Shown one piece after another: positions 1 to 28,171 of a stretch of DNA of 28,171 bases. The stretch spans positions 1 to 28,171 of the IMG/VR virus record IMGVR_UViG_3300032305_001698; one strand, written 5' to 3'. Numbering within the stretch: position 1 is the first letter of the stretch; every line of letters starts with the position of its first letter. Below the pieces are notes generated by a model. The model was not told the DNA's origin. It worked only from the letters and a program-made list of their open reading frames with translations, and searched no databases. Source of the DNA: a virus. Its lineage: Duplodnaviria; Caudoviricetes. The position numbers and the translations under genes are program-made.

Positions 1-224
1 TCCGACCACTGCGCGTTGATAAACTGGCTGCCCTGCACCGGCACGGTAACGGACGAAACACCGCCCGTGGCCTGCTGGCTGTTTGCAATCAGCGCCGCCA
101 TAAGCGGGGTGCTGTTGTAAATTTGGACAACGAGTTTCGGAATGAACGCCCTACGAGTAAGGTAGGTCAGTTCAGTGTACTGCGTGCTCCCCGTTGCGGG
201 GAGAATACCACCACCAATTGGCAT
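1..224 (-). CDS. Major capsid protein, N-terminal part (runs off left edge)
   Basis: Not in ORF track. ATG at 224 with AGGAG SD; reads MPIGGGILPATGSTQYTELTYLTRRAFIPKLVVQIYNSTPLMAAL... open to the edge. Lies downstream of portal and scaffold-like genes and resembles capsid N-termini I recall from uncultured phages. Confidence 0.8.
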   Translation of the reverse strand, partial: MPIGGGILPATGSTQYTELTYLTRRAFIPKLVVQIYNSTPLMAALIANSQQATGGVSSVTVPVQGSQFINAQWS

Positions 225-254
225 AGCTTTCTCCTAACTATTGTTGATACCGCA

Positions 255-797
255 TCAGAGGCCGATGGGACGGCGCGGATTGCGCAATTCCGCCAAAGCC
301 TTAAACGCCTCGTCACGCGCTGCACGCTGCGGATTCTTCCAATAGCCTTGGAGAACATCGCGCGCTTTGCTGTCCAGCACATTCATGTTGAAGGACGATG
401 CCGTAGGCGCGGCTGCTTCCTTCATCCAGCGGTGGTAATCCGCCGCCGTTTCGTGGCTGGTGATGCCCTTCTCAAGCATGACCTTCTCCACTTCATGAAT
501 TTCGTCTTCGCTCTGGATTTTGCCGGCCTTCATCAAAGACTGACGGCGCTTTTCCAGTTCAGCAAGAGCGTCTTTCTCTTGAAGTTTGGCTTCCAGCATC
601 TGAATGCGGGCCTCAGAAGCCGAAGCGTGCCGAGAAACGGACTCTTCAATTTCCAATTCCGGGATATTCAGGCCAGGCTGGGCCTTCTTGGTCAGCCGAA
701 GAAAATCCTTACGGGTGTCCGGGTTTTCGGCCAGTGTACGAGCCAGACGCGCCAGTTCGTCGCGCGTTTCAAAGCTCAAATCTTCAAGAGACGCCAT
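255..797 (-). CDS. Putative capsid scaffolding protein (180 aa)
   Basis: Charged, helical/coiled-coil character; immediately upstream of the capsid gene. Confidence 0.6.
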   Translation of the reverse strand: MASLEDLSFETRDELARLARTLAENPDTRKDFLRLTKKAQPGLNIPELEIEESVSRHASASEARIQMLEAKLQEKDALAELEKRRQSLMKAGKIQSEDEIHEVEKVMLEKGITSHETAADYHRWMKEAAAPTASSFNMNVLDSKARDVLQGYWKNPQRAARDEAFKALAELRNPRRPIGL

Positions 798-798
798 A

Positions 799-984
799 TC
801 AGATCACCTTTTTGCCATCGCCGGGCGGCTTAATAGCCATCCGGTTCTTCGGACCAGTAGCAGCCGAGTTCTTCAAGCCGCCAAGCTGCGAAAACCGCGG
901 CGTGTTGACGATTTGACCGTTCTGCTGGGTGTTGTCAGTGGGGCGGCGGGGGTTAGAAGCCCCGCGTGGCTTAAAAAGGTCCAT
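799..984 (-). CDS. Small basic hypothetical head-module protein (61 aa)
   Basis: Fits exactly between neighbours; GAG SD; MDLFKPRG...DGKKVI. Confidence 0.75.
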   Translation of the reverse strand: MDLFKPRGASNPRRPTDNTQQNGQIVNTPRFSQLGGLKNSAATGPKNRMAIKPPGDGKKVI

Positions 985-993
985 TTCAAACTC

Positions 994-1575
994 CTATCGG
1001 GGCATTCCCGGAGGCGGACCACCCGCACCCGGCATTGGGGGACGGCCAGGCGGCGGACCACCCGGCATTTGCATACCGCCCGGAGGCGGACCACCAGGCA
1101 TTCCGCCCGGCATTGGCATCGGCGGACCCGGAGGCGGCGGGGGTGCACCCGGAGGACCACCGGCACCAGCCATGCCAGGAATAGCCGGCATACCGGCCAT
1201 CGCCTTCATTTCGGGCGTTGCGCCGCCAGCTTGCGGCAAATTCTGCAACAACTGGAGAATTTCGGCGTTTTGAAGCTCGCCAACCTTCTGCCGGCGCGGC
1301 CCCATCGCTCCTGTGAGCGAACGCAAAGCGGCCACCATCTTCTGGCCGTCAGGAGTCTCAGTGCCAATTGCCGGCAAAGACTGCTCAATCAGGTCCATCG
1401 CCATGCCCACGTTGATCAACGCGGCTTCACGGGAACCCATCTTAGGCTCAGGCGTACTCATCGGTGCCCCCATCGGCGGGGTCGCAGTACCACCCTCACC
1501 CGGATTGGGTGCAGTAAGTTCCGGTGCTTCTTTCGGGCGCTGGCTTTGCAGCAGCCTCATCACGCTTTCGGACAC
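994..1575 (-). CDS. Pro/Gly/Met-rich hypothetical head-module protein (193 aa)
   Basis: GTG start at 1575 with GGAG SD is preferred over TTG 1629; helical core followed by GGPPPG repeats. Confidence 0.75.
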   Translation of the reverse strand: MSESVMRLLQSQRPKEAPELTAPNPGEGGTATPPMGAPMSTPEPKMGSREAALINVGMAMDLIEQSLPAIGTETPDGQKMVAALRSLTGAMGPRRQKVGELQNAEILQLLQNLPQAGGATPEMKAMAGMPAIPGMAGAGGPPGAPPPPPGPPMPMPGGMPGGPPPGGMQMPGGPPPGRPPMPGAGGPPPGMPR

Positions 1576-1629
1576 TTGATGCTCCAAAATAACAATCGCG
1601 GGGTAACACCCACGTTCCAGCAAAGTCAA

Positions 1630-1665
1630 GCGGGACTATTTTTATCTTCCGGTCCCGCGCGGAAG
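1630..1665 (-). other. H-type RNA pseudoknot
   Basis: Minus strand CTTCCG-C-GCGGGAC-CGGAAG-ATAAAAATA-GTCCCGC: S1 6 bp, L1 1 nt, S2 7 bp, L2 0 nt, L3 9 nt A-rich; all pairs Watson-Crick. Confidence 0.75.
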
Positions 1666-1673
1666 TCGCGGAT

Positions 1674-1699
1674 TAACGACTGCTCAAGGCAGTGCGTTA
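1674..1699 (-). other. RNA hairpin directly after micro-ORF stop
   Basis: TAACG-C-ACTGC-CTTGA-GCAGT-CGTTA: 10 bp with a single-nt bulge. Confidence 0.6.
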
Positions 1700-1700
1700 G

Positions 1701-1733
1701 TTACCGGCGAGCCTTACGACCCTTGCGACGCAT
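1701..1733 (-). CDS. 10-aa Arg/Lys-rich micro-peptide MRRKGRKARR
   Basis: AAAGGAGGT SD followed by CTCCA then ATG; TAA stop; co-oriented with the head operon. Confidence 0.7.
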   Translation of the reverse strand: MRRKGRKARR

Positions 1734-1772
1734 TGGAGACCTCCTTTCATGGCTAGAGTTGCACACACCGCA

Positions 1773-1817
1773 TTAGCGGCAGCCTTTACGGCGACCGCGC
1801 TTGACGGACTTGTACAT
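1773..1817 (-). CDS. 14-aa Arg/Lys-rich micro-peptide MYKSVKRGRRKGCR
   Basis: AAGGAGGTGAT extended SD overlapping the upstream stop, then ACC ATG; TAA stop. Confidence 0.7.
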   Translation of the reverse strand: MYKSVKRGRRKGCR

Positions 1818-1821
1818 GGTA

Positions 1822-1983
1822 TCACCTCCTTTCCGAACGCGCATTAGCGCGTGGCGCTGCCCTGTTACCGAGGGTGCGAATGGAAGATACCCTGTATTCT
1901 ATCGAAGGCGAAGGATTACCGCGCGCAATGTCTTTCGCTTGCGCTCGGGGCTGGTCGGATTGGATTCTAAAATCCTGCGCCAT
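1822..1983 (-). CDS. 53-aa basic hypothetical protein
   Basis: Not in ORF track. TGATG overlap with the portal stop; MAQDFRIQSDQPRAQAKD...RANARSERR. Confidence 0.75.
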   Translation of the reverse strand: MAQDFRIQSDQPRAQAKDIARGNPSPSIEYRVSSIRTLGNRAAPRANARSERR

Positions 1984-3596
1984 CACTTACCCTGTCTGCC
2001 TGGTGGCTTGCCCTCGGGAGGGGGGCCTGCCTTTTGCTGAGCGGCTTGCTTCTTAAGCCGATCCTTCAACACTTGCTTCATAGGCGGATCAAGCAGATCA
2101 ATCAAGGACTCTTTGTCAATGGCTTGCGCCTTGAACAAGTTGAAGGCCAACTGCCGCATGTCCTCCATAAAAATCGGGCTGTTGGAGTGCGCATCAACCT
2201 TCACCATAAAGTCTTTGGTAAACTGCTCCGCGATAAACCGATCACCCCTTGAGTCCGTAAAATGCGTGGGGTCATATTGTTGCATCAGTTTAAGATACAA
2301 CGTCGCCATCTTTTCCAGCGCGTCTTCAACAACCAAGGCGCGCTTTTTAATGCGCGACGAACCCAGCCGCGCCAACTGAGAAGCGTGCCCCTGAGACCTA
2401 ACGCCTGACTCACCGCGGCCCGACAGCACGCTGGAAATGCCCGACGCCTCGCTAAACATGGCGTCGATGGCATCAATCTCGCGGAACAAATCGGACGGCA
2501 TTTCCGGTGCCATCCGCTCAACCTTGCCCTGCGCCATGTCGTTAGACAGCAGCCCGCCAGCACGGTTTAGCGCAAAGTTTTTCTCGTCCAGAATGCCCGT
2601 AAAGCCCATCAACGCCGTGGGCGGGTTTACCTGTTTGCTCAACAGGTCCAGAATTTCGGTCATGCGGCGGTTGCGCATCTGCTGCAAGAAAATCAGCTTC
2701 TGCACCTCAGATTGCCCCCAGTAGTAGTCATACTGCGGGTTGGGCGTAATCTGGATAAACGGCAACTCGCCCTTCATAAAAAGCTGCTCGCCGGGACGGT
2801 CATAAATAATAATGTCAGGGTCCGCGATGGTCACAACCTGATAATCGTTGGTCTCATCGTCCCAAACGTAAAGCTCCCGCATCTCAACCGTATCTTCGGC
2901 CACCCGCGCGTTCATGCGGTTATAGCCGTACAGATCAAGGTTGACCGTTCCGTAGATCGACGGATTGGTTTGGGACATCACAATGCGGTTAAGGCCCTCA
3001 GGCACATGGCTCACCTGATGCTGCCCCACGGTAATCCGATCAATGATCGACTTACGCTTGGGGTGCCCATAAAGCCGGCGCGCCAGATCGGACTTGGTGA
3101 TGTGGTAGGTCTGGATCAACGCCTCTTGGCGGTCAGTGTAAGGCGTATCCTCGCGCAGCACGCCAACGCTGCCAGGCTCAATCATGTACGGGTGAATAGT
3201 GCCATTGCGCACAACCAGTTTGACAAACGTGGACGAATAACAAAGCGCCCACGTCATTGCCATGGCAAACACTTGGTCGCCGTTGGAGTCCGCCCACTTA
3301 TCGTTCAAGGCGGAAGTTAGCACTTGAACCTTGCTCTGCTCGCTCTCAGGCACCGAAGCCCCAAGGTTAATGCTAAAGCGCGTCGTGTCCGCGCTGAACA
3401 AAAACGCCGTAACTTGGTCAATGTGCGGATAAATCTTGTTGTAGTGCGCCGGGCTTTCGTCCGGGCCGGCACCAAACAGATACCAAGAACGCAAACTGCT
3501 ATAATCGGCCTTGCGCTCCTCGCGGGACACAAAGCACTTCTCCATCAAATCCAGATACAGCGTCTCGCGCTCAATCGGGTCTTTTGGAATGATCAC
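1983..3596 (-). CDS. Portal protein (537 aa)
   Basis: Size, position between terminase and capsid genes, and portal-like segments (ELPFIQITPNPQYDYYWGQS, FSEASGISSVLSG). Confidence 0.85.
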   Translation of the reverse strand: MIIPKDPIERETLYLDLMEKCFVSREERKADYSSLRSWYLFGAGPDESPAHYNKIYPHIDQVTAFLFSADTTRFSINLGASVPESEQSKVQVLTSALNDKWADSNGDQVFAMAMTWALCYSSTFVKLVVRNGTIHPYMIEPGSVGVLREDTPYTDRQEALIQTYHITKSDLARRLYGHPKRKSIIDRITVGQHQVSHVPEGLNRIVMSQTNPSIYGTVNLDLYGYNRMNARVAEDTVEMRELYVWDDETNDYQVVTIADPDIIIYDRPGEQLFMKGELPFIQITPNPQYDYYWGQSEVQKLIFLQQMRNRRMTEILDLLSKQVNPPTALMGFTGILDEKNFALNRAGGLLSNDMAQGKVERMAPEMPSDLFREIDAIDAMFSEASGISSVLSGRGESGVRSQGHASQLARLGSSRIKKRALVVEDALEKMATLYLKLMQQYDPTHFTDSRGDRFIAEQFTKDFMVKVDAHSNSPIFMEDMRQLAFNLFKAQAIDKESLIDLLDPPMKQVLKDRLKKQAAQQKAGPPPEGKPPGRQGK

Positions 3597-4051
3597 GGCT
3601 TCACCTGTAGGTTTTCATGATCACCTACATAACTCGCCGTCTGGGGTCCACGCAATTCGCCAGCTTCCCGCGGATTGAAACCCACGCTTTCGCCGCGCAC
3701 CGACTTGATGCCGCCGCCAAGCACTGACTGTATGCTATGCCCCGCACCGCCGCCCCAGATTACGCCAGAGCCTGGCCGCTGCTCAGGGGGCTGCTCCACG
3801 GGCGGCGCGTTGTTGCGGGTCAGGTAGCCCTCTTGGTGTTCGCCCTCGCGGGTGCTCTTAATGTTCGTCATGTTGAACTCATTTGCCAGCCCCTTGAGGT
3901 TAGCGTCGTTCCGCTTGGTCTTGTCGGACAGATAGGCCGGCGCTTTCAAAAACGCGACCTTGATTCCATCCAAGCAACCGTGCGTGCAAACGGCTTCCCA
4001 AGACTCAAAAAACCCGTGCTTCGGACATTTGTAGTGCCGCTTAATTGCCAT
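3593..4051 (-). CDS. Hypothetical protein with N-terminal Zn-ribbon-like motif (152 aa)
   Basis: YKCPKHGFFE...CTHGC; ATGA overlap with portal start. Confidence 0.75.
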   Translation of the reverse strand: MAIKRHYKCPKHGFFESWEAVCTHGCLDGIKVAFLKAPAYLSDKTKRNDANLKGLANEFNMTNIKSTREGEHQEGYLTRNNAPPVEQPPEQRPGSGVIWGGGAGHSIQSVLGGGIKSVRGESVGFNPREAGELRGPQTASYVGDHENLQVKP

Positions 4052-4439
4052 CCAACTGCTCCTTCAAGGTAGGCGTCATATACTGCGCCCGGTTTCTCAT
4101 ACCCACGTTCAAGCGGATTTCGCCGCCCACCACTTGCAGCCCAACGCTAGGCCGCATGTCCAACACCGGCTCACGCCGATACCTAATCGCCTTGGTGCGG
4201 TTGGGGCGCTGATACACCTCGATTATCCCCGCCTCCCACTCATGCGCAAACTTGCTCAACGCGGATTGCAACCAATCCTGCATCGGGCGGTTGCCGCGCT
4301 TGATGACCTCCTCAAACGTCTTTCTGGACACGCCAGTAAAATCCGTCAGCAGGTCCATGCCAATGCCGCGGTCCCTGTCCGCCAAAAACCGGCGGTACCA
4401 CTCCAGCAACTCCTTCTTTGGCCGCAGAGCAAACATCAC
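4041..4439 (-). CDS. Hypothetical protein, possible HTH (132 aa)
   Basis: Coupled to terminase stop; LLTDFTGVSRKTFEEVIK resembles an HTH. Confidence 0.7.
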   Translation of the reverse strand: MMFALRPKKELLEWYRRFLADRDRGIGMDLLTDFTGVSRKTFEEVIKRGNRPMQDWLQSALSKFAHEWEAGIIEVYQRPNRTKAIRYRREPVLDMRPSVGLQVVGGEIRLNVGMRNRAQYMTPTLKEQLDGN

Positions 4440-6196
4440 ACGCCCAGCCCAATGTTCTTGAGGTACTTGCTCACCACGGTGCGCTCACGGCCACGCTCCT
4501 CGGCATCCAACTCATCCAAAGCCCGGTTGCGCAGCTTGGTCAGGTTCATGGCTATCAACCGCGGTTGCAACTGCTCGGCATACGCCGCCGCTGCCAGCGC
4601 AGAAGCAATCACGCGATCATCCTTGCCACGCCCCGCCGCCGCAATGGTCCCATCCTGGCGCGTTACCGTCTTCATCTCATCCAACGTGTCCATGGACTTC
4701 ACGATGAGCATCCCGCGCTCAAAATAGTCCTTGAAGTAATTTAGCATCCGCTCTTTGCTGGCCGAGGTAGTTACCCACCCAATGCTGTTTGACAGCCCGC
4801 CCAACGTATCGTTCTTGCGCCAAATGTAGTTTTGCATGTGGCCCAGTACGTTCATCAGGCTGCTGCCGTCCTTGCCGCCCATGGCAACCGCCTGGCGCTT
4901 CAAATTCCGCAACTCATTGATGACGGCCTGGCCGGGACCATTCACCTCCAAATTGAGAATGCTGTTCTTGTACGCGCCGCCCAAATGGCTAATCACCCAC
5001 GCAAACTGGTAGGTGTTCAACTCACTCGTAGCAAACTCCGCAACTTGCTCCATGCCGTCCGAATAGCAACGAAACACCTGTATGCAAAAGCGGTCAGCCC
5101 AATCACTGCTGCCATAAGCAGGGTCGGCACCAATAACATAATACCCATTGTCAACCGGCTCCTCCCAAATCTGCAACGTCGCCAGCCGCTCCTGAGACTT
5201 CATCACCTCAGTGTCCTGGAACAACTGCCCCATAACATAACGATAATAGTCAGGCTTCATGGCCTTCGCCGCCTTGGCCGCATCCGTGCAACGCGACGTG
5301 CTAAAGAACGAAGTGCCCGACATGATGAACGCATAGTCCTCAGTCGGCGGAAACTCCTGATACATCAGCGCATCGTCCTTGATGCCCTCTGCCAGCTTCC
5401 ACCGCCACCATGCCATCTGCCGGCTGTTGATCTCAAAGCCGTACAGCTTCTTGATGTCCCTGACCCACTCCTTCTCCTCAGGAGTCAGTCTTCCATCCCA
5501 ATACGTTTTGTAAACCGATGTCTCAGGATCGGCGGTATAGAACTCGTTCCGCCACCAACCGCAAAAGATGGCCCTTTGCGTGCGGGCCTTTTTGGCCGTG
5601 ACATACATATCATGGAACAGGTTGAAGCCGCGCGCTGTGCTCTCAAACATATACAGCCGGTCAGGGTTGGTCTCAGCCAACGAAGCCAGCAACGACGCCA
5701 GACCCTCCTCATCGCCCCATGAACTCGTCTCCGTGCCGTGCAAATAAGTGATAGCCTTACCACGCCCCAAGCTGCCCTTGGCCCGCAAGCCAGCCACCTG
5801 ATAAAACAACCGACTGCGGTTCTTCAGCAACAACTGGTTGCGGTTATGCCCCTCCATCGGAATCTTGTACTGCCGCGGCAGATGCTCAAAATACATCCCC
5901 AAGGTGGACCGAAACATCTCGCGGTTCTCCTCAGTGTCCGTCACCAACGTGGCACCCAAGCCCGGATGCGTGAACACCCAGTACAAATCCAGCGCCAGGC
6001 TGATCGTGGTCACGCCAAGCTGCCGGCCCTTCAGGATGGTGAAAAAATGCACATCCTCTTCCAGCCCGCGCGCTATCTCGTTCATCACATACGTCTGCGT
6101 GCCCAACAGCTTGTCCAGCCGTTGCAAACCCTTCTCCTTCGTCTCAATCTGCAACTGAGAGCAAAATTGATAAAACTTCTTGAGGTCAAACTTCAC
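4436..6196 (-). CDS. terL: Terminase large subunit (586 aa)
   Basis: Walker A ILKGRQLGVTT, Walker B YLHGTE, ESTA motif, RNase H-like nuclease residues IGADPAYG and DDRVIA. Confidence 0.95.
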   Translation of the reverse strand: MKFDLKKFYQFCSQLQIETKEKGLQRLDKLLGTQTYVMNEIARGLEEDVHFFTILKGRQLGVTTISLALDLYWVFTHPGLGATLVTDTEENREMFRSTLGMYFEHLPRQYKIPMEGHNRNQLLLKNRSRLFYQVAGLRAKGSLGRGKAITYLHGTETSSWGDEEGLASLLASLAETNPDRLYMFESTARGFNLFHDMYVTAKKARTQRAIFCGWWRNEFYTADPETSVYKTYWDGRLTPEEKEWVRDIKKLYGFEINSRQMAWWRWKLAEGIKDDALMYQEFPPTEDYAFIMSGTSFFSTSRCTDAAKAAKAMKPDYYRYVMGQLFQDTEVMKSQERLATLQIWEEPVDNGYYVIGADPAYGSSDWADRFCIQVFRCYSDGMEQVAEFATSELNTYQFAWVISHLGGAYKNSILNLEVNGPGQAVINELRNLKRQAVAMGGKDGSSLMNVLGHMQNYIWRKNDTLGGLSNSIGWVTTSASKERMLNYFKDYFERGMLIVKSMDTLDEMKTVTRQDGTIAAAGRGKDDRVIASALAAAAYAEQLQPRLIAMNLTKLRNRALDELDAEERGRERTVVSKYLKNIGLGV

Positions 6197-6214
6197 CGCG
6201 TTAGCCCCTAAACT

Positions 6215-6577
6215 TTATACCAACACATAGCGGCCCTTGAGGTTTTTCACAACCACCCCAGCCCTCCGCAGCTTGGTCATCTCTATCGAAATCACATTCC
6301 GCCAAGTGCTCGGAAACTCATCGCCCCACAACATCTCCGCAATCTGCGCAGCACTCACCCCACCCTCAACACCCAACATCCCCTCAATCGCCCTACCACG
6401 CTCACCACTACCCAACTTTCGCTTCTTCAACACCCTCACATCACCCTCAGCTCGCGCCTGCTTCACCACACGCATCACCGAACTAATGCTCACATTGCAA
6501 CGGTTGCATACAACCCTCACAGGCACTCCACTTGCATACATGTCTAGCACCCTGTTCACAATCAGCGTGTCCATCAA
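6215..6577 (-). CDS. Double-HTH DNA-binding protein, candidate terminase small subunit or regulator (120 aa)
   Basis: Immediately upstream of terL; AAGGAG SD; N-terminal HTH and C-terminal winged-HTH-like patterns. Confidence 0.55.
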   Translation of the reverse strand: MMDTLIVNRVLDMYASGVPVRVVCNRCNVSISSVMRVVKQARAEGDVRVLKKRKLGSGERGRAIEGMLGVEGGVSAAQIAEMLWGDEFPSTWRNVISIEMTKLRRAGVVVKNLKGRYVLV

Positions 6578-7067
6578 CCACTCCTTATCCTGATAACTAC
6601 GTCATAACGTATATACACATACGGCAAAAACCATATTTTTCTTGGGGGGAACAAGGAGAGGGGCACTCCCTCAGGCCCCCGCGCGACCCATCGGCGGGCC
6701 GCAGATTTCAGGCTTGGCGGCTAGGGCGAGGCTAGGCCGGTGCTGGTGTCAGAGTCCAGCGCCCCGTCCCATGCCCCATACCCGATTCTGGGAGGGCTAC
6801 AGGGGGGTGATGCCTGGCTGCGCTACCACCCTACCGGACCCCTTGGCCCATCGGCCTGTAGCGCGCTTAGAATGGCCCACGCGCGGGGATGTAAGGTGGA
6901 TGTTATGTCCGGCTTAGCCCTAGCGGTAGCAGTATGACGTAATAGGACATAGATACTAACCTAACGAGGGGGATGATATAACGTAACAACGTCGAGGGCG
7001 ATGATACGTTATAACGTATATACGTATATACGTATAAGACGAAGAAAGGATCGCGCGCGCACGCGAA

Positions 7068-7082
7068 GCAAGAATCGTGCCA
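7068..7082 (-). promoter_or_regulatory. sigma54 (RpoN) -24/-12 promoter motif facing the late operon
   Basis: Minus strand TGGCACGATTCTTGC(T) matches TGGCAC-N5-TTGC exactly; intergenic. Confidence 0.7.
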
Positions 7083-7136
7083 CAGACACTAGATCAAAGA
7101 TTAACAATCTTTAATAAAATAACGCTTGTCTGCATC

Positions 7137-7161
7137 CGTCACAAGCGACACATGCGTCACA
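7137..7161 (+). promoter_or_regulatory. Triple direct-repeat operator (9-bp period)
   Basis: CGTCACA-AG-CGACACA-TG-CGTCACA about 30 bp upstream of the first rightward gene; matching array at 12065-12089. Confidence 0.65.
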
Positions 7162-7190
7162 GGCAATCAAGCCTGGATGGGAACACGACA

Positions 7191-7364
7191 ATGTATTTTT
7201 ACATCACTCACACCGACGCTGCTGGCGAGATGCACCAGCTTCGCGGCGCCTATGATGCCGAAAGCGCCGCCGAGGCTCTTGCCGCATTCTTCGCTGAATC
7301 CGGCGCGGTTGACGACGGCCGTTATGCCGCACACCGCGTTATCACTGACGATGACGTGATTTAA
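7191..7364 (+). CDS. Small acidic hypothetical early protein (57 aa)
   Basis: ATG 7191 after GGGAACACGACA; MYFYITHTDAAG...DDDVI. Confidence 0.7.
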   Translation: MYFYITHTDAAGEMHQLRGAYDAESAAEALAAFFAESGAVDDGRYAAHRVITDDDVI

Positions 7365-7381
7365 GGGGGGGGGCTGATACC

Positions 7382-7666
7382 ATGACCGAAACACGCACAA
7401 TCGTTCTGGCGAACACTGGCGGCTATGTCACCATGGGCCGCGCCACGCAGCCTACACCCGAGGAAATTGCGCGGGTTGAAACAGCGCTGCGCCAGCAGGG
7501 TGTGACGGCCTGGCTTTGCACCATGGTGGGCAGTCCATATAGCCGCGCCAAGAAAAACCGCCCCAAATTTACCAATGTCAAGCTGCTTTGCGGCGACGGT
7601 GATTTTGATGCTGCCGTAGCGGCATTTCATGCGGAAGAGCATTGGCGCGGTTACGCCGGAGCCTGA
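7382..7666 (+). CDS. Hypothetical early protein (94 aa)
   Basis: ORF track; preceded by a G9 run at SD position. Confidence 0.7.
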   Translation: MTETRTIVLANTGGYVTMGRATQPTPEEIARVETALRQQGVTAWLCTMVGSPYSRAKKNRPKFTNVKLLCGDGDFDAAVAAFHAEEHWRGYAGA

Positions 7667-7759
7667 CACTACGGCAGGGGCTTCACGGCCCCGCCACATA
7701 AACCGCTTTACGGGGCGGCTTGTGCGGCGAATTGCCGATAACGAAAGGGAAAGCGCACA

Positions 7760-8434
7760 ATGCTTACACACCTAGTGCTTGAAAGCCGTAACGGCAAAAC
7801 AGGCCCGATACCTGTTTCCACATCCAGCAAGGCAACCTGCCCGGCTTCCTGCCCGCTGTATGCCAAGGGCTGCTATGCCGGGGGCGGACCGCTTGCCATG
7901 CATTGGCGCGCCGTGACCAATGGTGAGCGTGGCGACACATGGCCCGTGTTTGTCAGCAAGATTGCGGCATTGCCCGATGGTCAATTGTGGCGACACAATC
8001 AAGCGGGCGATTTGCCTGGCGCTGATAGCAAGATTGACCGCAAGGCTTTGTTGGCGCTTGCCAAGGCCAATGAAGGCAAGCGGGGCTTCACCTATACCCA
8101 CAAGCCTATGACTAAGGCCAATGTTACCACGATTACCATGGTCAATAGCCTAGGCTTTACCGTCAACCTGTCAGCAAACACTCTTGCCGATGCCGATAGG
8201 CTTGCCGATACAAAAGCCGGTCCGGTGGTGGTGGTGCTAGATGCCGCTGAGGGAGTTCGCCATACTGTCACCACGCCGGCCGGGCGTACGGTTGAAACCT
8301 GCCCGGCGACATACCGCGATGATGTGTCATGCGCGACTTGCCAACTATGCCAGCGTGTAGACCGTAAAGTCATTGTGGGCTTTCCCGCCCATGGCGTGAG
8401 TAAGAAGGCCGCCGCGGCAATTGCGCGGGGCTGA
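7760..8434 (+). CDS. Cys-rich phage protein (DUF7227/GP88-like), probable metal or Fe-S binding (224 aa)
   Basis: N-terminal TCPASCPLYAKGCYA, RHNQAGD, YTH, NLSA and C-terminal CPAT...CATCQLC...FPAHG motifs; family name from recall only. Confidence 0.7.
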   Translation: MLTHLVLESRNGKTGPIPVSTSSKATCPASCPLYAKGCYAGGGPLAMHWRAVTNGERGDTWPVFVSKIAALPDGQLWRHNQAGDLPGADSKIDRKALLALAKANEGKRGFTYTHKPMTKANVTTITMVNSLGFTVNLSANTLADADRLADTKAGPVVVVLDAAEGVRHTVTTPAGRTVETCPATYRDDVSCATCQLCQRVDRKVIVGFPAHGVSKKAAAAIARG

Positions 8435-8515
8435 CAATCCGGCAGGGCGGCATCGCTTGTGCGGTGTGCGCTCTTCCCGATTGCCATGCTGGCATCGATA
8501 ACAGGGGATAGAACA

Positions 8516-8755
8516 ATGACACATATTGAAGCCCGCGCGGAATTGCGCGAATTGATTCAAGCCCGCGCATCATGGGAGCGCGCCAGGCATTTGTGGGCGC
8601 ATGGCCTTGTTGGAGATGCGGCATTCAATCGCTTCGAACGGCTTTGGGCGTGGTCTACTGCCACTGAGCACCCGTTAACGCGACATGCCAGCCTAGACCG
8701 CTGGATAAGCCGCCGGGACCGTATCCGCAACGCATTGCGCGCCATTGGCGCATAA
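8516..8755 (+). CDS. Hypothetical Arg/Trp-rich protein (79 aa)
   Basis: ATG 8516 after AGGGGATAGAACA. Confidence 0.7.
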   Translation: MTHIEARAELRELIQARASWERARHLWAHGLVGDAAFNRFERLWAWSTATEHPLTRHASLDRWISRRDRIRNALRAIGA

Positions 8756-8767
8756 GGGGGCAGCACA

Positions 8768-8851
8768 ATGACCATACTCAAAACCCTGGCCGAGGGGCTG
8801 GCGTTTCTCGTGCTGCTGGCGGGAACCTGTTTCTTGGTGGTGGTGCTATGA
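8768..8851 (+). CDS. 27-aa single-pass membrane peptide
   Basis: Not in ORF track. AAGGGGG SD; MTILKTLAEGLAFLVLLAGTCFLVVVL; ATGA overlap with the next gene. Confidence 0.7.
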   Translation: MTILKTLAEGLAFLVLLAGTCFLVVVL

Positions 8852-9147
8852 GAAACGCCAGCAAACCGCAGCTTCACGCTAAAGATGCGCGCAATAGACC
8901 GGACATTATGGCGGCGGTGCGCGCCGGCTATCATGATGCTCTGGCCGGTCTAGGCTACCGCGCGGAGTATGAGACAATGAAAGCATACCAGCAGCGCAAC
9001 TATACAAGCGGGCGGCTTATGGCGATCGAATTGCTCACCAAGCGCACCAAGCCCCCCGCCTGGCCGGATAGCGTGAAGCTCCCGCGCCGGATCGAGGCTA
9101 TCGCGCAAGATGTGGCGCAGTCTTTTGTGCGGCAACCGCCCGCGTGA
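8848..9147 (+). CDS. Hypothetical protein (99 aa)
   Basis: ORF track; translationally coupled to the upstream peptide. Confidence 0.7.
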   Translation: MRNASKPQLHAKDARNRPDIMAAVRAGYHDALAGLGYRAEYETMKAYQQRNYTSGRLMAIELLTKRTKPPAWPDSVKLPRRIEAIAQDVAQSFVRQPPA

Positions 9148-9229
9148 TACTCCCCGCGCGCAAAATCCTGATAACGGCGGCCGGGCTGGCGATAGCGTCA
9201 TGCCTGGCCGGCATCTATTTGAGGCTCCG

Positions 9230-9862
9230 ATGATCGAAACGAAATTGCTCACCGCAATGGATTGGGTAGCGCCTGCTATGTGGGCACCGCTGCTGCAAGA
9301 GCATATGGCTCGCGCGGGAATGACGGGCAAACCGATCCGCGCGGCGATGGCACTGGCCAATTTTGGGCATGAGACCAATGGCGGGCGGCGCTTGATTGAG
9401 AGCCTGGACTACAACCCTGACCGCCTGGCGGCCGTGTTTGGCGCTCGCGCCACCACGCGGGCGCTTGATGCCTGTAGGCGTGTCGGACACCCAGCGGACC
9501 AAAAGACAATCGCCGAGGAAGTCTATGGCGGCGATTGGGGGCAGCGCAACCTTGGCAACAAATTGCCGGGCGATGGCTGGACATATCGCGGGCGGGGCTT
9601 GATCCAGCTTACGGGGCGGTGGTCCTACGTGCGCGTGGCCGGCGTGCTGCAACGGGAATTGACCGACGAATGGGTGGAAAGCATCGGCACGCCGGCCGGC
9701 GCGGCAGAGAGTGCCTGCATTTGGTGGTCCCGTATGGGGCTGAATGACCTGGCGGATCGGGGAGACCTAGGCAGGGTCCGCAAGGCAGTGAATGGCGGCC
9801 ATGTCGGGCTTGATGACGTGAAGCGCCGCTATGAACTGGCCCGCGCACTGCTTGTGGGGTAG
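9230..9862 (+). CDS. Glycoside hydrolase family 19 endolysin (210 aa)
   Basis: GHETNG, GDGWTYRGRGLIQLTGR and VNGGHVGL motifs; GAGG SD before ATG 9230. Confidence 0.9.
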   Translation: MIETKLLTAMDWVAPAMWAPLLQEHMARAGMTGKPIRAAMALANFGHETNGGRRLIESLDYNPDRLAAVFGARATTRALDACRRVGHPADQKTIAEEVYGGDWGQRNLGNKLPGDGWTYRGRGLIQLTGRWSYVRVAGVLQRELTDEWVESIGTPAGAAESACIWWSRMGLNDLADRGDLGRVRKAVNGGHVGLDDVKRRYELARALLVG

Positions 9863-10001
9863 TGTGCACGCTTGCATGCAACCGTCTCGCCCGTCACAAC
9901 CGGAGCAACCCGTCACACTAGCGTCGCGCCATTTCCCTAGGCTTTCCAAGGCTTTCCGCGCCTGAACCCCTGCCAACAAGCACGCCATTCCCCCCTTGCA
10001 T

Positions 10002-10040
10002 CCCCCCTATTATTGGCCCGTCAGGGCTAAAATAGGGGGG
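10002..10040. repeat. Inverted repeat / long hairpin in convergent intergenic region
   Basis: CCCCCCTATT...GGCCC-GTCA-GGGCT...AATAGGGGGG. Confidence 0.7.
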
Positions 10041-10119
10041 TTGTAGGCTTGACGCATTGCGGATGCCTGACGTGATACGCAAGGCCCACGATAGGCGTAG
10101 ATACATAGATATTTAGATA

Positions 10120-10135
10120 GCAAGAACCGTGCCAA
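10120..10135 (-). promoter_or_regulatory. sigma54 -24/-12 motif (tandem copy 1)
   Basis: Minus strand TTGGCACGGTTCTTGC(T). Confidence 0.65.
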
Positions 10136-10183
10136 GCGTGGGCATGCAAAGGGGCTTCCATGAATGACCAGAAAAGCCCCTAT

Positions 10184-10199
10184 GCAAGAACCGTGCCAA
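10184..10199 (-). promoter_or_regulatory. sigma54 -24/-12 motif (tandem copy 2)
   Basis: Identical 16-mer TTGGCACGGTTCTTGC(A), 64 bp from copy 1, abutting the methylase stop. Confidence 0.65.
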
Positions 10200-10742
10200 C
10201 TATGGGTTTGCCGCAAAGAAAGCCCGCGCAAAGCCTTCTGGGGTCACACTGCGAAGCGCGGCCCTGTCAGGGCTGGGGCTGAACTTGATGATTTTAGACC
10301 CCTCGGTGGCTTCCACCGGCCGCTTGGGGGGCGGCGTGAAATGCCCCCAGAGCAATGTGCGCTTTGTATAGGGGTCGCCATATTCGGAAGGGTCAAAAGC
10401 CATGCGAGGCTCGCCTAGGTATCGCTTCAATCGCCCGATAGGATTCTCCAAGCACCACCATTGCGGGCGGTGCACGGCGATGATCCGCATACAGGCGTCA
10501 ACCACCGCCAGGCCCTCTAGAATGGCCGCCTCGCCCTTGCTTTCCCAATACCGCGCGCCGCTGCTGGCGAAATGGGTGCATGGCGGGGCTGCTAGAACCC
10601 CGCGCACTGGAAACGGCAATGCTTCGAATAGCCGAACATCGCCGCCCCGCTTTATATCCACCTTCACCACGTCATATCCGGCATCACGGTAGGGCTGAGA
10701 CCATGACCCCGTGTAATCGCAGAGGCTCAAGATGGTCATCAT
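10200..10742 (-). CDS. Compact C5-cytosine DNA methyltransferase (180 aa)
   Basis: Motif I-like LSLCDYTGSW, motif IV AAPPCTHF, motif VI ENP, terminal RSVTPEGFARAF. Confidence 0.8.
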   Translation of the reverse strand: MMTILSLCDYTGSWSQPYRDAGYDVVKVDIKRGGDVRLFEALPFPVRGVLAAPPCTHFASSGARYWESKGEAAILEGLAVVDACMRIIAVHRPQWWCLENPIGRLKRYLGEPRMAFDPSEYGDPYTKRTLLWGHFTPPPKRPVEATEGSKIIKFSPSPDRAALRSVTPEGFARAFFAANP

Positions 10743-11458
10743 TGGTCGCGCTGCAATTTCTCAAGCCTGGCCCGCGCAGCCTCCGCATATGGCCCGCCAT
10801 TCGCCACCGCCTGCTGGTATCCGGCCATGAGAGAGGCGAGGCTCACGGGCGCTGCCCTATCACCACGCTCTGGCCTAGTGCGGTGCTCACGCTCGGCTAT
10901 GGCGGCCTTCATCTTGTCCACCATCTCCGCGCACCTGGCAGCTTCCGCGCGCCTATCAGCCTCAGAGAGCACCGGCTTAGGCATGGGCGGCGCTTCCGGT
11001 GGCTTGCGCCGCGCAATGCGCTCCATCGCCAGCACCTTGGAATACAGCCGATTAGCCTCCGGCTGCACTACCGCCAGAACCTCGCTTGCGGACGGCCAAA
11101 ATTTACTCGCGCGCGCCAGGTCTATCAGCGCATCCTCAGTGAAAGCCTGTGCCGGTATCCGCGCACAAGCCTTGGCTACCGCGGCAGCCCATACGGCCGC
11201 TTCCCGCGCGCTGGGAGGGTTGCTAAAGCCCGCGTGGATAGGTGCTACCCAGGACAGCACGAAAGGGCCTGTAGGCGGCGCAAAAGAGGCTCTAGCCTGT
11301 CTCGCGGCCCTGCCGGCCTCTTCTATCAGGGACGGGGCCAGAGCCTGCGCCGAGAAATCCCCCGGCGCGCTGGAAGCCTCCCGCCGCTGCTCCTCTGCCA
11401 CGGCCAGGCTCAGGGGCTGCGAAAGCTGCGGCATACGCCTGATTACAATGTCACTCAT
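10739..11458 (-). CDS. Hypothetical protein, possible replication/helicase-loader partner (239 aa)
   Basis: Follows the initiator-like gene; SKFWPSASEV resembles the FxP motif of lambda P-type/loader proteins (inference). Confidence 0.6.
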   Translation of the reverse strand: MSDIVIRRMPQLSQPLSLAVAEEQRREASSAPGDFSAQALAPSLIEEAGRAARQARASFAPPTGPFVLSWVAPIHAGFSNPPSAREAAVWAAAVAKACARIPAQAFTEDALIDLARASKFWPSASEVLAVVQPEANRLYSKVLAMERIARRKPPEAPPMPKPVLSEADRRAEAARCAEMVDKMKAAIAEREHRTRPERGDRAAPVSLASLMAGYQQAVANGGPYAEAARARLEKLQRDQ

Positions 11459-11564
11459 TGTCCCAATCCTTCATCACTGCGCGCCAACTGGCAGCAACAA
11501 CAACCAGCCCGGCTATCAGCGCGCCAATGCACCCGGCCACGAAAGCCCCTGCTATTGTCCACAT
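11451..11564 (-). CDS. 37-aa single-pass membrane peptide
   Basis: Not in ORF track. TGATG coupling; MWTIAGAFVAGCIGALIAGLVVVAASWRAVMKDWDNE. Confidence 0.7.
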   Translation of the reverse strand: MWTIAGAFVAGCIGALIAGLVVVAASWRAVMKDWDNE

Positions 11565-12046
11565 CAAAACATCTCCTCCGCGCTGCTTTCAACGATGGGC
11601 TGCACGCGGCGGGCTAGGTCCTCGCGATTGCCTACGGCCAAGTCTTTCGGCGCGAAAAGCCCGCTCCAGCCATTTTCTATGCTCTGCCGAATGATAGAAG
11701 CCGGGCAGCCGCCGCCAGCGTCCCAATAAGTGACCAGCCGCGCGATAGACAGTTTCTTGGCGTGCAGGGTCCATGCTTTTCCGCTCTTAGCCGTGCGGTA
11801 GGCGTCCCATTCCAGCCAGGCATCCATCGGGATAAAGGAAGGTATCTCAAGCGTGGCAACCGGCTTGGAAGCCTTCACGGCGGCCCTACGGGGCTGCACC
11901 GCGCTGCCAAAAACCTCGCCCTTCAAGCCTTCCTCAAGCAGTTTCCGGCCCACGCGGCTACGGGAATGCTCTGTGCGGCGGCATATCGCATCGATAGCCT
12001 CGGCCACTTCCACCGGCACGCGGATGGGGATTGTTATACTAGCCAT
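11564..12046 (-). CDS. Ribbon-helix-helix domain fused to phage replication-initiator-like C-terminal domain (160 aa)
   Basis: N-terminal TIPIRVPVEVAEAIDAICRRTEHSRSRVGRKLLEEGL is CopG/Arc-like; C-terminal WLEWDAYR...IIRQSIENGWSGLF is typical of phage replisome-organiser C-termini; GAAAGGA SD. Confidence 0.7.
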   Translation of the reverse strand: MASITIPIRVPVEVAEAIDAICRRTEHSRSRVGRKLLEEGLKGEVFGSAVQPRRAAVKASKPVATLEIPSFIPMDAWLEWDAYRTAKSGKAWTLHAKKLSIARLVTYWDAGGGCPASIIRQSIENGWSGLFAPKDLAVGNREDLARRVQPIVESSAEEMF

Positions 12047-12064
12047 TGTGTTGTTCCTTTCGGT

Positions 12065-12089
12065 TGTGTCGCATGCGACGTTTGTGACG
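12065..12089 (-). promoter_or_regulatory. Triple direct-repeat operator (9-bp period)
   Basis: Minus strand CGTCACA-AA-CGTCGCA-TG-CGACACA just upstream of the RHH gene RBS. Confidence 0.65.
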
Positions 12090-12108
12090 TAGGGTATTTT
12101 CGTGGGGC

Positions 12109-12137
12109 TTGCAAGGGGGGTTTGCGTAGGCCATTAT
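12109..12137 (+). promoter_or_regulatory. sigma70-type promoter for candidate sRNA
   Basis: TTGCAA-N17-CATTAT. Confidence 0.5.
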
Positions 12138-12143
12138 CTGGGT

Positions 12144-12221
12144 GCGGGTTCTCTCCTCCGCGGTCGTGTTCCTTTCCCAAGCTATCCAACTGCCCCGGCC
12201 TAACCGCTGGGGCTTTTTTTT
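12144..12221 (+). ncRNA. Candidate small regulatory RNA (~78 nt)
   Basis: Bounded by a promoter and an intrinsic terminator; no plausible ORF; carries anti-SD tracts CTCTCCTCC and GTCGTGTTCCTTTCCC. 5' end is estimated. Confidence 0.5.
12192..12221 (+). terminator. Rho-independent terminator
   Basis: GCCCCGGC-CTAACC-GCTGGGGC followed by T8. Confidence 0.85.
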
Positions 12222-12241
12222 GCCTTTGCGCATTTTCCCGC

Positions 12242-12269
12242 TTGACCGCGCTAAAACCGCGCTTAAAGT
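12242..12269 (+). promoter_or_regulatory. sigma70-type promoter of the recombination operon
   Basis: TTGACC-N16-TAAAGT; an inverted operator box TGTGTCG lies at 12271-12277. Confidence 0.6.
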
Positions 12270-12304
12270 GTGTGTCGCGCCATAACAGGAAAGGGACGCG
12301 CACA

Positions 12305-12526
12305 ATGGAAGAGGTTTTTTTCGGGAAAGTTATCGACTCCCACGATCATTGGACAGTGTATCTTGATATTGGAGATGACGTGGCAATCATCCAGGTTGTG
12401 ATGGAATATGAAAACGCGGAGATTATACGCGATACCATCTATCTCCCGATCGGCATCATGCCAGGTATAGCTAACGCCATTTCTAAGTATTTCGCGGGTA
12501 GCCGTAAGCTGGAGATCGTGACATGA
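12305..12526 (+). CDS. Hypothetical protein (73 aa)
   Basis: ATG 12305 after GGAAAGGGA; ATGA overlap with the next gene. The upstream extension in the ORF track is unlikely to be real. Confidence 0.7.
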   Translation: MEEVFFGKVIDSHDHWTVYLDIGDDVAIIQVVMEYENAEIIRDTIYLPIGIMPGIANAISKYFAGSRKLEIVT

Positions 12527-12894
12527 GCATTCCTGATTTCGGGGCTGAATTGGCCGAATACAAAAACCATCTGCTGAATGCGTACTATCGCGGCTTCGAT
12601 GATGCGGTGGAAAGCCTGGTGCATACGGCGCAGGAAAGAGCGTTGAAAGGCCAGCCTCAGCCTCAATTGCCGCTGCCACAGCCCAAGCCGCTCACTCAAT
12701 TGGAGCGCGAGTTTGCGCCGCGGCTTTGGACAAAAGTAGAGGATGACTTTCTGCGCGAAGCGTGGGGCACGATGCCGTTCCGAGAATTGAGCGTGACCTA
12801 CAAGCGCAGCCCTGCCGCCGTGCGGTTGAGGGGCAAGGTTCTGGGGCTGCCGCACATCCCCAAGAACTATCAATTTCCGGGGAGCAAGCCATGA
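12523..12894 (+). CDS. Myb/GcrA-like HTH protein (123 aa)
   Basis: WTKVEDDFLREAWGTMPFRELSVTYKRSPAAVRLRGKVLGL. Confidence 0.7.
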   Translation: MSIPDFGAELAEYKNHLLNAYYRGFDDAVESLVHTAQERALKGQPQPQLPLPQPKPLTQLEREFAPRLWTKVEDDFLREAWGTMPFRELSVTYKRSPAAVRLRGKVLGLPHIPKNYQFPGSKP

Positions 12895-13799
12895 GCGGCT
12901 TTAGCGCAGACGAGCGCCGCAGCGCCTGGTGGAGCACCGATAGCCGCCGCGCCGTGTCTGGCAAGGCTTTCGAGGTGGTGGCCGAGAAGGTGGGAAAGGC
13001 TGAGCGGCCTGACCTGAGCGAGGTGGAGGTGGTGCAGATGGGTCTCCGCATGGAAGCCACTATCGCCGCCTTCGCCAGCGAGGAACTAGGCGAGTTGAAG
13101 GCTCTGGGCGACGCTGTGGCTACCCACGCCAAGCACCCATGGATGAAGTCTCACGGCGACTATATGGCTGCCGATAACAGCTTCCTGGTGGAGTGCAAGA
13201 ACTACAACGCGCTGCATATCCACCAATACAGCGAACCTGGCGAGCCTGTCCGGGTGCCGAATGCCGATTGGGCGCAGTGCTGCCATGAGGCGGCGTGTTT
13301 CGGCGTTAACACCGTCTATCTGTGCATCCTGTTTGGCGGCCAACGGTTTCGGACCTTCCGGCTGGATTTCAGCGAGGACGAAAAGGACGGGCTGATCCGT
13401 CAAATGGCAAAGCTGTGGGCGATGGCGCAGACGGGCCAGATGCCTGACCCTGAGACGGTGGCGCAGTGCAAGACGGCCTACCCTGTTAGCACTGAGGGCA
13501 TTGCCACGGCCTCTCTGGAGCTTGAGCAGGCGGCTAAGCGCCTTGCCGGCATCAAGGCGTCCATCAAAGCCTTTGAAGCCGAGGAAGACCGCTTACAGAC
13601 GGCTATACAGCGTGCCATGGGCGATAACGCCGAGATGCACACGTTGGACGGCAGAACACTGGTGACATGGAAAAGCGCGAAGGCTTCCAAGCGTTTTAGT
13701 GCCGACCTTTTCCGGTCCGCATACCCAGACATCTACGAACAATTCGTGGTGGAACAGCCGGGCAGCCGGCGATTTCTTTTGAAGGAGAAAGCAGAATGA
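12891..13799 (+). CDS. YqaJ-like (lambda exonuclease family) recombination nuclease (302 aa)
   Basis: ATG 12891; MGLRME, HPWMKSHGD, LVECK and AQCCHE motifs; coiled-coil C-terminus ending GSRRFLLK. Confidence 0.85.
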   Translation: MSGFSADERRSAWWSTDSRRAVSGKAFEVVAEKVGKAERPDLSEVEVVQMGLRMEATIAAFASEELGELKALGDAVATHAKHPWMKSHGDYMAADNSFLVECKNYNALHIHQYSEPGEPVRVPNADWAQCCHEAACFGVNTVYLCILFGGQRFRTFRLDFSEDEKDGLIRQMAKLWAMAQTGQMPDPETVAQCKTAYPVSTEGIATASLELEQAAKRLAGIKASIKAFEAEEDRLQTAIQRAMGDNAEMHTLDGRTLVTWKSAKASKRFSADLFRSAYPDIYEQFVVEQPGSRRFLLKEKAE

Positions 13800-14047
13800 C
13801 TACCGATTGGAAAGACTGGCGCGTGGCCGACACCGACATCAACAAGCGCGTGAAGACCGTGCTCATGGCTAACGATCCGGCCATGACCTGGCAGGATGTG
13901 CTCGGCATGAGCGAGCGTGACCTGAGCGCGCTGCCGCATATGGGCAAGACCAACCGCGCCCACTTGCTGGACATCCTGCGCGATGGCGTGGCCGGCAAGC
14001 TGGTGAAGTGCAACCGCACATTAGGGGAGGTGATCGGCGATGAGTAA
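13796..14047 (+). CDS. Stand-alone RNA polymerase alpha-CTD-like (HhH) protein (83 aa)
   Basis: INKRVKTVL...TWQDVLGMSERDLSALPHMGKTNRAHLLDIL follows the alpha-CTD pattern (LxxRxxNxL...DL...ExELLxxPNxGKKS..EI). Confidence 0.65.
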   Translation: MTTDWKDWRVADTDINKRVKTVLMANDPAMTWQDVLGMSERDLSALPHMGKTNRAHLLDILRDGVAGKLVKCNRTLGEVIGDE

Positions 14048-14780
14048 CATTGTGCCAATGGGCGACATCCAAAAGATGGCGAAAGTGGCGGCTGACAGCA
14101 AAATGTTTGGCTTCAAGAGTGAGGCCGAGGCCATGGCTATCATGCTGCTGTGCCAGGCGGAGGATATGCACCCGGCCATCGCCATGCGGGATTATCATGT
14201 GATCCAGGGGCGTCCCGCGCTCAAGAGTGACGCCATGCTGGCCCGCTTCCAGACAAGTGGGGGCAAGGTCAACTGGACTAGCTACACTGATGAGGTGGTG
14301 ACCGGCTTGTTCAGCCATCCGCAAGGCGGCGAGGTCAGCATTAGCTGGACCATGGAAATGGCCCACCGGCTGGGCTTCACCAAGAAAGAAAACTGGCGCA
14401 ATTACCCGCGCGCCATGCTTCGCGCCCGCTGCATCTCTGAGGGCATCCGCACCGTGTTCCCGGCCTGTGTGGCTGGTGTCTATACGCCCGAGGAAGTGGC
14501 GGACTTCGCGCCGGCCAAGGGCGTTGTGGTGGATGTCACGCCAGAGCCTGAGCCAGAGCCGGTGCCTGATTATACCGTGCATCTCTACAAGCCTGACGGC
14601 ACGATCTACGCCAGCTTTGAAACCGAGGCGGACGCCTACCAGGCTTACTACAAAGTTGTGGACGGCATCGCGGCCAATCAGCGCATCTCGGAAGAGGATA
14701 AGCTCGCCAAGCTGCGCGGCTTCAAGCAGGCTAACGTGCATTGGATGGAACCTGACACTCAAGAGGAGCCTGCGGAATGA
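14040..14780 (+). CDS. RecT/Red-beta-like single-strand annealing protein (246 aa)
   Basis: HVIQGRPAL and NWRNYPRAMLRARCISEGIRTVFP...GVYTPEE motifs; adjacent to YqaJ nuclease. Confidence 0.8.
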   Translation: MSNIVPMGDIQKMAKVAADSKMFGFKSEAEAMAIMLLCQAEDMHPAIAMRDYHVIQGRPALKSDAMLARFQTSGGKVNWTSYTDEVVTGLFSHPQGGEVSISWTMEMAHRLGFTKKENWRNYPRAMLRARCISEGIRTVFPACVAGVYTPEEVADFAPAKGVVVDVTPEPEPEPVPDYTVHLYKPDGTIYASFETEADAYQAYYKVVDGIAANQRISEEDKLAKLRGFKQANVHWMEPDTQEEPAE

Positions 14781-15088
14781 GCGGCACATATGGCGACCAG
14801 CCCGGCAAGGGCGTTTTGTTTTCTGAGGAAAAGCGCGGCGAGAAATCGCCCGACTTTAAGGGGAAGCTGATCCTGGACCGGGATTACAAGGCCGGCGAAG
14901 AGTTGAAGATGGCCGGCTGGCAGAAGTCTAGCCGCCGCGGGCCGCTTATCAGCCTAAGCATCGACTCTTGGAAGCCAGACCCGAATTATAAGCCCGATCC
15001 CAACAAGCCCCCGCGGGAGAATACTTACCGGCCAGGCGGGATGACGCGCTTTGACGACGACGTGCCTTTTAGTCCTGAGCATAGATAA
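14777..15088 (+). CDS. SSB-like single-stranded DNA-binding protein (DUF736-like, 103 aa)
   Basis: GVLF...KSPDFKG...MAGW...ISLSI core and acidic DDDVPF tail motif. Confidence 0.7.
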   Translation: MSGTYGDQPGKGVLFSEEKRGEKSPDFKGKLILDRDYKAGEELKMAGWQKSSRRGPLISLSIDSWKPDPNYKPDPNKPPRENTYRPGGMTRFDDDVPFSPEHR

Positions 15089-15405
15089 TGGGCAAGGCGC
15101 AGCGCACTAAAGGGGCGACTTTCGAGCGGGACGTGGTGAACGCCCTTAAGGACGCCGGCATAGACGCTGCGCGCAATCTGGACCAGACGCGCGATGGCGG
15201 TGGAGACATCGACCTTGGCGCGTACATGGTTGAGTGCAAGCGTCGAGCCAGCATAGCGGTTTATGACTGGCTAGACCAATGCACACGCGCAGCCAGGCCG
15301 GGGCAAATCCCGCTGGTGGTGGCACGGGGCGACAGGCGGGAAGCCGTGGTCATCCTGCGCCTAGATGACTTCATACCAATGCTTGGAAAGGAAACAAAGG
15401 AATGA
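15088..15405 (+). CDS. Holliday junction resolvase, Hjc-like PD-(D/E)xK nuclease (105 aa)
   Basis: KGATFER, GGDID and VECKR motifs. Confidence 0.8.
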   Translation: MGKAQRTKGATFERDVVNALKDAGIDAARNLDQTRDGGGDIDLGAYMVECKRRASIAVYDWLDQCTRAARPGQIPLVVARGDRREAVVILRLDDFIPMLGKETKE

Positions 15406-15713
15406 GCGAACCAGCAAAAGACGAAGCCGACCTGATAAAGTTTATTGGGCAGATAATCTTTTACTTTGGAGGGGAGGAAGAGTTCTTTATGGAAAACGCC
15501 GAATCCGCCCTCGACATTATCCGAGAGCAGGGGTGGTCTGTGGTTCCGCAGAGGGAACTGGACGCCCTCCACGCCGAGAATGCGCTGCTGCGGGAGGCTA
15601 TAGAAGATAGCGCAATCATGATTGAAGCTTGTCACGACGCGCCGACCAATCCCGACAGTTTGCCTCAAATGTTACTGCACCACATGCGAGCAGCCTTGGA
15701 AAAGAAGCCGTGA
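15402..15713 (+). CDS. Hypothetical acidic protein (103 aa)
   Basis: ATGA-coupled; AAGGA SD. Confidence 0.7.
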   Translation: MSEPAKDEADLIKFIGQIIFYFGGEEEFFMENAESALDIIREQGWSVVPQRELDALHAENALLREAIEDSAIMIEACHDAPTNPDSLPQMLLHHMRAALEKKP

Positions 15714-16078
15714 AAGCCAAGCGCGTGCGGTGGTCGCCGGAAATCGTCGGCAGCTTGCATACGGGCGGCATTCCATGGACCGCCGAGGAAAACAAACGCC
15801 TGTTTGACATGCTGCAAGAAGAATGCAGCCTGCGAGAAATCTCAACCAAACTCAACCGCAGCTATGTCAGCGTCAAAGACAAGGTAAACCGCCTTTCCCG
15901 ATCCGGCGAAAACGCCAGGCAACCCTCAACCCAAAAACGAGTGATAGCCCGCGACATAAAGGAAAAGGCCGGTAAAGCCAGCGTGAAGTGCCTAAAGTGC
16001 CTGAATTTGTTTGACAGCTATGACCCACGACGCAACCGCATCTGTGCACGGTGCAAAGGAAACGAGGATTGGAAATGA
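15710..16078 (+). CDS. GcrA/Myb-like HTH protein with C-terminal Zn finger (122 aa)
   Basis: GTGA overlap start; WTAEENKRLFDML...LNRSYVSVKDKVNRL and CLKC...RICARC. Confidence 0.7.
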   Translation: MKAKRVRWSPEIVGSLHTGGIPWTAEENKRLFDMLQEECSLREISTKLNRSYVSVKDKVNRLSRSGENARQPSTQKRVIARDIKEKAGKASVKCLKCLNLFDSYDPRRNRICARCKGNEDWK

Positions 16079-16830
16079 TGGAAAACGTGAAGCTAATGGT
16101 AGCGACCCCAATGTATGGTGGCATGTGTGTGGGCTGGTATAACCAGAGCATGATGGCGCTCGCCAACGCCGTGAAGATGCGCGGCTGGGAGTTCCAGTCT
16201 CTGTGCCAGTTTAACGAAAGCCTGATCCAGCGCGGACGCAACGCGCTCACCAAGGCGTTCCTGAAAACAGAATGCACCCACCTGCTGTTCATTGACGCGG
16301 ACATCAAGTTCGACCCCATGCACATCATCGCCATGGTGGAAGCAGATATTGACCTCCTCGCCGGCATCTACCCCAAGAAGGAAATCAATTGGCATAGCGT
16401 GGCCGAGGCTGTTCACCGCGGCGTGCCGGTTGACCAACTTAAGCACTACACCGGCAGTTTCGTTGTGAACCTCCTGGACGGGGTGCAGAGCGCCACGATC
16501 CCCAGCAACCTACCCCTAGAGGTGCTAAACGCTGGAACCGGCTGTATGCTCATCAAGCGGCGTGTGTTTGAGGTTCTGGAACCCATCACCGATACCTACA
16601 TGAATGACGTGACAGACCTGTCAGGCGTCCTACAGCCAGAACCCATCCACGCTTTCTTTGATGTCACGATCTGCCCCGAGAGTGACCGCCTGCTGAGCGA
16701 GGATTACCATTTCTGCCAAGCCTGGCGGCGGGCTGGCGGCAAAGTCTATGTGGCACCTTGGGTGGTGCTGTCCCACATCGGCACATATGAGTTTGAAGGT
16801 CGTCTGCTCCCGGAGAACGAAAATGCCTGA
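16075..16830 (+). CDS. GT-A fold glycosyltransferase-like protein (251 aa)
   Basis: VATPMYGG, RGRN, LFIDADI (DxD), GTGCMLIKR, SEDYHFC and LSHIG motifs. Confidence 0.75.
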   Translation: MMENVKLMVATPMYGGMCVGWYNQSMMALANAVKMRGWEFQSLCQFNESLIQRGRNALTKAFLKTECTHLLFIDADIKFDPMHIIAMVEADIDLLAGIYPKKEINWHSVAEAVHRGVPVDQLKHYTGSFVVNLLDGVQSATIPSNLPLEVLNAGTGCMLIKRRVFEVLEPITDTYMNDVTDLSGVLQPEPIHAFFDVTICPESDRLLSEDYHFCQAWRRAGGKVYVAPWVVLSHIGTYEFEGRLLPENENA

Positions 16831-17380
16831 GTTCACTCAAGACTGGTTCAGCCACAACATCCCCGGCCTAGAGCGCATGATGGCGCTGCTGCCGGAAAAG
16901 CGCCGTTTTCTTGAGATTGGAGCCTTTGAAGGCCGCTCCACGCTCTGGTTCCATGAGCAGCTGAACAAGATGGTCCCGCACAGCATTGACGTAATCGACA
17001 CATGGGGCGGGAGCGAGGAACACGTTGGAATTGACTTCCGCGCGGTAAAACGCCGCTTTGACGATAATACGTTGGGAACGCCAAACATCTTCCCTTTTAT
17101 GGGTGATCTGTTTGAGTTTATTCGCAAGGGCAACGCGCGGCCATACGACTTCATTTACATTGACGGCAGCCACCAAGCGCCACACGTCCTAGCGGATGCC
17201 TGTATGGCTTGGCCCACGCTCAAGCAGCACGGCATTATGGTCTTTGATGACTACCTATGGGGCTTTAACGAAAGCCCGCTACACACGCCCAAGATGGCCG
17301 TGGATGCCTTCATGGCTTGCTACCACGAACAGCTAGAAGTGGTGCTTGCCGGCTATCAGTGGGGCATTAGGAAACTGTAA
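16823..17380 (+). CDS. Class I SAM-dependent methyltransferase (Methyltransf_24-like, 185 aa)
   Basis: LEIGAFEGRS, IDTW, DFIYIDGSH and MVFDDY motifs. Confidence 0.85.
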   Translation: MPEFTQDWFSHNIPGLERMMALLPEKRRFLEIGAFEGRSTLWFHEQLNKMVPHSIDVIDTWGGSEEHVGIDFRAVKRRFDDNTLGTPNIFPFMGDLFEFIRKGNARPYDFIYIDGSHQAPHVLADACMAWPTLKQHGIMVFDDYLWGFNESPLHTPKMAVDAFMACYHEQLEVVLAGYQWGIRKL

Positions 17381-17406
17381 TCTGGAAAACCGATTTTTCT
17401 TGTGGC

Positions 17407-17429
17407 GGGGGAAGGTTTTTCATTCCCCC
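17407..17429. terminator. Possible hairpin/terminator where the operons converge
   Basis: GGGGGAA-N9-TTCCCCC; no adjacent canonical U-tract. Confidence 0.3.
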
Positions 17430-17632
17430 TGTGGCATAAGCAGTCCACCCAAGTGCATATACAAACCATGCACCATAGCCGAGGAGGCCGGTATGCTCGC
17501 ATAACCAAACTGCTTGTGAGTTTCATACACGATCAAGATGCACACCGGGTCACGCGCTAGCACCTCTTCCAATGCGTCCCTAGCGTGCTGTGCCAGCTTC
17601 GCATCATCGGGGTCTATGGTAGCCACCTTCAC
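17420..17632 (-). CDS. Hypothetical protein (70 aa)
   Basis: GTGA overlap with the phosphoesterase stop. Confidence 0.65.
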   Translation of the reverse strand: MKVATIDPDDAKLAQHARDALEEVLARDPVCILIVYETHKQFGYASIPASSAMVHGLYMHLGGLLMPQGE

Positions 17633-18639
17633 TCCGAACGGCCCGCCTGCACCCTCACACGCGGTTTCCCGGCTATCTCTTCGCCGCGCCACCAAGCCAC
17701 ACCATTGATAATCTCACAAAGCTCTGGCGGCATCAGCACCCCGTTCCTAAAGGTCAACACGGCAAACCCAGGATTCCACAACCGCGTGTTACCCTGCATG
17801 TAGGCAAAGCACGGCCAAGCAGGGTCCGCAAGCATCCCAGTCTGCACACCGTACCGCCGCCCCCTCATGTCCACCATCGGTTTATACTCAAGGCAATGCG
17901 TATCACCCGACACAAACGACACACCCGACTTGAGTGCATTATTCCAAGCCGCGTGCATGCCGCTATGATACCTGTGCATGACAACCACGTCATTGATGTC
18001 CAGCCGGTGGCACATCCGCCAATCGGAAAAATGACCGGCAAAATCAAAGCCAGACACGCCCTCAAACATGGCGTTGTTCAATGCTAAATATTTATCAAAT
18101 CGATCATCGTGATTGCCGCGCACCCACCACCTGGCAGCCCGCGGAGCCAACCCCATAATGTCATCCAAATGCTTTTTGGCAGCCTCTAACTCGTCCTGTA
18201 CCTTAATGCGTTTATGCCAGCCCAACGGGTCATGCCGGCTAGGCTCGCCCATGTCCAAAAGGTCGCCCACGCTGAGCAAAATGTCGGGTTTGACCTGTGG
18301 TATGACCTTTAGCAGCGCCTCATGAGCCAAACTGCGAGGTTGGTGTATGCTGGTCCAGTGCGCATCGCTAAAGGCCACAACCACAGCATTAAGATGAGTG
18401 ATTTTCTCAGTCAAATCCGATTTCGGCGGATTTTCTGGATCGTATGCAATCGCCTCTTTGTGCAGTTTGCGTACATCGGCCTTCCTGAATTTTGAAATGG
18501 CCGCATCGTAATGATTCTGCGCCGTTGCAACCGCCATGGGCGGAATGAACGATCTAGCGGCTTTGCTAACAGAGCCGTGAACGCCTACTAGATTGTAAAC
18601 AAGCTCAACATCTTCCCATTTGTACCCGGCTTGGGCCAT
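17629..18639 (-). CDS. Calcineurin-like metallophosphoesterase (336 aa)
   Basis: SDAH, GDLLD, GNHD, VMH and GDTH motifs; ATG 18639 preferred. Confidence 0.85.
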   Translation of the reverse strand: MAQAGYKWEDVELVYNLVGVHGSVSKAARSFIPPMAVATAQNHYDAAISKFRKADVRKLHKEAIAYDPENPPKSDLTEKITHLNAVVVAFSDAHWTSIHQPRSLAHEALLKVIPQVKPDILLSVGDLLDMGEPSRHDPLGWHKRIKVQDELEAAKKHLDDIMGLAPRAARWWVRGNHDDRFDKYLALNNAMFEGVSGFDFAGHFSDWRMCHRLDINDVVVMHRYHSGMHAAWNNALKSGVSFVSGDTHCLEYKPMVDMRGRRYGVQTGMLADPAWPCFAYMQGNTRLWNPGFAVLTFRNGVLMPPELCEIINGVAWWRGEEIAGKPRVRVQAGRSE

Positions 18640-18657
18640 ATGAACCCCCAAAGCGCG

Positions 18658-18801
18658 TCATCGTCGCGCAGTGCGCTTGCTCTTTCGGAACGCTTTAGCC
18701 GTAGGAGCACCTTTGCTTCCAGGCTTCCTCATACGTTCACCGCTACCTTGCTCAATTCGCCGTCTTTTTGCGTGAATGTTTGAATACAATCCGGGTTTCA
18801 T
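18658..18801 (-). CDS. 47-aa highly basic phage protein
   Basis: Not in ORF track. ATGA overlap; MKPGLYSNIHAKRRRIEQGSGERMRKPGSKGAPTAKAFRKSKRTARR, a pattern I recall from many uncultured phages. Confidence 0.8.
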   Translation of the reverse strand: MKPGLYSNIHAKRRRIEQGSGERMRKPGSKGAPTAKAFRKSKRTARR

Positions 18802-19052
18802 CGGCATTTCCACCTACGCATTGACGCCCTCGCCCGGCTGCCAGGCTTAGACTTTCTGGCAATGGGACGCATGCGCGCACAAAATGAAGCCTTGCGGCCA
18901 GCTTCTTTTGCGTTGCGCGGGTTGGGCGCTGGGGCTTTCAGGCGGCTGCCTGTGGCCTTGTTGTAGCGCGCCCTACCCTTGGCCGTGAGACCCGCCCCGC
19001 GGCTTGCAGGCAGCTTCTCACCGCGCCCTATGCTGAGGCTGTCCCCGGCCAT
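18798..19052 (-). CDS. Basic phage protein, DUF6321-like (84 aa)
   Basis: GAGLTAKGRARYN...LKAP...RKASFCARM...RRWKC. Confidence 0.75.
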   Translation of the reverse strand: MAGDSLSIGRGEKLPASRGAGLTAKGRARYNKATGSRLKAPAPNPRNAKEAGRKASFCARMRPIARKSKPGSRARASMRRWKCR

Positions 19053-19300
19053 TAGTAAACCTTTCGGCCAGGCTTGGTGGTGGGGCTGTCCTTGGTGTTG
19101 GTGGGGTTATCCCCAAAGCCCCACATGCTCTGATAGCCCCCCTTGGGAAGCTCACCAGACCTGAAAGTGGGCCTACCGTCCTGGCTGCCATCGCGCGGCA
19201 ACTGCGGTCGGTAAGCCTCCGCAATCTGCTGGTTTTCGTCCTGGCTGCGCTTGAACTTGACGGGGGTGCCGCTGTTCCTACCCGCGATCGGTTTCATCAT
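19052..19300 (-). CDS. Hypothetical basic protein (82 aa)
   Basis: TAATG overlap with the downstream gene; AAGGA SD. Confidence 0.7.
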   Translation of the reverse strand: MMKPIAGRNSGTPVKFKRSQDENQQIAEAYRPQLPRDGSQDGRPTFRSGELPKGGYQSMWGFGDNPTNTKDSPTTKPGRKVY

Positions 19301-19514
19301 AGGATTTCCTTTGGCCTTTCAAACTGGGGATGTACACAGCCAGGGCGAAAAACGCCACAAGACCTAGACGCTCGTAGCTGGGTTCTATCATGGCCCAGCA
19401 GAAAAGCGAGAAAGTCATTAGCATGGCTAGGAGCGAAAAGGCCCGCTCCCCAAGTACCTGTAGCGAAATGCGGATAACCCGAACGGCGTCCATGTGCATG
19501 TGTCCCTCTGTCAT
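19278..19514 (-). CDS. Two-TM membrane protein, holin candidate (78 aa)
   Basis: Two hydrophobic segments and a charged C-tail; alternative starts at Met6/Met8. Confidence 0.5.
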   Translation of the reverse strand: MTEGHMHMDAVRVIRISLQVLGERAFSLLAMLMTFSLFCWAMIEPSYERLGLVAFFALAVYIPSLKGQRKSYDETDRG

Positions 19515-19523
19515 GAGACATCT

Positions 19524-19733
19524 TTAACCTTCATCGGTGTCATCGGTCAAGAAACCCACGCCGTACTGGTCGTCCGAAACCTTCTGCTTGATCTTCTCAA
19601 GGTTCAGGGCGCGGTCAATCACCCGCATTTTGTCGATCAGGCTGGTTTCAGGGTTGTTCAGCACTTCCTTGAGCATCTTGCTGATAGCCGCTTCCAGATC
19701 GGGGTTGATGCCCTTAACGCTCTGCTTGACCAT
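19524..19733 (-). CDS. Hypothetical helical protein (69 aa)
   Basis: ATG 19733 in TAATG overlap, GGAGG SD. Confidence 0.75.
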   Translation of the reverse strand: MVKQSVKGINPDLEAAISKMLKEVLNNPETSLIDKMRVIDRALNLEKIKQKVSDDQYGVGFLTDDTDEG

Positions 19734-21838
19734 TAGCGACCTCCAAAGAAATAAGCGCCACCGACACCACCCAAACCAATGGCCGTGCCAGCCTTCAACG
19801 CCCACGACCTCAAACGCCTGACAGCCTCTTGCTGCTGCGTGGTGGCCGTTTTGTATTGGTTCACAAGGTTAGTCATCCGGGTATAGGTCACTGAGTCCAA
19901 CTCGTTTTCAATGCGGCTAAGCAGTTGAGACGAGAACTTGTTTCTGTCCGCGCTGTTCAGGGCGTTGCGAATGTTGGCAAGATCACGATTCACATTTTCG
20001 CGTACAGGGGCAATTTTATTGATTTCTTGACCAATAGAGGTAATTTCCCTCTCAAGCACCGTCACTTCTTGCCTCAGCCGCGTTGCCGTGGCTGTAGCCG
20101 ATGCTGCGGTCTCTGCCTGCCTTGTAGCACCTTCAAGAAAACGGCTATTTAGTTGCGCGCGAAATTCCGGCCCCAAAACCTCCAAAACCGCCCGCACTTT
20201 ATCGCTTCCCAGATACTGGCGCGCCTCGGCGGCGGTTTTGCCCACAAGCTGGGTGGCAAAATACCGTTCTGCGGCGGCAAGCACAGGCTCACGCCCTCCC
20301 AAGGCGTCCATCAAGCCCCTGACGTTTTCAGGGCTGCTAAAAGCGCGGCCAGGCAGTGACTGAGCGGGCGCAGAAAAGTAGCTAGGGGCGTTAACCTCTG
20401 TTCCGGTAAGCGCCTTACCCAATCGGCTGGCCGCAACGCGAAGCGGTTCCGATAATTGCCTGTAGCTATCCAGATATTGCCCGAACGCCGGTTCGTACTC
20501 GCGCATGGCTCCGCTCAAACGAGTGTACAAATCTCTCGCCAATTGCTGGCCGATGGCTTGATAGCCTTCCTCAGGCGCACCAAAAGCCGCATCACCCAGT
20601 TTGCGCCTAATAGTCTCAGAGCTGGCAAAAGACGGGCGTGCATTTTCCGTGCCTTCAAACAAGGCCCGCTGCACGGTGCGCAATTGATTGACAAGGGTGG
20701 GATCAGTTTCAGTGTTTAAATTGCGAGTGATAAAACCCTGCAATTCCTGCATGGGGCTTGAAGCCACAAAAGGCTCCGAAACCTCTCTAGCAGCAGCGGC
20801 TTCACGCGCCGCCGTGAGATTGCTTTCTGCCGCCGCCGACCTTTCCGCTCGCAGAGTCGCAAACCGTTCTGCGGCGGGAGTTCGCAAAAACTGGGTGCCA
20901 ATCTCATCAAGCGTCTGAGGGCGCAACACGCTCTGGCCGAACTCATTGACCGTTCTGACGCCGGCAAGGCCCTCACCAGCTTGCAATTCTGCTTGGGTGG
21001 CGCGGGCAGCCTGTTGTTCCGCCTGCGCGGCCTCATCCGTCAATTGCGTGACTCTGCCACGCCTAGCCGCTTGTTCGGCCAACAATGCTGCTTCTTCGGC
21101 GGTTCTAGCGGTTGCAACGCCCTCACCTTGCCCCCGAATAGCAGCAACCATATCTTCGCCAGCGGCAGTTGCTTCGCCACCACGCGCCCGGCGCACAGTT
21201 TCAGTGACCGGCCGAGCGGCAGAAGCAACGCCACGCCCAGCAGAAGCAAGGCCCTGCCCAGCGCGCACAACACCACTTGGCGTACCAAAACCGCCAATCA
21301 CTTCACCAAGGCTTTCAAAGCCAGCACCGCGGCCCTCTGCGCGCGGACCAGGCAATGCTCGGTTCACTTCCTCGGGCGTTGGAAACAACGTGCGGCCACC
21401 AGTAGGCGAACGCCGATCAGGCGCTTCAAAACCCAACGCGCGAGGCACCGTGTAAGCGCCAAACTCTTCAAGCGCACCAGGCGCTCCCAAAAGACCCGCA
21501 ACACCGCCGCGAGCAAGCCCGTAAACGTTTTGGCCCGTTTCAGATAACACGCGCCTAGCACCCTCACCCGGCGTGGGAGGCTTAGCAGGCACATCAAACC
21601 TGTTGCGCATAAAGTCATAAATCTGTTGGTCAGAAGCGCCAGATTTACGCGCATCTTCCAAACGAAAATCAACTTGCGGGGCTAAAAACTCAACAACTTG
21701 TGCCGGCGTAGCTCGCGCCCTTTCGGCACCACCGAAATCAAACGTTTTAGCCGGCGCAGGGCGGGCGGGCACATCGGGCGCGGGTTCATATTGAGGAACC
21801 GCTAAGCCGGTTGCGATGTCGGTAGTGGTTTCACTCAT
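19733..21838 (-). CDS. Putative internal virion/DNA ejection protein (701 aa)
   Basis: Large Ala-rich helical ORF with C-terminal Gly-rich hydrophobic segment; last of four large genes after the tail genes. Confidence 0.6.
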   Translation of the reverse strand: MSETTTDIATGLAVPQYEPAPDVPARPAPAKTFDFGGAERARATPAQVVEFLAPQVDFRLEDARKSGASDQQIYDFMRNRFDVPAKPPTPGEGARRVLSETGQNVYGLARGGVAGLLGAPGALEEFGAYTVPRALGFEAPDRRSPTGGRTLFPTPEEVNRALPGPRAEGRGAGFESLGEVIGGFGTPSGVVRAGQGLASAGRGVASAARPVTETVRRARGGEATAAGEDMVAAIRGQGEGVATARTAEEAALLAEQAARRGRVTQLTDEAAQAEQQAARATQAELQAGEGLAGVRTVNEFGQSVLRPQTLDEIGTQFLRTPAAERFATLRAERSAAAESNLTAAREAAAAREVSEPFVASSPMQELQGFITRNLNTETDPTLVNQLRTVQRALFEGTENARPSFASSETIRRKLGDAAFGAPEEGYQAIGQQLARDLYTRLSGAMREYEPAFGQYLDSYRQLSEPLRVAASRLGKALTGTEVNAPSYFSAPAQSLPGRAFSSPENVRGLMDALGGREPVLAAAERYFATQLVGKTAAEARQYLGSDKVRAVLEVLGPEFRAQLNSRFLEGATRQAETAASATATATRLRQEVTVLEREITSIGQEINKIAPVRENVNRDLANIRNALNSADRNKFSSQLLSRIENELDSVTYTRMTNLVNQYKTATTQQQEAVRRLRSWALKAGTAIGLGGVGGAYFFGGR

Positions 21839-23592
21839 CGCGGTGTACCCAAGAATTGCGACAAATCGGGCGCGGCTGGCGTTGTTCCACTAGGCTGTGT
21901 TTCGTGCCTAAGCAACGCAAAGCCACGCGCGGCAGAACCGCGCTCAGCGGCCATAGAGCCTTGATCGTGCAATTGCGTGCCAATGGTCGCAAGACGGTCA
22001 AAATTGAAATCTGGCAAACCAGGCAACTGAGAACCCTGCGCCAACTCTTGAACGTGCTGCCTCATCAAATCAACAAAACCTTGCCGCGAAAATTGGTTTT
22101 GGTTCATCAAGTTGTTGAAGCGATTTTGGAATGAAACAGTAAAGCCTCTAGCGCCGCCCGCAAGCGCCCGCTCGTAGTTAACAAGGTATGCAGCATACCG
22201 CTTGGCGAACAACAGCGCGTTTTGCTCGCCTTCGGGCAAACTGCGCCGTTCAGCCTCAGTCAATTCAGTGGATTGCGGATTTGTATTATTCCTCACCGCA
22301 TCCACAGATGAAGTCAAATACCTTTCAATAAAGCCGCGCAACTGTCCGCTGCGGCCCATGTTTTCGGGCAGCCTGTTAGCTTGATCGGCAATTGCCGCAC
22401 CTTCCGCCATTGCGCGGGCAGCGCCATAAATCCGTTCAGCCGGAACCTTTGGAATTGCTTGTCCGGTCAACCTGTAAATCTCGGCAGCCTCGGGGCCTTG
22501 CGCTCGCACAAAATTTTGCTCAGAAGTTCTACGAGAATCTTCTAGAGTCTGCCGCCGTACTGCCGCCGCTTGTTCAGCCGCCGCTTTGCGCTGCTCAATT
22601 TGCGACATCATCGTCATTGTGGTCTGCATTATTTGCCTATCGCCTTCAAGGCCAGCCCGCTCTCCCACAAGCCTAGGCAACTCAGCGCCAAGCCTGACAG
22701 CATCAAGCCGGAAATTACGCTGAGCGGCATCCATGTCAGTCTGCGCCAACCGCTGCGCACGGCTAAAAGCTTCCTGCAACTGCTGGTTCTGCGCCTGCAC
22801 TTGGCGAACCCCAGTTTCAAAGTTCTGGCGTTCCCGCTGGTACAGGTCTTGCCGGCCTTGACGATAGCCGTTCATCATGCCGGTCATGGACTGAACGGCC
22901 ATAAGCGCGCCGCCCCGTGCTTTGCCGCCCAACGTAGCGCCGGCCAGCATCAGCAGGCTGCCAAGCATGCCAATATCGCGCGCCGTCTCTTGAGTGGGCA
23001 CAAACTCAGGAATAGGCCGCAAGCGACGGTCTAAATCTTGCGTAAGCTGGCGCTGAGTGTTGGCATAATCCCGAGAAGTTCGCTCCTCACCCTCGGCCAC
23101 ACGAACCCGCTGCCGCTGTTCAACATCTGCAATACCGCGCGCATTTTCGCCCGCCCGCCTATTAATGTCGCGCAGTTGGCCCAGCATACCCTGCATACCG
23201 GGAGACAGGCCGTTTAGAGGGTTAGACGAAGACAATGCACTACCGGCACTAGACCCCGATCCTCCAGCGGCAGTTACGTCAGACCCCGATCCGCCAGTCT
23301 CATCTCCCGATCCAGACCTATCAGGAGCGTTCATAGAGGCCAATTGCCGCGGTGGCGCACCTGTAGCGCCCGCAAACTGCCCCGTAGCGCGAGGCAAGCC
23401 CTCGGTCCATGCGCCGCCTGCACTTGCCGCCGTAGGCTCACGGAACCCGCCAGGCGCTGCCGGCACACCAGACCGGCGCTGGCTCATAGCCAACAAAGCG
23501 GCCTGCTGCTGCTCGGGAGGCAAACTCAGAATGGCATCACGCTCGGCTGCCAGATCGGCGTTGCGGCCATACATCTCGTTAGAGCCTGACAT
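21835..23592 (-). CDS. Putative internal virion/DNA ejection protein (585 aa)
   Basis: Ala/Gln/Arg-rich coiled coils with a central hydrophobic Gly-rich stretch. Confidence 0.6.
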   Translation of the reverse strand: MSGSNEMYGRNADLAAERDAILSLPPEQQQAALLAMSQRRSGVPAAPGGFREPTAASAGGAWTEGLPRATGQFAGATGAPPRQLASMNAPDRSGSGDETGGSGSDVTAAGGSGSSAGSALSSSNPLNGLSPGMQGMLGQLRDINRRAGENARGIADVEQRQRVRVAEGEERTSRDYANTQRQLTQDLDRRLRPIPEFVPTQETARDIGMLGSLLMLAGATLGGKARGGALMAVQSMTGMMNGYRQGRQDLYQRERQNFETGVRQVQAQNQQLQEAFSRAQRLAQTDMDAAQRNFRLDAVRLGAELPRLVGERAGLEGDRQIMQTTMTMMSQIEQRKAAAEQAAAVRRQTLEDSRRTSEQNFVRAQGPEAAEIYRLTGQAIPKVPAERIYGAARAMAEGAAIADQANRLPENMGRSGQLRGFIERYLTSSVDAVRNNTNPQSTELTEAERRSLPEGEQNALLFAKRYAAYLVNYERALAGGARGFTVSFQNRFNNLMNQNQFSRQGFVDLMRQHVQELAQGSQLPGLPDFNFDRLATIGTQLHDQGSMAAERGSAARGFALLRHETQPSGTTPAAPDLSQFLGTPR

Positions 23593-25209
23593 TTAGGCGC
23601 TCCCCGCTCTTACGGTGATAGTGTTGTTTCCGCCTGAACCACCGCCCACAAAATTGCCGATCTGGGTCCAAAAGCCCTGCATAGCCTGGCGAGCCGCAGC
23701 ATCACCCGTAAGAGAGGTTTGAATGGCTTGGATCAAATACCCGTTGGAAATGCCAGAAGCATTCAAAGCCGCCGTAATGCCCGCAGAGCTAAGCGAATTA
23801 GCCATAGCACTAGCCGACATACCAGTTGTAATAGCGCTTGAACTCAAGTTATTGGCATAATTGTACTGCGCAAGACCAGAGTTAAGAGCGTTAGCATTTA
23901 GCACATCGCCAAGATTGGACTGCGCCAAACCAGCAGCAATGCCTTGAGAAGCATACCTATCGCCAATCTGCTGCGTGTCCAGACCTTGACGGTATTGGTC
24001 GCCCAGAAGCTGCGCCCGGAGGCTTTCTAGTTGGGTAGCCGCCTGCGCCGATGCCACACCGCCGCGGCTAATGCCCTGCTGAGCCAGCCTAGCTTGCGCC
24101 GCCTGATAAGCCTGCGCCGATGCCGGGGTCAAACCGCCCTCAAGCCCCATGCGGGCTATTTCACGGCCTTGGGTCTGATACGGGCTAGCAAGCGCGTTGT
24201 ATTGGTTCTGCACGGCGGCCGCCCGCGCCGCGGCATTACTGGCAATGCCAGACAACCCGGATTGAAGATCAACTGCGCGCTTATTGGCGGTATCTGCAAG
24301 CTGCTGAATGCCCGCCTGCGCCGTATCAGCCCGCGCTTGTTGCTGGTTGGAAAGAGCATTCAATTGCTGCTGCGCATTTCCACCCGCAGCCGCTGCATTT
24401 GCGGCTACATCACGGATTTGGTTGGCTGCGTTTTGAGATTGGGCTTGAGCCTGATTGCCAGCTTGCAATGCGGTTGCACCAGCACCACCGGCAGCCAAAA
24501 GCCGCGCCAGACCAGCAGCGTTTGCGCCGCCGCCAAGCAAGCCACCTAGGCCGCCACTACCAAACAATTGCCCCAAGAAAGAGTTTCTTGAGTCGTAATC
24601 GTTCCTAGCCGCAGTTGCTTCGGGCGTATCAGGATCAGGCGGAAGGATAGGATTGCCTTGAGAATCCAGAAGGCTCGGGTCCACAGCCTCAGGAGATGCC
24701 GCCCCACCTTGCCCTAGCGCCGCGATGTCCGCAGCACGGCGATCATCTTGCGCTTGCTGTTCTGGGCTTAACGCAGTGGCCGAAAGAAGGTCCACATTTG
24801 GGTCTTGGGCAGCAGGCTGCTCGCCGCCAGCCACAGGCTCTTGTGAAAACTGATCCTCATAAAAACCAGTCGCGTCTTGCCCACCCTCGTTACCCTGCAC
24901 AGGCTCATCATAATACTCATAGATAGGCCCGTAATCACCGCCCCCGCCGTAATCACCGCCGTAATCGCCCCCGTAATAGTCTCCCCCGCCGCCATAATCG
25001 TAAAAATCATCCTCAAACTCGGGCAAGCCGGTCTTTGGGTTGATGCTGCCGCGCCCACCGCGGGCCTTAAGCAACCTGGCTTCCTGCGGCGTAATGTGGG
25101 CCAACACCGTGTCGCGGCCACGCCCCTTCTTCCGCAGCATCTGTGCCAATTGGCGCAAATCCACGTCAGCCAAAGAGTCAGTGCGGAGGGCGCGAGCCAA
25201 TCTAGCCAT
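23593..25209 (-). CDS. Putative DNA ejection/pilot protein (538 aa)
   Basis: N-terminal GRGRDTVLAHITPQEARLLKARGGRGSINPKTGLPEF motif, which I recall from podovirus-like virion proteins; Ala/Gln/Asn-rich helical remainder. Confidence 0.65.
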   Translation of the reverse strand: MARLARALRTDSLADVDLRQLAQMLRKKGRGRDTVLAHITPQEARLLKARGGRGSINPKTGLPEFEDDFYDYGGGGDYYGGDYGGDYGGGGDYGPIYEYYDEPVQGNEGGQDATGFYEDQFSQEPVAGGEQPAAQDPNVDLLSATALSPEQQAQDDRRAADIAALGQGGAASPEAVDPSLLDSQGNPILPPDPDTPEATAARNDYDSRNSFLGQLFGSGGLGGLLGGGANAAGLARLLAAGGAGATALQAGNQAQAQSQNAANQIRDVAANAAAAGGNAQQQLNALSNQQQARADTAQAGIQQLADTANKRAVDLQSGLSGIASNAAARAAAVQNQYNALASPYQTQGREIARMGLEGGLTPASAQAYQAAQARLAQQGISRGGVASAQAATQLESLRAQLLGDQYRQGLDTQQIGDRYASQGIAAGLAQSNLGDVLNANALNSGLAQYNYANNLSSSAITTGMSASAMANSLSSAGITAALNASGISNGYLIQAIQTSLTGDAAARQAMQGFWTQIGNFVGGGSGGNNTITVRAGSA

Positions 25210-26806
25210 AGGATGATCCCAATGGGTCTGTCGTCCTTAGCGAAGACCTGTTCCAAGGAGACGGTTGAGAAGAACTGGGTTCGGTATTATCCGAAAGCGG
25301 CGAACTATAACCCGGATCACTCGGCGATGAAAGCAAACTGGCAAGCGCGGACGTGCTGATCGTGCTAGGCGTGCCAGAAGTGGTCACACCGCTCCCGCCG
25401 CTGGCCCCGCTAGTGCCATACACGCCGCTAACACCCGTGCCGCCCGTGCTTACACCCGTGCCGCCGCCTGAGCTTCCACCACCAGTAGAGCCTCCACCAC
25501 CAAGGTCAAAAAGCCCGGCTAGGTTCAACGATCCACCGCCAGTTGGTCCCGATGGACTTGGCGTATCCGGCGCATCCGGCGTGGGCGCTCTCGGCCTTGG
25601 CACCCTAATCACTTCACGCGATCTTGCTGTAGGCGTTGGCGTGTCAGGAGCCAAAGCACTACCCACAAAGTTGCTGGCAAGAGTGCCGCCCAAAGAGCCT
25701 ATCTGCCCACCCAAGCCCAGCGCATCGCTCAGAAGGTAGTTTGCAGCACCGCTAGCGCCGCCTGTGGCAAGGCCACGCAGGGCCGCGCCGCCAATATCGC
25801 CACCACTAGCCGCCGCCCTTGCCGCGCCGCTGGCACCGCCTCCAAGCGCGCTAGAAAGGGTGCCCTTTATGCCGCCTTCAAAGCCGGTGCTGCCCAAACC
25901 CGCAGCGCCCAGCAATTCCCTTGCGCCAGCACCAACAAAACCGCCCGCAGCGCCACCAAGAGCGCCCAGCCCAACATCTCCACCCTGAATGCCGGAAGTC
26001 AACGCACCGCGGCCAGCACCGACCAAGGTTTTGGCTGCAAGGTCGGCAACAGTAGAGTTAATGCCCGTCGCTTCTGCCGCCGCCTGCCCAAGAGGACCGC
26101 TGATGTTGGTCAGGTTGCCTACAGTCTCAACCACACCGCTGATTGCGTTGTAAACCGATGTCGCGCCGTCAATGATGGACGAGAATATCGAGGGAGCAGC
26201 AACCTCGGCAGCCCCAGCAGCGCCACCCGCCGCCGCGCTTACGCCCGTTTCAATTGCCGCCACCGCGGGCGCAGCTTCTGCCAACGCCGCAGTAGCCGCC
26301 CCCGCCTCAATAGCGCCCTCTGCCACCGCGGCAGCAACAGCGCCCTCCAATCCACCAGCACCCGCGCCTATAGCCGCACCTTCCGCAGCCGCAACAGCAG
26401 GACCAAAAAACCCTAGCGCCGTACCCGCCGTAAGCACCACCGCCACAGCCGCAACAATGCCAGCAATGATGTTGAACGTGCCTTTAGAGTCGCGCTGAGC
26501 CTTCCTTGCCGTTCCAAGGTCTTGCTGTCTTTGCCACTCTTGGCCGGCAGGGCTACGCCGGAAATTGTCATCTGCCAACTGCCGCTGATCGGCCAAATAC
26601 CCACTGTATTGCGCGGTATTGTAATTATACGCATCCCGGCCCGCCGCCCTCTCTTGGTTAACGTAGTTTGCATACTCATTAGGAGAGGTTAGGTATTCAA
26701 ATTGCCCAGTGTCGGCATTGGTGCCTGTAACAATTTGATCGGTTAAAGGATTGCCTTGGAAAATGCCGAGCTGGCCGCCGCCCTCATAAACACCTGACTC
26801 ACTCAT
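25202..26806 (-). CDS. Gly/Ala-rich putative membrane-penetrating virion protein (534 aa)
   Basis: TM-like IIAGIVAAVAVVLTAG, many GxxxG/glycine-zipper segments, Pro/Ser/Gly tail. Confidence 0.6.
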   Translation of the reverse strand: MSESGVYEGGGQLGIFQGNPLTDQIVTGTNADTGQFEYLTSPNEYANYVNQERAAGRDAYNYNTAQYSGYLADQRQLADDNFRRSPAGQEWQRQQDLGTARKAQRDSKGTFNIIAGIVAAVAVVLTAGTALGFFGPAVAAAEGAAIGAGAGGLEGAVAAAVAEGAIEAGAATAALAEAAPAVAAIETGVSAAAGGAAGAAEVAAPSIFSSIIDGATSVYNAISGVVETVGNLTNISGPLGQAAAEATGINSTVADLAAKTLVGAGRGALTSGIQGGDVGLGALGGAAGGFVGAGARELLGAAGLGSTGFEGGIKGTLSSALGGGASGAARAAASGGDIGGAALRGLATGGASGAANYLLSDALGLGGQIGSLGGTLASNFVGSALAPDTPTPTARSREVIRVPRPRAPTPDAPDTPSPSGPTGGGSLNLAGLFDLGGGGSTGGGSSGGGTGVSTGGTGVSGVYGTSGASGGSGVTTSGTPSTISTSALASLLSSPSDPGYSSPLSDNTEPSSSQPSPWNRSSLRTTDPLGSSYG

Positions 26807-27252
26807 GACAGCGCCACCTCCAAGATATAGACGGGTGCCATGCTGCCCCCGACATACTTCATCTGGGTGGTCACATTAGGCTTCACGCCACCGCGCTCCA
26901 GACCGGACTGGATTATACGCATAATCGCCGGCTGCATGGCATACGAATAGAACTTCTTGATGCCCAAAGCGCGCAACGTCTTAGGCAACACCGCCAGGCG
27001 CTGCGTGACCTCCTGCAAGCCCTCCGCGGTGTACATATGCACCTCGGCTTCCGTCTTCGGCAGCCAACGCCCGTCAGATGTGATGCGCGTGGTCGTAAAC
27101 ACCGTGTTCCCAATGCGGGACAACTGCAAAATCTTCATCTTGGCTAACGTGCCAATGTGAATTAATGCCTTTTCCGTTTCTTTTGGAGACCCGGTTTCGG
27201 CGTTCATGCCTTGCCGCAAAATCTGGGTGGTCGTCATCTGCTGAGAGGGCAT
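26803..27252 (-). CDS. Hypothetical protein (149 aa)
   Basis: Overlaps with both neighbours. Confidence 0.7.
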   Translation of the reverse strand: MPSQQMTTTQILRQGMNAETGSPKETEKALIHIGTLAKMKILQLSRIGNTVFTTTRITSDGRWLPKTEAEVHMYTAEGLQEVTQRLAVLPKTLRALGIKKFYSYAMQPAIMRIIQSGLERGGVKPNVTTQMKYVGGSMAPVYILEVALS

Positions 27253-27593
27253 TAGGACAACCCCAATTCAGCCGCGATCTGTTCATGGATCGTGAGGTGC
27301 GTAGAAAGCCAATCGTAGAACGACGCCTCGTTATTCCAGTCCGCATCCAGCATATTGAACGGGTTTTGCAGGCCCAAAAGGCTCGCAAATTGCTGGTGTT
27401 CGACCTGATGAGCCTGCAACCAGTCGTCCAAATTCTCAATATCGGCGTCCCCAAGCGGGTATGCCGGCACTTGGATGCCCTGATCGAAGAAAACGGCGCG
27501 AAAAGTCTGGTGCTGCACAGCATTTACAAACAAGAACTCGCCTAGGCTGTCCTTGTCCCCGAATTTGACGATGCTGAGCGTGCTAAAGTCCAC
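27252..27593 (-). CDS. Hypothetical His-patterned acidic virion-module protein (113 aa)
   Basis: GTG start; repeated WLxxHxxxH motifs. Confidence 0.75.
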   Translation of the reverse strand: MDFSTLSIVKFGDKDSLGEFLFVNAVQHQTFRAVFFDQGIQVPAYPLGDADIENLDDWLQAHQVEHQQFASLLGLQNPFNMLDADWNNEASFYDWLSTHLTIHEQIAAELGLS

Positions 27594-27606
27594 TAACCCC
27601 CCCTAA

Positions 27607-27777
27607 TTATATAGGTTCAACCCTTGTGTTCTCAGGCGGCGTCCATTCAGTAACGCCATCCCACACTATTATGTTGACTACAGAACCGGCAGGGATTACA
27701 ACCGTTACAACATTGCCAGACATATCTACTTGCATCTCTTCAATATCTACGGTTGTGATTACTTTATATTTGCTCAT
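27607..27777 (-). CDS. 56-aa tail-fibre-associated small protein
   Basis: Not in ORF track. GGAG SD; MSKYKVITT...VVNIIVWDGVTEWTPPENTRVEPI; follows the Gly-rich fibre gene. Confidence 0.7.
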   Translation of the reverse strand: MSKYKVITTVDIEEMQVDMSGNVVTVVIPAGSVVNIIVWDGVTEWTPPENTRVEPI

Positions 27778-27779
27778 AA

Positions 27780-28171
27780 TCACCACTCCACAACAATGAC
27801 AATGCCTGGGCCACCAGCGCCGCCAACACCGCCATCAAAACTGTTTGTGCTGTTTCCAGCGCCACCGCCACCACCGCCACCGCCATAATTGCCGCCTGTG
27901 CCACCATCGCCGCCGTTGGCAGCAGCAGCAGAACCAGCGCCACCACCAGCACCGCCACCAGTTGCTGCGCTTGGACCAATCCGCATTGTTGTGTTTGATG
28001 AGCCATTACCGCCTGGGGAAGATACAGCCCCCGCAGCAGCACTTGTCACCGTGCCGTTAACGACTGACGCCCCGCCCGATCCTCCCACGAGTGCCACACC
28101 CGCGACTGAAAACCCACCGCCAGAACCACCGCCAGAAGCGGTTAACAACGCACTGCCACCTGCCGCCGCAA
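27780..28171 (-). CDS. Glycine-rich tail fibre/receptor-binding protein, C-terminal part (enters from right edge)
   Basis: Poly-Gly segments ending GGAGGPGIVIVVEW, typical of phage glycine-rich domains. Confidence 0.75.
   Translation of the reverse strand, partial: AAAGGSALLTASGGGSGGGFSVAGVALVGGSGGASVVNGTVTSAAAGAVSSPGGNGSSNTTMRIGPSAATGGGAGGGAGSAAAANGGDGGTGGNYGGGGGGGGAGNSTNSFDGGVGGAGGPGIVIVVEW

Follow-up and report, generated by a model that had tools for sequence, protein, structure and literature searches.

Tailed phages are thought to hold their DNA by means of a motor and host ions, and not by means of encoded basic peptides. Strong polycations can stall packaging and block ejection. Motor-packaged phage capsids, as a group, do not balance the charge of the genome with basic protein domains (PMC7096446) and, in consequence, the need for an encoded polycation is not general. 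Among the closest described systems, the following can be differentiated: (i) the microvirus protein VP8, of 38 aa, whose C-terminal Phe is buried in the coat (PMC11281519); (ii) adenovirus Mu (protein X), a peptide of 19 aa which is present at 100-300 copies per virion and helps to condense dsDNA (PMC7998265); and (iii) the T4 internal proteins IPI-III, which are high-copy (~360 each), non-essential proteins of the head interior of a tailed phage (PMC9958956).

Organization of the head module

The window, that is, the whole stretch of 28,171 nt that was analysed, belongs to a tailed phage whose head module lies on the minus strand in the following order: terminase, two small genes, portal, an interval, a Pro-rich gene, a 61-aa gene, a probable scaffold gene and the major capsid gene (Table 1). 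Terminase, portal and major head protein were all matched by profile searches in the phage or its lineage, the latter through the capsid protein of locus L002 (gene coordinates 8383-9399), which matches the major head protein phrog_9953. The solved structures nearest to the capsid protein by sequence are distant (7f38_A, E 1.6e-6; 9d80_A, E 0.018), and its structure prediction reached a pLDDT of 32. Its content of Arg plus Lys is ~4% and that of Asp plus Glu 5-6%, compared with 8-12% and 11-13%, respectively, in eight other phages; since acidic residues are as scarce as basic ones, the capsid protein gives no clear charge deficit. The Pro-rich protein did not align to the post-portal protein of phage HTVC010P, and atlas searches with the Pro-rich protein and with ORF-A returned unnamed clusters only.

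The lineage is large, its capsid proteins forming at least 3,873 clusters at the 90% identity level; the relatives of its capsid protein in genome bins bear mixed host labels, and a cultured relative of the window phage was not found in the phage collection. The annotation of the GenBank relative MW202825 gives the interval as a single antisense hypothetical protein, yet two basic micro-ORFs are contained in it. Elsewhere in the window (18658-19300, minus strand) there is a second cluster of small basic genes, coupled by overlaps, which encode (i) a product of ~47-51 aa with a Lys/Arg-rich tail; (ii) a product of 84 aa with 24 Arg/Lys, matched by phrog_10346 and related unknown families; and (iii) a product of 82 aa.

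Table 1. Features of the head module in the window. Shine-Dalgarno (SD) ranks refer to anti-SD pairing over the 3001 start codons of the window; pN/pS and conservation refer to 18 close genomes (pairs not independent).
Feature	Position	Strand	Observations
Major capsid protein gene start, truncated by the window end	1..224	-	73/74 residues equal to L002 capsid protein
Probable scaffold, 180 aa	255..797	-	Suggested by position ahead of capsid gene
Conserved basic protein, 61 aa, 11 Arg/Lys vs 3 acidic	799..984	-	
Pro/Gly/Met-rich protein, 193 aa, conserved head-module gene	994..1575	-	
Likely sigma70-type promoter: TTGACT, 18 nt, TG-extended TA box without last T	1600..1629	-	
Predicted H-type RNA pseudoknot, stems 6 + 7 bp, loops 1, 0 and 9 nt	1630..1665	-	
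Predicted RNA hairpin right behind micro-ORF 2 stop	1674..1699	-	Fold -11 kcal/mol; paired changes in L020, L021
Micro-ORF 2, MRRKGRKARR, 10 aa, net +7	1701..1733	-	DNA identical in 18/18 close genomes
SD of micro-ORF 2	1739..1746	-	Rank 12/3001
MRCVQL, 6-codon ORF, TAATG overlap	1753..1773	-	SD none
Micro-ORF 1, MYKSVKRGRRKGCR, 14 aa, net +7	1773..1817	-	Kept in 18/18 close genomes; pN/pS 0.37; one whole-codon indel
SD of micro-ORF 1, 11-nt match, includes ORF-A stop codon	1821..1831	-	Rank 2/3001
ORF-A, 53 aa, TGATG-coupled to portal stop; DQP + Tyr motif, basic C-terminal half	1822..1983	-	pN/pS 0.16
Portal protein, 537 aa	1983..3596	-	PHROG portal matches; Pfam SU10_portal above cut-off; named portal in MW202825

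Four ORFs follow the portal stop, all of them on the minus strand and at the positions given by the original prediction, which regarded those of 53, 14 and 10 aa as one chain of basic micro-peptides, with the 6-codon MRCVQL filling a gap. This grouping does not hold, since the 53-aa ORF (ORF-A) is a separate, clade-limited gene and MRCVQL is not conserved. The strong SD sites attributed to the chain are found ahead of both short ORFs, but ORF-A lacks one (rank 1042/3001 by anti-SD pairing). Furthermore, these two sites are not, as had been thought, the strongest of the window: they rank 2 and 12, and the first place corresponds to the predicted SD of a RecT-like gene (14022-14040, plus strand, with its start at 14040).

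Neither short peptide contains acidic residues, and the basic ones amount to 7 of 14 in micro-ORF 1 and 7 of 10 in micro-ORF 2. The string AAGGAGGT occurs in two copies in the window, one ahead of each short ORF, a count which is weak alone because it was reached in 7 of 100 shuffles. Two SD-led basic micro-ORFs, in turn, appeared in none of 2000 dinucleotide shuffles of the 275-nt interval, and one appeared in 34 of them.

ORF-A carries a net charge of just +6 over 53 residues and has no family match in profile and atlas searches. It occurs in 66/66 loci found through the portal but in 3/12 of those found through the capsid protein and, hence, it is younger than the micro-ORFs and constitutes a separate question. 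ORF-A is a real, separate and clade-limited gene; far from falling below the cut-offs of gene callers, as initially supposed, it is already listed in protein collections. In three loci (L095, L114 and L118) ORF-A is absent and the micro-ORFs lie directly behind the portal stop. Regarding MRCVQL, its location and TAATG coupling were described correctly, but the peptide is not conserved: counterparts of 4-6 codons with differing residues exist in 17 of 52 loci, one locus has it fused to the next ORF, and the overlap start is absent, with no counterpart, in the other 34. At most, MRCVQL would be a by-product of coupling.

Conservation of the micro-ORFs

The search with the portal protein kept 80 of 389 relatives, which gives 81 sequences with the window, 71 of them with enough downstream DNA. 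One to three Arg/Lys micro-ORFs are present in 70 of these 71; in the sole miss (L054) the micro-ORF keeps its SD and frame and the start reads ATA, which may correspond to a rare start, an error or decay. With a detector that requires an SD and a net charge of +5 or more, 65 of 66 dereplicated portal-found loci were positive versus 8 of 1638 equal background tiles, bearing in mind that relatives are not independent samples. Related phages keep SD-led, ATG-started, Arg/Lys-rich micro-ORFs, with synonymous variants in distant clades. The search with the capsid protein yielded 32 loci, 8 of which were set aside (7 with too short an upstream stretch and one false relative); a basic micro-ORF lies 1.0-2.6 kb upstream in 23 of the other 24, down to 33% capsid identity, as counted with a relaxed detector without SD requirement (the SD is weak in three loci). 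The strict detector gave 12 matches in 40.8 kb of portal-capsid interval versus 1 in 334 kb outside it.

By estimate, 920 viral stretches contain an SD-ATG-GRK-stop pattern. This pattern is in frame in 115 of the 120 viral loci listed, compared with 2/100 for a control pattern and, among the matches listed, all 75 in-frame viral loci with full flanks (75 among 80) fall in the head module. Among the metagenome contigs listed, 45 of 119 are in frame, 39 of which are basic, and 37 of these 39 are in the head module. Judging from these sequence comparisons, the two short ORFs are real genes kept under selection.

Four loci have an inverted portal. In these, the micro-ORF remains with the capsid operon, at a distance of 130-150 nt from the start of the portal gene in three cases, and the Pro-rich, 61-aa, scaffold and capsid genes travel with it. 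Additional genes have been inserted in L095, L097, L114, L118 and L206, where they separate the micro-ORFs from the Pro-rich gene.

This location bears on the possibility that the peptides act on the host or on the virion surface, by compacting or silencing host nucleic acid or by binding ribosomes or anionic envelope polymers, either late or after co-ejection. A high predicted output and a purely positive charge would permit non-specific binding to polyanions, and the T4 internal protein IPI is active in the host (PMC9958956). Nevertheless, such a role is quite unlikely: among the matches listed, the location is always the head module and never that of early or lysis genes, no cellular copy of the micro-gene appears among the metagenome matches listed, and the peptides are, by composition, not amphipathic.

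Beyond the lineage, an SD-led micro-ORF between the portal and capsid genes was found in 0/8 phages (T7, P22 and six cultured marine phages); HTVC010P has one 16-aa basic ORF with a weak SD, upstream of the portal. Poly-Lys and poly-Arg patterns gave 30 in-frame matches among 132 loci of other phage families. Most of them were rejected: L267, L289 and L321 are the tail of a long ORF, and L237, L261, L270, L275, L290, L295, L299 and L307 are out-of-frame shadows of real genes. It is plausible that about six unrelated lineages (the groups L239/L283/L304 and L257/L259/L293, together with L263, L285, L300 and L301) carry SD-led poly-Lys micro-ORFs. Several of these micro-ORFs adjoin terminase, portal or collar genes.

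Selection, charge and expected output

In the 18 close genomes, pN/pS is 0.07 for the portal, with higher values for ORF-A and micro-ORF 1 (Table 1). Across clades, a 7-codon core of the micro-ORFs has a ratio of 0.59 when read in the coding frame; the two remaining sense frames give 1.64 and 1.15, and the antisense frame with third positions in common gives 0.48. These values are partly circular due to anchoring on the core. No change to an acidic residue was found in this core. Micro-ORF 2 is unchanged as DNA in the close genomes although the portal has a pS of 0.38, and its being frozen even at synonymous sites suggests an added RNA-level constraint; in more distant clades, it shows both synonymous and Arg/Lys variants.

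That the ORFs are untranslated by-products of a conserved RNA or DNA element is very improbable. Such an element could account for the lack of synonymous change in micro-ORF 2 within the close clade and for the low antisense ratio, but not for the fact that SD, start and stop codons and charge persist through changes in length, sequence and flanks, nor for a coding-frame ratio below those of the other sense frames, nor for the excess of in-frame pattern loci over the control.

Among 123 distinct peptides of 9-28 residues, 121 have a net charge between +6 and +8, compared with 59% for shuffled residues, under a detector with a floor of +5 and no ceiling. The Arg share of the peptides tracks the GC content of the locus (rho 0.72). 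Such a fixed net charge with free exchange of Arg and Lys fits a charge-based role of the protamine or polyamine kind. A Gly-Arg-Lys/Arg core occurs in 91 of 121 peptides, whose C-terminal residue is Arg in 73, Lys in 45, His in 2 and Ser in 1. Some distant micro-peptides encoded upstream of the Pro-rich gene (L226, L229, L215, L230 and L233) start with a hydrophobic-acidic lead (M-I-E, M-F-E or M-D-I), possibly a targeting or cleavage signal.

Some of these traits would suit prohead assembly cofactors, that is, peptides that attach to acidic patches of the scaffold, the core or the coat and aid assembly or scaffold exit without being retained on the DNA. The Gly-Arg-Lys/Arg core has more order than a plain counter-ion requires, the micro-ORF accompanies the genes for the Pro-rich, 61-aa, scaffold and capsid proteins in loci with an inverted portal, and the M-I-E and M-F-E leads of several distant members could direct targeting or cleavage; T4 core proteins have a 10-aa targeting sequence (PMC9958956). 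All in all, this alternative is rather unlikely, given that the peptides have no conserved hydrophobic or aromatic anchor, that Arg/Lys exchange follows GC content and that scaffold and coat are near neutral overall. In the two peptides of the window, no capsid-targeting or anchoring sequence was seen.

In terms of expected output, the micro-ORFs resemble the capsid gene and differ from the portal gene: (i) the median SD energy is -8.2, versus -7.3 for the capsid and -3.9 for the portal; (ii) the CGT share is 0.54, versus 0.49 and 0.27; and (iii) the GGT share is 0.62, versus 0.56 and 0.36. Their stops are TAA in 59 of 65 loci, and read-through into the next gene was found in 0/65. The notion that these micro-ORFs are built for high output is supported by conservation, frame selection, SD strength and capsid-like codons. 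The one RNA run covering the region contains a 406-nt contig over 1470-1867 (depth 3.5, 93% identity); since contigs are silent on strand and level, it was discounted as evidence of expression. Genes for tRNA occur in 3 of 35 loci scanned (L021, 1295-1371; L025, 1-157; L035, 326-574); all three include a tRNA-Arg, with an ACG anticodon in two of them which reads codons preferred by the micro-ORFs (small numbers in any case).

Predicted RNA structures and likely promoter behind micro-ORF 2

Behind micro-ORF 2, a hairpin, a pseudoknot and a promoter-like box are predicted in succession (Table 1); the original prediction had overlooked the latter two. The score of the pseudoknot was reached by 0/300 shuffles, and in 72 of 81 relatives, selected for the presence of the promoter box and independently of structure, it exceeds the 95th percentile of both shuffles and 200 control sites. 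Most positions show several pair types, as counted by a structure-anchored script which is biased towards the structure (the MAFFT alignment was out of register). Folding of the whole region gave a z of -1.1, and that of the 45 nt behind the stops a median z of -0.9. At gathering score, Rfam models gave no match in the window and one tRNA in 9 related loci; between 1560 and 1900 there is one sub-threshold chance match. The pseudoknot is absent in the distant members and in the L042 group. In L029, L045, L071 and their relatives, a hairpin and a second conserved pseudoknot-like element lie between the micro-ORFs, just before the second SD; this second element is absent in the clade of the window. 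The RNA structures most likely serve as a clade-specific 3' protection.

The boxes of the putative promoter are invariant and its spacer is variable across the 18 close genomes, and in 103 of 143 loci the motif follows the last micro-ORF at a distance of at most 160 nt. A consensus promoter scan misses this TTGACT/TG-TA box, and in the main clade no conserved promoter motif was found ahead of the micro-ORFs; two inverted-portal loci have a TTGACA-N18-TA box just upstream of the micro-ORF. The TTGACT-N18-TG-TA box would likely be the promoter of the capsid operon. Since distant members have no pseudoknot, and since the micro-ORF of inverted-portal loci stays with the capsid operon, twice just behind the promoter motif, the peptide is the oldest part of the unit.

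These structures raise the question of regulation: the peptides could bind the adjoining hairpin or pseudoknot, or else their translation could control, as that of a leader peptide, read-through into the capsid operon. Lambda N with boxB is an example of an arginine-rich RNA-binding motif. Conserved hairpins and pseudoknots do lie behind the ORFs, the DNA of micro-ORF 2 and of its 3' flank is hyper-conserved, the micro-ORF opens the operon in L129, L212 and L213, and in L210 it is followed by a terminator-like hairpin; in T4, gene 32 is controlled via a leader pseudoknot (PMC10690425). A regulatory unit is nevertheless unlikely, because the peptide is older than the structures, being present in the distant members and in the L042 group without the pseudoknot; its place relative to the promoter varies by clade; there are 1-3 copies and whole genes can be inserted behind the micro-ORF; codons are optimal and Arg and Lys are freely swapped; and stops are not read through to the next gene in any of the 65 loci.

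Proposed role in screening DNA charge

Weighing these alternatives, the favoured reading, to which about an even chance is given, is that the micro-peptides are polycations made in bulk that neutralise DNA in the head. The strong SD sites, the capsid-like codons and a charge fixed at about +7, together with variation in length, sequence, copy number and position with respect to the promoter, point to a late, bulk-made device of small polycations, and the linkage of the micro-ORF with the capsid operon suggests the head as the site of action. In any case, such a position in the head module is also compatible with assembly or regulatory roles.

According to the charge-screening proposal, the +7 peptides would act as gene-encoded substitutes for polyamines, screening the charge of DNA during or after head filling. 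They would be made late and in large molar amounts, by virtue of a strong SD, capsid-like codons and 1-3 tandem copies, from a micro-gene message which the 3' hairpin and pseudoknot would protect. They would then reach the interior of the prohead, either through pores in the shell or together with the core, bind the DNA backbone without sequence preference and thereby reduce internal repulsion, and they would be short enough for shedding on ejection. By estimate, it would take 1,000-2,500 copies to offset 10-25% of the phosphates carried by a 35-kb genome; these copies amount to 12,000-30,000 residues, compared with ~140,000 residues in a T=7 shell (T=7 being assumed).

A wider formulation is tentative and somewhat doubtful as a whole, namely that the uncultured tailed phages of a very large lineage encode a polyamine of their own in the form of peptides of 9-15 residues and about +7, produced from pseudoknot-capped mini-genes (1-3 copies) and trapped in the head, where they would set DNA pressure where small ions leak, and that poly-Lys versions may have evolved in unrelated phages. 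If this were true, the peptides would count among the shortest structural gene products of viruses. A conserved, charge-fixed micro-gene would reveal a packaging aid overlooked by gene callers and tryptic proteomics alike.

Comparison with known systems

Such peptides are not described for tailed phages in the literature searched, which was mostly non-subscription, and five core peptide strings do not occur in it. A search of tables of the Fremin 2023 RNA catalogue gave no match. GMSC predicts ORFs from 9 aa, and the small phage gene families of Fremin 2022, GMSC or Fremin 2023 may list the peptides or hairpins without function.

With respect to RNA-based systems, the leader of T-even gene 32 holds a pseudoknot of compact H-type topology. 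The element of the window is also a compact H-type pseudoknot in a phage mRNA. But while the gene 32 pseudoknot lies 5' of the ribosome binding site that it controls, that of the window lies 3' of a micro-ORF and abuts a promoter-like box. The gene 32 pseudoknot is not modelled in Rfam (PMC10690425). Unlike an attenuator leader peptide, the micro-ORFs have a promoter-like box downstream in 103 of 143 loci and exchange Arg and Lys with GC content; a leader-like layout exists only in some distant loci. As for antiterminators of the lambda N type, hairpins are present here, but the peptides have no further domain and persist without the pseudoknot.

Among charge-screening agents and internal head proteins, polyamines and Mg2+ share with the micro-peptides the proposed screening of charge in motor-packaged heads (PMC7096446); those are host metabolites that cross the shell, whereas the cation proposed here is phage-encoded, of +7 and ~1.3-1.7 kDa. 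The T4 proteins IPI-III have a cleaved N-terminal peptide (capsid-targeting in IPII and IPIII), and the micro-peptides are far shorter; an N-terminal lead of that kind is absent in the peptides of the window, and short M-I/F-E leads exist in some distant members.

Adenovirus Mu is likewise a very short basic peptide but it is cut by the viral protease from a 79-aa precursor (PMC7998265). The micro-peptides, on the contrary, are predicted primary products with their own SD, start and stop, in tandem copies and with no read-through in 65 loci. The J/VP8 proteins of Microviridae (phiX174, SpV4) are small free-standing Arg/Lys-rich phage products encoded beside capsid genes, and the micro-peptides are also rich in Arg/Lys, with no acidic residues (7/14 and 7/10 basic). 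J/VP8, however, serves ssDNA packaging, while a dsDNA phage with terminase and portal is dealt with here, and the micro-peptides are mostly 9-15 aa long, have Arg or Lys as their last residue in 118 of 121 cases and lack a hydrophobic or aromatic C-terminal anchor. Thus, the comparison with microvirus J made in the original prediction stands as an analogy, but it does not extend to a buried hydrophobic C-terminal anchor of the J type, and a terminase motor is present.

In short, the polycation micro-genes are real, unannotated and deeply conserved, with an associated predicted pseudoknot, and their role is likely to be the screening of DNA charge in the head. The micro-peptides belong neither with J/VP8 nor with Mu, since there is no anchor residue and no precursor and a terminase motor is present; if the charge model holds, they would work like them.

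Follow-up and report, generated by a model that had tools for sequence, protein, structure and literature searches.

In the accessible parts of the sources cited here, two kinds of RNA come closest to the locus described below. AbcR1 and AbcR2 (alpha-r15) of the Rhizobiales are independent transcripts with two anti-Shine-Dalgarno (anti-SD) tracts, the first located in a 5' hairpin loop and the other in the single strand that follows, and they silence host transporter mRNAs (PMC8844928, PMC5461406). The c4 RNA of the phages P1 and P7 is described with three stem-loops, in which the targeting loops a' and b' are closed by the P1 stem. RNase P releases it from a longer precursor, and it is part of temperate-phage immunity and antirepressor control (PMC5320573). 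Trans-acting sRNAs of phages include VpdS (VP882), PreS (lambda) and 24B_1, and the cis-antisense type is represented by sar and OOP; the accessible text of the review which treats them describes no RNA that matches a translation-initiation motif common to several phage operons (PMC12197685). Phage sRNAs with known trans targets in their own genome are few.

For the present study a stretch of 28,171 nt (the window), a 28.2-kb virus record from a small tailed phage, was analyzed. It encodes a portal protein, a terminase and a GH19-type endolysin and has a variable block made up of small early genes. A leftward module begins with the gene of an RHH and O-like protein, and gene 12305 leads a rightward recE/recT/ssb/rusA operon. 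The space from the RHH start (12046) to gene 12305 contains a unit which overlaps no called gene. Judging from its signals it would be transcribed, and it is very probably a real sRNA gene (Table 1).

The unit is built like AbcR1/2 and placed like P1 c4, and it is a member of neither. Like AbcR, the window RNA and the alleles B, C and D (see below) carry an anti-SD tract in a loop plus one in a single strand, and the RNA is predicted to be an independent transcript that blocks translation at several ribosome-binding sites (RBSs). However, allele A lacks the loop tract and has only the second one. Of the exact AbcR motifs M1 (CUCCCA) and M2 (GUUCCC) the window has neither in exact form, and allele B contains CUCCCA, but in the single strand instead of the loop. 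In contrast to AbcR, the RNA is phage-encoded, shorter, without the middle hairpin and without a match in Rfam; its predicted targets are phage genes, and the seed is swapped between close relatives. With c4 it shares the length of about 77-78 nt, the allelic seeds among related phages and a location shortly before the predicted target gene, in its orientation; the RBS of this gene is predicted to be occluded in trans. Unlike c4, it folds as 5' hairpin, single strand and terminator and not as three stems, and it has its own promoter and terminator, an anatomy that points to a primary transcript rather than an RNase P product; again there is no Rfam match, and the gene downstream gives no antirepressor hit. 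We take the P4 CI RNA to belong with c4 as a comparison system for the phage unit. VpdS, PreS and 24B_1 are similar in being phage-encoded small RNAs which tune phage or host translation, PreS differing in that it acts on a host gene. The RNAs sar and OOP come from the strand opposite to their targets, which they overlap with full complementarity, whereas the unit described here overlaps none.

Table 1. Coordinates of the sRNA unit, its predicted targets and neighboring elements in the window
Feature	Position	Strand	Remark
RBS region of first early cassette gene 7191	7180..7189	+	strongest pairing in the window genome; not kept by relatives
Block of small early genes	7191..9147		variable
RHH and O-like replication-initiation protein	11564..12046	-	candidate repressor
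RBS of the RHH gene	12052..12061	-	secondary predicted target, 10 exact pairs
Operator-like repeats after the RHH -10	to about 12064	-	recur in the early promoter
-10 of the leftward RHH promoter	12086..12091	-	predicted; starts TA, 17 nt from the common -35 in 29/29 loci
Palindromic -35 hexamer TTGCAA	12109..12114	both	predicted for rightward sRNA promoter and leftward RHH promoter
-10 of the sRNA promoter, CATTAT	12132..12137	+	17 nt from the -35; five variants among loci
Predicted sRNA, ~78 nt	12144..12221	+	start inferred from the -10 position
5' hairpin, CU-rich loop (first anti-SD tract)	12144..12161	+	predicted fold
Single-stranded seed (second anti-SD tract), UCCCA at its end	12163..12179	+	unpaired in the centroid
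Intrinsic terminator, 8-bp stem and U8	12192..12221	+	terminator scanner's first hit: 12192-12213 and T8
Second rightward promoter, recombination operon	12242..12269	+	listed by scanner; both hexamers conserved, spacer variable
RBS region of gene 12305	12288..12300	+	best-supported predicted target, 13 contiguous pairs with seed
Gene 12305, 73 aa	12305..12526	+	first in recE/recT/ssb/rusA operon

Searches with RHH, RecE and the promoter pattern gave 29 distinct copies of the unit, the window and 28 related phage loci. Together they amount to three to four independent alleles. The incomplete loci L070 and L019/L090 were dropped before counting, and duplicates of one sequence were counted once. 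Allele A (14 loci) has a small GNRA hairpin followed by the seed, allele B (10 loci) a CU-loop hairpin followed by a different seed, and allele C (4 loci including the window) a B-like hairpin together with an A-like seed; allele D is represented by the single locus L026. In all alleles a 5' hairpin is combined with a CU-rich stretch that is exposed, a linker rich in A and a terminator with a U tail, a layout which we take to be the anatomy of a base-pairing sRNA.

The predicted sRNA has a length of 68-82 nt across the 29 loci and, in the window, a minimum free energy (MFE) of -24.5 kcal/mol (z -2.3), mostly owed to the terminator. About 78 nt without an open reading frame followed by a strong terminator had already been noticed in a first-pass annotation of this DNA, and both were borne out. 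The further anti-SD tract reported there is also present: it is the CU tract at 12151-12159, located in the loop and the 3' arm of the 5' hairpin. This hairpin is the MFE hairpin in 15/15 loci of the alleles B, C and D, with G-C as the innermost pair in 11, A-U in 3 and G-U in 1 of them; allele A shows a different hairpin of 4 bp with a GNRA loop in its place. The seed is the best-conserved stretch within alleles (A: 0.95 vs. 0.59-0.82 in the spacers; B: 0.86 vs. 0.65-0.82), and its UCCCA end is kept in 28/29 loci, L071 having UCCCG. In the terminator stem 97.5% of 120 cells are paired, with one pair changed on both sides in 5/15 sequences (compensatory), and three loci (L030, L066 and L076) have rebuilt the terminator with other stems.

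The proposed promoter TTGCAA-N17-CATTAT is present with the expected letters and spacing, and its geometry is kept in the relatives. The -35 hexamer is invariant in 24/24 aligned loci and positions 2-3 of the -10 are AT in 29/29, the sequence of the spacer being variable. Consensus is matched at 8/12 positions, which is under the cut-off of the promoter scanner, hence the promoter is not in its list. Because -10-like hexamers stand 17 nt off on both sides in all 29 loci, the divergent promoters of the sRNA and of the RHH gene are predicted to use one and the same palindromic -35. The second rightward promoter lies 3' of the sRNA terminator, so that gene 12305 can do without the first one.

None of 4227 Rfam families matches in the window at E<=1. 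With the model R1 only the known unit was found in 27 sources (best others E 0.13), a search that is insensitive because the true allele A members L030 and L076 score only E 0.17-0.44. Among the INPHARED cultured phages, matches to the sRNA unit are only of terminator length, and RecE matches show <=44% identity. No such unit was found before the recombination genes in 12 distant RecE loci, nor among the distant RecT loci listed (of 23) except for a tract in L158. In this unrelated phage, some 2.8-2.9 kb upstream of the recT match, a long CU-rich, anti-SD-like tract immediately precedes a strong terminator and may be another candidate sRNA of similar style. A literature search for this RNA yielded no paper. 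The searched part of the supplement of Fremin et al. (2023; PMC10690425) contains no match, and the RNA may be among the 10,006 candidates of that study.

The initial proposal of an sRNA against the RBSs of the phage's own operon-leading genes was built on complementarity, all of which could be found again: 12163-12172 is the exact complement of the site just before the 7191 start, 12167-12176 that of the RHH-gene RBS, and 7-nt matches are present at the RBSs of the genes 7760 and 12305. Exact 10-mer complements somewhere in the window are not unusual (5 overlapping ones observed vs. 2.8 expected in 1000 shuffles), and no exact complement elsewhere in the window exceeds 11 nt, the length of the longest one. 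For the occurrence of a 10-mer in two of 39 translation-initiation regions (TIRs), 5000 full shuffles gave P=0.0006, and shuffles that left the anti-SD heptamer in place gave P=0.016. Pairing energies were calculated with a simplified IntaRNA-like script (hybridization plus accessibility). Over the 41 TIRs of the window, 7191 ranks first, 12305 second and RHH eighth. Pairing correlates with SD strength (r about 0.57), and part of any seed pairing is generic anti-SD pairing. The conserved unit is well supported and its predicted pairing with the phage's own TIRs is supported, but the ranking of the targets changes, with 12305 as the conserved partner. A perfect long target for allele A was also considered and rejected: a 20-nt pattern gave 7 matches over viral contigs, all of them the sRNA loci themselves. 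Per locus, exact matches outside the unit have at most 12 nt and lie mostly away from gene starts.

The RBS of gene 12305 is the best-supported predicted target and the one that holds up across the relatives. Instead of the 7-nt match noted before, the window seed and this RBS can form a helix of 13 contiguous pairs, 2 of them G-U. In 18/18 loci of the alleles A, C and D there are 10-13 contiguous pairs, allele D reaching the site with 12 pairs from its hairpin loop, whose sequence is a different one; the 10 loci of allele B have only 6-7, some of them more across a bulge (L071, which lacks the 12305 start, was left out of these counts). At most 5/100 shuffles pair as well in 15/18 A/C/D loci and 6/10 B loci, and 4/10 B loci fail to beat the shuffles. 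For all four alleles, 12305 is first or second among the 41 window TIRs. When six RNAs were tested against 128 annotated TIRs of a Rhodovastum (Acetobacteraceae) phage-plasmid, the own 12305 TIR was equaled by 0, 0, 1, 0, 7 and 0 of them; the window site surpasses all 128. When 165 script-called, SD-led TIRs from unrelated loci were used, 1 gave 13 pairs and 7 gave at least 11 with the window RNA, and 7 gave at least 12 with the allele D RNA. After regression on SD strength 12305 stays an outlier (residual z -2.8 for the window, -3.6 for L018). The site is nearly invariant, therefore reciprocal covariation of seed and target is absent there. The invariant CA of UCCCA is unpaired in the 12305 helix.

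Gene 7191 shows the strongest pairing (-22.8 kcal/mol) and is also an outlier after SD-strength regression (z -3.4). However, the relatives carry other cassettes in place of this gene and its leader, and the 10-mer match, the best one of the first-pass annotation, is private to the window genome. Seed-target covariation for the leaders of the first early genes was rejected as well, since own leaders have no advantage over foreign ones in pairing (P=0.43, 11 loci). The cassette TIRs share one motif. With the RNAs of allele A and the window, 8/11 of them are beaten by at most 2/128 background TIRs; with the B and D RNAs on their own cassette TIRs, 7-42/128 background TIRs are as good. The early region as a whole (window, L001, L005, L068, L079 and others) appears as a set of exchangeable gene cassettes with a common leader motif, and a 305-aa protein encoded there in some relatives may be ArdC-like.

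For the RHH gene the exact complement is present, and its RBS is a secondary predicted target. The energies covary with the allele (mean in cis -11.6 vs. -9.7 +/- 0.5 kcal/mol when permuted, 0/20000), but only one-sidedly, the A/C RNAs reaching -10.1 to -11.5 on B-type TIRs and the B RNAs -9.6, and the RHH TIR is no outlier after SD-strength correction, i.e., the match is no stronger than SD strength predicts. The RBS changes with the allele, including L026 and L032, where the A-type leader of L032 is the best B-binder of its type. Both sites, RHH RBS and seed, are 90 nt apart and co-inherited, and the trees show only 4-6 label changes. The RHH_1 hit of the protein (E 0.0014, 19 bits) is below the cut-off of 20.5 and recurs in 11/11 members; in addition, the protein matches phrog_678 (E 5e-11). 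Operator-like repeats over the RHH start (12064-12114) recur in the early promoter (7126-7161), and they share more 6-mers with the own early promoter than with others (5.5 vs. 3.6, P=0.008, 11 loci). The repeats differ with the RHH N-terminal type, of which three exist among the relatives. This suggests that RHH represses its own and the early promoter and that the N-terminal types are repressor specificity groups.

Starting from the conserved unit and its complementarity, we lean towards a model in which the ~78-nt RNA pairs by its CU-rich seed with the 12305 RBS and, depending on the allele, also with RHH and the early cassettes, and blocks translation. The rightward promoter would make the sRNA, whose single-stranded seed would cover in the cell the RBS at the head of the recombination operon; RHH and the early cassette leaders would be allele-dependent side targets. 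Read-through transcripts may fold the same seed:12305 helix in cis. The sRNA and RHH promoters would be mutually exclusive through their common -35, and RHH build-up would therefore favor sRNA synthesis: once bound to the operator-like repeats, RHH would close its own promoter as well as the early one and leave that of the sRNA free. By this coupling the sRNA could act as the post-transcriptional arm of an early-gene shut-down, a device for timing or dosage more than an established immunity switch. The RNA-based immunity switch suggested at first finds no support in its immunity part: no match to an integrase, CI or antirepressor was obtained among the ORFs scanned, 41 in the window and 8 additional ones in G001, and a plasmid-like state may occur. 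This agrees with the earlier remark that neither CI nor integrase is visible, but RHH with its operator-like repeats is a candidate protein repressor. G001 is the closest complete relative (34.5 kb, with terminal repeats), and its extra content compared to the window consists mainly of virion genes. If the model is true, it would show how a small phage without a classical repressor can time its early program by translation. The uncatalogued family offers a compact, testable case, with four natural seed alleles, a 13-pair target and a bidirectional promoter tied to the RHH protein.

It seems unlikely, though it deserves weight, that the RNA is real and has host mRNAs or competing elements as its main targets, i.e., that it is an AbcR-like, broad anti-SD regulator which redirects host translation and pairs with phage TIRs as a side effect. 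Such host-directed action would explain better the constancy of UCCCA across differing alleles, where the sole variant still pairs with U, although UGGGA is offered by only 4/11 first-early leaders, and also the weak phage targets of allele B. Against it, the own 12305 TIR stands above nearly all background TIRs, even SD-corrected, and phages with 86-94% identity in RecE have strongly differing seeds, which is a poor fit with a fixed host target. If host mRNAs are the targets, the unit would be a phage counterpart of AbcR-type regulators. We give still less credit to a far-reaching version of our model, in which one sRNA, turned on via the -35 in common with the RHH promoter, would silence the leading genes of all three non-structural operons (early cassettes, replication, recombination) via the common TIR motif, with the seed alleles as specificity groups of an RNA-based exclusion or carrier-state switch that works without integrase or CI.

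A cis-only insulator is doubtful to a somewhat higher degree. The terminator would stop transcription from the bidirectional promoter, the seed would fold on the 12305 RBS in read-through RNA, and protein would come only from the second promoter. The predicted read-through fold indeed pairs the 12305 SD with the 5' part at a mean probability of at least 0.8 in 17/28 loci (1.0 in the window), but 11/28 loci fold otherwise, the pairing with distant cassette TIRs is left unexplained, and the dedicated conserved -10, the 5' hairpin and the U8 terminator predict an abundant free RNA. Folding in cis and action as a trans sRNA are compatible and not exclusive. Least probable is that the tract represents an RBS of the minus strand, decayed or cryptic, which arose as a copy of a phage TIR and has no RNA function, the rightward transcript being promoter noise: the seed DNA is a direct repeat of the RHH RBS 115 nt away, the minus strand of allele A offers an SD and ATG with a frame of 33 or 41 codons in 10/12 A loci called, and capture of an inverted TIR is a plausible origin of the alleles A and C, but no ATG is present there in the window, B and D loci have no such frame, the frames vary from 10 to 52 codons, extend across both promoters and show numerous residue changes, the 5' hairpin is formed by the very bases that match the "first codons", the seed is more and not less conserved than its flanks, and all four alleles keep exposed CU-rich tracts in the same promoter-terminator frame.

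The preferred target, gene 12305, encodes a protein found only in this phage group. Pfam and PHROG gave no match to it, and in the ESM Atlas the best score was 0.81, with no family. Its structure model (pLDDT 67) has four strands plus a helix, and PUR repeats make up its four best structural matches (Z 5.8-6.3, rmsd 2.6-3.4, 57-63 aligned); the PC4 homologue of T5 follows with Z 5.3. A PUR/PC4-like fold would suit a recombination operon, but the scores are within the range of common folds, and we treat it as a lead only. Between recE and recT lies an 83-aa ORF (13796-14047) which by eye seems to resemble the C-terminal domain of the RNA polymerase alpha subunit and has no match in PHROG and Pfam. 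By eye, too, the ORF 15710-16078 (HTH plus CxxC) would resemble GcrA-type regulators; only PHROG D5-like and weak HTH matches were obtained, and no phage match to the GcrA-like reading.

A close relative of the phage was not found in the GTDB genomes. Endolysin matches of ~40% on plasmids include both Rhodovastum and enterobacteria, therefore an alphaproteobacterial host is only a guess. The sequence NZ_OW485606.1 (L119, L120), named plasmid RHOApe, has genes for a terminase, a portal protein and a tail sheath and resembles a phage-plasmid. AT-rich palindromic TATACG repeats at 7006-7066, upstream of the early promoter, are present in the relatives too and are a possible origin or packaging-end signal. 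On the minus strand, between the portal gene and ORF 994-1629, two strong SDs (1821-1833 and 1742-1748) stand before very short frames. Both are kept in G001 and possibly belong to two small unannotated genes of the virion region.
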